Positions 1-64,000 of a stretch of 64,000 nt of DNA are shown here, in pieces; the first letter of the stretch is position 1; each line of letters begins with the position of its first letter. Below the pieces are notes generated by a model. That model was not told the origin of the DNA and ran no database searches. It saw only the letters and a list, made by a program, of their open reading frames with translations. The DNA comes from Candidatus Woesearchaeota archaeon (GTDB taxonomy: Archaea; Nanobdellota; Nanobdellia; Woesearchaeales; WAPY01): positions 62,001-126,000 of the forward strand of contig JBNAUL010000002.1 of NCBI GenBank assembly GCA_049700835.1, written 5' to 3'. The position numbers and the translations under genes are program-made.

Positions 1-1086
1 GAGCTTGAACTTAGAGAACTTCAAAAATCAGGCAGAATAGGAAGGATTGAGGTTTTGACAGAGATAAAGAACGGAAAAACAATAGGAACAATAATAATCC
101 CAAGTTCTCTTGACAAGGCAGAAACAGCAATAATTGCAGCTTCTCTTGAAATCATACAGAGAATAGGGCCTTGCAATGCAAAGGTTACCGTACAGAACAT
201 AGAAGATGTTAGGATAAGCAAGAGAAAGTTCGTGATTGAGAGGGCAAAACAGTTGCTTAAACAATTGATGGAAACAGTTATGCCTGATTCTCAAGAACTC
301 AGCGATGAGGTGGCATATTCTGTCAGAATGATGGAAATACAGGAATATGGCAGGGAAAGACTGCCTGCAGGACCTGCTGTTGACGAATCAGATGAGGTCA
401 TAGTAGTGGAAGGAAGAGCAGATGTCCTTAACTTGTTAAAGCACGGAATAAAGAATGTCATTGCAATGAACGGCACAAATGTTCCTCAAACAATAATTGA
501 TTTGAGTAAGGAAAAAACAATAATTGCATTTGTAGATGGCGATAGAGGAGGAGATTTAATACTTAAAGAACTCTTTAATGTTGCAGAAATTGATTTTGTT
601 GCAAAAGCACCTGATGGAAAAGAAGTTGAAGAGATAACAAAGAAGGAAATTCACAAGGCATTGAGGGCAAAAATAACAGGGGAGCAGTATATTCTTGAAT
701 TAAAAGGCGAGATTTCAAGACAGGAAAACGGAAGAGCTGAGAGAAACGAAGCAAGGTTTCAAAACATTAGAAAACCTTCTGTTGATTTGAGCGAACAAGA
801 AAAGAAAGTGTTCTCAGAACTGCTTGAAAACTTAATAGGCACAAGAGCGGCATGCATACTTGACAATAACCTAAAAATCCTTGGCAAGGTTCCAATATCG
901 GAATTAGAGGCAACCCTGAAAAACATACAAGGAGGAGTGTATGCTGTTGTAATTGATGGCACAGTTGACAGGAACATAGCAAAAGTAGCAGACAATTCAA
1001 GGATAAACTTCTTGGTTGGGACAGAAGCAAAGATAAAACCAACAGAGACAAGGGTAAATGTGATAACCCTGTCGCAATTGTCATGA
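1..1086 (+). CDS. dnaG: Archaeal DnaG-type primase / exosome-associated RNA-binding protein (5'-partial)
   Basis: Frame is open from base 1 (ELELRELQKSGRIGRIEV); TOPRIM motifs VVEGRADV and FVDGDRGG; archaeal DnaG signature ETAIIAASLEIIQRIGPC. Confidence 0.95.
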   Translation, partial: ELELRELQKSGRIGRIEVLTEIKNGKTIGTIIIPSSLDKAETAIIAASLEIIQRIGPCNAKVTVQNIEDVRISKRKFVIERAKQLLKQLMETVMPDSQELSDEVAYSVRMMEIQEYGRERLPAGPAVDESDEVIVVEGRADVLNLLKHGIKNVIAMNGTNVPQTIIDLSKEKTIIAFVDGDRGGDLILKELFNVAEIDFVAKAPDGKEVEEITKKEIHKALRAKITGEQYILELKGEISRQENGRAERNEARFQNIRKPSVDLSEQEKKVFSELLENLIGTRAACILDNNLKILGKVPISELEATLKNIQGGVYAVVIDGTVDRNIAKVADNSRINFLVGTEAKIKPTETRVNVITLSQLS

Positions 1087-1173
1087 ACATTCATAAGCAT
1101 TCATAAGCAAGAAAAGAGCAGAAAATGATTCAACAATTTTTATTTGATTTTTTCTTTTGATATTTTTTTTAAA

Positions 1174-1473
1174 ATGAAACTTTCAGAAGAACAGGAAAGG
1201 GAACTATTCTTTTATCTGAAAAGGGAACTTAGGAGATTATCTGTGGTAATGCTTAATGTCAAAGTGTTTAAGAATTCTGATGAAAGCAGTTTTGAACTCT
1301 TTAATTTAGCAAACAGCTATTTTAATGATGCAAAATACTTTTATGAAAAAAATGAGTTTGTTAAGAGTTTTGAATTAGCAAATTATTGTTGGGGATTGTT
1401 GGATGCGCTTGCAATTTCAAAAGCATTGAATGTACCAAAGAGGTTAAGACATTGGTTCAAGGCAGAATTCTAA
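1174..1473 (+). CDS. DUF357-like helical protein
   Basis: SYFNDAKYF...ANYCWGLLDA pattern typical of archaeal DUF357; ATG at 1174. Confidence 0.7.
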   Translation: MKLSEEQERELFFYLKRELRRLSVVMLNVKVFKNSDESSFELFNLANSYFNDAKYFYEKNEFVKSFELANYCWGLLDALAISKALNVPKRLRHWFKAEF

Positions 1474-1598
1474 TGCTTCAATCTTATTTTTTAAACGGAT
1501 TTCCTTTTTCAGATGATGCTGTAACTTAAATAATAATATTGCTTACATTATGCTTTCAACATTGGCTTTCAGATATTCTTTTAGGATATTGAGAGATA

Positions 1599-2396
1599 TT
1601 ATGATATCCTGTCATAAAAAATTTCTATCTTTGCCTTGTTCTTCAAACTATTAAGATACTTTTGGTATTCTTCATACCGTTTCTCAACCAAAATCTGATC
1701 CCTTATCTGTGCTTTTATTTCATCAAAGTTTGCTGTCATGTTGTTGTCATCGTAGAACTTCCTTATTTCCTCATCGCTAACATTAACCTTTGGATTTACT
1801 GTTTCGTTTAGGAGCTTGTTAACCAAGAGCACCTTCCAATAAAAATTTTTCAGGTCGTCCAATGAAAAATTGTTCTGTTTGAAATTATATGAAATTTCTT
1901 CAATAGACATTCCGCTTAGATTAACAGCTCTTTCCATTACTTCATTCATTTCCTGCTCGCTGACAGAATATCCCTTGTTCTTTGCCTCTTCTATCAGCAC
2001 CATTTCGTCAATAGTTTGGTTCAGAATTACTTCTTTTGTTACAACGCTCTTGTATTCCTTAGGTATGCCCCTTACAAAGAAGAAGAATTCATACTCTTTG
2101 TCAAGCTGAGCTTTTGTTATTTTTTGATTATTGACTGTTGCGACAACATCTTTTCCTAATTTTGTTGCTTTTAATGTTTTTAATTTTGGATATGAAAACG
2201 CAACAATCAATATTAAGGCAAGAATGGCAATAATCACGATCACAATTAGAATCCTGTCAATTCTTAACCTTCTGCGCTCTTTCTTCGCTTTTTTAAAATC
2301 AGGCAATTTAGTTTTTTCAAAACTCTTGAATTTAACATCGCTTGTTTTTTTGAAGCTGCTCTTGGCATTCTGTTTTCTTGTTTTCCTCTTTTGCAT
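1599..2396 (-). CDS. Membrane-anchored SurA N-terminal/PrsA-like chaperone without a PPIase domain
   Basis: Basic N-terminus, single TM helix, VVATVNNQKIT and LNQTIDEMVLIEEAKNKGYSVS, C-terminal LKNKAKIE. Confidence 0.75.
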   Translation of the reverse strand: MQKRKTRKQNAKSSFKKTSDVKFKSFEKTKLPDFKKAKKERRRLRIDRILIVIVIIAILALILIVAFSYPKLKTLKATKLGKDVVATVNNQKITKAQLDKEYEFFFFVRGIPKEYKSVVTKEVILNQTIDEMVLIEEAKNKGYSVSEQEMNEVMERAVNLSGMSIEEISYNFKQNNFSLDDLKNFYWKVLLVNKLLNETVNPKVNVSDEEIRKFYDDNNMTANFDEIKAQIRDQILVEKRYEEYQKYLNSLKNKAKIEIFYDRIS

Positions 2397-2548
2397 TTTA
2401 AAAACCTCTATTTTTTTATTTAAAATTTTTGATTTTCATCAAGTAATGCTCTTTATATAAAAATCTTTCTGATTTTTTGTTGTTTCATTAAAACCTGTTG
2501 ATTTCTTTTCAAAAGTTTTAAATAATAATTCTATTATCTTTGTGCTCA

Positions 2549-3394
2549 ATGAAGGAGAGAATTACGCTTACGATTGATGCTGAACTAATAAAAGAGGTGG
2601 ATAACACTGTTGACGGCTTCAATGTAAAGAATAGAAGCCACGCAGTTGAACTTCTTCTGATGAAGGCACTTGTAAATCACAGGCCAAAAAAAGCAGTCAT
2701 ACTTGCAGCAAGTAAAGGGCAAAGATTAAGGCCACTGACATATGAAACCCCAAAACCGTTAATCATGATAAAGAACAAACCACTGCTTCAGTACAATATA
2801 GAACTTCTTAGAAATTTCAATATAAGAGAGATAATCCTAGTTGTAGGTTATCTAAAGGACAAAATAATAAATTATTTCGGAGACGGTTCAAATTTTGGAG
2901 TTAACATAACTTATTTTGAGGAAGATCCTGATAATCTTCCTGGAACAGCAGGTTCTTTAAAGCTTGTAAAGCATGCAATAAATAACACATTCATACTTAT
3001 GTACGGGGACAATCTATACGATATAAACATCGCTGATTTTTATCTATATCACAAAGAGAACAACTCCCTTGCAACTGTTGGTTTGAAAAACATTACAGAG
3101 GATTTAAAGGATTACGGGCTTGCAGAACTTAGGGGTAATAAGATAGTAAAATTCTCTGAAAAACCAGCAACCCTTAATTCAGGACTTGCAAATGCAGGGA
3201 TATTTGTATTAGAACCAGAAGTAATAAACATGGTTACAAAATCTGGTTTCAGCATGTTGGAGAATGATGTCTTTCCAAAACTTGCTCAAGAGGAAAAGCT
3301 CTATGGATATGTCTTTGACGGGCAGTGGTTTGACATAAAGGACAGCAGGAGTTATGAAAAGGCATTGAAAGAATGGAAACCAAAAAATATTTAA
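2549..3394 (+). CDS. Ribbon-helix-helix + sugar-phosphate nucleotidyltransferase fusion
   Basis: N-terminal RHH (KERITLTID...NRSHAVELLL) followed by an NTP_transferase domain (AVILAASKGQRLRPLT, PKPL, GTAGSL, YGD, FSEKP, NAGIFVL, WFDI). Confidence 0.85.
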   Translation: MKERITLTIDAELIKEVDNTVDGFNVKNRSHAVELLLMKALVNHRPKKAVILAASKGQRLRPLTYETPKPLIMIKNKPLLQYNIELLRNFNIREIILVVGYLKDKIINYFGDGSNFGVNITYFEEDPDNLPGTAGSLKLVKHAINNTFILMYGDNLYDINIADFYLYHKENNSLATVGLKNITEDLKDYGLAELRGNKIVKFSEKPATLNSGLANAGIFVLEPEVINMVTKSGFSMLENDVFPKLAQEEKLYGYVFDGQWFDIKDSRSYEKALKEWKPKNI

Positions 3395-3421
3395 AATTTA
3401 CAAAAGAGTTTTAAAAGAGAG

Positions 3422-4786
3422 ATGAGCGGCCTGTTTAGAACTTACGACATAAGAGGAATATATCCTCAAGAATTGAATGAGGAGAACGCATACTTAATAG
3501 CAAAATCCTTTCTGCAGTACGCAAATGAGAATTTCAACGCAGAAAATTTTTTTATTGGGCACGATGCAAGAATCTCAAGCCCTAAACTTCATGAATCCGT
3601 AATAAATGGTTTGTTGGATTCAGGAGCAAGCGTTAAGGACATAGGGTTGGCAACAACTCCGTTACTAAATTTTTGTGTCGCGCATTACAATGAAAGAGCA
3701 GGAGTAATGATAACAGCATCTCACAATCCAAAAGAATACAATGGAATAAAACTGATAGGTCCTAATGCTTTGCAACTGCATTATGAAAAAGGGCTTCAAA
3801 GCGTTGAGTTGCTCTTCAATCAAAAGAATCTTGATTTTAAACTATTCAAGAAAGGTAAATTAAAGAACCAACGTGAAAACGCTTTGAACGATTACATAAA
3901 TCATCTTTTAAAATTTTCAGAGATAAAAAATTTTAAAAAGAGGTTTGCTGTTGATTTCATGAGCGGATGCGGAAGCATAACTGCTCTGCCGCTTTTTGAA
4001 AAGTTGGGCATAAAAGCTTTTTTCTTAAACGAAATTCCAAATGGAGATTTTCCAAAACACCAGCCAGACCCAATGAAAAAAGAGAATTTGGAAGAACTTA
4101 AAGAAGAGATTGTCAAAAACAACCTTGATTTTGGAGTTGCTTTTGATGGTGACGCTGACAGGCTTGTAATTCTTGACGAAAATGGAAATGTTATAAATTC
4201 AGACATTCTTTTTGGACTCTTGTGCTCTGAAGAACTGGAAAAAAGTTCTGAAAAAACAATCTATGTTGATCCAAGGTTCAGCAGAGGCGTTATAGAAGAA
4301 CTTAATGCTAAGGGAGCGAACATAATAACTCTAAGAGTAGGAAACCCATTCTATAAGGAAGCACTTTACAACGATGATTTTTCCTTAATGGCAGGAGAGT
4401 TCTCAGGACATCTAATGTTTAAGGAAAACTATGGAATAGACGATGGTTTGTTTTCCCTTTTAAAATTTCTAAACATGGTAAGCAAAAGCGAAAAACCTGT
4501 TTCTGAACTTTTCAAGCCATTCCAAAAATATTTTAGAAGCGAAGAAATAAACTTGAAAGTTGATTACATGGACCAGATATTGATTGAATTAGAGGATTAT
4601 TATGCAAATGCAAAAATTTCAAAAATTGATGGTTTGAAAATAATGTTTGATGATTGGTGGGCAATAATAAGAAAAAGCAACACAGAACCTTTGATAAGAA
4701 TCATAGTAGAAGCAAAAACAAAAGATTTGCTTGAAAAGAAACAAGAAGAAATCATAAATAGGATTAATCTGTTGGACAGAAAATAA
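3422..4786 (+). CDS. Phosphomannomutase/phosphoglucomutase (alpha-D-phosphohexomutase)
   Basis: YDIRG, TASHNP catalytic Ser, FDGDADR metal loop, GEFSGH, RKSNTEP. Confidence 0.95.
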   Translation: MSGLFRTYDIRGIYPQELNEENAYLIAKSFLQYANENFNAENFFIGHDARISSPKLHESVINGLLDSGASVKDIGLATTPLLNFCVAHYNERAGVMITASHNPKEYNGIKLIGPNALQLHYEKGLQSVELLFNQKNLDFKLFKKGKLKNQRENALNDYINHLLKFSEIKNFKKRFAVDFMSGCGSITALPLFEKLGIKAFFLNEIPNGDFPKHQPDPMKKENLEELKEEIVKNNLDFGVAFDGDADRLVILDENGNVINSDILFGLLCSEELEKSSEKTIYVDPRFSRGVIEELNAKGANIITLRVGNPFYKEALYNDDFSLMAGEFSGHLMFKENYGIDDGLFSLLKFLNMVSKSEKPVSELFKPFQKYFRSEEINLKVDYMDQILIELEDYYANAKISKIDGLKIMFDDWWAIIRKSNTEPLIRIIVEAKTKDLLEKKQEEIINRINLLDRK

Positions 4787-5086
4787 GTTAAAGATCGGAA
4801 AGTATTGGAAAGCCATAAAATTATAATAAAAAATCCATAAAATTAAATTTAATTATTGTCAGGATAAGTCATTAATTTTAAATTAGAAACGCATAAATTT
4901 AAACCTTGACACCAAGCCACCAAGCCTGCAAAATTTTAGAATTCTAAAAATATGAACCTACTTCACTTTTATTTAACTGCTTACCTCAAAAACCACAAGT
5001 TTTAAATATTATATTAAAATCTTTTCTTATAGAGAAGCATTAAAATTAAAAATGCTTTCTTTTAAACCCACGAATAGGGTGTAGTA

Positions 5087-5440
5087 ATGAAGCTTTTACC
5101 TGCTATCAGAAGGGAAAAAGTAAGATACTTAGTTTTTGAAATAATCGCCTCAAAAGGCAAAAAAATAAAATCAGTTTATGCTGTTGATGAGATAAACAAG
5201 AACCTTTTTAACTATTTTGGAATTTACAGCATGAGCTTTGCAAGGCCATGGCTTTTTCAAGAACTTTACTCAGAAGAAAAGAACATGGGAATATTAAAAG
5301 TGAATAGGAAATACCTTAACCATGCAAGAACAGCTTTAGCTCTTATAAAAAAAATAAAGGATGATGATGTTATAATAAAAACAAGGATTGTCTCAGGAAC
5401 AATGAAAAGGGCTAAGGAGTTTTTGAACAGAGCACAATAA
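5087..5440 (+). CDS. rnp2: Ribonuclease P protein component 2 (Pop5)
   Basis: LPAIRREKVRYLVFEI and VSGTMKRA motifs; lies upstream of psmA as in the conserved archaeal superoperon. Confidence 0.88.
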   Translation: MKLLPAIRREKVRYLVFEIIASKGKKIKSVYAVDEINKNLFNYFGIYSMSFARPWLFQELYSEEKNMGILKVNRKYLNHARTALALIKKIKDDDVIIKTRIVSGTMKRAKEFLNRAQ

Positions 5441-5638
5441 AATTCAAATAAGAATGACATAAAAAGAAATAAATAAATTAATATCAAATCAGTATTAAAA
5501 CAAAATAATATAAATGCATATAAATCAATGATAAATAATAAAAAAGGAAAAAAGAACAAAAATAACATATGCAATAAAAAATTATGCATGTTTTAATGAT
5601 AAAAAATTTCAATAAAATAAATTTTGGAGGGAGAGAAA

Positions 5639-6403
5639 ATGGCTGAAGATGTAGAACCATTACAGCATCAAGTTATGGGTTATGACAGGGCTATAACCAT
5701 GTTTAGTCCTGACGGAAGGTTACTGCAGGTTGAGTATGCTAAAAAAACAGTAAGGCAGGGCTCAACAGCGATTGGATTGGTCTGTAGCGACGGGATTCTG
5801 TTTGTTGCTGATAAAAGAATTTTAGATCCGCTGATAGTTTCAGAAGCAGTTGAAAAGATTTGGGCTGTTGACGAGCACATTGGGATAACAGCAGCAGGAA
5901 TAATCTCTGACGCAAGAGTTTTGATAGAAAGAGCCCAAGTTTTGGCACAGCAGCACATGGTTACATACGATTACCCAATAGATGTTTTGACAATAGTAAA
6001 GAACCTATGCAACCTAAAACAGCTTTGCACTCAGAGCGGAGGATTAAGACCTTTCGGAGTTTCGCTCTTAATCGGAGGAATAGACAAAGATGGGCCAAAA
6101 CTCTACGAGACAGATCCGACAGGAATATACTTCAGATACAAGGCAGCGGTAATCGGAGAAGGAGAAGCAGTTATTGAAAAGAGATTGTACAAGGAATACA
6201 AGGAAAGCATGAAAATACAAGATGCTTTTAAATTGGCTCTTAATCTTTTGGCAAGCGCCCTTGATAAGAATTTCAATGCTGAAAGGGTTGCAGCTGCTTA
6301 CATCAAAACAGAAGAGAAGAAATTCACAAAGATGCCAAAAGAAGAAATAGAAAAGGCATTTTCACAACTCAAAATCAAAAAAGAAAAAGACGAGAAAGAA
6401 TAA
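5639..6403 (+). CDS. psmA: Proteasome subunit alpha
   Basis: GYDRAITMFSPDGRLLQVEYA signature, RPFGVSLL, ETDPTG; GGAGG upstream. Confidence 0.97.
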   Translation: MAEDVEPLQHQVMGYDRAITMFSPDGRLLQVEYAKKTVRQGSTAIGLVCSDGILFVADKRILDPLIVSEAVEKIWAVDEHIGITAAGIISDARVLIERAQVLAQQHMVTYDYPIDVLTIVKNLCNLKQLCTQSGGLRPFGVSLLIGGIDKDGPKLYETDPTGIYFRYKAAVIGEGEAVIEKRLYKEYKESMKIQDAFKLALNLLASALDKNFNAERVAAAYIKTEEKKFTKMPKEEIEKAFSQLKIKKEKDEKE

Positions 6404-6576
6404 AAGACAGATAACAATAAACAAGAATAATAATAAACAATGATGACAATAATAAACAAAAATAAAAAAATTAGATAAAATTGAAAATAAAAAAGGATGA
6501 AGCAATGAATAAACTTTGAATGAATTTTAATTGAAAATATTAAGATAAGAAAGATAATAAAAATAGAGAGGAAAAA

Positions 6577-7290
6577 ATGCCAGCTCCAATAGGTTTTGGA
6601 AGGGAAAAAATACATTTCAACCTTGCAATGCTGAAAAAACAAGGTCATCAGTTTCAAATAGTCATTGATGCTGATAAGGCAGTTGAGTACAAGCAGGGAA
6701 ATGCTGACATAAGAGATGTCCTTAAGAGCGAACATGTGTATGCTGATGCAGAAAAGGGAATGTTGGCTTCTGAAAATGCAATAAAGGAAATATTTGGAAC
6801 AAACGATGTTCTTAAGATAGCTGAAACAATACTGAAAGAAGGAGAAATCCAATTCACAGCAGATTACAGAAGGAAACTTTTAGAGCAAAAGACAAACAGG
6901 ATTGTTGATTTAATCTCAAAGAATGCAATAAATCCACAGACAAAACTTCCTCATCCGCCTGACAGGATAAGGAATGCTATTGAAGAGGCAAAAGTAAAGA
7001 TTGACATGTTCAAAAAACCAGAAGACCAGGTTAAAGAAATCGTGAAAAGGATTTCAGCAATAATTCCCATAAGAATAGAAAACATAGTAATAAAAATAAA
7101 GATTCCAGTTAACTATGCTGCAAAATGCTACTCTATTATAAAATCCTTTTCAAGCATAAGGAATGAGGAATGGTTAAGCGACGGTTCTTTGTCAGTTACA
7201 GTTGAAATTCCTGCAGGGCTTAAAGAGAATTTTATGGACAAGCTTAACAAGATAACTCATGGAAGTTTGGAACTTGAAATACTAAAATAA
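6577..7290 (+). CDS. Ribosome maturation factor SBDS/SDO1
   Basis: NAINPQTKLPHPPDRI motif; conserved position between psmA and rrp4. Confidence 0.95.
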   Translation: MPAPIGFGREKIHFNLAMLKKQGHQFQIVIDADKAVEYKQGNADIRDVLKSEHVYADAEKGMLASENAIKEIFGTNDVLKIAETILKEGEIQFTADYRRKLLEQKTNRIVDLISKNAINPQTKLPHPPDRIRNAIEEAKVKIDMFKKPEDQVKEIVKRISAIIPIRIENIVIKIKIPVNYAAKCYSIIKSFSSIRNEEWLSDGSLSVTVEIPAGLKENFMDKLNKITHGSLELEILK

Positions 7291-7316
7291 AAAAACAGGA
7301 AATAAGGGTGATCTAA

Positions 7317-8018
7317 ATGGGGACTTTGTACCACAACAGCAAAGAGATTGTTGTTCCAGGAACAGTGGTTGCAGAAGGAAAGGAATACATTCCTTCCTTT
7401 GGAACTTTCAAAGAGGAGGAAAAGATAATAACATCTATATTAGGCATACTCAACATAGATGGAAACTTGATAAAAATAACTCCTCTTGCCGGAACTTACA
7501 TGCCAAAAGTAGGAGATGTGATAATAGGAAAGATTATAGATGTCACAATAGGTGGTTGGAGGGTTGATACTAACTCTGCATACTCTGCAATGCTATCCAT
7601 AAAGGAGGCAACAACAAACTTCATACAAAAGGGCGCTGATTTGACAAGATTTTATGATATTGGAGATTATATCTTTACAAAGATAATAAATGTTACTTCT
7701 CAAAAACTTGTTGATTTGACAATGAAAGCTCCAGGCCTTAGAAAGCTTCCAAGTGGAAGCATTATAAAGGTAAGCCCAATAAAAGTGCCTCGCATAATAG
7801 GAAAGAATGGTTCAATGGTAAATCTCATAAAGGATGAAACAAAGTGCAAGATAATAGTAGGGCAAAACGGGCTTATTTGGATACAGGGAACTCCAAAGGA
7901 AGAATTGGTTGCGATAAAAACAATAAAGAGAATTGAACAGGATTCCCACCTGCCTGGTCTAACAGAAAAGGTAAGCGCTTATTTAAAAGAACTGAAAAAG
8001 GAGTACAAACTTGAATAG
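7317..8018 (+). CDS. rrp4: Exosome RNA-binding subunit Rrp4
   Basis: IVVPG, YMPKVGDVIIGKI (S1 domain), VPRIIGKNGSM and VGQNGLIWI (KH domain). Confidence 0.95.
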   Translation: MGTLYHNSKEIVVPGTVVAEGKEYIPSFGTFKEEEKIITSILGILNIDGNLIKITPLAGTYMPKVGDVIIGKIIDVTIGGWRVDTNSAYSAMLSIKEATTNFIQKGADLTRFYDIGDYIFTKIINVTSQKLVDLTMKAPGLRKLPSGSIIKVSPIKVPRIIGKNGSMVNLIKDETKCKIIVGQNGLIWIQGTPKEELVAIKTIKRIEQDSHLPGLTEKVSAYLKELKKEYKLE

Positions 8019-8051
8019 ATTATTGTTTTATAAAATTTTAAGGGTGAAAAT

Positions 8052-8783
8052 ATGAGCTATAATAAAAGAATTGACGGGAGAAAATTCAACGAACTTAGAC
8101 CAATAGAAGCAAAAGTAGGAGTAATACCAAGAGCAGACGGTTCTGCTTTCTTTAAAATAGGAAACACCTGGGCATATGCGACTGTTTATGGCCCAAGAAA
8201 TTTGTATCCAAAAGCATTGCAGAATCCTGCAAGGGGAATTTTGAGATGCACATACAACATGATGCCATTTTCAGGAGCAGGAGAAAGGGTAAGGCCCGGG
8301 CCTTCAAGAAGATCAAAAGAGATTTCATTAGTAACAGAAAATGCACTGCTTCCTGTTTTGAATCTTGAGGACTTCCCAAACTCTGTTGTTGATGTTTACA
8401 TCGACCTGCCGCAAACAGATGCTGGTTCAAGATGCGCAGGAATAACAGCAGCTGCAATGGCTCTTGCAGACGCAGGAATACCTATGAAGGACATGCCTGT
8501 TGCAGTTGCTGTTGGAAAGGTTGACAACCAATTTTTGGTTGATTTAAATTATGAAGAGGAAGCATACGAAGGAGAGGTTGTTGACATGCCAATAGCAATC
8601 ATTCCAAGAACAAGGGAGATAACCTTGTTGCAGATGGATGGGCAGTTGAAACCAGATGATTTTGAAAAACTCTTAGACATTGCAATTGAGCCGTTGCTTA
8701 AAATAAATGAAATACAAAAAAGGGCTCTTAAGGAAAAATTCAAGGGATTGAGCGAAGATGAGGTGAAGAACAATGACATTTGA
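8052..8783 (+). CDS. rrp41: Exosome exonuclease Rrp41
   Basis: RIDGRKFNELRP, ADGSA, PSRRSKEIS, DAGSRCAG, LLQMDG. Confidence 0.96.
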   Translation: MSYNKRIDGRKFNELRPIEAKVGVIPRADGSAFFKIGNTWAYATVYGPRNLYPKALQNPARGILRCTYNMMPFSGAGERVRPGPSRRSKEISLVTENALLPVLNLEDFPNSVVDVYIDLPQTDAGSRCAGITAAAMALADAGIPMKDMPVAVAVGKVDNQFLVDLNYEEEAYEGEVVDMPIAIIPRTREITLLQMDGQLKPDDFEKLLDIAIEPLLKINEIQKRALKEKFKGLSEDEVKNNDI

Positions 8784-9555
8784 AAAGCAAAGAATCATTG
8801 CTGCTTTGGAAGAAGGAATAAGGTTTGATGGAAGAAAACCTTTGGATTATAGGAATGTTGAGATAAGTTTAGGAGGAGTAAAAACAGCAGAGGGTTTTGC
8901 AAGGGTAAAGATAGGAGAAACAGAGGTTTTAGCAGGCATAAAACTTTCAATAGACAAGCCTTTTCCTGACACTCCTGATGAAGGAGGGATTTCTGTGAAT
9001 GCTGAACTGCCTCCAATGGCAAGTCCTGAATTTGAATCAGGACCTCCAAGCGATTATGCAATAGAGCTTGCAAGAATAGTTGACAGGGGCATAAGGGAAT
9101 CAAAAACCATTGATTTAAAAAAACTCTGCATAGAACCTTACGAAAAGGCATGGTTTGTAAACATTGATTTGTGGGCTTTAAACGACTCTGGAAATCTGTT
9201 GGATGCTTTTGGAATAGCAGCAATATCTGCTCTAAAGAATACAGTATTCCCAGAATATGACGGAAGGGTTATAAATTACAAGAAATTGACAAAAAAGAAA
9301 CTTGAAGTTAAAAAAACCCCAATTCCAGTTACTGTCATAAAAATAGGAAAGCATTTGATAGTTGATCCAACAGTGGAAGAGGAGAGCGCATTGGATGCAA
9401 GATTAACAGTAACAACAACTGAAGACGAAATAATAACAGCGCTTCAAAAAGGAGGAACATCTCCTCTGACAATGAAAGAAGCCAAGGAAATGATAAGCAT
9501 TGCTTTAAAAAAAGCAAAAGAACTTAGAAAAACAATTGAAAAGGAGATAAGATAG
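8773..9555 (+). CDS. rrp42: Exosome subunit Rrp42
   Basis: RFDGRK, PFPDTPDEG, FESGPP, ELARIVDRGIRES, QKGG; overlaps the rrp41 stop. Confidence 0.96.
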   Translation: MTFEKQRIIAALEEGIRFDGRKPLDYRNVEISLGGVKTAEGFARVKIGETEVLAGIKLSIDKPFPDTPDEGGISVNAELPPMASPEFESGPPSDYAIELARIVDRGIRESKTIDLKKLCIEPYEKAWFVNIDLWALNDSGNLLDAFGIAAISALKNTVFPEYDGRVINYKKLTKKKLEVKKTPIPVTVIKIGKHLIVDPTVEEESALDARLTVTTTEDEIITALQKGGTSPLTMKEAKEMISIALKKAKELRKTIEKEIR

Positions 9556-9668
9556 ATAAGATGGCTTTTTTATGGCTTTTTTAAAAAGCAAAAGATTTTT
9601 ATAGAATAACAAAGAACATCTGCAAATTAAAGAATCAAAAAATGTTTAAATTTGTTCAGGTGATTTTA

Positions 9669-9905
9669 ATGGTTAACAAAAAAGAGGAAAAAGGCGAAGA
9701 AATTAAATACACAAAGTATGAAATTGCAAGAATGCTTGGAAGCAGGGCATTGCAATTAGCGCTCGGAGCACCTTTTTTAGTTAAGGTCAGCGAAAAGGAG
9801 CTTGAAAGGATAAAATACAATCCATTGAAGATTGCAGAAATGGAGTTTAGTCAAGGAGTTCTTCCAATTACAGTAAAAAGACCATTGCCAGGACAGAAAA
9901 AATAA
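9669..9905 (+). CDS. rpoK: DNA-directed RNA polymerase subunit K (Rpo6)
   Basis: TKYEIARMLGSRALQLALGAP...LPITVKR; SD AGGTGAT before ATG 9669. Confidence 0.95.
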   Translation: MVNKKEEKGEEIKYTKYEIARMLGSRALQLALGAPFLVKVSEKELERIKYNPLKIAEMEFSQGVLPITVKRPLPGQKK

Positions 9906-10462
9906 ATGATAAATGCAAATAATAAATGGTTAAGTAATAAATGGACTTTAAATAAATTGTTTATAAAAAACATTTGAAGAATAATTCAAAATATACTGAA
10001 AAGATTTAAAACAAATGGAATTTCTTTCATATCATAAAAAACACAGGGTTGCGATTATTTAAAATACAAGTTTATTTTGAATTGATATTCTGCTATCATA
10101 ATTTATTATAATAATGGCAAAATTCAAAATTTATAATTTATAAGAGTTCTGAAAACTAAAAAATTTTATTTTTTTCTATTATGCTATTTAAATCTTTATA
10201 CCAAAATATCATAGCAAAAATGCAGCATATCAGGAACAACTTAAGAAAAGCGTTGTTTTTATACCCAATAATTTTTAATTAATATCTTTTGATTTAACGC
10301 GTAAATTAAAAAATAATAATGCAAAAAATAATAATGAAAAAAACAAGAAATAAAACAAGTTTTTAGATATAACCCTTAGAAACTTTTTATGAGCTATTTT
10401 ATTTAAAAATATTTAAAATCATTTAAAAATAAAAAATCAAAAAATAAAAAATCAACTTATTT

Positions 10463-10885
10463 TTACTCATACTGCGCTACCAAGTTTCCAAGCCTTGTGT
10501 GGTTCAATCCGTTCTCTTCTATGTAGAAGAATTGCAGGTTATGCTTGTATTTTGTGCCAGCAGTTCCTGATGTTACATTGCATGTGAATGTCTGCGAATT
10601 GCCATCTGTTATATCAACTGAAGTAGGCGTGCATGGGTTCTCAATCGTTAAAACTACATCATTCACACTCATTCCTAAACCATTAGTTATAATTATTGTT
10701 GCGGTTCCATCGCTTGTCAACTTTACATTGCAGCTGAATCCTGTTCCCAAATCACAAATTGTTGGAACATTCCTTCCTGCTCTGAAAACTCCAAAATACG
10801 CTAATGCTGCTGCTGCTGCTATCACAATCAAAATTGCCCAACCATAAGTCATTAAGAACTCCATTGCAGCTTGTGCTTTTTTCAT
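10463..10885 (-). CDS. Type IV pilin-like protein with class III signal peptide
   Basis: MKKA|QAAMEFLMTYGWAILIV: basic leader, +1 Gln, +5 Glu, hydrophobic helix, then Cys-containing beta-rich domain; SD GAGGTGAT. Confidence 0.88.
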   Translation of the reverse strand: MKKAQAAMEFLMTYGWAILIVIAAAAALAYFGVFRAGRNVPTICDLGTGFSCNVKLTSDGTATIIITNGLGMSVNDVVLTIENPCTPTSVDITDGNSQTFTCNVTSGTAGTKYKHNLQFFYIEENGLNHTRLGNLVAQYE

Positions 10886-11178
10886 TAAATCACCTCTTTT
10901 CAAATCTTTTTGTTCTTTTAACAACAGGTTTATACTTAAAAATATTTAATAGTATTTAAATTTTACTTTTTTTTCCATTTTTATATACTTTTATATTAAA
11001 AATTGATTTTATTTTTCTTTGTTTTTTGCATTTGAGTGTGCATTTAAAATTTATAAAAATAACAACTTCCTAATATTTAAAAATAAGAGCTGCTTTTCTA
11101 GTGGTTGTGAATATATAAATCACATTTAAACTCAAATTTAAAATCAAGATTATAAGCAATAAGCAAAGAGGGATAATT

Positions 11179-11814
11179 ATGATGTTGGATGATGAAACAA
11201 GAAAGGAAGTAGAGAAATTATTGTCAAAACTTGAAGATGAAGTTAATATTTTTTATGTTGAAGGGGATTCTCCTTTTAACAGCCAAATAAAGGAATTGCT
11301 TAATGAGTTGGTTTCAATAAATAGGAAACTCTTGTTAAAAACATACAGGAAAGATGATAAGGAATCAAAGGTCTTGGGAGTCAGAGATTCGCCTGCGATT
11401 GTTTTGTTGGGAAAAAACATTAAAGGAAGAATTATCTATTATGGAATTCCTTCTGGATACGAGTTTGCAACATTTTTGGACACAATAATAAAGGCCTCTA
11501 CAAATAATCCTGAGTTAAGTTCAAAAGCAAAGAACTTCTTGGACAACTTAAAGCACCAATTAAGGATTAGCGTTTTTGTAACTCCAACCTGCCCTCACTG
11601 CCCTGTCTCAGCATCAATAGCTTTTAGATTTGCCATTTACTCAGAAAAAGTAATTGGCGAAGTTATTGAATCCTCAGAATTTCCTGAATGGGCTGACAAG
11701 TTCTCTGTAATGGGAGTTCCAAAGACAGTCATTAATGATGATAAAAATAAGAATTATGTAGGGGGTTATCCTGAGGAATTAGCAGTGGATAAGCTAAAAC
11801 AGATGATCATGTAG
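11179..11814 (+). CDS. Protein-disulfide oxidoreductase (two thioredoxin folds; AhpF N-terminal-like)
   Basis: YYGIPSGYEF, VFVTPTCPHCP, VMGVPKTVIN. Confidence 0.9.
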   Translation: MMLDDETRKEVEKLLSKLEDEVNIFYVEGDSPFNSQIKELLNELVSINRKLLLKTYRKDDKESKVLGVRDSPAIVLLGKNIKGRIIYYGIPSGYEFATFLDTIIKASTNNPELSSKAKNFLDNLKHQLRISVFVTPTCPHCPVSASIAFRFAIYSEKVIGEVIESSEFPEWADKFSVMGVPKTVINDDKNKNYVGGYPEELAVDKLKQMIM

Positions 11815-11828
11815 ATAATTAGATGGTT

Positions 11829-12767
11829 TTATTTTCCAAATTCAAGCCTTTTCGCATTGTTTTCAGGAAGATTGTTGTTTAAAATCTTTTCCTGGGTTGT
11901 TTTGTAATCGTACTTTACCCTTATAAAACTGATTTTAAGTTCAGGATTTTTTTTCTTGTCAAACTTTGAATTTTTAATTTCTTTAATTTCGCAAACAACA
12001 TAAGAAGCCATGTTATTGTAATCCCTAGGCTGCCCAACACTTCCTGCATTTAAAATAATTTTGTCATAATCTTTTATTATAATTGTCTCAACGCTTTCTT
12101 GGGGTGTTTCAAGAGAATTATAGCTATAAGCATCAGAAAAGCCATTGTATATTCCATTAGATATTGTTTTTAGTTCTCTGATTATTTTATCTTGGTTCTT
12201 TTTAATTTTATAGTACTGCAATAAAAAGCTGTTGTCTTTTCTATTTATGAACAAAAAAGGGTAGTGGGTGTGTCCTAAAAACAAGATTTTTTTATTAAGG
12301 TTTTCAGCTTGGTTTGAAATTGAAACTAAATCAGGATAAACATACTCAAAAACAGGATCTTCTAAAGAGCCATGAACAATCTTGAACAAATTGTTTTCAT
12401 ACGAAGAAGGAAGTTTTTTTAAGAAATCTCTGTTTTCATCTTTTATGTTTTTATCTGTCCAAAGGATTGAATCAGCAGCATCACTGTTGAACCAAGAAAG
12501 AATTGAAGCGCTAAGTTTTGCAAGAGCATAATCATGGTTTCCCATAACGCTGACAATCTTATTTTTCTTGACAATCTCAATGCACTCATTAGGATTTGGG
12601 CCATAACCGATGATGTCTCCGCAGCAATAAATTTTATTTACATTCCTCTTTTTAATGTTTTCAACAATAGCATTGAGAGCTTCAAGATTTGAGTGTATGT
12701 CTGAGATAACAGCGAACTTGTTGATTTTTCTCATGCCTAAAAACTCTAAAATTTTTTCCAATAACAT
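11829..12767 (-). CDS. Calcineurin-like metallophosphoesterase
   Basis: SDIHSN, GDIIGYGP, GNHD, HGS, GHTH, NAGSVGQPRD. Confidence 0.92.
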   Translation of the reverse strand: MLLEKILEFLGMRKINKFAVISDIHSNLEALNAIVENIKKRNVNKIYCCGDIIGYGPNPNECIEIVKKNKIVSVMGNHDYALAKLSASILSWFNSDAADSILWTDKNIKDENRDFLKKLPSSYENNLFKIVHGSLEDPVFEYVYPDLVSISNQAENLNKKILFLGHTHYPFLFINRKDNSFLLQYYKIKKNQDKIIRELKTISNGIYNGFSDAYSYNSLETPQESVETIIIKDYDKIILNAGSVGQPRDYNNMASYVVCEIKEIKNSKFDKKKNPELKISFIRVKYDYKTTQEKILNNNLPENNAKRLEFGK

Positions 12768-12871
12768 ACATGCTTGTAAAAAAAAAACAAATATATAAAC
12801 TTTCTTGTTTTTATAATATTTTTCTTTATTTTAAAGTGAAAAATATTTTTTATAGCGCAATTAATCTTTAA

Positions 12872-14155
12872 TCAAGTTCCATGGTTCCATGATTTTAAAT
12901 ATTCTCTTTGTTCTCTTGTTGTTTTGTCAATATTTATTCCATTTGCTTTTAGGTAAATTTCTGCTATTTTCTCATCAATATTTTCTGGCAGATTATGAAC
13001 TCTTGCATCCAACCTTTTACCCTTCTTGAACATTTCATAGGCGTATTCAACAGCAAGGGCTTGATTGCAAAAACTCAAATCCATGATAGAACTTGGATGC
13101 CCTTCTGCGCAAGCAAGATTAACCAACCTTCCTTCTCCGCAAAGAAATATACTCTTTGTCTTGTTTTTAAACTTAACAAAGTATTCATCAAACAACGGCC
13201 TTATTCTCTTCTTCGCTAAAGCATTTTTCTCCAAGCTTTTGACATCAATCTCAACATCAAAGTGGCCTGCGTTGGCAAGAATAGCTCCGTCCTTCATTAG
13301 AGCAATGTGTTCGTAACGAATGACATTTTTATTGCCTGTTACAGTTATGAATATGTCTCCTATTTTAGCAGCTTCTCTTAATCTCATAACCCTGAAACCG
13401 TCCATAAATGCCTGCAGGGCTTTAAAATTATCTACTTCTACAACAATAACATTTGCTCCCAAACCTCTTGCCCTTAATGAAACTCCTTTTCCGCAATTTC
13501 CATAACCGCAGACAACAACAGTTTTTCCAGCAAATAGAATGTTGGAGCACCTTATTATTCCGTCTATTGCTGATTGCCCTGTTCCATAAACATTGTCCAT
13601 CAAATTCTTTGTTTTTGATTCATTGACAGCAATTATTGGATACTTTAATCTTTTTTCCCTTTCCATACTTTTTAATCTTATAACACCTGTTGTTGTTTCT
13701 TCGGATCCTGCAATAATGTTTTGAATCAAATCAGAGTGCTTTTCATGGACAGCACTAACTAAATCGCAACCATCGTCTATTGTGAAGTTGGGGCAGAAGC
13801 TTAAAACTCTTTCAATGTTCTTGTAGTATTCCTCTTTTGTTTCTCCTTTCCAAGCAAAAACTCTTACTCCTGATTTTGCCAGCGCAGCAGCAACATCGTC
13901 CTGCGTTGATAATGGATTGCAGCTTGCAACAGAAATTTCTGCTCCTCCTGAAATAAGAGTTTTTGCAAGAACTGCTGTTTCTTTTGTAACATGCAATGCC
14001 ATTCCTATCCTCAGCCCTTTTAGCGGTTTTCTCTTTTCAAAATCCTTTTTTATTCTCATCAACGCTTTCATTTGCAACTCTGCAAATCTTATATTCCTAA
14101 AACCTTGTTCTGCAAGCTTTAAATCCCTGACAGCATATTTTTTTGTTATATTCAT
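12872..14155 (-). CDS. ahcY: Adenosylhomocysteinase
   Basis: SCNPLSTQDD, DDGCDL, EETTTG, DNVYGTGQS, GYGNCGKG, NAGHFDVE, GRLVNLACAEGHP. Confidence 0.97.
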   Translation of the reverse strand: MNITKKYAVRDLKLAEQGFRNIRFAELQMKALMRIKKDFEKRKPLKGLRIGMALHVTKETAVLAKTLISGGAEISVASCNPLSTQDDVAAALAKSGVRVFAWKGETKEEYYKNIERVLSFCPNFTIDDGCDLVSAVHEKHSDLIQNIIAGSEETTTGVIRLKSMEREKRLKYPIIAVNESKTKNLMDNVYGTGQSAIDGIIRCSNILFAGKTVVVCGYGNCGKGVSLRARGLGANVIVVEVDNFKALQAFMDGFRVMRLREAAKIGDIFITVTGNKNVIRYEHIALMKDGAILANAGHFDVEIDVKSLEKNALAKKRIRPLFDEYFVKFKNKTKSIFLCGEGRLVNLACAEGHPSSIMDLSFCNQALAVEYAYEMFKKGKRLDARVHNLPENIDEKIAEIYLKANGINIDKTTREQREYLKSWNHGT

Positions 14156-14220
14156 AAGAAAATCACCAAAAGAACAGAAGGTTTTCTTGTTTAAAAATCT
14201 TTTTGATGTTAAACCAAATA

Positions 14221-14775
14221 TTAAATAAAATTTTCTGCAAATCCAATTATTTTATTTAGTTTATTTTTAATCTTCTTGTTTTTCTTTGAATTGGTTTTTA
14301 GCGTATCAATGAGATTTTGCATTTCAAAACTATAGTTTAAAAGAAGAGGATAAAACTCTTTTTCATCCCCAAATACGCATATTTTAACCAATTGAGAATA
14401 CATCAGAAATTTTAAATATGGATCATTGGCGTTGTTATATATCGCAGTTATTGCAGTTACAATCTTTTTATTGTATTCCTTAAACTGCCTTTTAAACTTA
14501 TTTAATTTATTTTTTATTTTTTTGTCAGGATTTTTGAGTTTTTCAATTTCGTACTCAAATCTTTTTTTAATGTTGAAATACTTTTGGTAAATATCAGAAA
14601 TTTTTTCATATTCAATCCTGACAGGGCTTTTGTTGATTTCATAAATCATTCTCCCATACTCAAAGAGTTCATTGTTTTTCTTTAACTCTTCGATAGAACT
14701 ATTTATTCTGTCTTCTAAACTCAAATTTTCCTCTGTTTTGTTATACTCATTTTTATCCTTATAATATTTTTTCAT
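14221..14775 (-). CDS. Hypothetical helical protein (orphan)
   Basis: 184-aa K/E/N-rich ORF filling the gap between ahcY and the PLD gene; no family recognised; start uncertain. Confidence 0.6.
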   Translation of the reverse strand: MKKYYKDKNEYNKTEENLSLEDRINSSIEELKKNNELFEYGRMIYEINKSPVRIEYEKISDIYQKYFNIKKRFEYEIEKLKNPDKKIKNKLNKFKRQFKEYNKKIVTAITAIYNNANDPYLKFLMYSQLVKICVFGDEKEFYPLLLNYSFEMQNLIDTLKTNSKKNKKIKNKLNKIIGFAENFI

Positions 14776-15025
14776 ATTAAACAGCGCCCCCCGGCACATA
14801 TTTAACAACTATTATTATAAAAAACTTTCTGATTTTTTATTATTTTTTAGTAACTAATCTTATCTTTTAATGCAAAGCCAAAAACAAAAAACATTGGAAG
14901 AAATAAAGGTTAAGCAAAAATTCGGTTTTGAAACAATAGATTCATCTTTATAAATTCGTTTTTTATTTAATCCTATGCAACTTACTTTTTTTCTTATTTC
15001 TGCTTTTGCAGGCAAAAATATTATT

Positions 15026-16114
15026 CTAAGAAGATTTCTTTTTAAGCATAAAAAATTCCTCAGCAAAAGATTTGGCAATTTGAGAATTTTCAATTACAAC
15101 TAAATTTTCAAAATTGCTCAATGCATTATAGCTCGGATTAAAACTTCCTGTGATAACAATATTTTTGTCTATAATAAAAACTTTATGGTGAAGATTGTAA
15201 GGATTTGTGTCATTGAAAAGAATGCCTCTTATGACTTCAGGGCTTCTTGAATAAAATTTTTTTTCAATTATTCCCTCTGCCAAAATACCTTCCTTTATTT
15301 TTTCAGCAATTCTCTCTGCAATGCTGTTGTCAGTGAAACTAAAGGTCATAAAGTAAATGCTTTCCTTTGATTTTTTCAATGTTTCAAGAATTAAATTTCT
15401 GCAATTCTGAAATGGCGAGAAACATATTCTCAAAGAGATGTTGTTTGAAGGATTTTTTATCTCAACATATGAGCTGTTTTTCAAAATTCCTGAAATCTTT
15501 GAACGCTCTCCATTTTCTTTTGGCTCTTTTGGCGCATTAAAATCACTCATATTAATTATGCTCAAAAAATCGTTAAGGTAAAACTCTGCAGCAATTCTTG
15601 ATTTTATTACAATGAGGTTGTTGTTGTTTAGATAAGCATCCCTGTAAGTAGGATTCATGGAACCTGTGATTACCACATTCTCATCCAATATGCAATATTT
15701 GTTGTGCATCACAGAAGAGGTATTAATATGGGTTATGCCATAATACTCTGATTTCAGGTTTTTGATATAAACCCCTACAAAATAGTCGTTCTTTGTCTTC
15801 AAAATTTCGCTGATATTCTCTAAATTGAAATCATAGAATAAACATCTTATGCTACTTGAACCTTTTAACATATTGATTAAAATTTCAGAGCAGTTGTCTC
15901 TTGGGCAGAAATAAGCATATATAGAAATGTTATCTAAAAAATAAATTGGTTTTTTTTCATTTCTGCCATAAGTGGGGTATTGCTTTTCATCATACTGCTT
16001 TCCATACAGATTTGAAGTTATGGTTAAAGAGAAAAGGCATAACAATAAAACAAGCAAATATTTGCAATGTCCTATGAAAAATTTTAAAGATTTTCTCAAA
16101 AATTTATCCTTCAC
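15026..16114 (-). CDS. Secreted/membrane-anchored phospholipase D-superfamily enzyme with two HKD domains
   Basis: N-terminal hydrophobic segment; HNKYCILD...TGSMNPT and HHKVFIID...TGSFNPS. Confidence 0.88.
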   Translation of the reverse strand: MKDKFLRKSLKFFIGHCKYLLVLLLCLFSLTITSNLYGKQYDEKQYPTYGRNEKKPIYFLDNISIYAYFCPRDNCSEILINMLKGSSSIRCLFYDFNLENISEILKTKNDYFVGVYIKNLKSEYYGITHINTSSVMHNKYCILDENVVITGSMNPTYRDAYLNNNNLIVIKSRIAAEFYLNDFLSIINMSDFNAPKEPKENGERSKISGILKNSSYVEIKNPSNNISLRICFSPFQNCRNLILETLKKSKESIYFMTFSFTDNSIAERIAEKIKEGILAEGIIEKKFYSRSPEVIRGILFNDTNPYNLHHKVFIIDKNIVITGSFNPSYNALSNFENLVVIENSQIAKSFAEEFFMLKKKSS

Positions 16115-16183
16115 GCTTTCATTTGTTTTTTTGGAATTATTAAATGCAATCTCTTATTTTAGAATTTTTTTTCAGAAATAAAA

Positions 16184-16858
16184 TCAATGTTCTAGTTTTC
16201 TTATGTAACTTGCTACTGAGAATATTGTTCCTGGATGAAATTCTTCAACTCTGTTGAGGAAAAACCTTATCTCCTTGTCAGGACTATCTCTTTTTGTAAT
16301 CACAAGGTCTCCTATCTCCTTTAGCTGACTATCCCTTAGAACATTCTTTTCTTTAAGAAATCCTTTCAAAGCATTTTTCTCATCTTTAGAATGCTCCTTT
16401 GATAGAATGCAGAACAGGAAACTTTCAGAATCAAGCAAGCACTCCAACGGTTTTATCAAACCTGCTTTTGGTATGTATCCTTTGATGCAAGGTTTTTTTC
16501 CTTCAACTATGCTCTTTATGAACATCGTTGCAGTGTCGTTTGCTGTCCAAGGGATAAAAATCTTTGCAGATTTTTTATAATCGTTTGGTATTTTAAATTT
16601 ATATCTAGAATTGATACGCTTTATTTCATAGTTTCTATTTTCTGCTTTTGCTATTGGTAACACTATTTGCAACAAGGTTTCAAAATCATGGCTTGAATCA
16701 TCAAGAAAAACAAACCTTTCTCTACCTTCAAAAATCTTTTTCTTTCTTAAATTTTTTTTAACCCTTGAACTCAAAACTCTGAGGAAATGTTCTCTACATA
16801 GTGGTCTTGAAAAGCCATATTGTATTTCTGCTTTTTTGTTGCAAATCGAGCATTTCAT
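16184..16858 (-). CDS. Degenerate TtuA/Ncs6 (tRNA 2-thiolase)-like protein
   Basis: N-terminal CxxC...LCxxHF Zn finger, IKPL, LNRVEEFHPGTIFS; PP-loop SGGKDS absent. Confidence 0.65.
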   Translation of the reverse strand: MKCSICNKKAEIQYGFSRPLCREHFLRVLSSRVKKNLRKKKIFEGRERFVFLDDSSHDFETLLQIVLPIAKAENRNYEIKRINSRYKFKIPNDYKKSAKIFIPWTANDTATMFIKSIVEGKKPCIKGYIPKAGLIKPLECLLDSESFLFCILSKEHSKDEKNALKGFLKEKNVLRDSQLKEIGDLVITKRDSPDKEIRFFLNRVEEFHPGTIFSVASYIRKLEH

Positions 16859-16869
16859 TTTTATTTCTT

Positions 16870-17565
16870 CTATTCCAAGTGTTTTTTGAATCTTAAAACT
16901 TTCCATCTTTTTATCAAGGCAAGAATGAGAATGCAAACTCTTGGATTTACAACAATCTTTTCTCCTGATGCTAAGAGCATCGGGATGTCGTTCTTGCCGT
17001 CAGAACAGCTTGCGCTCTTTTCAAGATTAATTCCATTTTTAATTGAGAACTCTTTTATTATGTGGTATTTGTTCCACTTCATTGCATACCTTATTATTTC
17101 AAAGCTTTCTCCGCGCAAAGCTATTTTAGAACTTAAATTGTAATCAACCTTAAGGAATTTTTCAAGGGGCTTCAATATGATGTCAGGGGTTGCACTTATC
17201 ATTACTATTGTATAACCCTCTCTTTTGTAATTATTTATTAATTCAACAGCGTCTTTAAAAATTCTCGGCTTCACTTCCTCCTGCCAAAACCTTTCTATTA
17301 TGTCATTCACTATTTCAGCGCTCTCTCTTTTTCTGAAATACAGATGCATCTTTAAAGTTGAATTGCATTTTATCAGCCCAAGATAGTAGAGCAGTTCATA
17401 AAAAAGCCCTTTTAAGAACATTCTCTTGGATATGAGCCTATTTTTAAGCAGGAATTTCAAGAACAAAACAGGGGTTGAGCCGTCAACTATTGTATGATCA
17501 ACATCAATGAAAAGCGCTTTATTCTTGCCTTTCTTTTCAGCTTTGCTCTTTTGTTCTTTGTTCAT
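16870..17565 (-). CDS. HAD-superfamily subfamily IB hydrolase (SerB-like)
   Basis: FIDVDHT (DxDxT), ISAT, SDGKNDIPML, VVNP. Confidence 0.88.
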   Translation of the reverse strand: MNKEQKSKAEKKGKNKALFIDVDHTIVDGSTPVLFLKFLLKNRLISKRMFLKGLFYELLYYLGLIKCNSTLKMHLYFRKRESAEIVNDIIERFWQEEVKPRIFKDAVELINNYKREGYTIVMISATPDIILKPLEKFLKVDYNLSSKIALRGESFEIIRYAMKWNKYHIIKEFSIKNGINLEKSASCSDGKNDIPMLLASGEKIVVNPRVCILILALIKRWKVLRFKKHLE

Positions 17566-17730
17566 TTAATTTCTGTATTTTTGTTCTGTTTTTAAATTTT
17601 GTTGTAAAACAAAAATAATTATGTTACTACTTTGATATACTCAAATATCGAAAAATTTAAATACTACTTAATATATTCTACTTTATAGTAAAAAATATTT
17701 TACAGGGTTCATTGTCTATCACCTCTTTTT

Positions 17731-17765
17731 CCCAGGGCAAACACAGTAAATGTGTTTGCCATGGG
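17731..17765. other. Strong inverted repeat / hairpin
   Basis: CCCA-G-GGCAAACACA [GTAAA] TGTGTTTGCC-A-TGGG: 14 of 15 stem positions pair; GC-rich inside an AT-rich spacer. Confidence 0.6.
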
Positions 17766-17865
17766 TTTTATGTTAATCTTTTCTTAAAAATTGCAAATTT
17801 GCAAATTAGATAGATTATGCAACTTATTCTGCAAATTTATAATGCAAATTATCAAACCTGATTTT

Positions 17866-19821
17866 CTATTTTGATTTTGCTCGTTTAGAATTCTTGAATT
17901 TAAAGTTCCTTTTGCTTAATAGAGATTTTCTCTTGCAAAGAAAGAGCACTGACAAGAATACTGAGCTTGCAACGAAGATTCCAAGAACTAAACAAAGAAT
18001 AAACGATTCTTGTAGTTTTGAGATTGAAGCGTTCTTTGAGCTGTTTTTTGCCTGAAAGTAGACATCCATGCTGCTGAGTTCAATTGCGTATTCTGCATAC
18101 AGAAGCGAGGAATAAATGTCTGTTTCTTTCAAGGAGTTTGCGTACTCGTAATAGCTGTATGCCATTATTGGAATGACATCTTTTTCAATCTGCGCAGAAA
18201 TGCTCCTCTCTGCAGCGATTAGTTTTTTTTCAAGCAATTTTTTTGTGTCATTATCCTTTATTCCATAATTGCTCAATATTAAATTTAGCTCTGCCTTTGC
18301 CTCGCTTGCTCTGTAAAGGCATTCTTCATAATTTCCAAGAGCGGACTCTGACTCAGCGTCTTTTATTTTGTTTTCAATATTCTTAATAGTAAGAGGAAAT
18401 ATTAAATTTACATACTGCTCCAATTCCTGCGCTTCTCCTATCTTGCTCAAGCAAGAGTCCCTAAGTTTTTGAATATCAATCTCATACTTTTTTCCTTCCA
18501 TTTTCATAAATTCCTGCCAATAATCAGAACTCTTCAGCCTTTCGTTTGCAAATGCTATATTCTCTGCTGCTTTGATTGTGTTGTTTTCCTCGAGGGCTTT
18601 AAATCCTTCATGCAGATGCTCTCTTGCCTCGTACAATCTTTCATTTATTATTAAATATGTCTGAAGCTCGTTTATTGTTTCAAAATTCTTTCTAAGCATA
18701 TTGTTATAGTAATCTATCGAATAACTTAGAAGTTTTGCAGCGCTTTCCAGTTTGTTTTCCTGAAGCAAAAGAATTGTTGATGCCTTGACATTTGCTCCAA
18801 AACAAAAACTTGCGCTTGAATAAAATCTGTTGTTGCGACTTTCCTGAACAGAATTGTTCATTAAATTCATGGTTTCGTTCAATGTTTTTTTAGAATAATT
18901 AAGCAAACTTTGATTTATTTTTCCTAAAACGCTTAGATTTATCTGCTTCAACAATTCCTCTGTCCTGTTGCAAAGCTTTTCAGAGACAATCTTCATAATT
19001 TTATCATATTCTGTTGTGTTCAATTCTTTGTTGTAACCCTTGCTGACATTCTTCCCTGTTAGATAATAGATTGCGTCACTCAGCTCGCTTATAGGTATTA
19101 CTTCTACACCAATATCTCTTCCAAAAGCAATAAGATCCTCTTTCTCCATTGCCTTTTCTCCTTGTTTGATGCTCTCATTTGAATTTTGGATTTTTGTTTT
19201 GTTTGTTTGGTTCAGCACCTGTTCTATTATCTCTTTCTCAACAATGCTCACATTTTGTTCTGAAATGTTTATTATAACATTTTCCAAATCCTCTTCATCA
19301 GAGGAATAAATCTCAATATCAGGTATTAAAACTGTTTTTATTCCGAAATTCTTTGCAGCAGATATTTTTTCCTTTAAGCCCCCAACAGGGCCTATCAGAG
19401 CGCCTGAATTTATTGTTCCTGTCATTGAAATGTTCTCCTTAATTCTTAAACCTGCAAGTTCTATGTAAGTGAGGGCAGCTATTGCACCGCTTGCGCTTGG
19501 TCCTCCAACAATAGGAGCATTAGCCCTTATTACATAAAAGAAATCATACTTTGAACAGTCAATGTTCAGTTCGCTGCAGGCAATGTTCTTTGCAAATCTC
19601 GTTGATATTTGGGTGTCAAGTTTTGTTAGAGGGAATGTTTCCATAAAAACATGCCCTGAACCTGGCTTTACTTCAACATACAAATCAGCTACGCTTCCTT
19701 TTAATGTTCCATTCTCCTCGCTTACAGCAAGGAGTTTTATATAGGACGCGTTTGCAGTTGAGATAATTAAAGAGAGCATTAAAAGCATGAGCCCTGTCCT
19801 GAACAGAAATCTTTTTTTCAT
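17866..19821 (-). CDS. Secreted, membrane-anchored Lon-like (S16) serine protease, ATP-independent
   Basis: Signal peptide, GGPSASGA (Ser), TGTINSGALIGPVGGLKEK (Lys), C-terminal TM; no AAA+ motifs. Confidence 0.9.
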   Translation of the reverse strand: MKKRFLFRTGLMLLMLSLIISTANASYIKLLAVSEENGTLKGSVADLYVEVKPGSGHVFMETFPLTKLDTQISTRFAKNIACSELNIDCSKYDFFYVIRANAPIVGGPSASGAIAALTYIELAGLRIKENISMTGTINSGALIGPVGGLKEKISAAKNFGIKTVLIPDIEIYSSDEEDLENVIINISEQNVSIVEKEIIEQVLNQTNKTKIQNSNESIKQGEKAMEKEDLIAFGRDIGVEVIPISELSDAIYYLTGKNVSKGYNKELNTTEYDKIMKIVSEKLCNRTEELLKQINLSVLGKINQSLLNYSKKTLNETMNLMNNSVQESRNNRFYSSASFCFGANVKASTILLLQENKLESAAKLLSYSIDYYNNMLRKNFETINELQTYLIINERLYEAREHLHEGFKALEENNTIKAAENIAFANERLKSSDYWQEFMKMEGKKYEIDIQKLRDSCLSKIGEAQELEQYVNLIFPLTIKNIENKIKDAESESALGNYEECLYRASEAKAELNLILSNYGIKDNDTKKLLEKKLIAAERSISAQIEKDVIPIMAYSYYEYANSLKETDIYSSLLYAEYAIELSSMDVYFQAKNSSKNASISKLQESFILCLVLGIFVASSVFLSVLFLCKRKSLLSKRNFKFKNSKRAKSK

Positions 19822-19900
19822 TTTCTTTTTTCTATCAACTTTTTTAAATTTTTTTATTTTCTAAAAGTATTTAATCTAAAACTTTTTAATTTTTGTTTTT

Positions 19901-20506
19901 TTATTTATTCTTGTAGCGTCCCCTTGATTCAACCTTCTTTAATCTTTTGACTACATCATCCGCTTCTTTATATTTCTTGCTGTATTCTTCCAAAATTGTC
20001 CTAAAAGCGTCTTCAAAAATATCATAATGCTTGCTTTCAAGCGCCTGTTTCAGCAGGTGAAGGTCAACTGCCTTGTCTTCAACCTTTAATGATACAAAAC
20101 TCAGTCCAAAATCTATAAGGAACAATTCGTTGTTTTCTGAAACTATGAAATTTGAGGTTGTCAGGTCATTGTGCACTATGTTGTTCTCATGCAATGATGC
20201 TATCAATTCCCCAATCTTCCTGCAGTATGCAACAAAGTTCTGTTTTTTAAGAACATCCCTTAATTTTTTCCCTTTTATCTTTTCCATTGCTATCTCTGCC
20301 CTTTCCTCATCAACCTTTATTAATCTTGGGCTTGGAAAATTCAGTTTTTCAAGTTTTTCAAGAATTCTTGCTTCTCTCCTTGTTCTGTACTTTCTAAGTT
20401 TCGAGTCAATTTCTTTTATTCTATAATTCTTTTCAGGCCTTGATTTTAAGATTCGATTATTATTCTCATAAATTATCGCTTCTGCTCCTCTGCTTATAAC
20501 CTTCAT
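19901..20506 (-). CDS. bud32: KEOPS complex kinase Bud32
   Basis: RGAEA, RTRREARIL, HNDLTTSN, IDFGL, EDKAVDLHLL, C-terminal RGRY. Confidence 0.95.
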   Translation of the reverse strand: MKVISRGAEAIIYENNNRILKSRPEKNYRIKEIDSKLRKYRTRREARILEKLEKLNFPSPRLIKVDEERAEIAMEKIKGKKLRDVLKKQNFVAYCRKIGELIASLHENNIVHNDLTTSNFIVSENNELFLIDFGLSFVSLKVEDKAVDLHLLKQALESKHYDIFEDAFRTILEEYSKKYKEADDVVKRLKKVESRGRYKNK

Positions 20507-20566
20507 GGAATATTGGACATCAAAAGAGTATTTAAAATTTTAGTTGTTGATTGTCTTTTTTTAGAA

Positions 20567-21577
20567 TCAGCGATTTTGATTGTCTTCTTCTAAAACAACA
20601 CTCCCTGTTGTTAAATAATTGTAAACTCTTCTCAATGCTTTTTTGGTTACATTGACAATGTCATTTGTAAGTTTGATTGTATCATTTTCACTCGGAGGAG
20701 CATATGTATAAACTGCTTTTCTGACACTTAGGTTTGAATACTTTTCAGAGAGCAAATCAATCAAAGCTTTAATTCCATCTTTCCATGTTCTGAAATAAGC
20801 ATATCCTCCTCTTTCTCCAAGAGTTCCATAGCCCCTTAAATTTCCAGGGTTCTTGTTGTAGTAACCCCAGCCCTGCGTTCCAACTGTGCTTTCATTATAA
20901 ATTATTGAGAAAACAAAAGCAGGGTCCAACTTCTTTTCAAAACAATAATTCACAAAGAACCCTTCCAATCCAAGCAATTCAGCATTATACTCGTTAAAGT
21001 AGTATTTAATCAATTTTTTATAAGCGTCTCTTATCGCATTGTTGCTCGTTATTTTATCGTCTATTGTAAATCTTGAATCAGCGCTAAAATTTTTTATCCT
21101 ATTTTCAACAAGTTTGTAAGAGCTTTCCTTCTCCAAAATATATTCCGTGCTGCTTATCCTTTTTTTTGTTTCTTCGTATATGCTTTGTGCTGTCAGAGAA
21201 GTTTTTTTAGCGTTTTTAGCATTGTTTATATTAGCTCTTATGTTGGCGCTTTCCCCATAATTAAATTCCTTGAATTTCAGCGCTTCTGCGCTTTCCTCAT
21301 TTTCGCAATTCTGAACAAATCTTATTTCTTCTGTAAAGTATCTCTTAGTGAGAGGAAAATGATATATTGTTATGTTAAGCCCGAGAGTTAACAGCGAAAC
21401 CCCTGCTATGAACCTTGCCAAGAAAGGGAGTTTTTCTCTTTGCAGTTTTTCAGGCAGATTATACTTTTGTTTGCCTGAAATTAATCCGTCTTCTAATTTG
21501 CCTTCTAAGGAGTTTTTTCTCGTTTCCTGATTTTTCCTTTCAAAATTCCAAGGTATGTCTAAATAATTGTCCTTCAT
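20567..21577 (-). CDS. Membrane-anchored glucosaminidase (GH73)/lysozyme-like putative peptidoglycan hydrolase
   Basis: TM at about aa 52-72; C-terminal LDPAFVFSIIYNES, NKNPGNL, YAYFRTWKDGI, YAPP. Confidence 0.75.
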   Translation of the reverse strand: MKDNYLDIPWNFERKNQETRKNSLEGKLEDGLISGKQKYNLPEKLQREKLPFLARFIAGVSLLTLGLNITIYHFPLTKRYFTEEIRFVQNCENEESAEALKFKEFNYGESANIRANINNAKNAKKTSLTAQSIYEETKKRISSTEYILEKESSYKLVENRIKNFSADSRFTIDDKITSNNAIRDAYKKLIKYYFNEYNAELLGLEGFFVNYCFEKKLDPAFVFSIIYNESTVGTQGWGYYNKNPGNLRGYGTLGERGGYAYFRTWKDGIKALIDLLSEKYSNLSVRKAVYTYAPPSENDTIKLTNDIVNVTKKALRRVYNYLTTGSVVLEEDNQNR

Positions 21578-21737
21578 TTTACAACAAATAAAGATAAATA
21601 GTTACTTAGTAGTAATAACAAATATAAAAATCTTTCGTTTTTAGAGTTTTTGAATTTCCTGAACTAAGTTCTTAAATTTTTTGTTTTAGAAATTTTTAGA
21701 AAAATTATTTAAACAATGCTGAATTGTTGCAAACATA

Positions 21738-22013
21738 ATGAACCAAACAATCCTTTCACAAGGAATAATGCCATACAATGCTTTATTGCCTAATCTATAC
21801 TTAGTTCTTATTCTGATCAGCGTTTGGGAGTTAATTTTGAAGGGAATTGCTCTATGGAAATCAGCAAGGAACAAGCACTTGGTTTGGTTTGCATGCATTT
21901 TAATATTCAACACGCTTGGGATATTGCCTATAATTTACTTAGCATTCTTTTCACAAAAGAAAAAGAACCCTGCAAAGATAAGAACTGCAAATAAAAAAAT
22001 AAAAACAGCATAG
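21738..22013 (+). CDS. DUF5652-like small membrane protein
   Basis: LKGIALWKSARN...WF...NTLGILPIIYL. Confidence 0.8.
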   Translation: MNQTILSQGIMPYNALLPNLYLVLILISVWELILKGIALWKSARNKHLVWFACILIFNTLGILPIIYLAFFSQKKKNPAKIRTANKKIKTA

Positions 22014-22074
22014 CGCTTTTTATAAATAAATTTTTGAGAAAATTTATATATAAGCTATAATTTTCTATTATAAA

Positions 22075-22425
22075 ATGAATAAAAAATCAGATCCTTTATG
22101 GCAAAATGCATGGAAGAACATTCATAGTTTAGACGACATAGTTACAGAAGGAGAAAAAGAAATAATAGAAGAACTTATAAAAGGAAAAGAAGATAAAGAC
22201 ATTTGCCAGTATTTGAAATTGGCTGGAAAGTACTTTTACTATTGCGCGAAAAGAGCTGATTGGTTTAAAAATACAGACAGCACTGCAAGAAAAAATGAGG
22301 GAAAGGTAAACCCTTTTAGCCCGGAATACAAGAGTTATATAGGAGTTCCAGTTCTTCAGATCTTTTGTCTTTGCGATAATTACAAAAAGTGCATAGAATA
22401 CACTGAGAGCAAGAATTCTGAATGA
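22075..22425 (+). CDS. Hypothetical small Cys-containing protein
   Basis: 116-aa ORF with a TATA-like TTTATATA upstream; 5 Cys; no family recognised. Confidence 0.65.
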   Translation: MNKKSDPLWQNAWKNIHSLDDIVTEGEKEIIEELIKGKEDKDICQYLKLAGKYFYYCAKRADWFKNTDSTARKNEGKVNPFSPEYKSYIGVPVLQIFCLCDNYKKCIEYTESKNSE

Positions 22426-22466
22426 TTTTGAAAAATTAATTTTAAAAAAAGTTTAATAAGGAGCAA

Positions 22467-22539
22467 TAGCCCTGCGCGGATTCGAACCGCGGTCTCGAGG
22501 TCCAGAGCCTCGCATGATTGTCCACTACACCACAGGGCT
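22467..22539 (-). tRNA. tRNA-Gln(CTG), no intron, CCA not encoded
   Basis: Reverse complement AGCCCTG...CGAGG-CTCTGGA-CCTCG...GGTTCGAATCC...CAGGGCT-A folds as a cloverleaf; A1-U72 pair typical of archaeal tRNA-Gln. Confidence 0.96.
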
Positions 22540-22589
22540 TTAGCAAAATGGTAATTTAACATTAAATTTATAAATATTTCTAAGAACTA

Positions 22590-23405
22590 TTAAAATTTTA
22601 ATCTGTGTGAAAAAACAAAATAGAGATAAGGCAAAAGAACAATGCGATTTTCTATGTTCTTTTTGCTTTCCTCTAAATTTTCATTCACGCTTATCTCAAA
22701 AATTTTAGAATCAATTCCTACTTCCAAGAGAGTGCGTGCGAGCTTTTCATAGTCCTCTTTTGTGTCTATTCTGAATGCCTGCGTGACATAGAAATTTATG
22801 GATTTATTTGCACTCTTATCAAAATCATTTTTTAAATCAATAAAAATTCTGTTAATGACTTCAACATAACTGTCATTCAAATCATAAACAATTGAAATCT
22901 TTGTGTAGTTCAAATTGGATTCTACAAATTCCATCTCTTCATTTATTTCAACGCAATAATTATCTGCAATGGAATTCATCAACTCGTCTATTCCGCAATA
23001 GAAAACATCAGGGTAAATTGTATAAAAAACAACAGGTGCTGAGTAAAAATTTACTTTTCGTAAAATGCAAATATCCTTTAATCTTATCAGCCCATTCTCC
23101 AATATTTCAACAATTCTCTTTGCTTCCTTTTCATTGAAGTTTTCGTTTTGCTTGCTCTCTTCATCTTTTTTCATTCCATGATTGTATTCAAAATTTTTGC
23201 GATGGTTTTCCAATGGGTTTTTAGAAGCATCAATTAAAAATTCATTAAAATATGATTCCTCAAAACTATTGTACTTGTTGTGCTCAAAAAATCTTGTCAA
23301 GCAAGAAACCATTTTTTGCTTGCAGAGGTTTTCATAAAAAAGCAGGTCATCTACGCTCATTTCAAGATTTTTAAGGTCCTTAGTTTCCTTAGAATGCTTT
23401 ATCAT
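22590..23405 (-). CDS. Hypothetical protein (orphan)
   Basis: About 270-aa acidic ORF; probable ATG 23405 overlaps the stop region of the upstream hydrolase gene. Confidence 0.65.
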   Translation of the reverse strand: MIKHSKETKDLKNLEMSVDDLLFYENLCKQKMVSCLTRFFEHNKYNSFEESYFNEFLIDASKNPLENHRKNFEYNHGMKKDEESKQNENFNEKEAKRIVEILENGLIRLKDICILRKVNFYSAPVVFYTIYPDVFYCGIDELMNSIADNYCVEINEEMEFVESNLNYTKISIVYDLNDSYVEVINRIFIDLKNDFDKSANKSINFYVTQAFRIDTKEDYEKLARTLLEVGIDSKIFEISVNENLEESKKNIENRIVLLPYLYFVFSHRLKF

Positions 23406-23937
23406 TTTCTTTGCCTTTCCTGAATTTTCTTGAAAATGAAGATAAGATAACTGCCAAAGCAATCATCGCCAAAATAGAAACTCCAATCATTGAGAAAAAC
23501 GGGCTCTTTTGGTCTTTTGAAGCCTCTGAAGCAGGATTTGTTTTAAAATTCAGTTCGTAACTGATAACCTTGGTTTCAGGAGACATGTACATGTTGAAAT
23601 CAAAACTGTAGAGCTTGTTTTCAAAAGGATAAAGCAGTGCTATTCCAGGACCCCAAATGTCAAGCAGCAAGTGAGTGAATAAAAAGAAAAAAGCAAATAG
23701 CAAAAGTACATAAGGTAACTTCTTGTTTTTCTTAAAAACAATCTTTGAGGTTAAAAAAACAATAATTATGACAAACAATGCAAAAAAGATGTTATGAAAA
23801 ACCATTCTCTTGCCAAGCAAAATGTCAAGGTCAGGGATTATTGACAATGGAGATAAAAATAGTATTTCATTTCTCAATCTTGGAAAAAATGCGATAAGCA
23901 CAAAAGTTGGAATTACTAAATGAACTAATGGTTCCAT
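23389..23937 (-). CDS. Membrane-bound metal-dependent hydrolase (YdjM/DUF457-like)
   Basis: VH, SIIPDLD, FHN, THLLLD, GIALLYPF motifs; several TM helices. Confidence 0.8.
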   Translation of the reverse strand: MEPLVHLVIPTFVLIAFFPRLRNEILFLSPLSIIPDLDILLGKRMVFHNIFFALFVIIIVFLTSKIVFKKNKKLPYVLLLFAFFFLFTHLLLDIWGPGIALLYPFENKLYSFDFNMYMSPETKVISYELNFKTNPASEASKDQKSPFFSMIGVSILAMIALAVILSSFSRKFRKGKENDKAF

Positions 23938-24063
23938 AATTTGAAGTATTTATTTTAAAGTTATAAATCTTTCTAAAAAACAGGAACAGAAAAAAAGAAA
24001 AAAATTTGTTAAAAATCAAAATGAAAAAATAAATAATAAAATTTTTTTTTGCTTCTTTTACCT

Positions 24064-24492
24064 TTATTTCTTCCAGGCTATCAGATACCAACTTATAAAG
24101 AAACCAACCAATGGTATCAATGTTAACAGAGCATACCATCCTGGCTTATTAACTGCTTCTGCAACCTTCCAAAATATGTACAGAGACACTGCTAAAGCAA
24201 TCAAACCCCCTACAAATGGTATAAATGATAAAAGTATGTAGAATATATACCACCAGGGAAGCTTTGCTATGTTGATCATTAACAATATGTTCAATATTGG
24301 TATCCAAGCAAACCATGCGTTCTCTGTTTTTGTCTTCTTTGCAACATTCATTAAAGAAAGCGCAAAGAACACATATATTGCTATGGTAACTATCAAATAA
24401 ACAATTATTATTCCCATAGCAATGCCTGTCAAAAATCCTAATCCTCCTAATCCTCCTAAGCTACCTAATCCCATTCCTAATGCATTTGGCAT
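24064..24492 (-). CDS. DUF5684-like membrane protein
   Basis: AKKT...AWFAWIPILN...PWW...KPGW; 4 TM helices; SD GGAGGTGAT. Confidence 0.75.
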   Translation of the reverse strand: MPNALGMGLGSLGGLGGLGFLTGIAMGIIIVYLIVTIAIYVFFALSLMNVAKKTKTENAWFAWIPILNILLMINIAKLPWWYIFYILLSFIPFVGGLIALAVSLYIFWKVAEAVNKPGWYALLTLIPLVGFFISWYLIAWKK

Positions 24493-24631
24493 TTTAATAT
24501 CACCTCCTATTTAATTTAAATTTTTTTGGTTTAAAAAACTTTGCTTTTTCAACACAAACAAAATTAAGAAAAAGAAGTTAGGATGCAAAAAGCGATAACT
24601 TTTTAATAAATGTTAAACAACACTTTTTAGG

Positions 24632-25282
24632 ATGAAGGGTAAACTTAAAAAGATAAAAGAAATATGGAATTTTTTGTGGAATGGAAACTCAATTTGGAGT
24701 TGGATTTTTAACATAGTGATTGCATTCCTATTGATAAAATTTGTTTTTTATCCAGGCATCGGACTCTTGTTAAAAACAGATTATCCAATAGTTGCTGTTG
24801 TTTCAGAGAGCATGCAACATGATGGAAACTTTGATTTTTGGTGGAATTCTGATGCGGACTGCGGTTACATATGCAAACAATCTGATTTCTATGCGATGTA
24901 TAACATCACAAGAGAGGACTTTCAAAAATTCAATTTTAAGAACGGTTTTAAAAAGGGAGATTTAATTGTTGTTATTGGGAAAAAGCCAGAGGATATAAAG
25001 GTTGGTGATGTGATTGTTTTTATGGGATATGTGAGAGACAAAAAAGCCCCAATAATTCATAGGGTAATAAAAAAGATTTATAATGAGAATGTTAAACAAT
25101 ACTATTTTCAAACAAAGGGAGACCACAACACAAAATCCTTGTATTCAGAGCTTCAAATTTCAAAAAAAGATATCCTAGGGGTAGGAGTTTTCAGAATACC
25201 TTATTTGGGTTATGTCAAGCTTTGGTTTATTGATTTTTTAGTAAGAATTGGACTGGTGAGGGCTGATGAAGTTCTGTCCTAA
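24632..25282 (+). CDS. sec11: Signal peptidase I (Sec11/ER type)
   Basis: VVSESM (Ser), KGDL, IKVGDVIVF, PIIHRV (His), TKGDHN, IPYLGY. Confidence 0.93.
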   Translation: MKGKLKKIKEIWNFLWNGNSIWSWIFNIVIAFLLIKFVFYPGIGLLLKTDYPIVAVVSESMQHDGNFDFWWNSDADCGYICKQSDFYAMYNITREDFQKFNFKNGFKKGDLIVVIGKKPEDIKVGDVIVFMGYVRDKKAPIIHRVIKKIYNENVKQYYFQTKGDHNTKSLYSELQISKKDILGVGVFRIPYLGYVKLWFIDFLVRIGLVRADEVLS

Positions 25283-25601
25283 GTGCGGCTCAATCATGAT
25301 TTTGAAAAAGGAGAATGAAAAAACATATTTTTATTGCAACAGTTGCAAATACTCAGAAGTTGCCCAAGGAAAAGTTGGTTTGAAAGAAAAAACTGGTTTG
25401 AAAGAAGAGCTGAATGCAGAAAAAAGGATTGAGAAGGTAGAAAAAGAAGTAAATACTCTGCCAAAGACAAGAGAAGAGTGCCCTAAATGCGGAAACAAAG
25501 AAGCGTATTATTGGACAATGCAGACAAGAGGAGCTGATGAAGCAGAAACAAAATTCTTGAAGTGCACAAAGTGTGGTTACACTTGGAGAGACTATGATTA
25601 A
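25266..25601 (+). CDS. tfs: Transcription factor S
   Basis: MKFCPKCG zinc ribbon and a second ribbon with QTRGADEAET. Confidence 0.95.
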   Translation: MKFCPKCGSIMILKKENEKTYFYCNSCKYSEVAQGKVGLKEKTGLKEELNAEKRIEKVEKEVNTLPKTREECPKCGNKEAYYWTMQTRGADEAETKFLKCTKCGYTWRDYD

Positions 25602-25691
25602 TATAAGCTATGATTAATATAAGTATTATTAGTATCAATTATTAGTATCATTCAAAAAAATTTTTAAACAAGAAAGAATTTATTTTTTGCC

Positions 25692-25907
25692 ATGCCAAAA
25701 AACACAAGCATCTTGCCAAAAGCAAATGTTGAAAGATTGATGAAAAGAACAGGGGCTTTAAGGATAAGCAATTCAGCAGTTGAGGAAATGACTGACTTCT
25801 TAATAAAGCAAGGTTTTGAGATTTCAAAAAGAGCGGTTGAGATAACAAAGCATTCTGGTAGAAGAACTGTTCTTGCAAAGGATATAAAGTTAGCTTTTAA
25901 GTTCTGA
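25692..25907 (+). CDS. Archaeal histone (HMf-type, nucleosomal)
   Basis: LPKANVERLMK..GA.RIS..A...AVEITKHSGRRTVLAKDIKLA. Confidence 0.93.
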   Translation: MPKNTSILPKANVERLMKRTGALRISNSAVEEMTDFLIKQGFEISKRAVEITKHSGRRTVLAKDIKLAFKF

Positions 25908-25967
25908 AATAAATTTTTATAAATATTTTATGGGTTTATAGGCGGATAGAATGAAGGCATAATAGAA

Positions 25968-26040
25968 TGGACCGGCCGGGATTCGAACCCGGAGCCTCAC
26001 CCTAGCCAAGGGCGCGTTCTACCATTGAAACTACCGGCCC
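25968..26040 (-). tRNA. tRNA-Ala(GGC), no intron, CCA not encoded
   Basis: GGGCCGG/CCGGTCC acceptor stem with G3:U70; anticodon arm CGCCC-TTGGCTA-GGGTG; T-loop TTCGAAT. Confidence 0.93.
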
Positions 26041-26168
26041 AAAACAAATAATTTTTGGGAAGCAGAATAAATTTAAAAACATTTTGAATATTTCCTGATT
26101 TTTTAAATTTTGTTCATAATCTTTTTTATTGCAAAATAAATACAAAACAGATTTATTAAACTACACTC

Positions 26169-26930
26169 TTAAACTTGCATTCTTGAAAAAGCCCAAGAGC
26201 CAATTATCAACAATATGCTTGTTAATGGAATCAGTATTAACAAATCGCTCAAAATTCCAAAATGATGAATTCCTGAAAGGCTTTGTCTTAACCCATCAAC
26301 ACAATAACTCAAAGGATTTATTCTTACTACTCCAAGTATTGATTTTGGAAGGTTTTCCAATGGGAACAAAGCCCCTGAGAGAAAAACCATTGGCATTACC
26401 ACAAAATTCATTATCAATTGAAAGCCCTGCATGTCTTGGAGCAGAGTTGCAATTAATGTTCCAAAAGCAGAGAACAAAAACGAGGTTAAAATCGCGAATA
26501 TTACTGCAATCCACACATAATTTATTATTGGTTTAAAACCAAAGATCAATGAAATCAAAAAGATGATTAAACCCTGAATAATACCTACTGTTGCCCCTCC
26601 AATGGTCCTTCCAATCATTATTTTTAATCTTGAAACAGGAGCAACAAGGGTTTCTTTCAAAATTCCGAATTGTCTGTCCCATATCAATTCAATTCCCATC
26701 ATTAAAGATGTTGTCAGTATGCTCATTCCCATTATTCCAGGAACCAAAAATTGAAGATAATTAATGCCTCCTGCCCTTTGAAAAACAGGACCAAACCCGT
26801 AACTCAATGCGATTAAAAACAAGATTGGTTGCCCAAGAGCAGCTATAAATCTTGATTTTGAACGATAGTATCTCTTAACCTGCCTTAGCCACAATCCAAA
26901 TATTACCTCAATGTTTATTCCAAAGATCAT
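26169..26930 (-). CDS. ABC-2 type exporter permease (DrrB-like)
   Basis: YLQFLVPGI, WDRQFGILKETLVAPVSR, FLSGALFP, NPLSYCVDGLR. Confidence 0.92.
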   Translation of the reverse strand: MIFGINIEVIFGLWLRQVKRYYRSKSRFIAALGQPILFLIALSYGFGPVFQRAGGINYLQFLVPGIMGMSILTTSLMMGIELIWDRQFGILKETLVAPVSRLKIMIGRTIGGATVGIIQGLIIFLISLIFGFKPIINYVWIAVIFAILTSFLFSAFGTLIATLLQDMQGFQLIMNFVVMPMVFLSGALFPLENLPKSILGVVRINPLSYCVDGLRQSLSGIHHFGILSDLLILIPLTSILLIIGSWAFSRMQV

Positions 26931-26957
26931 AAATACCACTTCTAATTTTTTCTAATT

Positions 26958-27755
26958 TTAATGCCTTCTCATTGCTCTCCTAATCCTCATTCTGTCCAAT
27001 GGAGTTGCTTCTTCTTCCCTTATTTTGTGTCCTGTGAGTTTTATAAACGCTTCTTCAAGAGTTTTTGATTTTGTTTTTTTCTTTATTTCTTCAACAGTTT
27101 CTATTATTATTATTCTGCCGTTGTCAATCACCGCAACTCTGTCAGCAATTCTTTCAGCTTCTTCAATATAGTGAGTTGTTAAGAAGATTGTTGTTTTGTT
27201 GTTCTTATTCAGTTTTTTGATGTATTCCCATATATGGTATCTTGTCTGAGGATCCAATCCAAGAGTGGGCTCGTCCAAAAATATTATCTTTGGTTCGTGC
27301 AGCAAACTTCTAGCTATTTCTAATCTTCTTTTCATTCCTCCTGAAAAATTCTTTACAAAGACATTCCTCTTATCAAAGAGTTCCACAAGTTTCAGCATCC
27401 TGTCTATTCTTTCCTTTCTTTCCTTTTTTGGAATTTTGTAGAGTATTGAATGAAAATACATGTTTTCATAGGCAGTTAGTTCCTCATCCAAACTTTGATC
27501 CTGAAAAACAATTCCGAAAGAGTTCCTTACCTTATCAGGATTTTTCAGCACATCAAAACCGTTTATTCTTATGTAGCCCTTTGTTGGTTTAAGCAGAGTT
27601 GTAAGCATCTTTATTGTGGTTGTCTTTCCAGCACCATTAGGGCCTAAGAAAGCAAAGATTTCTCCTTTGTTCACGCTGAAAGAAATATTGTCAACAGCTG
27701 CAAAGTTGTTAAATTTCTTTGTAAGTCCTTTGATTTCTATAATTGCTTCATTCAT
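26958..27755 (-). CDS. ABC exporter ATP-binding protein (DrrA-like)
   Basis: GPNGAGKT, FSGGMKRR, LDEPTLGLDP, TTHY. Confidence 0.95.
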   Translation of the reverse strand: MNEAIIEIKGLTKKFNNFAAVDNISFSVNKGEIFAFLGPNGAGKTTTIKMLTTLLKPTKGYIRINGFDVLKNPDKVRNSFGIVFQDQSLDEELTAYENMYFHSILYKIPKKERKERIDRMLKLVELFDKRNVFVKNFSGGMKRRLEIARSLLHEPKIIFLDEPTLGLDPQTRYHIWEYIKKLNKNNKTTIFLTTHYIEEAERIADRVAVIDNGRIIIIETVEEIKKKTKSKTLEEAFIKLTGHKIREEEATPLDRMRIRRAMRRH

Positions 27756-27828
27756 TTTAAAATAAAAACAAATATAAAAAAAACAAGAAAAATTCGTAAA
27801 ATTGCTCTTTAAAAAATTCCTGTTTTTT

Positions 27829-27978
27829 TTATTTTTTCTTTCCTATTATCCTAAAGACCTTTGTCCCGCAAACCGGGCAAACTCCTTGGACAGCAACAAG
27901 TCCGTTCTTCATTGTAACTTCTTTCGGATTTTTGATTTCTACCTCTTTTTTGCATTTCATACATCTTGCAGTCGGCAT
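27829..27978 (-). CDS. 49-aa zinc-ribbon protein, DUF5679/Cren7-like (absent from the ORF track)
   Basis: Manual translation MPTARCMKCKKEVEIKNPKEVTMKNGLVAVQGVCPVCGTKVFRIIGKKK*; SD-like GGAGATGA upstream. Confidence 0.85.
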   Translation of the reverse strand: MPTARCMKCKKEVEIKNPKEVTMKNGLVAVQGVCPVCGTKVFRIIGKKK

Positions 27979-28112
27979 TTTCTCATCTCCTTTCAATTTT
28001 TTTGTTTTTTGATTAAACTTTAATCACTTTAATAATTCTATTTAAATGCTTTTCGCTTTTTTGCTCAAGCAATTGCATTTCAGAATTTTTTATGCTTTAT
28101 TTAGTTTTCTAT

Positions 28113-30425
28113 TCAGCTTTCTTTTAATCCACGCTTTTGCCCTTGTTTTCCTTGTTTTTTTTTGGCATCATTGTTCTTGCTGTCATTGTTGTTGCCATTA
28201 TTATTGAGCTTATTGTTCCAATTCTTTTTAGAAGGGCAATCAGGATTTATGCAAAGCTTCCACGGTTTTTTGCCCTTTCTTATGACATTGACTATTGGAA
28301 AACCGCACAAGGGGCACTTTTCCTTTGTTGTTTTTATGAGCCCATATTGAGGCAAGGAAAATGTTGTTTTACAATTAGGATACTGGTCGCAAGCAATGAA
28401 CTGCTTTCCTGTTTTTTTGCTTCTTATTATTATAAGATTTCCTTCCTTGCAGTTAGGGCATTTTCCAACAACAATTCTATCCATCTCTGTTTCCTTATGC
28501 GCATCCTTCAGAGCTATTCCTATGCTGTTTTCATTCTTCTTAAAATCGCTTATTATGCTGTTTACTGTCTGCTTTGCTTCTTCCAAAACCTCTGTTTTTT
28601 CCTTTTTGTTTTGGTTAATCATTTCAAGTTCTTCCTCAAAATGCCTTGTCAGGTTTTCATCAAGAATGGTTGGAGAGTATTTCAAGAGCGTCTCTACAGT
28701 GGCTTCTCCAAGTTTTGTTAGGGTTATCTGTTCTCCCTTTATATAGTTCCTGTTGAAAAGAGTATCAACAATCTGCGCCCTTGTTGCCTTTGTTCCAAGA
28801 TTTTTCCTTGTGAGTTCAGCAACCAAACTCGCTTGGTTGTATCTTGGTTTTGGTTTTGTTTGATCCTCTTTTATGCTTATGCTGATAAGGAAAAGTTTTT
28901 CATTTTTTTCTAATCTTGGAATTATTTTATCGCTTATGTTATAATATGGTCTGTAATAATCAAGCCATCCTCTTTCCCTTATTACAGAACCGCTTGCTAA
29001 AAACCTTTCTTCATTTGAGTTAATCTTTATTTTAACAACGAGCTTTTTTATAGGATTTCCAAAAACAGAGAAAAACCTCTTTACGATCAAGTCATAAATC
29101 TTTGATTCTTCTGCACTAAGTTTCTTTGGAGCGAAACCTGTAGGATATATTGCTGGATGAGCAGGATCCTGCTTTTTTCCTTCTCTTGGATAAAGTTTAT
29201 CTTTACTTAAAAGTTCTTTTGCTGTTTCATTGTAATTCTTTTGCTCGGCTAATTTCTCGATAATGCTCCTAAAACCTATTTTGACTGGAAGTTTTTGAGA
29301 AGATGTTCTTGGATAAGATATAAGACCTTCTGTATAGAGTTCTTGAGCAATATCCAATGTTCTCTTTGGATTTATCTTGAAGCATCTGTATGCTTCTGTT
29401 TGCAGTGTGGTTAAATCAAACGGGGTTGGCGGCTGCACCATTATTTCAGAATAATCTACTTCCTCAACAAAGGGCTCTCCTTTTTCAGCTCTTTTCTTTG
29501 CCTCAATTGCTTCCTTGTTGTCCCAAAATTTTTCTTTTTCGTGAAGAGCTTCAACAATCTCTGATTTGTTGTTTTTTGCTTTTAGAAACAACTGCCAATA
29601 TTTCTTTGGAGAGAATTCCATTATTTCCTTTTCCCTGTCATATATTATTTTCAGAGCAGGCCCTTGAACCCTGCCAGAACTAAGAACGCTGAACTTTCCT
29701 GCTGTCTTTAAAGAGGATGTTAATGCTCTTGAAACATTTATCCCGTAAAAATAGTCCATTATATGCCTTGCTTCTCCTGCATTTGCTTGACCCCAATCAA
29801 TGCTCCTGCTCTTTTCATCGTACGCATTTTTTAAGTCGCTCGGAGTTAGGGTTGAAAATTTCATCCTGTTTGCATCATTTCTTCCAAGTATGAACCTTAC
29901 AATATTCAAGCCGATGACTTCCCCTTCAATGTCGTAGTCAGTTGCAACAGTAACTTCTGAAGCATTTTCTCCTAACTTCTTTAGAAGTTCAATGTACTTT
30001 TTTGTATAAGACGCCTTTTTTTGCGCTTTGAAAATCGGAACCCACTCAACATCAAAAACAGGGTATTTCCACTTGTTACCTCCTCTTTCCAGAAGGGTGT
30101 AGAGATGTCCTACTCCTGCAGCAACAACAGCCCTTTTTCCATTTATGCTTATTTCATAATAAGGCACTCCCAAATAGTTTTTCTTTTTGATAGGAGTTGT
30201 GCTAAGAGCAGAGGCAATCTTAAAAGCGGCCTTTGGTTTTTCAGCAATTACGAGTTCATACTTGTCTTCTTTTTTAGATTCATTTTTATCATCACTTATG
30301 TTTTTACCAATTTGACTTGTTTTTGAATCTTCTAAATTTACTTCTTTAGTTACTTTAGTAATGCTCCTTTTTGCCTTCTCTTTCTTTTCCTTTTTTCCGC
30401 TTGCTGTTTTTGTCCTTTTAGGCAT
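28113..30425 (-). CDS. topA: DNA topoisomerase I (type IA)
   Basis: IAEKP, ATDYDIEGE, SSGRVQ, ISYPRT catalytic Tyr, AHPAIYPT, GTKATR, C-terminal Zn ribbons. Confidence 0.97.
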   Translation of the reverse strand: MPKRTKTASGKKEKKEKAKRSITKVTKEVNLEDSKTSQIGKNISDDKNESKKEDKYELVIAEKPKAAFKIASALSTTPIKKKNYLGVPYYEISINGKRAVVAAGVGHLYTLLERGGNKWKYPVFDVEWVPIFKAQKKASYTKKYIELLKKLGENASEVTVATDYDIEGEVIGLNIVRFILGRNDANRMKFSTLTPSDLKNAYDEKSRSIDWGQANAGEARHIMDYFYGINVSRALTSSLKTAGKFSVLSSGRVQGPALKIIYDREKEIMEFSPKKYWQLFLKAKNNKSEIVEALHEKEKFWDNKEAIEAKKRAEKGEPFVEEVDYSEIMVQPPTPFDLTTLQTEAYRCFKINPKRTLDIAQELYTEGLISYPRTSSQKLPVKIGFRSIIEKLAEQKNYNETAKELLSKDKLYPREGKKQDPAHPAIYPTGFAPKKLSAEESKIYDLIVKRFFSVFGNPIKKLVVKIKINSNEERFLASGSVIRERGWLDYYRPYYNISDKIIPRLEKNEKLFLISISIKEDQTKPKPRYNQASLVAELTRKNLGTKATRAQIVDTLFNRNYIKGEQITLTKLGEATVETLLKYSPTILDENLTRHFEEELEMINQNKKEKTEVLEEAKQTVNSIISDFKKNENSIGIALKDAHKETEMDRIVVGKCPNCKEGNLIIIRSKKTGKQFIACDQYPNCKTTFSLPQYGLIKTTKEKCPLCGFPIVNVIRKGKKPWKLCINPDCPSKKNWNNKLNNNGNNNDSKNNDAKKKQGKQGQKRGLKES

Positions 30426-30547
30426 TTTTAATAATTGCTTTAACTCTATTATAAAAGTTTTTGCTTTTTTGAAATTTTTAACTATAAAATTAATAAAAAA
30501 AATTTAATATGCAAAGAAGATTATGCATCATTATGCTTTTATGTTAA

Positions 30548-31552
<1,005 letters not shown>

Positions 31553-32029
31553 AATTTCTCAAAAAATCCAATAAGAATGATTTGATAAAATCAATAAAAT
31601 TAATTTTAGAGAGTTTTTTATAAATTATAAAGTTTTTTATAGAGTTTTGTTAAAATCTTAAACAACATAAACTATTGAACAATGCACAAGCAATTATGCA
31701 TAGGCAGAATCCAACATAGCATATCTAATCCATAAACAATCCTCTAAAATGTTTGGCATCGCAAGAATATTTTCTGAAACTTAGCAAAAATTTAGATTAA
31801 GATTTAGGTTTATATTAAGATTTAGTTTTTTAGATTTTTTATAGTTTTTTCAAAAGGCATATTTCATTCATATCACATTTCATATTTGATTTTAATGCCA
31901 TTTTAATGGTTTTATTTACTGTAAATCACTGCACTGCTGCAAATCTTTTGTTACTCGTTTAACCTTTCTGACAATTTCTGACAGAAATTTTTAATAAAAT
32001 TTAAATATGCTTCTTATTTTCAAGAATGC

Positions 32030-33274
32030 ATGAAAGATAAAGAATGGAAAGAAAAAAATGCAAAAAATTCATCTGATAAATCTGACAATGTTCTTGTAGG
32101 GATTTACAAATGCGATTCTTACAATCTTGATAAAATCTACAATAAGATAAAAAAGGGTTTAATGGATATAAATTTTGATTTCTCAAAATACAAGAAAAAT
32201 GGAAAAAAGAAACCATTATGCTTGTTGAAACCAAATATTATAATTCCAATAAAACCAAACAGCGCTGTTGTAACGCACCCATTGATTGTTGAGGCAGCAA
32301 TAAAAATATTTCTTGAAAACGGTTTTAGGGTTGTAGTAGGAGAGAGCGACGGCTCAGCAACAACCTCCAAAGGATTTGTTGAGACTGGAATTAAAGAGAT
32401 TGCTGAAAAGTATGGTGTTGAATGCATCGCTTTTGAGGATTACAAAAAGAACAGATTGGTAAAAATAAAGAATGAAAAAAACATAGTGCTTAAAGAATTT
32501 TTTGTATCAAAAATAATCAGAGATGCGGATTTAATAGTTAATCTTCCAAAACTTAAGACCCATGTTTTAACAATGTATACAGGTGCTGTGAAAAATATGT
32601 TTGGGGTTATTCCAGGAGCAACTAAATCAAAGTATCATGGAATTGCAAAAACTCCTCAGAATTTTTCAAACTTGCTCTTGGACATCTATTATACTGTAAA
32701 GCCTGAATTGAATATAATGGATGGGATTGTTGGAATGGAGGGCAACGGGCCTTCAAGAGGAATTCCAAAAAAAGCAGGTTTAATCTTAATAAGCGAAAAC
32801 GGAATTGCCCTTGATTTAGTAGCAACAAAGAGCATTGGATTTGAAAACATAGTTACGCTTAACAAGGTTGCTTTGAAAAGAGAGAACAATAATCTGCAGA
32901 GCAGAATAAGAATTGTTGGAGATTTTGAAAGAGCGCCTATAATAAGATTTAAAAAACCAATGCAGTTGAACAAGGGGATATTCTATTTTGTGCAGTCAAA
33001 TGCTGGCAGGGTGCCTAAAAAACCATTCATCGATAAAAACAAGTGCATAAAGTGTTTAAAATGCTATTCAAATTGCCCTGCAAGAGCAATATCAATTGTC
33101 AATGAATATCCAAAGATAAATCCAAAAAAATGCATTGCATGTTATTGCTGTTATGAACAATGCCCTGCAAATGCTGTCAAACTGAGGAGCAGCGCTCTGA
33201 CAAAAACATACGAATTACTTAAAAAAAGTTTATTGAAAATAAAGAGTCCGTTCTTAAAAAAGAGGTGGTTTTAA
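32030..33274 (+). CDS. DUF362 domain protein with C-terminal 2x[4Fe-4S] ferredoxin
   Basis: LLKPN, THP, NLPKLKTH, TGAVKNMFG, DGIVGMEGNGP; CIKCLKCYSNCP and CIACYCCYEQCP. Confidence 0.9.
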   Translation: MKDKEWKEKNAKNSSDKSDNVLVGIYKCDSYNLDKIYNKIKKGLMDINFDFSKYKKNGKKKPLCLLKPNIIIPIKPNSAVVTHPLIVEAAIKIFLENGFRVVVGESDGSATTSKGFVETGIKEIAEKYGVECIAFEDYKKNRLVKIKNEKNIVLKEFFVSKIIRDADLIVNLPKLKTHVLTMYTGAVKNMFGVIPGATKSKYHGIAKTPQNFSNLLLDIYYTVKPELNIMDGIVGMEGNGPSRGIPKKAGLILISENGIALDLVATKSIGFENIVTLNKVALKRENNNLQSRIRIVGDFERAPIIRFKKPMQLNKGIFYFVQSNAGRVPKKPFIDKNKCIKCLKCYSNCPARAISIVNEYPKINPKKCIACYCCYEQCPANAVKLRSSALTKTYELLKKSLLKIKSPFLKKRWF

Positions 33275-34497
33275 TGAGTTTAAACCACTATGAAATCTTA
33301 AGCAATATAAAAAGTTTAGAAGCACTTAAGAACAAGATAAGAGGAAAAACAATACTCTTGAGGACAGATTACAATGTCCCTATTCAGCAAAAAAATTCAA
33401 GGAAGAAAATAGTGGACGATTCAAGGATAAGATCTTCTCTCAAAACAATAAGGTTCCTGCTTAAGGAAAAAGCAAAGATAATAATCATAAGCCATCTCGG
33501 AGAGCCAAAGGGTTTTGACAAGAATTCGAGTTTAGAAATAGTTTCCAATAGGCTTTCAAGGCTGTTAAAAAAAAGGGTTTTGTTCTGCAAAGATCTTGTT
33601 GGAGAAAAAACAGACATTACTGTTGAAAATTTTAAAAACAACAGAAGGGCTTTTGTGCTGATGCTTGAGAACCTAAGATTCAATGAAGGAGAAACAAAGA
33701 ACGATGTGAATTTCGCCTCAAAATTGGCCTCTTATGCAGATTATTTTGTGTTTGACGCATTTTCAGTTGCTCACAGAGAGCATGCTTCTGTTGTCAGCAT
33801 TGAAAAATTCCTGCCAAGCTATGCAGGATTTTTATTCTACGATGAACTTAAGAATTTATCTAATATAATTGAAACAAGGGAAAGACCATTTACATTGATT
33901 GTTGGAGGAGTTAAGATTTCAACGAAACTTCCTTTTATAAAGAATTTCTTGGACAAGGCAGATTTTATACTCATTGGAGGGGCTATGATGTTCAATTTTT
34001 TAAAAGCAAAAGGTTTGGAAGTTGGAAAATCAATTTATTCTCAAGAAGAAGTTGAGATTGCATATCAGATACTTGCTTCTGGAATGGATAAAATAATAAT
34101 CCCAAAAGATGTTGTGGCATCAAAGGAGATTTCTAAGGACTCAGAAACAAAAATATTTAACTCAGAAAAGATAGAAAGCGATTACATAGGTTTGGATATT
34201 GGGCCTCAGAGCATAGAAGAATTTAAGAGGATTCTAAGAAACTCCAAGACAATTGTTTGGAACGGACCGCTTGGTTATTATGAAATAAAGAAATTCTCAA
34301 AAGGAACAGCGGAGATAGCAAAATTCATCTCAAAACTTAGATGTGATAAATACGCCTGCGGAGGTGACACTTTGGCAATCTTAAATAGTTTTAGATTAAA
34401 GAATAAGTTCACATTTGTTTCAACAGCAGGAGGAGCTGCTCTTGAATTCTTGTCAGGAAAGGAACTCCCTGGAATAAAAGCCCTACATTTAAAATAA
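33274..34497 (+). CDS. pgk: Phosphoglycerate kinase (bacterial type)
   Basis: RTDYNVP, LENLRF, DAFSVAHR, DIGP, WNGPLG, GGDT, STAGGAALEFL; TAATG overlap with the upstream gene. Confidence 0.95.
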   Translation: MSLNHYEILSNIKSLEALKNKIRGKTILLRTDYNVPIQQKNSRKKIVDDSRIRSSLKTIRFLLKEKAKIIIISHLGEPKGFDKNSSLEIVSNRLSRLLKKRVLFCKDLVGEKTDITVENFKNNRRAFVLMLENLRFNEGETKNDVNFASKLASYADYFVFDAFSVAHREHASVVSIEKFLPSYAGFLFYDELKNLSNIIETRERPFTLIVGGVKISTKLPFIKNFLDKADFILIGGAMMFNFLKAKGLEVGKSIYSQEEVEIAYQILASGMDKIIIPKDVVASKEISKDSETKIFNSEKIESDYIGLDIGPQSIEEFKRILRNSKTIVWNGPLGYYEIKKFSKGTAEIAKFISKLRCDKYACGGDTLAILNSFRLKNKFTFVSTAGGAALEFLSGKELPGIKALHLK

Positions 34498-34776
34498 TCT
34501 AAAATAATTTTTTTATTTGAAATAACTTTTTCTTTTTGATTCATTCTTGATTTATTATATTCCTGCGTCATCATATTTTATTATAATATTTCTATTATTC
34601 ATATTATATATATACATTGTTGTTTATTGTTGTTGCTCCATTCATGATTGTAAGATTGTTGTTTTTTATTGTTTTCACTAAATCATACTTTTATAAAATA
34701 TTTATTTTGAAATAGTGAAAAATAGAAAATTTTATATATTGCATCTTTCTTTATTTTTCTAAGGGGGTGGAGAGTC

Positions 34777-36876
34777 TTGAAAAAATCAAATGCTGATAAT
34801 GCTTTTAAAACAAGCCAAAACGCAGAGAATTTAGAAGATGCAAATGAAGACAACAATGAATACAACGATAATCTTTCTCAAGAAAAAATAAAGGAAAGGG
34901 ATTTGTTTGAAAGAAACATAAGAAATTCTTTTGAAAGCGTAAAAAAGGACATTATTCTGCTTCACAAGGAATTGAAGGACTTGAAGAATCAAGCACTAAA
35001 TCAACTCAAGAAAAAATGCGAAACTTTTTCTGCAAAAACAGAAAAGATAAGTAAAGAACTTAAGGAAAATGAAGAAACCAAAACAAAGGAAATTGACTCT
35101 TTGAAAAAATCAGTTGTCTATCTTGAAGAACAATTAAAAGAATTGGAAGAATTTAAAGAGAAACTGTTGAAAATAGAAACATCTTTGGATGAGATGCTTA
35201 AAGAAACGAAGATGAATTCTTATGTTTCAGCAGAGCTTAAAAAGATGCAATATTCATTGGCAAAAAATTGCAAGAGCATTTCAAAGAATTCTGTTCCGCT
35301 GAAAAGATATGAGAATGAAATCAAGGATTTATCAGAACAGATAAACTCATTAAAAAGTGAGTTGTATAGAATAGAAGAAATAAAAAATTCAATTCTAAAT
35401 GCGCAAAAGATAATAAGCAGAATAAGTGAGGAATACGTTTCTGTCAAGGATTTGGAACACCAGAGCAGAAAAATATATTTGAGAATCAACAGAATATCTG
35501 CAAACTTCAGAGGAATGCAGAACCAAATCAGAGAATTGGCAGAAAACCTTGTTTCAAAAGAGGAACTAATACAAATAAAATCCGAGATTGAAAGCCAGCT
35601 TCTGTTTTTTGAAAAGGGATTGAAAGCGCTTCAAGACGAGTCAATGAGCAGGAAAGAATTTGAGCTTAAGAACAAGGGACTCTTTCAGAGAGTTAGCAAT
35701 CTTAAGGAAAATCTCTATTCGCTTAGATTGAAGTTAGAGGAGCTTTCAAGCATTTCTGAAAAGAATTCTATTAAATTAAAGGAAATGAATATAATCCAAA
35801 AGAAAGTAGCAGACAATGAGAAAAGAGCAGTCAAGCATGAACAAAACATTAGGATGTTGAAAAGAGATTTAGAAAACCTGAAATCAAGCCTAAAAGTTTC
35901 AGAGGAGAGAAATGATTTCCTTGAGAGAAAGATTAACTTGATGGGCCAAGAGATTGAGTCAATTAAGGAAAACTTGTTGAGAGTTCAGGGAATAGGACTT
36001 AAGACAATGGAAATTTTAGAAGAGAAAAAACCTTCTTTCAGAATGCCGAAACTTCCAAGAATAACAAAAAAGTTTGCTATAAAAAAACCTTCTAAGCAGA
36101 CATGGCTCATCGCTATACTTCTTTTCCTATTCACTCTTGTGCTCTTTTTGATTTTCAATTATCCGAGCATACTAACGATGGTCATTTCAAAACTTAACAT
36201 TTCAATAAACATGAGCGAAAACATTACAAAGATATCTTGGCTGGAAAACAGGACAAACATAACAGAAAACATAAGCGAGCATATTGCTCCGAACATTGCA
36301 AATATCACTGCAAATTTAACTGCTAATGAAACTCTCAATGAAACTTATAATGAAAGTGCAAATGAGAGCGCAGAAGAAAAAATAAATGTCGAAAACCTTA
36401 CAATAGAAAACCATGTTCTCTCGGAGAAGGAGTTAAAGGAACTTGACATTAAAAAAGAACTCTGCATTCTAAGATACGAATGCAGGGAAATAAACGGCAA
36501 ATACTACTATGACTGCTACTATAGTTCTGATGACAAAAAGTGCCATTGTTTTATTGGAGAGCAGAGTTATTGCAATGAGACAGGGGTTGAATTCTTAAAG
36601 GAAAAGTACGATGTTTTTCTTCCTCTAAAGAATTTTTTAAAAAACATTTATGCAAAATCAAGTTCATTCTTTTCCATATTCTTTTCAAAGTTGTCAAAAA
36701 CATTTTTAAGCATTTTTGTTTTCATAGGATCTTATAGAAATTATTTTATAATTGCTTTGTTGCTGCTTTTGATATTGTTCCTGTTTCTGAACTACAAAGA
36801 AGAAATCTTTGATTTCTTTACAGAGGTTGAAGAAGAAACTCCAAAGAATAAAAGTCAGAAGAAAAAGAAAAGATAA
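34777..36876 (+). CDS. Long coiled-coil membrane protein with a sequon-rich external domain
   Basis: About 420 aa of heptad-rich K/E sequence, a TM, many NxS/T sequons, a Cys cluster, a second TM; start uncertain (TTG). Confidence 0.75.
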   Translation: MKKSNADNAFKTSQNAENLEDANEDNNEYNDNLSQEKIKERDLFERNIRNSFESVKKDIILLHKELKDLKNQALNQLKKKCETFSAKTEKISKELKENEETKTKEIDSLKKSVVYLEEQLKELEEFKEKLLKIETSLDEMLKETKMNSYVSAELKKMQYSLAKNCKSISKNSVPLKRYENEIKDLSEQINSLKSELYRIEEIKNSILNAQKIISRISEEYVSVKDLEHQSRKIYLRINRISANFRGMQNQIRELAENLVSKEELIQIKSEIESQLLFFEKGLKALQDESMSRKEFELKNKGLFQRVSNLKENLYSLRLKLEELSSISEKNSIKLKEMNIIQKKVADNEKRAVKHEQNIRMLKRDLENLKSSLKVSEERNDFLERKINLMGQEIESIKENLLRVQGIGLKTMEILEEKKPSFRMPKLPRITKKFAIKKPSKQTWLIAILLFLFTLVLFLIFNYPSILTMVISKLNISINMSENITKISWLENRTNITENISEHIAPNIANITANLTANETLNETYNESANESAEEKINVENLTIENHVLSEKELKELDIKKELCILRYECREINGKYYYDCYYSSDDKKCHCFIGEQSYCNETGVEFLKEKYDVFLPLKNFLKNIYAKSSSFFSIFFSKLSKTFLSIFVFIGSYRNYFIIALLLLLILFLFLNYKEEIFDFFTEVEEETPKNKSQKKKKR

Positions 36877-36878
36877 GA

Positions 36879-37160
36879 TTATGATTTTTTATTTTTTTCT
36901 TTTATGTGCCTCTTAACAACTTTCTCTATTTTTTCTATTGGATATGGATCATATGTTCCCCACCAGAACTCACACTCATTGCACCAATAACCCCAAACTC
37001 CAAGCTTTCTAACGCTCATCATTGAACCGCATTTCGGGCACAATTTTGGAGTGAATGTTATTTTTATATTTTCCATTTCATCGTTCTTTTTCTTTATCTC
37101 TGCAATCTCTTCCTCGCTTAACTCAGCCCTTGATTCTTTTTTATCTTTTTTGAATAGCAT
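36879..37160 (-). CDS. Small zinc-ribbon protein
   Basis: CPKCG...CNEC; SD GAGGTGG before ATG 37160. Confidence 0.75.
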   Translation of the reverse strand: MLFKKDKKESRAELSEEEIAEIKKKNDEMENIKITFTPKLCPKCGSMMSVRKLGVWGYWCNECEFWWGTYDPYPIEKIEKVVKRHIKEKNKKS

Positions 37161-37287
37161 TGAAACCACCTCGCGCTTTTTATCGCTTTTTATCTGTTGC
37201 TTTTTATCTCTTTTTCTTTGCCTTCACATATTTATTTATTTTTAATTTTTATTCTTAATCTTAATTTTTTTTTGTATCTTTTTATAT

Positions 37288-39024
37288 CTATTTGTGCGTG
37301 AACCAAAAAACAAAAACATCTTCGTTTTTTTCTTTTATAATTTCATCCAGTCTGCAAAATCCAAATCTTTCAAACTGAACAACATCTCCTATCTTTATGT
37401 TCTTTACATTACTCTCTGCAATTCCATTAATGTAATTGTGTTCAGGAGTTAATATCCTTGCTTTAACCAACTGTTTTTCATCCTTTGGAAGCCAATGAAT
37501 TATCTTCTTTCCTTCTTCTTTGAAAACCTTTACATCCGATGAATCAAAAACAAGTGCATCCTTGCGCTTTCTGAAATTCAAGCATTCCATAAGCCTGCAC
37601 AATTCTCCTTCTCTTAAATCCTCAAAATCCTTCTTTTCAATATAAAATTCATCGCTTGTTCTGAAATGCCTAAATCCGTATTCAGGATGCTCTGGATGCA
37701 ACTTTATATTTATATCCTGTTTAGGAGCATTTTTTATTGAGATGCTTACAGGATTTTCAATAAAGAAAAATCTCTTTGCAATAGGATCAAGTATCTTTCT
37801 GTTTATTGCAGAGATAACGCTCCACTCAATATTTGTTTGAGTTGGGCTCAAACCAACAGTTTTTGCTAATTCATAGTATGTTTCTCTTTGTATGCCTCTT
37901 CTTCTTAAAGCCCTCAATGTAACCAAGCTTGGGTCGTCCCATCCAATAACCTTTTTTTCTTCTATCATCTGCCTTATTATTCTTCCCTGGGTTACTGCTC
38001 CTGCAACATTGAACCTTCCGTACTGCACAACTGTTTGTTTTCTGAAGTTAAATAAATCTTTGATGTAATCCTGCAATTCAACCCTCATCTTCCCAAACTC
38101 AGAGCTTCTTAAAATATGAGTTACGCCGCAAAATTCCTCTTCAACAGCGTTCTCAAAATCATACACAGGATAAACACAATACTTTTCTCCTTGCCTGTAG
38201 TGGGGTTCATAAACTATCCTGAAAATCACAGGGTCCCTCATTACATAATTAGATGCATTCATGTTGATCTTTAATCTCAAAGAGCATTCTCCTTCTTTGT
38301 ATTTTCTATTGAGCATGTTCTTCCACTCTTTCAGATTTTGCTCAGCATTCTTTTTCCTACACTCGCATTCTATGCCTTTCTTTCTTAAATCCTGCATCTT
38401 TTCCCTTTGGCAGAAACAAACATATGCTTCTTCTCTTAAAATTAATTTTTCAGCAAGTTCATAGAACCTTTCCATGTCATCGCTCACAAATACAATTCTG
38501 TCAGGCCTTATGTCAAGATATTCCAAAACATCTTCCTTCATTGCATCAACATACTCCTGTCTTGATGTCTTTGGATTAGTGTCCTCAAATCTAAGAACGC
38601 ACTTGCCGTTGTACTTTTTTGAGTATAGATAGTTTATCAGAAAGGAAAGAGCATGCCCTATGTGGTTGTATTTTGAAGGTTCAGGAGGAATTCTTGTTAC
38701 AACCTTACCAAACTCAGCGTTTGGCAGTTCAGGGAGTTCCTTTTTTCTCTTTTTCTCCTCAAGCAATTCAGGAGATAGTTCCTTGAGCTTTTCCCTTTGT
38801 TTTTCCAAATCCAACCTATTGACATCCTTAACTATTTCTTCACAGAATTCTAAGACCTCTTTTGCTTTATCCCTCAATTCATTGTTTTCTGCAAGCACCT
38901 TTCCGAGTACGGATTTAGGGTCTGCTTTTCCAGAATGCATAAGTGCATTCTGCAGAGAAAATTTAAGAATGCTTTCCTTAAGCTTATTGTTCAAGATTTC
39001 GTTTTTTGATTTTTTTGCTCTCAT
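37288..39024 (-). CDS. gltX: Glutamate--tRNA ligase (archaeal, probably non-discriminating)
   Basis: HIGH motif, LRFEDTNP, AYVCFC, GVTHILR, GWDDP, QFERFGFCRLD; probable leaderless start at 39024. Confidence 0.96.
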   Translation of the reverse strand: MRAKKSKNEILNNKLKESILKFSLQNALMHSGKADPKSVLGKVLAENNELRDKAKEVLEFCEEIVKDVNRLDLEKQREKLKELSPELLEEKKRKKELPELPNAEFGKVVTRIPPEPSKYNHIGHALSFLINYLYSKKYNGKCVLRFEDTNPKTSRQEYVDAMKEDVLEYLDIRPDRIVFVSDDMERFYELAEKLILREEAYVCFCQREKMQDLRKKGIECECRKKNAEQNLKEWKNMLNRKYKEGECSLRLKINMNASNYVMRDPVIFRIVYEPHYRQGEKYCVYPVYDFENAVEEEFCGVTHILRSSEFGKMRVELQDYIKDLFNFRKQTVVQYGRFNVAGAVTQGRIIRQMIEEKKVIGWDDPSLVTLRALRRRGIQRETYYELAKTVGLSPTQTNIEWSVISAINRKILDPIAKRFFFIENPVSISIKNAPKQDINIKLHPEHPEYGFRHFRTSDEFYIEKKDFEDLREGELCRLMECLNFRKRKDALVFDSSDVKVFKEEGKKIIHWLPKDEKQLVKARILTPEHNYINGIAESNVKNIKIGDVVQFERFGFCRLDEIIKEKNEDVFVFWFTHK

Positions 39025-39184
39025 AAGAGGTTGGTTATCGGATTGTTTTTTATAAATTTTTTTAATTTTTTGCAATTTTAATCTTATTTGAAAAAGGACA
39101 GGTCAGAAAGATAAAACAAGATGCTGAACTATGCGCTAAACAAAACAACTAAAAAATTTAATGTAAACAATGCGCAAACAATGC

Positions 39185-39364
39185 TTACAAATCCTTGGCC
39201 ATTATTGTCTTTCTGCCATTTGCTTGCGCTCTTTCGCAGGCCTTCTTAATCATTTTCTCAACTTCCCTTGAGAGCGCTTCTGGAAAATCGCTTGCAACCT
39301 GAAATTTCGCATTGTTTAATTCAGCATAATCCTTTATCCTGCTCTTTATGATGATCTCGCCCAT
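39185..39364 (-). CDS. Short non-canonical histone-fold protein (alpha3-truncated, face-to-face/bacterial-type)
   Basis: IIKSRIKDY...VASDF.EALS..V...IKKACERAQANGRKTIMAKDL, ending at the RxTxxxxDL motif; 59 aa. Confidence 0.82.
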   Translation of the reverse strand: MGEIIIKSRIKDYAELNNAKFQVASDFPEALSREVEKMIKKACERAQANGRKTIMAKDL

Positions 39365-39405
39365 TGCAACCACCATTAATTGCATTTTTGATTTGCCTTA
39401 AAATC

Positions 39406-39981
39406 TTATTTTTTGTTCCATTTGTTTTTTCCATTTAACAAAGCATCAACCTTTGATTTCAATTTTTTTATTCTTTTTTTTATTTTTTCCCTTTGCTTCT
39501 TTTTGAGTTTTCTGCTGATGATAGAATATTGAAGTTCAATGTTCTTTATGATTTCCTTAATCTCCTCTATCTTTTTGCTTCTCTGATTTTCAAGAATTCT
39601 TTTTTCCAATTCAATTTTTTTTTCTTCTGATGCTTTCCTGTTTGCAATCTCCTCATAAAGTTTCTTTAACTTTTCATATGCTGTTCTTGCATCCTTTTCA
39701 ATTTTTATCGAATCAATCCTGTGCTCTGCATAGAACTTGAGGTCTGCTCTTGAATCCTTTATCATTCTTTTTATTTCATTTTCATACTTCATCATCCCAA
39801 CTTTCATGTCTTCTTCTGAACTAACACTCTTAAGTTTTTGAGTTTCTTGGTTCCCAATATTTTTATTGCCATGAAAATCCTTTTCAGAGAATATTGACTT
39901 TTCTGCTTGCTCTTTCTGCAGCCTGTTCGCTGAATTTCCAAGGGCTATTATAAAATTCCTCAGTTTTGATTTTGAAATCAT
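39406..39981 (-). CDS. Hypothetical basic coiled-coil protein
   Basis: 191 aa, K/E-rich heptads; tightly spaced between the Q-rich gene and the histone gene. Confidence 0.7.
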   Translation of the reverse strand: MISKSKLRNFIIALGNSANRLQKEQAEKSIFSEKDFHGNKNIGNQETQKLKSVSSEEDMKVGMMKYENEIKRMIKDSRADLKFYAEHRIDSIKIEKDARTAYEKLKKLYEEIANRKASEEKKIELEKRILENQRSKKIEEIKEIIKNIELQYSIISRKLKKKQREKIKKRIKKLKSKVDALLNGKNKWNKK

Positions 39982-40010
39982 TCTTCTCCAAATTAGTTTG
40001 ACTTAGTTTA

Positions 40011-40688
40011 TTAGAATTTTAGCTCGTGTTTTGGAAGTGGTTTTGGTTTTATTTCCTGACTTTGGGTTTGAGGAGGAATTGGAATTTGCATGTTCAATGT
40101 TTGCCCTGATTGCTGTTGCATTGTTGGCTGCATTGAAGGGCTTAAGTTCTGCGATAAGGTTTGAGTGCCCTGAGTTGCTTGAGCTGTTTGAGCTGTTTGA
40201 GGAGCTTGAACCTGCTGCGGGTAATATTGGAATTGAGGTCCTGCCTGAATTCTTTGCTGAATCTGCTGAGGATTTTGCTGCATCATCTGCTGTTGGCCTT
40301 GGTATGCTTGATTAGGCATTTGCACAGGAATTCTTATATAACGAGCCCTTACCTGCTGCGTGTTCTCCTTTATCTGAGGGAGGTGCTCATTTAGAATATC
40401 AGCCAAAGCAAGGATGCCCTTTGCTATTTTTTCATTCTGCTCAATCAAAACTTTCAGCGGAAGTTCATAATTTTCTTTATATTCCTTAACTTGGCTTGGA
40501 TTCTTCAGTTCATTTACAGCTTCTCTGAAAACAGCTATTAGCTCTTCTATGGATTCCTGAAGGCTTTTAGAACCAGGAATCTCTTGATTGGACTGAGAAT
40601 AATTTTTTATATCCTGCTTGAGCAGCTTTATTTCCTTTTTTAAATCTTCTAATTCCTTCTTTGGAACAATTTCATAATCTTTTGTCAT
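40011..40688 (-). CDS. Hypothetical protein: N-terminal coiled coil plus Gln/Pro-rich low-complexity tail
   Basis: YEIVP...LIEQNEKIAKGILALADIL followed by a Q/P-rich tail; SD GAGGGTGA. Confidence 0.8.
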   Translation of the reverse strand: MTKDYEIVPKKELEDLKKEIKLLKQDIKNYSQSNQEIPGSKSLQESIEELIAVFREAVNELKNPSQVKEYKENYELPLKVLIEQNEKIAKGILALADILNEHLPQIKENTQQVRARYIRIPVQMPNQAYQGQQQMMQQNPQQIQQRIQAGPQFQYYPQQVQAPQTAQTAQATQGTQTLSQNLSPSMQPTMQQQSGQTLNMQIPIPPQTQSQEIKPKPLPKHELKF

Positions 40689-40953
40689 TTGAATCACCCT
40701 CTTTTTTTGCAAGTTTGGAGCATTTGCCTCACAAACTTAATTAAATAGTGCAAGGTTTTTAAATATTTCTCATTTTTTATTAAATTTTTGCTTATAAGAT
40801 CCAAAGCAAAAAATAAAGCAATAGAAAGACAAAGTTTAAAACAGAGAAATAATTTGTTTTAAATTATGGAAATAAATAACAAAGATATAATAAAATAAAA
40901 GAAAAATAAAAAGAATAATAAAAATCAGCAAATTAAAATTAATTTAGGGAAAA

Positions 40954-41214
40954 ATGAATGAGAAAAAAATGCGCTCTGAAACAAATCATTCCAAAAGGCA
41001 TAAAAGGACTTTCATTGCTACAAAGCGCATCACCAATTTTGTGATACTGTTTCTAATGCTTATTTTGATTTTATCTCTAATTATTAGATTAAAAAGTTTA
41101 AGTTTAAACAATTCCAAGGATTTTGGGTTAATTCTTTATTTTTTTGTTATACTCATTTGCATAATTGTGTTATATAAAATGATTGAGAGAATAACTAAGA
41201 AACATGAACTATAA
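40954..41214 (+). CDS. Small two-TM membrane protein
   Basis: Two hydrophobic helices flanked by basic residues; lies in an AT-rich region. Confidence 0.5.
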   Translation: MNEKKMRSETNHSKRHKRTFIATKRITNFVILFLMLILILSLIIRLKSLSLNNSKDFGLILYFFVILICIIVLYKMIERITKKHEL

Positions 41215-41558
41215 TTAAAATATGATAAGCGAAAAATAAAATATAAAAAGCAAAATAACAGAATAAGCAAAATAAAGAAAAATAAACTTTAAAATATATT
41301 TTATAAAAATTATTTTTAAAAACCACAATATTTAAATAGTGATGTAACTACTACGGGATAAAAAAGATTTATAACTATAAAAAAATAATTAAAAAAAGTA
41401 AATTATTTATATTTGAAAGCATTTGAAGTTTTAGAAGATAACAAAATATAAAAAATGCAAAAAAAATAAAAATAATTGGTTTACAAAGACAGATTAAAAA
41501 CAGATTATAAAAGAAGATTAAATTCAAAATAAATTCAAAAACATTTGGGGGTTGAAAA

Positions 41559-43409
41559 ATGAAAAACAAGATTATAACTTTTGCAATATTTGTTCTGTTT
41601 AGTTTATTTTGCAGTTTATTGGCAAGCGCGGCAACACCGACAGTAACTTTGATTACGCCTTCTCACAACACTGTTTTGGCTCCAGGTACTGTGAATTTTG
41701 TTTACAATGCAACAAGCAACTATGCTTTAATAAACTGCAGTTTGTACACAAACGAAACAGGAACATTTTCCTTGGTAGAAACAGACAATTCTGTAATCAA
41801 TGGAACAAACCAGTTCACAAGGGAATATACTTCAAGAATTGTTTTAAATTGGAACATAAAATGTTATGACAGCACTGCATTTGCATGGGGCACAGCAAGA
41901 ACGCTTTACATAAATAATCCTCCTATATGGTTGATGCCATTGCCTTCTCAAACAGTAAGCGAGGATTCTGACGCGCAGTCAATAAACCTGACAGATTTTG
42001 CATCAGACGCTGATTTTGACGCTTTGACATTCAGCATCTCAGAGGAAAATATTTCAAAAGTTGATTGCAACATAAGCGGAACATTGCTCTATTTTAAACC
42101 GGCTCCAAACTATTTTGGAACAACATACTGCAAGGTAAGGGTAAATGATGGAATATCAACTGCAAATACAACATTAGAAATAACAGTAAATCCAATTCCA
42201 GATGCTCCTATAGTGAGCGACATCCCAAATCAAACAGTAACCGTAAATCAAGCATTAAATATTCAAGTAAATGCTTATGACCCTGATGGCGATCCATTGA
42301 CATATTCTTTGGTGCAAAAACCTAACGGGATGAGCATAACAAACACAGGATTGATAACTTGGACACCAACGAACACAGGAAATTATTTGGTAACAGTTCA
42401 GGTTAGCGACGGGACTTACACTTCAACAAAATCATTTTATGTAAATGTTGCGGTTCCAAATAAACTTGAGATTTACAATGTTGAAGTAACAGTAGACGGT
42501 TCAAGGGATTCAAGCGTTGGTTCAGGAGACATAATAACTATAAAACCAGAATCCCAAGTAAGCGTTAAGGTTTCATTAAAGAACATGTACACTTCAAGCG
42601 AGAGAATTACGATAAAAGATGTTGTTTTAACAGTTACCGCAGTGGGAATAGACGACGGGGACGACATTGAGGAAGAAACAAGCGAATTCAACATAAGGTA
42701 CAATACAGTTGTTTCAAAAACACTTGACTTTAAGATACCATTAAAGGTTGAAGAAGAAGAGTATGATTTGATTATTCATGCAGAAGGAGAAGATGAAAAT
42801 GGTTATGAACAGGTTGCAGAGATTACAATCAAACTTAGCGTTGACAAGAAGAACCACGACCTGAGAATAAGAAGCGTGAATTTGATGCCAGAGGAGATAA
42901 GCTGCGACCGAACAATAAGCTTTGAAACTCAAATAATAAACTTGGGAAGCAGCTATGAGGACGAAGCTGGTTTGAGCGTAGAGAGCCAGCAGTTGAATAT
43001 TCTCAAGAGAGAGTCGTTTGAATTGAGCAATGATCCTTTTGACGAAGACAACGAGAAGCGATTTGCATACACATTCACAATCCCAGACGATACAAGGGCA
43101 GGAACCTATTCAATCATCGTCAGGACTTATTACAACAAAGACATTCTAAGCGACCAAAACACGGTGCAGCTTACAGTGAAGGATTGTTCAGCAGCAACTC
43201 CTACTCCAACTCAAACAGCAACTCCAACTCCTACTCCTACGCAAACAATCGTTGTAGAGACGCCAACTCCAGCGGTGACAGCAGTTCCTGTGAGCGAAGA
43301 GAAAAAGTTCACAGAAACAACAGAATACATGATTTTGCTTATTGCTGCGAATGTAATAATTGTTGCAATAGTATTGATACTTTTGGTAAAACTGTTTTTG
43401 AGAAAATAA
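41559..43409 (+). CDS. Cell-surface protein with cadherin/Ig-like repeats, Thr/Pro linker and C-terminal TM anchor
   Basis: Signal peptide; NNPP...SEDS...SDADFDALTF; DAPIV...DPDGDPLTYSL...GLITWTP; TPTPT linker; TM followed by RK. Confidence 0.88.
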   Translation: MKNKIITFAIFVLFSLFCSLLASAATPTVTLITPSHNTVLAPGTVNFVYNATSNYALINCSLYTNETGTFSLVETDNSVINGTNQFTREYTSRIVLNWNIKCYDSTAFAWGTARTLYINNPPIWLMPLPSQTVSEDSDAQSINLTDFASDADFDALTFSISEENISKVDCNISGTLLYFKPAPNYFGTTYCKVRVNDGISTANTTLEITVNPIPDAPIVSDIPNQTVTVNQALNIQVNAYDPDGDPLTYSLVQKPNGMSITNTGLITWTPTNTGNYLVTVQVSDGTYTSTKSFYVNVAVPNKLEIYNVEVTVDGSRDSSVGSGDIITIKPESQVSVKVSLKNMYTSSERITIKDVVLTVTAVGIDDGDDIEEETSEFNIRYNTVVSKTLDFKIPLKVEEEEYDLIIHAEGEDENGYEQVAEITIKLSVDKKNHDLRIRSVNLMPEEISCDRTISFETQIINLGSSYEDEAGLSVESQQLNILKRESFELSNDPFDEDNEKRFAYTFTIPDDTRAGTYSIIVRTYYNKDILSDQNTVQLTVKDCSAATPTPTQTATPTPTPTQTIVVETPTPAVTAVPVSEEKKFTETTEYMILLIAANVIIVAIVLILLVKLFLRK

Positions 43410-43410
43410 G

Positions 43411-43460
43411 TTTTTAATTTTTCTTTTTTATTTTCTTGTTTTTTTCTTTCTTTTGATTTT
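43411..43460 (+). terminator. Oligo-T tract after the surface-protein gene (archaeal-type terminator candidate)
   Basis: TTTTTAATTTTTCTTTTTTATTTTCTTGTTTTTTTCTTTC starts right after the stop codon. Confidence 0.45.
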
Positions 43461-43546
43461 TTAAAGAAGATAATAGGTTGCGCAAGTAAAAGCCATAAAA
43501 AAATCATCCAAAGATTTAAAAACATGAATTAGATATATTCATTTTT

Positions 43547-44194
43547 ATGAATGAGAAAACGCTCTCCAATAAAGATTTAGAGTTCAACAATGAAAAGAAA
43601 AACATTCTTAAAAAAATGATTGTTTATGACAAATCAAAAAAGGGAAGCATCGATGAAGAGATAAAAGAGCTTGTTTTTCTAATAAATTCCATTGAAAACT
43701 ACTATACAACGAGTTCCTGCGCAGGAAGGATAATGCTAATTAAAGTTGACAAGAACAGAAGAAAGGACAAGTCAGAATGGTTGTATGTAACTCACAAAGA
43801 AGCAAAATTTAAAGAGATGAAGAGAGCTTTGGAAGAAGGAATAAAGAATGCAAGAGAAGGGGAAAGTATTTGGTTCAAACAAGAACCGCTGATACTTCAT
43901 GTGTGCGCAAAAAACCTTGAGAGCGCAAATAAGATTTTAACTATTGCAAGAGATTCCGGGCTAAAAAAATCAGGAATCATAACGCTTTCCCGCAGAATAA
44001 TAATTGAGATTGAAGGCACAGAGAACATAAGCGCTTTGGTTGCAAAGAATTGCAATAAAGAGAAAATTATCCTAACAGATGATTTATACCTAAAAGCCTT
44101 GGTTGACGAAGCAAATCGCAAGATGCTCTTGAATAAGTCTAAAAACAGGAATTTTTTTGAGAGAATAAAAAGGGAATTTGGGTTTGAAAGATAA
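43547..44194 (+). CDS. taw3: tRNA wybutosine-pathway methyltransferase Taw3/TYW3
   Basis: DKSKKGSIDEEI, YYTTSSCAGRI, WLYVTH, EPLILHV, SGLKKSGI. Confidence 0.92.
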   Translation: MNEKTLSNKDLEFNNEKKNILKKMIVYDKSKKGSIDEEIKELVFLINSIENYYTTSSCAGRIMLIKVDKNRRKDKSEWLYVTHKEAKFKEMKRALEEGIKNAREGESIWFKQEPLILHVCAKNLESANKILTIARDSGLKKSGIITLSRRIIIEIEGTENISALVAKNCNKEKIILTDDLYLKALVDEANRKMLLNKSKNRNFFERIKREFGFER

Positions 44195-44343
44195 AAATCA
44201 AAAAGTTAAAGATAAGTTGAATATTTGTTTTTATATTTTTATATATCATTTGCAACTCGTTTTGCAACTCGCAAAAGTTTTAAATTTTTTTAAAAAGCAA
44301 TTGCAGCTTTTCTTTATTGTTTTTGGATTTTTAGAAAATTTTT

Positions 44344-45174
44344 TTATTTTCTTTTGGAATTTACTATCTTGTGCATTCTGTCAACAAAATCCTTTGCTTC
44401 TTTGTAATAATTGTCAAATTCCTTTCCTGAAATGCTCTTTATTTCTCTGTAAATGATTTTCTTTGACAGGTCATAGAATTTTTTCATTACATCAACATAT
44501 CTTTTTTCTAAGAGCTTATTCTTGACAAGAACATCATCTAGCATTTCTGCAACATGCTTTGGAGTTGGAGGAACAGCTCCTTTTCTCATTAGCGCTGCAT
44601 GCGCAGAATCAATTACAGCCCAGTAAAGGTCAAGCGCTGCCTGCAACACTCTGCTCTTTGAAAGTTCTATGGTTCTTGGGGCTCTCGCATAATAAGCCCA
44701 AATAGCTTCTTCGCTTGGCCTTATTCTTCCTTGGAACAATAATGCCTGCAGCGGTTCAAAGAAGCCAGTATCAAGTATTGCAACGCCGTCGCTCAAAATA
44801 TTTATTGCAATAGGATCTCCTGCTCTTACATAATCCCAAAAATGAGTGAATTTTAGAGAAGTTACATGCAATCTCTGGCTTGTTTCAACAATTAATCTTT
44901 CCATTATTATTCTGTATGTTTCAACTACCTCTGGTGTTAGTTCTATTGTCAAGTCATCAACTATGACTAAAATATCGATGTCAGATTTTTCATCAGGATT
45001 TTCCTTGTTGATGCTCTTAAATTTTCTTGATATGCTTCCAAAGAGAACTATTGCTTTTATAAAACTCTTGAATTCATTGTATACCTTTTTTGAAAATTCA
45101 AATGCAGTATCAAGTTCGTCCTTGTTATACTTTTCAAGGTTGATACTCCTCTTTTTTTGTATTCTAAACTCCAT
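44344..45174 (-). CDS. Nucleotidyltransferase (MNT)-HEPN fusion protein
   Basis: IVLFGS...SDIDILVIVDD; C-terminal HEPN-like helices LYWAVIDSAHAAL...PPTPKHV. Confidence 0.8.
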   Translation of the reverse strand: MEFRIQKKRSINLEKYNKDELDTAFEFSKKVYNEFKSFIKAIVLFGSISRKFKSINKENPDEKSDIDILVIVDDLTIELTPEVVETYRIIMERLIVETSQRLHVTSLKFTHFWDYVRAGDPIAINILSDGVAILDTGFFEPLQALLFQGRIRPSEEAIWAYYARAPRTIELSKSRVLQAALDLYWAVIDSAHAALMRKGAVPPTPKHVAEMLDDVLVKNKLLEKRYVDVMKKFYDLSKKIIYREIKSISGKEFDNYYKEAKDFVDRMHKIVNSKRK

Positions 45175-45484
45175 ATGATAGAATAATTAGTTGTTGTTTT
45201 TATTAAACTTTTTAACTTTTTAATAATGGTAAAAATATTAATGGAATGCTTATTGTGCGCTTCTCTAAAATTCCAATAAAAAAATTGCTTCACACAGACA
45301 ATCAATTATTTCTAATTGCTTTCTCTTGCATAGTTGAAATTCATTTTATATAAATAAAATAAAAGCAATAAAATAAAAGCAGAAGCTTAAATGCAAATGT
45401 TTTCAAATTTTTTGATTATTCTATGCTCTTGCTAAATTTTTAATATTGACAAAATTTTTAAATTTTGAAACAAAACCAAAGAAT

Positions 45485-45946
45485 ATGAATGCCTACGAAG
45501 AGAAACTTTGGAAATTCGTTGAGAAGCACAGCGTCAAAGCAGAGTTCTTTAGGTTTGAAGAATCATGCCACAGTGTTAAAGAAGCTGCACAAAGAATTCA
45601 TGCTGAAAAGAATGACTTGGTAAAGAACATTTGTTTTGTTTTATCTGACGGAGAAATTATTGTTGCAATTGTAAGGGGAAATGACGGAATAAGGGTTTCA
45701 AAAATAAGAGAAATATTTTCAAAGAATGCGAGAATAATGGGTGCAGAAGAGATACTTCAAAGAACAGGGTACCCTTGCGGAGGAGTTCCTTCATTTGGTT
45801 TTAATACGGTATTTTTAATGGATAAGAAGGTTATGGAAAAGGAATTTGTATACACAAGCGGAGGTTCTGAAAATTCTCTGATTAGAATCAGCACAACAGA
45901 TCTCATAAAGCTTAACAAAGGCATAATAGCAAATATAAGAAAATAA
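45485..45946 (+). CDS. YbaK/EbsC aminoacyl-tRNA deacylase family protein
   Basis: HSVKEAA, LVKNI, TGYPCGGVPSFG, TSGGS. Confidence 0.9.
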   Translation: MNAYEEKLWKFVEKHSVKAEFFRFEESCHSVKEAAQRIHAEKNDLVKNICFVLSDGEIIVAIVRGNDGIRVSKIREIFSKNARIMGAEEILQRTGYPCGGVPSFGFNTVFLMDKKVMEKEFVYTSGGSENSLIRISTTDLIKLNKGIIANIRK

Positions 45947-45997
45947 AAATATATTTATGATATATTTATAAATAAGTTTTACAGGAGGAAAGATTTT

Positions 45998-46375
45998 ATG
46001 AAATCAAAATTTTTTAAAAAACAAAACAAGTTAATGACTAAATGCTTGGTCGTAATTACTACTACGAATAAGATGGAAAATGCAGAGAAGATAGCCACTA
46101 TTTTATTAAAAAACAGATTAGTAGCATGCGCTCAAATACTTAGCATTAAGAGTTTTTACTGGTGGGAGAACAACATTCAAAAGGACAAAGAGTTTTTGTT
46201 GTTTTTAAAAACAAAATCTGAAAACTATAAGGTTGTTGAGAAAAAGATAATTGAGAATCACAATTACAAATTACCAGAAATCATTGCTTTAGAAGCAAGT
46301 AAGGGAAGTAGAGATTATTTTGAGTGGATTGAAAGAACATTGAATCGCAAAAACAAGAATAAAAACTTAAAATGA
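45998..46375 (+). CDS. cutA: Divalent-cation tolerance protein CutA
   Basis: LVACAQI, SFYWWE, E..L..KT, HNYKLPEII, YFEWI; SD AGGAGG. Confidence 0.93.
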   Translation: MKSKFFKKQNKLMTKCLVVITTTNKMENAEKIATILLKNRLVACAQILSIKSFYWWENNIQKDKEFLLFLKTKSENYKVVEKKIIENHNYKLPEIIALEASKGSRDYFEWIERTLNRKNKNKNLK

Positions 46376-46396
46376 AAATCAAATTTAAGTTTTAAA

Positions 46397-47410
46397 ATGA
46401 AAAAAAATTTTTGTCTTGAAGATTTCAATTATGAAGTTCCTAAAGAATTAATCGCGCAAAAACCTATAATTCCAAGGGACCATGCAAGAATGATGGTTGT
46501 AAAAGATAAGATTTATCACAAGCATTTTTATCAACTTCCAGAATACTTGGAAAAAGGAGATGTTATTGTAGTTAATAACACGCGAGTTATACCTGCAAAA
46601 TTTTTTGGGAAAAAAGAAACAGGAGGAAAGGTTGAAGTCCTGTTAATAAAAAATTTAGGAGAAAATGTTTGGGAATGCTTAGTAAAAGGTAGACGAATAA
46701 AGGAAAACACAAGCTTGTTCTTTGATGGTTTAAAAGCAAAAGTAGAATCAAGAAAAGAAGGAAAGTTCATACTGAATTTTAATAAGAAAATAAGAAATGA
46801 GATTTTCAATAAAGGAGAAATACCTCTGCCAAACTACATAAAAGAGAAACTTGAAGACAAAGAAATGTACCAAACAGTTTATTCAAAGAGATTAGGAGCA
46901 ATAGCCGCCCCAACAGCAGGACTTCATTTCACAAAAGAATTAATTGAAAAATTAAATTCAAAAGGGGTTAGATTTGTAGAGATTACGCTGCATGTTAGTT
47001 TGGGAACTTTCAAACCAGTGAAAAACATTGAAACTCATAAAATGGATGAAGAATACTATGAAATCAGTGAGGAATCTGCTTCTATGATAAATGAAGCTTT
47101 TGAGAACAAAAATAGTGTTTTTGCAGTCGGAACCACAGTTGTGAAAACATTAGAAACAGTTTCGGATAGCAATGGTTTAATAATCCCAAAAACAGGACTT
47201 TCTGATCTGTTCATAAAACCTGATTACAAGTTCAAAACTAAACTTAGTGCAATGATAACCAACTTTCACATTCCAAAATCCACTTTAATAATGATGGTTT
47301 GCGCTTTTGGAGGTTACGAAAGAGTTATGAATGCTTATAAAGAAGCAATAAGAGAAAAATATAAATTCTTTAGTTTTGGGGATTCGATGCTGCTTTTCAG
47401 AGAGCAGTAA
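46397..47410 (+). CDS. queA: S-adenosylmethionine:tRNA ribosyltransferase-isomerase
   Basis: FNYEVPKELIAQKP, NNTRVIPA, YQTVYS, AAPTAGLHFT, AVGTT, TNFHIPKSTL, YKFFSFGDSM. Confidence 0.96.
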   Translation: MKKNFCLEDFNYEVPKELIAQKPIIPRDHARMMVVKDKIYHKHFYQLPEYLEKGDVIVVNNTRVIPAKFFGKKETGGKVEVLLIKNLGENVWECLVKGRRIKENTSLFFDGLKAKVESRKEGKFILNFNKKIRNEIFNKGEIPLPNYIKEKLEDKEMYQTVYSKRLGAIAAPTAGLHFTKELIEKLNSKGVRFVEITLHVSLGTFKPVKNIETHKMDEEYYEISEESASMINEAFENKNSVFAVGTTVVKTLETVSDSNGLIIPKTGLSDLFIKPDYKFKTKLSAMITNFHIPKSTLIMMVCAFGGYERVMNAYKEAIREKYKFFSFGDSMLLFREQ

Positions 47411-47484
47411 TTCAGCAGAACTTTTAGAATTAATAATAAAAATTTGCAAGTTTGATATTGTTTTAAACCTTTTGTATTTTATTT

Positions 47485-48048
47485 TTATTTTGACAGTCGA
47501 ATAGAAAAAACGCAACCGCAGTAGTTTTGCCTGTAAATGTTGCATTCCTTACATTTTTTAACGCTGAACTTAAAGCCTTCTTGTTTTTTCAGATTTATTT
47601 CTACAAAATTAATTCCTTTTTCCTCAGCTAAGTTTTTGCCTACTCTATTTATCAATTTACTGTTTTTATTTTCTCCTAATGTTAATGTTGTTGAAATGAA
47701 CTTTATGTTTTTTGAAAGCGCAAAATCAGCTGTTTTCTTTAATCTTACTTTAAAACAAGCAGAGCACCTTTTTCCTCCTTCAGGTTCTTTATCATAATCT
47801 TTTATTTTCTTTATCTCTTTAAACCACAAATCAATATCATACTCTCCTTCATAGAATTTTATACTATTTAAATTGCAATAATTTCTTGCATTTTCCAACC
47901 TTTTCTTGTATTCTTCGTAAGGATGAATGTTTGGGTTAAAGAAGAAAACTATGATTTCATAATTCTTTAATCTGTCAATGGCTGTAATCAAGCATGGAGC
48001 GCAGCAGCAGTGCAGCAGCAATCTTGGCTTATTCATGCGCCTCATCAC
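47485..48048 (-). CDS. queH: Epoxyqueuosine reductase QueH (DUF208)
   Basis: LLLHCCCAPC, FFNPNIHP, EGGKRCSACF, YRQNYCGC; real start may be ATG 48036. Confidence 0.94.
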   Translation of the reverse strand: MMRRMNKPRLLLHCCCAPCLITAIDRLKNYEIIVFFFNPNIHPYEEYKKRLENARNYCNLNSIKFYEGEYDIDLWFKEIKKIKDYDKEPEGGKRCSACFKVRLKKTADFALSKNIKFISTTLTLGENKNSKLINRVGKNLAEEKGINFVEINLKKQEGFKFSVKKCKECNIYRQNYCGCVFSIRLSK

Positions 48049-48156
48049 TCCTATGAATTCTTATTTTTATTAAAAATTATCGTTTGTTTTTATTTATAAA
48101 AAAGGCATCAGGCAAAAACAATAAATTTTATAAACGCGCAAAGAAATTTCATTTTC

Positions 48157-48822
48157 ATGCAACAGGAAAAATTTGAAAGAGAGATACTCGTTGTTCCAAG
48201 AAATATTCTCTTTGCAGAGAAAAGTTTTCAGGGATTTCTCAATTTTGAAGAATACAACTACATCCCAATAATACTTAAAAATTTCATTTGGATTAAGAGA
48301 AAAGAAGCAGAATTCAATCCAAAGTATCAGCAAATAATACCATACGGAGTTATTGTTGATTCAAAATCAAGAAGCATCTTTGTTTACAGAAGGAGTTCTG
48401 GGCAGGCATATGCTGAAAAGAGATTATACAATAAAATTTCATTAGGGGTTGGAGGGCACATTGAAAAAGAGGACTTGGCAGAAGAAAAAAATTACTCAGT
48501 AAAAAATATTTTTGAGAGATGCCTGTTGAGAGAAATTAGAGAAGAAATAAATGTTGAGAACGCTCTTAATCTATTCCTGTTCAGCCTGTTCGGGTTCTTG
48601 AAGTTAGAAGACAATAGCATTGACAAAGACCATTTTGGAATTGTCTATCTAATTGAAATGCCAAAATCCAAAATGAAGCTGAACAAGGGAGAGATTAGTT
48701 CTGGAAAATTTGTGAGTTTTAAAGAACTATGCTCGCTGAGAGAACTAGCAGAGGGTTGGACATCTGCATTAATAGATCCATTGGTTGATTATTACGAAAA
48801 TACGAATCAAAGCAAAAAGTAA
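48157..48822 (+). CDS. Nudix-family hydrolase (YmaB/COG4112-like)
   Basis: QQIIPY, EKRL...SLGVGGHIE, REIREEI, HFGIVY. Confidence 0.85.
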   Translation: MQQEKFEREILVVPRNILFAEKSFQGFLNFEEYNYIPIILKNFIWIKRKEAEFNPKYQQIIPYGVIVDSKSRSIFVYRRSSGQAYAEKRLYNKISLGVGGHIEKEDLAEEKNYSVKNIFERCLLREIREEINVENALNLFLFSLFGFLKLEDNSIDKDHFGIVYLIEMPKSKMKLNKGEISSGKFVSFKELCSLRELAEGWTSALIDPLVDYYENTNQSKK

Positions 48823-48847
48823 TAAAAATAAAAAACAAGAAATTCAA

Positions 48848-49600
48848 ATGAGCGAAGCAATAGAAATAAGCAGAAACGCGTTTGCTGTAAAACTTTCAAT
48901 TTACCTTAAAGAACACAAAACTCTTATTCTGTCAGATTTTCACATAGGCTTGGAAGAGGCGCTTCAAAAGCAGGGATTTTTGATTCCAAGATTTCAACTC
49001 AAAAGCATAATTGATAATTTGAACAAAACTTTTGAAATTCTTGAAAAGAAAAAATTAGAGGTTGAAAGAATAATAATAAATGGAGATTTAAAGCACGAGT
49101 TTGGAACGATTTCAGAGCAGGAATGGAAAGACACTTTAAAAGTAATTGATTTTTTAAAGGAAAAAACCAAAGATTTAGTTTTAATAAAAGGAAATCACGA
49201 CACGATTTTAGGGCCCATCGCATCAAAGAAGAGCATCAGTTTGGTAGAATATCTTATTTTAAATGATACTTTAATAGCGCATGGAGACAAAATAATCAGA
49301 GAAGCAAACAGCAGCAAAATCAGTAGGATAATAATTGGGCATGAGCATCCTGCAATCAGTTTGAGAGACGGGTTAAGAGTTGAAAAGTTCAAAACCTTTT
49401 TAATAGGAAAGTGGAACAAAAAAGAATTGATTGTTATGCCTTCATTCTGCTTTGTGACAGAAGGAACAGACATCCTGAGAGAAGAGCTTCTTAGTCCTTT
49501 TCTTAGGGAAGCAAACATAAAGAAATTTAGGGTTGTAATATCTGAAAAGGAACTCTATAACTTTGGAACAGTTGAGAAAATACTTGATGCTACTGATTGA
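48848..49600 (+). CDS. Metallophosphoesterase (archaeal ICC-like, COG1407)
   Basis: SDFHIG, NGDLKH, GNHD, HGD, GHEHPAI, MPSF. Confidence 0.9.
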   Translation: MSEAIEISRNAFAVKLSIYLKEHKTLILSDFHIGLEEALQKQGFLIPRFQLKSIIDNLNKTFEILEKKKLEVERIIINGDLKHEFGTISEQEWKDTLKVIDFLKEKTKDLVLIKGNHDTILGPIASKKSISLVEYLILNDTLIAHGDKIIREANSSKISRIIIGHEHPAISLRDGLRVEKFKTFLIGKWNKKELIVMPSFCFVTEGTDILREELLSPFLREANIKKFRVVISEKELYNFGTVEKILDATD

Positions 49601-49622
49601 AGAATTTTTCTAAGAATTTTTC

Positions 49623-50168
49623 TTATTTGTAAAACTTGTTAAGCAAATCTGTTTTTGTTATAACCCCTGCATAATGCTTTGAGTCCTGCACAAGAACAAG
49701 AGGAAAGTGTTTCAGCAATTCTGAGATAACATTCAAATCGGTGTTTATTGAAACTATGGGAGGTGCTTCTTCCATTATTTCCTTTACAAACTCCACTTTC
49801 TTTCCTTCAGATAAAACTTTTATTATTGAAGATTCTGATATTAAGCCAATGCACTTACCTTTGCTTATTACAGGCATTTGTGAAATCTTGCGCTGCTTCA
49901 TAACAAGCACAACATCTTTTATCCTGTTGTTCGGACTTGCAGAAAACACCCTCTTTGTCATTATGGAAAACGCTTTTTCAGATTTTCTTGATTTGCATTG
50001 CTCTAAAACATTTATTATTTTATAAACCTTTGAGTAAGAAGGGTCTATTTTCTCTGATTCTATCTTTGCAATCAATGACTGCGAAACTCCGCTTAGCTTT
50101 GCCAACTCTTTTTGAGTAATCCCAAGATTTTTCCTTAGGTGCTTTATCTGCGAAGGGTTTTCTATCAT
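49623..50168 (-). CDS. XRE-HTH + CBS-domain transcriptional regulator
   Basis: LGITQKELAKLSGVSQSLIAKIE followed by a CBS pair (ISQMPV...GVITKTDL). Confidence 0.92.
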   Translation of the reverse strand: MIENPSQIKHLRKNLGITQKELAKLSGVSQSLIAKIESEKIDPSYSKVYKIINVLEQCKSRKSEKAFSIMTKRVFSASPNNRIKDVVLVMKQRKISQMPVISKGKCIGLISESSIIKVLSEGKKVEFVKEIMEEAPPIVSINTDLNVISELLKHFPLVLVQDSKHYAGVITKTDLLNKFYK

Positions 50169-50238
50169 AAACTAAAACTTCTTTGTTTTCTATTTCTCTA
50201 TTTTTTATTTATTATTTTCTATTTTATTTTTTTTGTTT

Positions 50239-51021
50239 TTAAACTTCAAAAAAGATCTTTAAAGCAAGCATTAAGAGTATTCCAACGATTATCCAAAAGA
50301 AAGAACTTGCCCTTATTCTTCTGTTGGAACTATGAACCTCTGGTATTAAATCAGATGCAGCAATATAAATAAAACCTCCTGCAGCTATCGGCATTAAATA
50401 ATCTGTGATTTTCAACGAACCAAACATTATTGAAAAATAGCCAAAAATCACCCCTAAGAAAACACTGCTTTGAGCCACTAAGCTGTAAATTATTGACATT
50501 TTCTTGTTGAAACCACCGTGCACTAAAACTCCGAATATTCCAATTTCTTGTGAAAGTTCATGTATTAAAACAAGAACAGAACTTATGATTCCAATCTTTA
50601 ATCCAACAAAAAAACTGCCAACAATTATAAATCCGTCAATTATGTTGTGAATGAAATCTCCAACAATGATGAGATATCTGTATGATTTTTCTTTTATTCC
50701 TTCTCTGTGTTTCTCGCAAAAATCTTTATCAGAGCCGCAATGGTGCCAAAACAGGTATTCTTCCAAAAACAGGAAGAGTATAAAACCCAAAACAACAAAA
50801 ACAAAGATTTTTATTGGCTCTAAAACTCCTATGATCTCAGGTATAAGATGGAAAAACGCTCCTCCGAGCAATGAACCTGCTGTAAAAGCAACAAGAACAT
50901 TTACTATGCTCTTGAAAGTTTTCTCCTTTATTCCAACAAAAAGTATCCCTGCTGCTCCTAATAGCGTATTGAGAAATGCAAACAAAAATGAAAAAATCAA
51001 GATGCTTATGTTTTGGTTCAT
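50239..51021 (-). CDS. ZIP-family divalent metal transporter
   Basis: AFFHLIPE, HHC loop, GDFIHNIIDG, HELSQEIG, AAGGFIYIAASDLIPE; ATGA overlap with the ATPase stop. Confidence 0.93.
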   Translation of the reverse strand: MNQNISILIFSFLFAFLNTLLGAAGILFVGIKEKTFKSIVNVLVAFTAGSLLGGAFFHLIPEIIGVLEPIKIFVFVVLGFILFLFLEEYLFWHHCGSDKDFCEKHREGIKEKSYRYLIIVGDFIHNIIDGFIIVGSFFVGLKIGIISSVLVLIHELSQEIGIFGVLVHGGFNKKMSIIYSLVAQSSVFLGVIFGYFSIMFGSLKITDYLMPIAAGGFIYIAASDLIPEVHSSNRRIRASSFFWIIVGILLMLALKIFFEV

Positions 51022-53723
51022 TTTACACCACAAGAATACTTATTGCTATTTTTAAATCTTTTCAAAAAAATCAGTTTGCTTAATTCCATCATTATAAATC
51101 CTAAACTTGAAACCAAAACTATTTTAGTCCAATCATAAAAATTTAAAGGAACTGTTTTAAAGATTATTTGCGCAGGATGCCAATTGACAATGATGATTTG
51201 AAGAAGAACTGAAAGCAAAACAGCTCCAAAGAGCCATTTGTTGTTAAATGGATTCAAGTGTTTGAGCGAAAAATACATCTTTCTACTGCTCATCACAGCA
51301 AACATTTGAAACATTACCAAAGTAGTGAAAGTAACAGTCTGAGCTTTACTTGGATTTAAATTCAAATAATGGTGGAACATAAGCAATGTTCCAAAACCCA
51401 TTATTAATCCGAAAAATACTATTGTAAACAAAATGTCTCTTGAAATAGGATTTTCCCTTGGATTTTTTGGAGGACTCTTCATGATTTCTTCATCATTCGG
51501 CTCCAAGCCCAAACCCAATGCCGGAAAATCATCTGTGAGCAAATTCATAAACAAAACCTGCAAAGGCAGTAATGGCAGAGGAAGCTTTAACAGAACAGCG
51601 ATTAAAACAGTAGTTAGTTCTCCGCTGTTACATGAAAGTAAATATTTTGCTGACTTTATTATTTTAAGATAAATGTTTCTTCCTTCTTCTATTGCGTTGA
51701 CTATAGTTGCAAAATTGTCGTCAACCAATATTGCTTTTGAGACCTCCTTAGCAACATCTGTTCCATTAATTCCCATTGCAACTCCGATGTCTGCCTTTTT
51801 AAGCGCAGGGGCATCATTGACCCCGTCTCCTGTCATTGCAACAACATGCCCCTTTTTCTGCAATGCTTTTACAATCCTTAACTTTTGTATCGGTAGAGCC
51901 CTTGCTATTATTTTAACCCTTTCAATCCTTTCTTCCAATTCAGAATCGCTCATTTTTTCCAGTTCTTCCCCGCTAAGAATTAAATCTCCCTCTTCATATA
52001 GTCCTATTTGTTTTGCCACTGCTTTTGTTGTTAGTGCGTGGTCTCCTGTTATAATCATAACCTTTATTCCTGCATCCTTGCACTTTTGCACTGCTTCCTT
52101 AACCTCATCCCTTGGAGGATCTATCATTCCAACCAATCCAATAAAAACAAGATTTTTTTCAACACTTTCCTTTGTGTAATAATCTGGTCTCTTTTTAGGA
52201 AGCTTTCTGTAAGCAAGAGCAAGCACTCTTAAAGCATTCTCAGCAAAAAGATTGTTTGTCTTTAGAATATCTTTCTTATCTTTGTTTGTTAATCTTTTAA
52301 CCTTTCCATTTTTGATTGAATAGGAGCATTTTCTCAACAAAAGGTCAGGAGCTCCTTTAACATAAACTTCAATCTTTTTATCCTTTTTATTGTTGAAAAT
52401 AGCAGACATTAACTTTCTTTCAGAATCAAACGGAATCTCTTTTAACAATACAAAATTGTTCCTAATTTCTTCTTCGTTTAATCCTGCTTTTTTCGCAAGC
52501 ACAACAAGAGAACCCTCTGTAGGATCTCCAAATATCTCATAATTGTTTTCTTTTACAATAAGCTTTGCATTGTTGCACAAGAACCCTGTTCTGAATAAAA
52601 GTTCTATTTTTTTATGATCAAAAGTTCTGCCGTTATAATAAAAACTTCCTTTTGGAATGTAACCTGAACCGCTCACCTCAATTATTTTATTATCATAAAA
52701 TAGATGGGTTATAGTCATCTGATTCTTTGTAATTGTTCCTGTCTTGTCGCTGCAGATTATTGTTGCAGAGCCCAAACTTTCAGCAGCATTTAGTTTCTTA
52801 ACAAGCATGTTCTTTTTAGCCAATCTTTTTGCTCCTAATGACAAACTAACTATTGCAATAACAGGTAAAGAATTAGGAATAACAGAGACAGTTAAAGCCA
52901 ATGAGAACAAAACCATTTTTCCAAAACTCAACTCCTTGTTAAACAACAACCCTAAAGAGAAAATAAAAGCAATCAGAGCTATTATTATTATGCTTATTTG
53001 CTTTGTCAGTTTTTCAAACTTTGTCTGCAAAGGAGTTTTAACTTCCTTTGTTGTTTGCAGGAAATGGGCAATCTTTCCAAACTCTGTTTTCATTCCAGTG
53101 GCTGTGACAACTCCTAATCCCTTTCCATAGGTAACTGTTGTCCCCATAAAAGCCATGTTCTCTTGATTGGCAACATGTGTTCCTGGTTTGAAAGGCAGGA
53201 TTGTCTTTTTAGAAGGAACAGACTCTCCTGTCAGGGTTGCTTCATTAATTTCCAAACTTGAAACTTCTATTAATCTTATATCAGCAGGAACGATATCTCC
53301 TTCTTCCAAGATTACAATGTCACCTGGGACAAGCTCTTTTGCAGCAATCTTCTCCTCATTTCCGTCTCTTAAAACCTTTGCAACTGGCTGAGAAAGCTTT
53401 TCAAGTGCTTCTATTGCTTTCTCTGCTTTGTACTCCTGAATAAATCCAAGCAGAGCATTTAGCATTATTATTCCGAAAATTGCAATCGCTTCAATGAAGT
53501 CTTTCAAAACAAGGGATAAAATTGAGGCAAAAACAAGTAGCCTTATTAAAGGGTTCTTGAATTGATTTATAAAAATCTGAAATGCAGTTGTTCTTTTTCC
53601 CCTGCTTAACTCATTATAACCGTGAATATTTAATCTCCTCTTAGCTTCCTCATTTGAAAGCCCATTTTTAGATGTTTTTAGAATTTCTAATGTTCTAGAA
53701 ACGCTTAAACTATAAAACTCCAT
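51018..53723 (-). CDS. P-type cation-transporting ATPase (type IIA-like)
   Basis: LTGES, CSDKTGT, KGAPD, DPPR, TGD, MTGDGVNDAPALKKAD. Confidence 0.95.
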   Translation of the reverse strand: MEFYSLSVSRTLEILKTSKNGLSNEEAKRRLNIHGYNELSRGKRTTAFQIFINQFKNPLIRLLVFASILSLVLKDFIEAIAIFGIIMLNALLGFIQEYKAEKAIEALEKLSQPVAKVLRDGNEEKIAAKELVPGDIVILEEGDIVPADIRLIEVSSLEINEATLTGESVPSKKTILPFKPGTHVANQENMAFMGTTVTYGKGLGVVTATGMKTEFGKIAHFLQTTKEVKTPLQTKFEKLTKQISIIIIALIAFIFSLGLLFNKELSFGKMVLFSLALTVSVIPNSLPVIAIVSLSLGAKRLAKKNMLVKKLNAAESLGSATIICSDKTGTITKNQMTITHLFYDNKIIEVSGSGYIPKGSFYYNGRTFDHKKIELLFRTGFLCNNAKLIVKENNYEIFGDPTEGSLVVLAKKAGLNEEEIRNNFVLLKEIPFDSERKLMSAIFNNKKDKKIEVYVKGAPDLLLRKCSYSIKNGKVKRLTNKDKKDILKTNNLFAENALRVLALAYRKLPKKRPDYYTKESVEKNLVFIGLVGMIDPPRDEVKEAVQKCKDAGIKVMIITGDHALTTKAVAKQIGLYEEGDLILSGEELEKMSDSELEERIERVKIIARALPIQKLRIVKALQKKGHVVAMTGDGVNDAPALKKADIGVAMGINGTDVAKEVSKAILVDDNFATIVNAIEEGRNIYLKIIKSAKYLLSCNSGELTTVLIAVLLKLPLPLLPLQVLFMNLLTDDFPALGLGLEPNDEEIMKSPPKNPRENPISRDILFTIVFFGLIMGFGTLLMFHHYLNLNPSKAQTVTFTTLVMFQMFAVMSSRKMYFSLKHLNPFNNKWLFGAVLLSVLLQIIIVNWHPAQIIFKTVPLNFYDWTKIVLVSSLGFIMMELSKLIFLKRFKNSNKYSCGVK

Positions 53724-53927
53724 TAAAACAGCACCTCTTTTTTAATGAAAGATTTTAATATGCTTCAATTTTAATACGCCTCAAGCTGTTAATTTAATTT
53801 TTTATTTGTATAATAATATATAAATTTTATGTTTCCTGTTTTTGATTTTTTATTTTTAATGTTAATGCAAGCTAATAAGCAGTAAAGAGCAGAGAAGAGC
53901 AAAGAAAATACAGAGATTGGCATAAAA

Positions 53928-53946
53928 AAGGAAAACTTTATAAATA
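53928..53946 (+). promoter_or_regulatory. BRE/TATA promoter of the rpl1-rpl10-rpl12 operon
   Basis: AAGGAAAAC-TTTATAAATA, about 20-28 nt upstream of the leader hairpin. Confidence 0.65.
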
Positions 53947-53964
53947 ACTGCTAAAACCACATAC

Positions 53965-54019
53965 TAAAATCAGGATTGCCCTGAGACTACTTACTAAGAA
54001 GTAGGAGGGTGTGATTTTA
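53965..54019 (+). promoter_or_regulatory. Putative L1-binding autoregulatory 5' leader hairpin
   Basis: Stems TAAAATCA/TGATTTTA, TGCCC/GGGTG and CTACTT/AAGTAG, with an asymmetric internal loop TGAGA/GA; includes the SD. Confidence 0.7.
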
Positions 54020-54669
54020 TGGAAAAAACAAAGATATTAAGTGCTCTTAAAGAGCTAAGGAATGCAAAAAAGAGAAATTTCGTACAGAGTGTTGATTTAA
54101 TAATACTTCTAAAAAATATTGACCTTAAAAAAACAGAGAATCAAAAAGAACTTTTTCTAACACTTCCAAAAACAATAGGAAAAAATTTCAAGGTTTGCGC
54201 TATCGTAGGACTGGAGACCTATGAAGAGGCAAAAAATAATTGCGATAAAGTAATACTTGATAAAGAATTAGAAGAGTATGCAAAGAATACAAGAGCAATG
54301 AAAAAACTTGCAAGGGATTATGACTTCTTCATAGCACAAGCAAATATAATGCCTCAAGTTGCTTCTGTTTTTGGAAAAGTCTTGGCTCCAAGAGGAAAGA
54401 TGCCAAATCCAAAGGCAGGCAGCATATTTCCGCCAAGATCAGCATTGAAACAGCTTGTTTCAAAATTAAAAAACACCGTGAAGATCTCAATAAAGAAGAA
54501 CCCAATGGTCCAAGTCATAGTTGGGAATGAAAGGATGAGCGATGAGGACTTGGCAGAGAACATAATTGCGGTGCACGAATTTGTTGTTCATAATCTTCCA
54601 GGAGGAAAGAACAACATAAAGAGCGTTTTGTTGAAATTGACAATGAGCCCTCCTGTGAAATTGGAGTAG
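54019..54669 (+). CDS. rpl1: 50S ribosomal protein L1
   Basis: KRNFVQSVDL, YDFFIAQA, LAPRGKMP, KLTMSPP. Confidence 0.97.
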   Translation: MEKTKILSALKELRNAKKRNFVQSVDLIILLKNIDLKKTENQKELFLTLPKTIGKNFKVCAIVGLETYEEAKNNCDKVILDKELEEYAKNTRAMKKLARDYDFFIAQANIMPQVASVFGKVLAPRGKMPNPKAGSIFPPRSALKQLVSKLKNTVKISIKKNPMVQVIVGNERMSDEDLAENIIAVHEFVVHNLPGGKNNIKSVLLKLTMSPPVKLE

Positions 54670-54679
54670 GGTGATTTTC

Positions 54680-55582
54680 ATGAAACCTGAAAATTATAAA
54701 CCTCACATTTCAGAGAGAAAAGAAAAGGAAGTCAAGGAACTCTTGAAGCTTATAAAGGAAAACAGCGTAATAGGAATAGTTAATATGGAAAACATGCCTG
54801 CTTCTCAACTTCAAAAACTTAAATCCTTACTCAGAGGAAAGGTTATCGTAAGGATGAGCAAGAAGAGAATAATAAAAAAGACATTTGAACAGGCAGATAA
54901 TGAAAAAAAGAACATAAAAGAACTTGAAAAATACCTAAAGGGTATGCCTGCTCTTCTGTTCTCAAAAGAAAACCCTTTCAAACTCAGCAAGATCCTTGCA
55001 GAGAATGTTTCTTATGCTCCTGCAAAGCCAGGGCAATTGGCTCCTGAAGACATAAAAATAGAAAAAGGTAAAACGCCATTCTCTCCTGGACCAATAATTA
55101 GCGAGCTTTCCTCTGTAGGGCTTAAGACAGGAATAGAAGACGGAAAGATAGCTATAAAAGAAGAAAAGGTTCTTGTAAATAAAGGGGAAAAGATAAATGA
55201 GAGGATTGCAAGTGTTCTTGCAAAATTAGGAATAACTCCTATGAAAATAGGACTTGAGATGGTTGCTGCATATGAAGACGGAGAAATTTACCTTCCTGAT
55301 ACTTTAAGTTTAACATCAGACAAAATCTTTGATATGATAAGAAAAGCATACGCTGAGAGCTTTAACCTTGCATTGAGCGCAAATTACATTACAAGAGAAA
55401 CAGCAGAATTTTTGATAGCTAAGGCAGAAGCTCAGGCAAAGTCCTTGGCTTTGAATGCAAAGATTATGACAAAAGAAACAATAATTCATTCACTGGCTGA
55501 GAGCCAATCGCAAGCTTCTGCTCTTTCAGAGAAAATCAATAAAGAAATAAACAAAAAACAAGAAATGATAAACAATGAATAA
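54680..55582 (+). CDS. rpl10: 50S ribosomal protein L10 (P0)
   Basis: [38 protein letters not shown]. Confidence 0.96.
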
Positions 55583-55602
55583 ACAATTTTGAGGTGGGTA
55601 AA

Positions 55603-55899
55603 ATGGAGTATATATACGCTGCGATGCTTTTGCACAAAGCTGGAAAAAAGATAAATGAAGAATCAATGAAGAAGGTCATTGAAGCAGCAGGAATAACTCC
55701 TGACAACAGCAAGATAAAAGCAATAGTTTCTTCTTTGGAAGGAATCAATATTGAAGAAGTAATATCAAAAGCACAGACAATGCAAGCAGCTACTGTAGAG
55801 AAAAAAGAAGAAAAGAAAGAAGAAAAGAAAGAAGAGAAAAAGGAAGAGAAGGTTGACGAGGAAAAAGCAGCAGCAGGGCTTGGTGCTTTGTTCGGTTAA
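55603..55899 (+). CDS. rpl12: 50S ribosomal stalk protein L12 (aP1)
   Basis: [11 protein letters not shown]...EEKK repeats...[10 protein letters not shown]. Confidence 0.97.
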
Positions 55900-55953
55900 T
55901 TTGTTCAGCTGATTTTTGATTTTTGTTTTTTGCATTTTAATTTCGTGGTAAAT

Positions 55954-56871
55954 ATGGAGAACAGCACACCAGAGGACTACAAAAAACTGAATGAGTTGAG
56001 GAAGGATTTGTTAGAGTTAAGAAGAAAACTCAACGAATTGGGAGAACAGAAAGAGAATTGGTTCAAGAAGAAATTAGAACAGAGCAGCAAGATAGCAGAA
56101 CTTATAAAGAACATAAAGGATTGTAAGGCAAAGAGAGATGAACTGACTGCAAAAGTAAGGGAGCTGAAAAAGAAAAGAGACGAAATAAACAGCAAGGTAA
56201 AACAACTGATTTCTCAGGTTAAAGAAGAGAGAAATAAAAAAGAAGAGCTTTCTAAAAAACTTGGAATCAAAGAAAATCCTGAAAGAATAAAAAAACAGAT
56301 TGATGCCCTTGAGTTCAAGATAGAGACAGAAGCTCTTTCCCTTGACAAGGAGAAAAAAATCGTTAAGATAATAAAAGAAAAGAAAAGGGTTTATGATTCT
56401 TTGAAAGATGTTACTGATATAATTAAGAGGATATATTCCTTAGAGGACGAGATAAAAAAATTCAAAGCAGAGAGCAGGGAAATTCACAAAAGCATACAGA
56501 ACATAGCCCAAGAATCGCAGAAAAAACACGAGGAAATGTTGGAATACTCAAAACAAGTAGATGAACTAAGAGTAAAGGAAAAGGAATGCCTTGAAAAATT
56601 TCTTAAGTACAAAACAGAATTCAACGAGATAAATTTGAAATTGAAGGAAAAACTCACTGAGAGCAATGAAATAAGAAAGAAGTTCAAAGACGAAAGATTG
56701 GAAAGCTTGAGCAGAGAAAGGGAAAGAGAGATGGAAGAATTAAGAAAGAAGGAGCAGGTTGTTTTGGAAAAGATGAAGCGTGGGGAAAAACTGACAACAG
56801 AAGACCTTTTGGTATTCCAAAAGATGGAAGAGGAACAGGCAGAAGAAGAACAGCAAAGCACAGCGCAATGA
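55954..56871 (+). CDS. Archaeal coiled-coil protein (COG1340-like)
   Basis: Long heptads, LEFKIETEALSLDKEK, C-terminal GEKLTTEDL. Confidence 0.8.
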   Translation: MENSTPEDYKKLNELRKDLLELRRKLNELGEQKENWFKKKLEQSSKIAELIKNIKDCKAKRDELTAKVRELKKKRDEINSKVKQLISQVKEERNKKEELSKKLGIKENPERIKKQIDALEFKIETEALSLDKEKKIVKIIKEKKRVYDSLKDVTDIIKRIYSLEDEIKKFKAESREIHKSIQNIAQESQKKHEEMLEYSKQVDELRVKEKECLEKFLKYKTEFNEINLKLKEKLTESNEIRKKFKDERLESLSREREREMEELRKKEQVVLEKMKRGEKLTTEDLLVFQKMEEEQAEEEQQSTAQ

Positions 56872-57099
56872 ATTCTTACAAATTCTTACAAATTTTTATA
56901 AATACTAAACAAATTTTAAATTTTAATTTTTGATTTTGATTAATTCTGATTGCGTCTTTTATGTTATTTTATATTTTAATTGATTTTTGCATTGCAAAAC
57001 CCTTGGCAAACGAAAGATATAAAAACAAGAACTATTATAAAACTTGAACTATTATCATTTTTTAATAGTTACTTAATGCTTAATTTAAAGGTTGTTTTT

Positions 57100-57918
57100 A
57101 TGGGAGATAAAAGTTTGATAAAACCTTTAGAATATTTAGAACCAAATGAAAAATATACTGAAGAAATTATAAAAGTCATGAAAAGCTCTTACTTTGAAAA
57201 CAAGAAAGAATTCTTTGATTCAATATATGTTTATCTTGTAGAGGACAAGATATTCAGTCAGTTTCTTCTAAAAGTTTTAGGGGAAGAAGGTTATTACAGC
57301 GAAACAGCAATATTTACATACCATCTTCTCAACACGCTTTTCCCGAAATCAAGTATAAGCGCAAAAAATTTTGAGTATGCAGTTAACAAATACAAAAAAA
57401 TAACAAAAGACAAGGTAGTTTATTCAAAAAAGGAAAACCTTGAAAATCTTTTGAAAGACGAAAATTTTCTTGCAGAGATTAACAATGACCTTGAAGAGGA
57501 ATTTAACTTCTACAAAAGGCTTAATTTTGAGATTGTAGGTAATAAAAAAGAGTTAAAGGAGAAATTTAAGTCGTTAGAAAATGAGGAAAGTTATTATTTT
57601 TTTATAATGGAGAAGAGCGCGAGATTGATAGAGTTTATGCTCTACAAGCATTTTCAGATTGGAAAATTAGTAACAGAAATCTCTTTGTATGATGCTATAG
57701 ATTACATCTTTGATATTGAAGCCAAAAATTCATACAAAAGTATTAGCGAAAACCAGGTCAAGAAAATGCTGTCAAGCAATGAAGCTATGAATTTCTTTAA
57801 CTACACTGTAAACAAGTCATTCTTTGTATTTGTCACATACGAGAAATATCTCTTTGACAGAATAAACAAGGAGCGTTTAGAATATTTTAAAAATTCAGGC
57901 AAGAACAAAACCAAATAA
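57100..57918 (+). CDS. Hypothetical protein (orphan)
   Basis: 272-aa ORF rich in E/K/F/Y; AGGTTG upstream of ATG 57100. Confidence 0.65.
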   Translation: MGDKSLIKPLEYLEPNEKYTEEIIKVMKSSYFENKKEFFDSIYVYLVEDKIFSQFLLKVLGEEGYYSETAIFTYHLLNTLFPKSSISAKNFEYAVNKYKKITKDKVVYSKKENLENLLKDENFLAEINNDLEEEFNFYKRLNFEIVGNKKELKEKFKSLENEESYYFFIMEKSARLIEFMLYKHFQIGKLVTEISLYDAIDYIFDIEAKNSYKSISENQVKKMLSSNEAMNFFNYTVNKSFFVFVTYEKYLFDRINKERLEYFKNSGKNKTK

Positions 57919-57982
57919 AAAACCCAAATAAAAACAGAAAATTACAAAAAAGAAATGCAAAAACAGAATAAAATTCTCAGCA

Positions 57983-58168
57983 TTACTTTTTGAATTCTGT
58001 ATAGCCACAATGCCCGCAAGTGTATCTGTCCTTATGCTCTGCTAAGAAATAACCAATTCCGCACTTTGGGCAGAACCTTCTCTTTCTCTCAAGTTTTTCT
58101 CCTTCTTTTGAATAATAAGCATAACTCTTGTTCTTCCCCTTTTCTTTTTCCTTGTTTTCCTTTGCCAT
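57983..58168 (-). CDS. rps27ae: 30S ribosomal protein S27ae
   Basis: [29 protein letters not shown]. Confidence 0.95.
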
Positions 58169-58179
58169 GAAAACCACCG

Positions 58180-58506
58180 TTAATTTTGTTTGCTTTGTTC
58201 AGCTGTAGTTTTAGAGCTCTTTTCCCTTTTTATGATTCCTGCTCTCATCAGCAGGCTCTTTTGTTCAAATCTCTTCAAGGCCTCTTCGTTATCGTATATA
58301 TGTACTTCTACTACAACTTCTTTTAAACCAAAGATCTTTCTGATTTTTTTTATTATCATTAAATTGCTGTTTGTTCCAAGGAATTTTGAAAGCTCTGATT
58401 TAAGTTCTTCTCTTGAAGGGGTTTTGCCTTCAAAATCAAATTTTACTTTAGCATAAACCCTTCTCAGCAACCTCAAATCTTTTTTTTCCACAACCTTAAA
58501 TTCCAT
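58180..58506 (-). CDS. rps24e: 30S ribosomal protein S24e
   Basis: LLRR, GKTPSR, IFG, HIYD...RFE; conserved operon position. Confidence 0.9.
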
Positions 58507-58535
58507 AAAAACCACCTTTCGCTGTTATTGCGCTA

Positions 58536-58718
58536 TTATTTTACTCTTATTGCATACTCTCCTTTATTGTTGAAATTGAGTTTTTTTGCAATTTCTGATT
58601 TTGATGGATCTATAACAACAATCTTTCCCTGCCAGTTCGTGCTGAAATCAGTTCCATTGCAGACAGGGCATCTTTCCTTTTCAAAAAATATTCTGCATTT
58701 CTTGCAAACCTTTTTCAT
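58536..58718 (-). CDS. spt4: Transcription elongation factor Spt4 (RpoE2)
   Basis: CKKC...CPVC, WQG.IVVIDP..SEIAK, GEYAIRV. Confidence 0.95.
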   Translation of the reverse strand: MKKVCKKCRIFFEKERCPVCNGTDFSTNWQGKIVVIDPSKSEIAKKLNFNNKGEYAIRVK

Positions 58719-58780
58719 CAAAAACACCCTTTACTTTGCTTTATGTTATTAGCTTTATGTTTTCTTTTGCTTTATGCTTT

Positions 58781-59374
58781 TTATTTTTTCTTTGACTGCT
58801 TTTTTGCACTTTCTTTTTCTTCCTCAGAAGAGCTTGGTTTCTTTTTCTCTTCATAAATCCACTCAAGTTTACCAAGTCCTTCTTGCCTCATTGTAAGTCC
58901 AATCTTTGGATTGTTTATGTCTTTGTAACTTATTGCTATTATTCTTGCTCTGCACAGGTCATTTATTTTTAGAGAATGCTTGCTCTGTTTTCCAAGCAAA
59001 ACCTTATCCTTGCTGAAACTGACAAAATCGTCCATTGTCTGCGAGATATGAACCATTCCTTCCATAGGGCCTATTGATATGAAAGCCCCAAAATCCTGTA
59101 TGTCCTTTATCTTCCCAAGCACAACCTCTTTTAATTCTGGTTTGTAAGTTATTAGGGTTAAAACAGTTTCATAATAAGCAGCTCCGTCTCCTGGAATTAT
59201 TATTCCTTCTCCAATTGATTCTATTTCTGAAACGCTTATGACCATTCCAATCTCTTTTGAAACAGTGCCTTCATAAAGCTTTTCAGTTGTTTTCTTTATT
59301 GCCTCTTTTATGTCGAGCCCGAACAAATTCGGCGGAACTCTTATGTGGTCTTTGATTTTTACCTTGTAAAACAT
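58781..59374 (-). CDS. rpoE1: DNA-directed RNA polymerase subunit E' (Rpo7)
   Basis: IRVPP, IIPGDGAAY, FGAFISIGP.EG.VHISQ, KIGLTMRQ.GLGKLEW. Confidence 0.96.
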   Translation of the reverse strand: MFYKVKIKDHIRVPPNLFGLDIKEAIKKTTEKLYEGTVSKEIGMVISVSEIESIGEGIIIPGDGAAYYETVLTLITYKPELKEVVLGKIKDIQDFGAFISIGPMEGMVHISQTMDDFVSFSKDKVLLGKQSKHSLKINDLCRARIIAISYKDINNPKIGLTMRQEGLGKLEWIYEEKKKPSSSEEEKESAKKQSKKK

Positions 59375-59408
59375 TTTCATACCACCTTTGAAAAAATGAT
59401 TTCTTGCT

Positions 59409-59933
59409 TTATTCTATTTTCAAAAAACTCTTCTTTCTTAAAAATATTATGTTGCAGCCAACATTACTTAACCTCTTCTTCAATTCACTGTCCTGAGTTG
59501 CAACATAAATCCTTTTTTTATTTTTTGCTCTTAAAACAAATTCAAAAATCAGGTCGTCAACGCTTTTATGAACGCCTGCTAATGGGATTTTATGAGTATT
59601 TAAAAAGTTTTTTGTTTTTAGCTCTGTTTTCAAAACTTTTATTCTGTTCCTTTTGAGCATTTCCATTGCAACCCTAGCATGCATCTTTTCCCTTCCCTTA
59701 CCCTTTCTTATAATGTTTTCAAGTTCTCCGATGCTCTTGTCCAAAACAAAAACCTTGTAATTTTCAAGCATAATTCTTTTTAATTCTGAGAAAACATCAA
59801 CCCTTAACTCTGCTGGTATGAGCAGGAAGTTTGTGTCTAACAAAACAATTGCAAAATCGTCTTTGCTCTTATTGCTATCGCTGCTTTTATTGCTTTCTTT
59901 ATGCTCTTTGCATTTATTGTTGTTTTTTTTCAT
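59409..59933 (-). CDS. PIN-domain protein (Fcf1/Utp24-like)
   Basis: LLDTNFL, ELE, VDDLI, VATQD.ELK; conserved position upstream of rpoE1. Confidence 0.88.
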   Translation of the reverse strand: MKKNNNKCKEHKESNKSSDSNKSKDDFAIVLLDTNFLLIPAELRVDVFSELKRIMLENYKVFVLDKSIGELENIIRKGKGREKMHARVAMEMLKRNRIKVLKTELKTKNFLNTHKIPLAGVHKSVDDLIFEFVLRAKNKKRIYVATQDSELKKRLSNVGCNIIFLRKKSFLKIE

Positions 59934-59941
59934 TTTTTATT

Positions 59942-60754
59942 TTAATTTAATTTTTGATAATTCTGATTAAACTTATAGCCCAATCCTTCAAAAACAGATT
60001 TTATTTTTAAGGCATCCCTCCAAGTGGAAGGGCTCTCGCATATTATTGTTATTCCAATGTTCCTCTTCAAAATTTCCTTTGCCAAAGGCAAAATTTCATC
60101 CTCGCTCAAATCTCTGTGATGCTTTTCTCCTTTATCTCCAAAAACTATTCCTGAGAAATGCGAATGGATTTTCTTGATGCCTGCTCTTTCAATTTTGTCA
60201 AATAGCTCTTTATAATTAATGCTCTTATTCCTCGCGAGAATATGGGCAAAATCAATGCAAATGCCGCACTTTGTTTCCTTTCTTAATCTCAAAAGTTCTT
60301 CCAATGTTCCAAATTCAGACTTTTTTCCAGTTGTTTCAGGGCAGAGTTCAACATTCCACGAATTTTTTTCAATTTTCTCTTGCATGGCAAAAACAGCTTC
60401 CTTTACAATGTCGTATGTTTTTTCTTCGCTATTCTTTCCATAGTAAGCAGCGTGAAAAACAATGCTCTTGGCTCCCATATAATTACCTAATTCGCAACTC
60501 TTTAGTATTCTCTGTACTGAGGCATTTTTCTTAGCACTATCTTCAGAAGCCAAATTTATGAAGTAAGGAGCATGCACGCTTAGCACAACATTATAATTTT
60601 TGTTTTCATTGAAAATTTCCTTTGCCAAATAATCGCTCATCTTTATCCCGTGAGTGAACTCAACTTCCATTGCCTGCAATCCAAGTTTCCTTATCTCTGA
60701 GATTCCCTCAATGGTCGATTTCAATGGAGAACCTGCTGGTCCTAAAAGAATCAT
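59942..60754 (-). CDS. nfo: Endonuclease IV-like AP endonuclease (TIM barrel)
   Basis: SVHAPYFINL, VFH, ETTGKKSEFG, CIDFAH, HSHFSG, ICESP. Confidence 0.88.
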   Translation of the reverse strand: MILLGPAGSPLKSTIEGISEIRKLGLQAMEVEFTHGIKMSDYLAKEIFNENKNYNVVLSVHAPYFINLASEDSAKKNASVQRILKSCELGNYMGAKSIVFHAAYYGKNSEEKTYDIVKEAVFAMQEKIEKNSWNVELCPETTGKKSEFGTLEELLRLRKETKCGICIDFAHILARNKSINYKELFDKIERAGIKKIHSHFSGIVFGDKGEKHHRDLSEDEILPLAKEILKRNIGITIICESPSTWRDALKIKSVFEGLGYKFNQNYQKLN

Positions 60755-61929
60755 TTTCTAAACCTCTCATCATTTTGGTGCATAGGAAATGTTTTTATCA
60801 TAAAAGTTGAAATAATAATTGAATAAACAAAGAAAAGGAACAAGAACCCAAAGAACTCTTCTGGTAATATGTTATAAGCAGAGAATGTTATTGTAACAGC
60901 AACAAAAGAAATCCCCTTGGGAGTTGCCAATGACGCGAAAATCCTGTCCCTTAATGGATAGTGGCTTAGAGAGATTGTAACAGACATAAACCTCAAAATT
61001 ATGGACACTACATAAATGAGCAAAGACGTTATTATTAAATTAGTTTTGTTTGGAAATGTTGCAAGATAGCCAAATAAGAGAAAAACTATTATTTCTATAG
61101 AACCTGAAATCAAAGATGAAAACTCCTGAAGAACAGGTTTTTTCTTTACATGAATGTTGCCAAAGAAAATTCCAAGAACAACAACAGCAAGGACCCCGCT
61201 GCCCTTTAGCTGCTCTGCAAGAACATATGTTGTTAGAACTCCAACAACAAGCGCTATTGGAGAGATGTTTTCAGAATAGTATTTTCTCATGAACTTGAAA
61301 ATAATTATGCCTACAAATATTCCAGATCCAATTCCAATTATCAACTGCTGAACAAAAGGAACAGAGTATTCCAAAATATTGAAAATGTCAGCTTCGCGTG
61401 ATGATAAATTCTTGAAAAAATCATAAAACATAAAAGGCATGATAACAGTGAAAGGAGTGTTTAGTATTGATTCTGTCTTGAGAAGTTCTGAAACTCTCAA
61501 ATGGTCCTTCCTTATGAATATACTCAGCACTTCAAATGCAGTAGCGGTTATCATTGAAGAGAATATCAATGCAAACATTAATTGAAATTTTAATAAAATT
61601 ATGAGAATAGGAGTTATAACGCTGAGGCACAAAACAAGGAATATCAAAAAAACTTTTAATCCCAACATTGAGAATGTGTCAAATTCCTTGAACTTAAACC
61701 TTGAAGCTCCGTCGAATGTTATCAATGCAAGAGCAACAATGCTTGTTATCAGTATAAAGATTTTTGGTATTTCAAGAATTCCAAAGCGCATGATTATCAA
61801 TCTTGAAATTATTCCAGCAAGTACTAGAAGCATGATATTAGGAATTCTAAACCTATTTGAAAGCATGGTTGCAAGAATCCCAACAAGAAACATGAAAACG
61901 ATTTTAGTAAGGTATGTTATTGCTTCCAT
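60751..61929 (-). CDS. Cation:proton antiporter (CPA1/NhaP-like) with degenerate ion site
   Basis: About 12 TM helices; FDGA, ESILN, AEQL.GSGVLAV, PKG; ATGA overlap with nfo. Confidence 0.82.
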   Translation of the reverse strand: MEAITYLTKIVFMFLVGILATMLSNRFRIPNIMLLVLAGIISRLIIMRFGILEIPKIFILITSIVALALITFDGASRFKFKEFDTFSMLGLKVFLIFLVLCLSVITPILIILLKFQLMFALIFSSMITATAFEVLSIFIRKDHLRVSELLKTESILNTPFTVIMPFMFYDFFKNLSSREADIFNILEYSVPFVQQLIIGIGSGIFVGIIIFKFMRKYYSENISPIALVVGVLTTYVLAEQLKGSGVLAVVVLGIFFGNIHVKKKPVLQEFSSLISGSIEIIVFLLFGYLATFPNKTNLIITSLLIYVVSIILRFMSVTISLSHYPLRDRIFASLATPKGISFVAVTITFSAYNILPEEFFGFLFLFFVYSIIISTFMIKTFPMHQNDERFRK

Positions 61930-61993
61930 AAAACAGCCTCTCAACTCTAAGGACAGATATCTTTAAACTGAATTGTTTGGCATTTCTTCTTGA

Positions 61994-62749
61994 TTAAAAT
62001 TGGTATTTTATTACTTCTAAACCATTGTTTCCAAAAACTAGGGTGTGAAATCCTGGCTGAACATTTGTGTTTCTCATCTTTTTTATTTCAAGTATTCTCT
62101 GAATGGTTCTGCCCATGTTTATATCCTTGAGCCTCAAAACGCCGTCACAAACAAATTCTGAAACAGTGTCCCTTGTCAGATAAGCGCCCTGTTCTGCTGA
62201 ATCAGCGATGTATAGGGTTGTTGCTCCTATTTCATTAATCTTGTTTATGAAAACATAGATAAACTGCTTTATCTCTTGGTCATAGCCCAAAGAGCTTGGT
62301 TTTAACTCTGCTTTTGAAAACAGCACATCCTTGTCGTAACCTGCCTTTAAACTTATCTTGTACATTGGAGCGTTTATTGAAAGTATGGAAAGAGAATCAA
62401 TTACTATTCTCTTTGCTCCTACTTCCTTTGCTGTTTTTTCTATTAAAGCAATTATGTCCATATCAGTTATATCAACAGGTATCTTTAGAAAAATAATTTT
62501 TTTCTTCTTTTCCAAATCCTCAAAGTCCTTGAAAAAAGCCCTTGCCTGCTCTCTCAATTTTGCAGGTTTTTCCTCAATGCTGACATAAATCCCTGGCTCG
62601 TTGTTCTTTGCTCCTGTGTAAATGTACTGCAATGCAAAAACAGTTTTTCCAGCTCCAGGGCCACCGCAAATGAGAATAGAAGAACCAATTGGAAAGCCAC
62701 CTTCAAGTAACTCGTCCAAACCCTTTATTCCTGTCTTAGCCCTTTCCAA
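61994..62749 (-). CDS. Single-domain KaiC/RecA-superfamily ATPase
   Basis: TGIKGLDELLEGGFP, GGPGAGKT, IEE, IVIDS, CDGV, KMRNT; TTG start with SD GAGGTG. Confidence 0.92.
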   Translation of the reverse strand: MERAKTGIKGLDELLEGGFPIGSSILICGGPGAGKTVFALQYIYTGAKNNEPGIYVSIEEKPAKLREQARAFFKDFEDLEKKKKIIFLKIPVDITDMDIIALIEKTAKEVGAKRIVIDSLSILSINAPMYKISLKAGYDKDVLFSKAELKPSSLGYDQEIKQFIYVFINKINEIGATTLYIADSAEQGAYLTRDTVSEFVCDGVLRLKDINMGRTIQRILEIKKMRNTNVQPGFHTLVFGNNGLEVIKYQF

Positions 62750-62905
62750 TTTGACACCTCTTTTTTATGAACAATAAAAACATATAAATAAAAAGCTTTT
62801 TATAAATATTTTGGTTTGATGCATTTAAAAGGATTTAATACTAAAAAGCTATTAAGTATTTATAAATTTTATAAATTTTTATAAAGATTGCAAAATGCTA
62901 AGAAA

Positions 62906-63478
62906 ATGTCAAGAATAACTATAAAAAACAAGGTTTGTAATGCTAATAAAAAGGTTGTTTCAAAGAACTACTATGACTGCATTTCAAATGGTTATGAGGA
63001 ACTTTACAAACAAGAACAAATAAAGAAATTGTTGATAGTAAAAGGTCTTCTAAATTTAAAAAAAGAAGATTCTCTCTTAGATGTTGGATCTGGGATTGGA
63101 CTTTCAGCAGAGATTTTTGATTGCAAAATAACAATGCTTGACAACAGCAGAGAACTCCTCAGGGTAGCAGAATCTAAAATCCTAGATAAGAGCAGAATTG
63201 ATTTGGTTCTTGGAAAAGCTGAAAAAATGCCTTTTAATAATGAAAAGTTTGACGCTGCAATCTGCATTACAGCAATGCATAATTTTTCAAGTCCTTCCAA
63301 AGCATTGAGGGAAATCAGAAGGGTAACTAAAAAGAAGAAAGGTAACATAGTAATATCTGTTTTAAAAAAGAGCAAAAAGAGAGAGAAAATAATAAAACTT
63401 TTTGAGCGCTGTTTTAAAATAAAGAAGATTGTTGATGAAATTAATGATTTGATATTCTGCCTTGAGCGCAAGGAATAA
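62906..63478 (+). CDS. Class I SAM-dependent methyltransferase
   Basis: LLDVGSGIG, LD.S..LL, AEKMPF...FD, LREIRRV; start uncertain (62888 or 62906). Confidence 0.88.
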   Translation: MSRITIKNKVCNANKKVVSKNYYDCISNGYEELYKQEQIKKLLIVKGLLNLKKEDSLLDVGSGIGLSAEIFDCKITMLDNSRELLRVAESKILDKSRIDLVLGKAEKMPFNNEKFDAAICITAMHNFSSPSKALREIRRVTKKKKGNIVISVLKKSKKREKIIKLFERCFKIKKIVDEINDLIFCLERKE

Positions 63479-63648
63479 ATTTTTAATTAAACGCATTAAT
63501 ATAAAAATTATATAAAAATTAAAATACCTAATAAAAAATAATAAGAAAAAATAAATAGGAAAAATGAAAAAGATTAAATATTAGAAATAAATTAATAATA
63601 TCAAAGCACAAGAACATTTGATATTAAAATCAATATGCAAACAAGCGC

Positions 63649-64000
63649 ATGAAAAGAAATAAGCAAGAATGGGAATTTGAAACAAAGAGAACGAACGTGC
63701 TTAAGGATTTTGCAATATTCTTAATAACAATTATAAAGAGTTTGAATCCTGATTCCTATCAAAGGTTTGAGAGCAGAAAATTGAGCGAGTGTTACTTATA
63801 TCTATTGAAGCTTGTAATATTCTGCGTTTTGGTATCATTTGTTTTTTTGATTCCGCAGGCATTCTCAAGAATGTCAGAAATTCAGAACACTCTCTCAAAA
63901 ATAGAAGCATTGAAGTTTAACCCTGAGATAACAACCAATGAAACAATAGATTTTGGGCTTGGAATAGTTATAAACAGGAATGCAAAAAACATAACAAATG
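63649..64000 (+). CDS. Membrane protein, 3'-partial (possibly DUF1189-like); absent from the ORF track
   Basis: Open to the window end: MKRNKQEW...KSLNPDSYQRF...YLLKLVIFCVLVSFVFLIP... Confidence 0.65.
   Translation, partial: MKRNKQEWEFETKRTNVLKDFAIFLITIIKSLNPDSYQRFESRKLSECYLYLLKLVIFCVLVSFVFLIPQAFSRMSEIQNTLSKIEALKFNPEITTNETIDFGLGIVINRNAKNITN

Follow-up and report, generated by a model that had tools for sequence, protein, structure and literature searches.

Queuosine at position 34 of tRNA in bacteria and eukaryotes, and archaeosine at position 15 in archaea, form a textbook split between the domains of life. Archaea with a bacterial queuosine system blur this split, a point that was raised for DPANN archaea in 2021. 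Castelle et al. described co-localized QueA, QueH and Tgt in a total of 34 archaeal genomes, including 12 from DPANN, and termed these sets, which occur in DPANN and Methanosarcinales, complete or partial queuosine pathways (PMC8204110). Queuosine genes in DPANN archaea are already known from that work, as a preliminary description of the DNA studied here had suspected for Woesearchaeota. It was the only paper linking the two that we found in a search of the literature outside subscription journals. For queuosine in archaea, the same search gave genomic prediction only, in line with the preliminary description, which knew of no biochemical proof. The TGT family in the 2021 study, fam00366, merges archaeosine and queuosine enzymes, and the passages concerned do not separate arcTGT from Tgt, count Tgt-only genomes or give a source of the precursor (PMC8204110).

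Here we analyzed a window of 64,000 nucleotides (positions 62,001–126,000 of contig JBNAUL010000002.1) from a Candidatus Woesearchaeota archaeon (GCA_049700835.1; 1.07 Mb, 98.66% complete, 4 contigs), together with the remainder of this genome and a census sample of 301 genomes of the phylum. Three DNA runs labelled “hot springs metagenome” match the genome (shares 0.78, 0.22 and 0.05), from which we deduce no habitat; no RNA run is listed.

The genes queA, queH and tgt of this archaeon are intact, keep the residues conserved in their families and are stably inherited in its order. We propose, with a probability of about 0.7, that the archaeon modifies its own tRNAs through the final three reactions of bacterial queuosine synthesis. 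In the first step, a bacterial-type Tgt would exchange G34 of tRNA-Asn, tRNA-Asp, tRNA-His and tRNA-Tyr for imported preQ1. QueA would then add the ribosyl moiety of S-adenosylmethionine (SAM) to preQ1, yielding epoxyqueuosine, which QueH, an iron-sulfur enzyme, would convert to queuosine. This scheme predicts the enzyme activities, the import of preQ1, the bacterial origin of this base and queuosine as the final product.

The preliminary description had presented QueA and QueH as full-length, motif-complete and convergently encoded, which profile searches, structure matches and the distance between the genes confirmed. The queA gene (46,397–47,410, + strand) encodes a predicted tRNA preQ1(34) S-adenosylmethionine ribosyltransferase-isomerase of 337 amino acids. 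Its product matched PF02547 over profile positions 1–322 of 322 (405.6 bits, E = 1.9e-121) and passed the cut-offs of both equivalog models, NF001140 (418.4 bits; cut-off 324) and TIGR00113 (372.3 bits; cut-off 267.45). The top solved structure was Thermotoga maritima QueA (1vky; 1.6e-98, residues 7–333 aligned). QueA is 40–76% identical to its counterparts in other archaea of the order, and yet 42 alignment columns were invariant among the 28 archaeal QueA compared, indicating continued selection. QueA is thus predicted, from its sequence, to transfer the ribosyl group from SAM to preQ1-tRNA. A T/A-rich spacer of 74 bases (47,411–47,484) lies between the stop codons of queA and the convergent queH (DUF208; 47,485–48,048, − strand). 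The latter encodes a predicted epoxyqueuosine reductase of 187 amino acids when read from a GTG start, with ATG codons at 48,045 and 48,036 as alternative starts. QueH matched PF02677 over positions 1–173 of 175 (197.3 bits; cut-off 23.5) and, among the NCBIfam models, no family at E ≤ 0.001. Its top solved structure was T. maritima QueH (7lc5; 1.2e-36), all six cysteines of which (the pairs CC, CxxC and CxC) align to cysteines.

A YbaK-like tRNA editing domain gene (45,446–45,946, +; PF04073, 76.9 bits) and cutA (CutA1; 45,998–46,375, +; PF03091, 115.7 bits) precede queA in the same orientation. Since cutA stops only 21 bases upstream of queA on the same strand, the two are possibly co-transcribed. 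TATA-like strings occur everywhere around queA and queH because the region is about 70% A+T, and no promoter was inferred. A NUDIX protein gene (48,157–48,822, +; PF00293, 31.1 bits) is divergent from queH and is followed by genes for an SbcD-related archaeal phosphoesterase (48,785–49,600, +; TIGR00024 SbcD_rel_arch, 191.1 bits; cut-off 115.2) and a regulator with HTH_3 and a CBS pair (49,623–50,168, −; PF01381, 52.2 bits; PF00571, 70.9 bits). On the other side, taw3 (43,547–44,194, +) encodes a TYW3/Taw3 protein that matched PF02676 with 169.7 bits and NF047731 with 133.3 bits, the latter under the cut-off of 200. The TYW3 family comprises wyosine methyltransferases, and its gene is a tRNA modification gene of archaeal/eukaryotic type. 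The Pfam and NCBIfam matches agree with the archaeal-type flanks (taw3, phosphoesterase, HTH–CBS) of the preliminary description. The queA/queH pair resides on a 439-kb contig rich in archaeal marker genes on both sides: those within the window comprise Rpp14/Pop5, proteasome alpha, SBDS, Rrp4/41/42, Rpb6, TFS, S24e, Rpb7, L10P and the acidic stalk protein. The GC content is even throughout the window (0.28–0.36).

Queuosine formation needs a bacterial-type Tgt, which, as had been pointed out, is absent from the window; the interpretation hinged on finding one elsewhere in the genome. Our search returned exactly one, of the position-34 type, on a contig (C1) other than that of queA and queH. 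This gene, tgt (C1:79,294–80,400; 368 amino acids), was the sole TGT-family match in a profile search of the genome. Its product passed the Tgt(34) model TIGR00430 (407.5 bits; cut-off 306.75), failed the arcTGT model TIGR00432 (164.2 bits; cut-off 350) and lacks the archaeal C-terminal domains (C1/C2/PUA). The top solved structure was T. maritima Tgt (2ash; 6.3e-94). In Zymomonas mobilis numbering, counted along the printed alignment, the protein keeps equivalents of D102, D156, C158, Q203 and D280 and the zinc ligands C318/C320/C323/H349; D102, D156, D280 and the zinc site are invariant in all 101 archaeal Tgt aligned. The search for arcTGT, likewise suggested beforehand, gave no match in this genome (G000) at E ≤ 1e-60. 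As for substrates, ARAGORN called tRNA-Asn(GUU), tRNA-His(GUG) and tRNA-Tyr(GUA). The tRNA-Asp(GUC), which received no call from ARAGORN or Rfam, was found by hand at C2:185,857 to about 185,951 and has an insert in its T-loop. All four read U33-G34-U35. The tRNAs of this host include intron-bearing ones.

We then considered the origin of the precursor. Profile searches, in which the expected control genomes matched, detected neither QueD nor QueF in the genome, and the two weak matches to QueC were ThiI and GMP synthase. With no QueC, QueD or QueF found, no route other than salvage is visible. The preliminary description, which had asked for this check, had proposed that preQ0 or preQ1 is salvaged. 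Salvage stands, with one refinement: QueA would have no use for salvaged preQ0 in a cell lacking QueF, and the precursor should thus be preQ1. These absences are strong rather than absolute, because the genome is 98.66% complete. Four known transporter families, YhhQ/Vut_1 (QPTR), QueT, HlyIII and the ureide permeases, were also searched for, as had been advised, and had no match in the genome, which contains only generic MFS transporters, encoded at C2:314,881–316,095 and C3:26,646–27,677, that are not specific to preQ1 or preQ0. Qng1/Q_salvage (PF10343) had no match in the genome either, an uninformative result because this profile also matched 0 of 14 named control genomes. A candidate transporter was sought in the neighbourhood of tgt, where 12 of 41 loci have a tandem triplet of proteins of about 190 amino acids with about five transmembrane segments and no Pfam match. 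Its role as an importer of the queuosine precursor is unsupported; the homologues in this genome lie on C2 and are remote from all three queuosine genes.

These results raise the possibility that the genes are intact while the pathway is mostly idle, with Tgt swapping guanine for guanine and queuosine being rare or conditional. In a variant of this explanation, the activity of Tgt depends on precursor provided through cell contact by a host or neighbour. That the four known transporter families and QueC, QueD and QueF were all unfound in the genome is what such a state would look like. Decay does happen in the lineage: one genome, G161, retains remnants of all three genes (3 internal stops interrupt its QueH, and the matches to QueA and TGT reach about 20 bits). 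However, the three genes studied here are full-length, their catalytic residues are invariant and the QueA pattern indicates continued selection. Moreover, several families are known to have given rise to transporters of 7-deazaguanine bases (PMC11130926), and the genome has MFS genes. We therefore regard the idle pathway and its variant, taken together, as unlikely.

The distribution of the genes was examined in the 301 sampled genomes. A Tgt other than arcTGT occurs in 164 of them and arcTGT above its cut-off in 4, all outside the order of this genome, in which none passes. QueA is present in 41 and QueH in 32 genomes; Tgt accompanies QueA in 40 of the former 41, and QueA accompanies QueH in 30 of the latter 32. 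Eleven genomes have QueA without QueH. QueG, considered as a replacement reductase where QueH is missing, was present in only one of five genomes tested (G160) and was rejected in this role. About three quarters of the Tgt-bearing genomes (123/164) have neither QueA nor QueH. YhhQ was found in 32 of these 123, often adjacent to tgt, and is absent from 29 of the 40 genomes with both QueA and Tgt. In eight QueA-less genomes it neighbours tgt, and in G035, G071 and G297 it lies directly beside queuosine genes. QueF exceeded its cut-off in only 2 of the 301 genomes. Of the 30 sampled relatives having both queA and queH, about 25 by hand count have the two convergent within 3 kb and, judged by hand from the coordinates, the pair abuts or nearly so in 16 related genomes. 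G024, a single-contig genome, carries the convergent pair plus tgt, and tgt adjoins queA in G147, G035, G170, G275 and G003. The co-occurrence counts, this adjacency and the position of YhhQ beside queuosine genes suggest that the genes are functionally coupled in the lineage.

The abundance of Tgt without QueA and QueH bears on the base that Tgt inserts. Pockets of the preQ1 type have Cys158 and Leu231-Ala232-Val233, and those of the queuine type Val158 and Gly233 (PMC3660597, PMC5699537, PMC11570991); room for queuine arises from Val233Gly (PMC3660597). The pocket of the present Tgt reads GGLRIGE, as compared with GGLAVGE in Z. mobilis. Cys158 and Leu231 are kept, and Arg replaces Ala232 and Ile replaces Val233, making it neither queuine-like nor canonical; the motif of queuine-salvaging TGTs, GG[LS][AS]G, differs from it as well (PMC11570991). 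We had expected queuine-type Gly233 in the QueA-less relatives. In a MAFFT alignment of the 101 archaeal Tgt (62 QueA-less and 39 QueA-bearing), it occurred in 0/62 and 0/39, respectively, a count in which MAFFT gaps a short-motif clade of 29 sequences where an ungapped reading would put Gly at 233. In this clade the pocket is one residue shorter, with GG[SA][LFM]G[KR] or GS[ILV]FG[DEN]. Position 158 (C/V/M) did not separate QueA-bearing from QueA-less genomes. Gly232 (GGLG[IML]GE) was commoner without QueA (18/62 vs 1/39), but we draw no functional conclusion because it follows clades on the Tgt tree.

Tgt might instead insert preQ0, or queuine as it does in eukaryotes and Chlamydia, with QueA and QueH acting elsewhere or being dispensable. 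The non-canonical pocket, the 123 Tgt genomes that manage without QueA and QueH and the clade with the shortened motif all speak for such a base. QueA and QueH, which are kept here, make sense only after preQ1. The present Tgt also retains Cys158 and has Ile at position 233, which is never Gly in the 101 Tgt as aligned by MAFFT, the ungapped reading differing for 29. In addition, preQ1 is the proposed substrate in bacteria that have only tgt and QPTR and whose pocket reads GGLAVG (PMC11570991). We consider insertion of a base other than preQ1 unlikely, somewhat more so than an idle pathway.

Still less probable is de novo synthesis of preQ1 by unrecognizably divergent or non-homologous enzymes. 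In its favour, the absences come from profile searches, and the genome is not 100% complete; it would require a pathway of four to five steps to be hidden in 1.07 Mb. QueD and QueF had no match and the QueC matches were other PP-loop enzymes, although the controls were recognized, and the rarity of QueF in the census points the same way.

The history of QueA was analyzed with bacterial sequences drawn from the best 80 of an arbitrary 600 loci, among which identity to Bacillota and Thermotogota was 44–52%. A FastTree phylogeny with 32 of those 80 split the archaeal QueA in three. A quick IQ-TREE run with 24 of them gave two groups, in which 28 of the 29 archaeal QueA were together and that of G130 was nested in Bacillota. 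Monophyly of the 29 was rejected by the AU test (p = 0.003). IQ-TREE places QueA of this genome together with four other archaeal QueA, from families f1 and f19, in a clade with 100% support. A single ancient acquisition is compatible with these data rather than demonstrated by them, and the grouping of 28 was noticed only after the tree was made; the donor of QueA cannot be named. An assembly or binning artefact that placed a bacterial fragment on an archaeal contig is scarcely credible, even though all three proteins resemble those of Bacillota and Thermotogota no less than those of other archaea of the order, since archaeal markers flank the pair on one contig, the GC content of the window is flat, the same pair in the same orientation recurs in some 25 independent relatives including the single-contig G024, and QueA falls in the supported archaeal clade.

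The setting of tgt suggests a wider scenario. On C1, tgt adjoins aspS and asnS, and 20 of 41 examined loci, representing 17 of 32 family codes, have one or both of these genes no more than 3 kb from tgt; the neighbour is often a bacterial-type AspRS. In the literature outside subscription journals we found no published tgt–aspS link in archaea, and the census counts, the Tgt-only genomes and the proximity of tgt to aspS/asnS were not found in print. Tentatively, and with less than even odds, we suggest that across the order a bacterial Tgt replaced the archaeosine enzyme acting at G15 and became associated in the genome with the genes for the Asp and Asn synthetases. If so, position 34 in Tgt-only archaea would be occupied by preQ1 or some other scavenged 7-deazaguanine, and a minority including this genome would finish the modification with QueA and QueH. 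With QueF in so few genomes, bacterially made preQ1 would be needed by the system as a whole and would enter here via a transporter other than those of the four families searched. The pathway would then mark a metabolic dependence of these archaea on bacterial neighbours or hosts.

As for our main proposal, that the last three steps of queuosine synthesis operate in this archaeon, confirmation of queuosine by tRNA mass spectrometry would be the first chemical proof in an archaeon within the literature searched. It would also indicate that these ultra-small archaea have to acquire preQ1, a bacterial metabolite, from their community. The nearly complete genome brings together a position-34 Tgt with the apparent lack of arcTGT, of precursor synthesis and of a known importer.

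Compared with the DPANN sets of Castelle et al., the same three bacterial-type genes occur in the same kind of organism, but tgt is here on a separate contig beside aspS and asnS, away from queA and queH (PMC8204110). Relative to archaeosine synthesis, a homologous transglycosylase fold and the 7-deazaguanine family of precursors are held in common (PMC5699537). The archaeosine system (arcTGT, ArcS and others) acts at G15 and has preQ0 as its precursor, whereas the system described here, in which no arcTGT was found, is predicted to act on position 34 with preQ1. Bacteria with only tgt and QPTR/YhhQ, such as Bartonella, Pelagibacter and Chlamydia, share salvage as the sole source and a reduced genome (PMC11570991); unlike them, this archaeon keeps QueA and QueH, is without YhhQ and would modify archaeal tRNAs. 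The 123 Tgt-only relatives, 32 of them with YhhQ, resemble these bacteria. From the bacterial late pathway it differs in its archaeal host with intron-bearing tRNAs, in the pocket GGLRIGE instead of GGLAVGE, and in that queC, queD, queF, YhhQ, QueT or a queA–tgt operon were not found. An example of that pathway is the Tgt–QueA–QueH set of T. maritima (2ash, 1vky and 7lc5), which provides the best structure match for all three proteins; the catalytic Asp, the zinc site and the QueH cysteines are conserved between the two, and the order of reactions is presumed to be the same.

We assigned the two genes by comparing their products with family profiles and known structures. The 337 aa product of the ORF at window positions 46397-47410 (+ strand) gave 405.6 bits against PF02547, with all 322 profile positions covered, and also scored on NF001140 (418.4 bits; cut-off 324) and TIGR00113 (372.3 bits; cut-off 267.45). 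T. maritima QueA (1vky) aligned to its residues 7-333 at 1.6e-98, and the assignment to QueA is, as far as sequence can tell, beyond reasonable doubt. The ORF at 47485-48048 (- strand; 187 aa), for which NCBIfam reported no family, is QueH/DUF208 as judged by PF02677 (197.3 bits, cut-off 23.5, profile positions 1-173 of 175) and by its match to T. maritima QueH (7lc5; 1.2e-36), whose CC, CxxC and CxC cysteines all face cysteines. The two ORFs are convergent, with a gap of 74 bases in the ORF listing of the window. Full-profile scores, structure matches and coordinates thus bear out the convergent queA and queH of the preliminary description.

The flanking genes named there (taw3, a phosphoesterase and an HTH-CBS regulator) were likewise recovered by profile searches, the full order being taw3, a nucleotidyltransferase-like gene, a YbaK-like editing-domain gene, cutA, queA facing queH, a NUDIX gene, an archaeal SbcD-related phosphoesterase gene and the HTH-CBS regulator gene. 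Because cutA ends 21 bases upstream of the start of queA, queA may be co-transcribed with the ybaK-like gene and cutA. A Pfam pass on the window's 57 other ORFs, made to judge archaeal character, showed the pair to be flanked on either side by information-processing genes of archaeal/eukaryote type: Rpp14/Pop5, proteasome alpha, SBDS, exosome Rrp4/Rrp41/Rrp42, Rpb6, TFS, Rpb7, ribosomal S24e and L10P, and the acidic stalk protein. Several tRNA genes of the source genome contain introns, and the organism is confirmed as archaeal. The window spans C2:62001-126000 of an assembly of 4 contigs (1,071,587 bases; 98.66% complete, 0.25% contaminated), and base composition is flat along the window. The strongest argument against a chimera is the same gene pair across relatives: by hand count from coordinates in a 301-genome sample of the phylum, no more than 3 kb separates the two genes in about 25 of the 30 genomes with both, convergent in all but one of these close pairs and abutting in 16, and G024, a single-contig genome, carries the pair and tgt. 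Elsewhere in the window, the 616-aa product of 41559-43409 (+) is a predicted surface protein: its N-terminus is signal-like, it contains Big_9 and cadherin-like domains as well as a linker rich in Pro/Thr, and its C-terminus carries a membrane anchor. A DUF362 plus 4Fe-4S ferredoxin-domain gene (32030-33274, +) sits between the genes for GAPDH (30560-31552) and phosphoglycerate kinase (33265-34497), overlapping the start of the latter.

Queuosine (Q) formation had been said to need a bacterial-type Tgt, missing from the window; this gene is present on contig 1 (C1:79294-80400, +; 368 aa) as the sole TGT-family gene that a profile search detected in the genome. Its product passed the Tgt(34) equivalog TIGR00430 with 407.5 bits (cut-off 306.75), which marks it as bacterial type; the archaeosine enzyme (arcTGT) model TIGR00432 gave 164.2 bits (cut-off 350) and DpdA 22.9 bits. 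No arcTGT was found in the source genome, as this one match falls below the TIGR00432 cut-off. The best structures were T. maritima Tgt (2ash; 6.3e-94) and Z. mobilis Tgt entries (about 1e-88), compared with 1e-60 for eukaryotic QTRT1 and 2.6e-21 for P. horikoshii arcTGT. In the alignment (Z. mobilis numbering), Asp102, Asp156, Cys158, Gln203 and Asp280 are retained, as are the zinc ligands Cys318/Cys320/Cys323/His349, and the pocket strand reads GGLRIGE where the reference has GGLAVGE, with Arg at 232 and Ile at 233. The pocket is described as opened for queuine by Val233Gly together with Cys158Val (PMC3660597; PMC5699537), and GG[LS][AS]G is given as the motif of queuine-salvaging bacterial TGTs (PMC11570991). 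Since Cys158 is kept and the residue at 233 is the bulkier Ile, the enzyme looks like a preQ1-type Tgt, despite the unusual Arg232. The queA, queH and tgt genes are real and intact, and very probably functional.

Candidate substrates are also encoded. ARAGORN called tRNA-Asn(GUU), tRNA-His(GUG) and tRNA-Tyr(GUA), the last of these with an intron; neither it nor the Rfam tRNA model called tRNA-Asp(GUC) in the source genome, and this tRNA, with a T-loop insert of about 20 bases, was located by hand, by its pattern, at C2:185857-~185951 (+). This tRNA-Asp gene lies about 300 bases from the tRNA-Tyr gene, on contig 2 outside the window. All four tRNAs have U33-G34-U35, the element that bacterial Tgt is described as recognising (PMC5699537).

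Profile searches of the 98.66% complete source genome gave zero matches for QueF and QueD, and two weak QueC matches were ThiI and GMP synthase and were rejected; among QueC, QueD and QueF, no route to make the precursor was seen. This upholds the earlier proposal of salvage and refines its preQ0/preQ1 to preQ1: without QueF, salvaged preQ0 would be unable to feed QueA, and preQ1 is the expected import. Of the known precursor-transporter families as listed in PMC11130926, YhhQ/QPTR, QueT, HlyIII and ureide permease gave no match in profile searches of the source genome. At least two generic MFS genes are present.

We then intersected gene sets across the 301 genomes, all of them 90% complete or better; the tallies count two unpublished genomes, G242 and G243, which contribute no sequence. 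The TGT family exceeded the cut-off in 168 genomes and gave no match in 131. Four, all small genomes outside the source genome's order, have arcTGT (TIGR00432, E <= 1e-60), leaving 164 that are non-arcTGT in the sense of failing that model, and the 150 matches listed have TGT-profile scores of about 390-486 bits. QueA occurs in 41 genomes (35 of 225 genera), 40 of them also with Tgt, and intact QueH in 32, 30 of them also with QueA. QueA lacks QueH in 11 genomes, and QueG was present in one of five of these tested. Tgt without QueA and QueH is found in 123 genomes, including the single-contig G009, G004 and G219. QueF was above cut-off in two genomes, and YhhQ/QPTR was intact in 54 (43 with Tgt, 12 with QueA). 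The yhhQ gene lies directly beside Q genes in G035 (yhhQ-queH, queA-tgt) and in G071 and G297 (yhhQ-queA-queH), and adjoins tgt in eight QueA-less genomes (G174, G214, G255, G109, G228, G196, G046 and G073), a linkage that supports predicted precursor salvage in the lineage. In G161, all three genes are remnants (QueH with three internal stops, QueA and TGT matches of about 20 bits), which looks like a pathway caught in decay.

We aligned 101 archaeal Tgt proteins. QueA-bearing genomes contributed 39 of their 40 (G130 left out) and QueA-less genomes 62 of their 124, these last being picked among the highest scores and so as to cover different families. All 101 share invariant catalytic aspartates and zinc ligands. 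None has Gly at position 233 in this MAFFT alignment; an ungapped reading yields Gly there in a well-supported clade of 29, from QueA-bearing and QueA-less genomes, whose pocket motif is one residue shorter (GG[SA][LFM]G[KR] or GS[ILV]FG[DEN], without Glu235; for example at loci L039, L049, L054, L097 and L106). The Tgt tree (FastTree, four arcTGT as outgroup) largely tracks the family labels of the genomes and needs 20 changes of QueA label, of which well-supported branches force at least 12, so that loss (or gain) of QueA/QueH occurred repeatedly against a background of retained Tgt. As to origin, the source-genome QueA is 40-76% identical to others of its order and, among the matches listed, an arbitrary sample, 44-52% identical to QueA from Bacillota, from a Fervidobacterium, and from a Methanoperedens and a further Methanobacteriota archaeon. 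In a quick IQ-TREE tree, 28 of 29 DPANN QueA fell on one side of a branch, and a single clade of all 29 was rejected (AU test, p 0.003). The QueA of G130 (locus L004), which scores highest in the set on Pfam (459 bits), nests in Bacillota with strong support and reflects either a recent transfer of its own or contamination by a foreign contig. The tree is compatible with a single old acquisition, accompanied by at least one separate event or else by contamination in G130.

We clustered ORFs within 5 kb on each side of tgt in 40 long-contig relatives and the source genome. Class IIb aminoacyl-tRNA synthetases were by far the commonest neighbour: 20 of the 41 loci, representing 17 of 32 family codes, had aspS and/or asnS within 3 kb of tgt (9 of 19 QueA-bearing and 11 of 22 QueA-less loci). 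A bacterial-type AspRS with a GAD domain (exemplar, NF001750 801 bits), its gene often divergent from tgt, occurs at 14 loci, AsnRS at 10 and archaeal-type AspRS at 3. In the source genome, where bacterial-type aspS was not found, the order (C1:76331-80400) is asnS (C1:76331-77626, -; NF003037 502 bits), archaeal-type aspS (C1:77749-79143, -; NF003483 484 bits), tRNA-Pro(UGG) and tgt. By rough estimate, a given gene would fall in a 7-kb span of a 1.1-Mb genome by chance well under 2% of the time; the relatives are not independent, so the 20 loci represent inherited synteny, not 20 separate events. The linkage involves the synthetases of two of the four substrate tRNAs, over both AspRS types and several orientations, and fits an anticodon-directed role of Tgt, also in QueA-less genomes. 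Near tgt, 12 of 41 loci encode ~190-aa proteins in tandem triplets, each predicted to cross the membrane about five times and unmatched in Pfam; a gene of the Translin family usually adjoins the triplet back to back (for example, L221:8832-10548, L228:815-2567, L236:1536-3422, L252:1555-3379 and L256:9027-10736); the source genome's triplet, at C2:417835-419290, is unlinked to tgt.

The preliminary description had correctly recognized queuosine genes and allowed that such genes might already have been noted. They have: Castelle et al. name co-localised QueA, QueH-like and Tgt for 34 archaeal genomes, 12 of them DPANN, and show this in Figure 4 as well as in Supplementary Table 5 (PMC8204110), so that those of this genome are of a known kind, already in print as a genomic prediction. 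As that description held of biochemical proof, literature searches found no chemical proof. Neither the literature searched nor the table of Q-gene neighbours in PMC8204110 yielded the tgt-aspS/asnS linkage. This linkage, the Tgt type with the absence of arcTGT, the extent of genomes with Tgt only and the missing precursor route in the source genome are added context, to be taken as leads rather than demonstrations. The relatives with only tgt and YhhQ parallel Bartonella and Pelagibacter, described as having tgt and a transporter only, with preQ1 proposed to remain in tRNA (PMC11570991).
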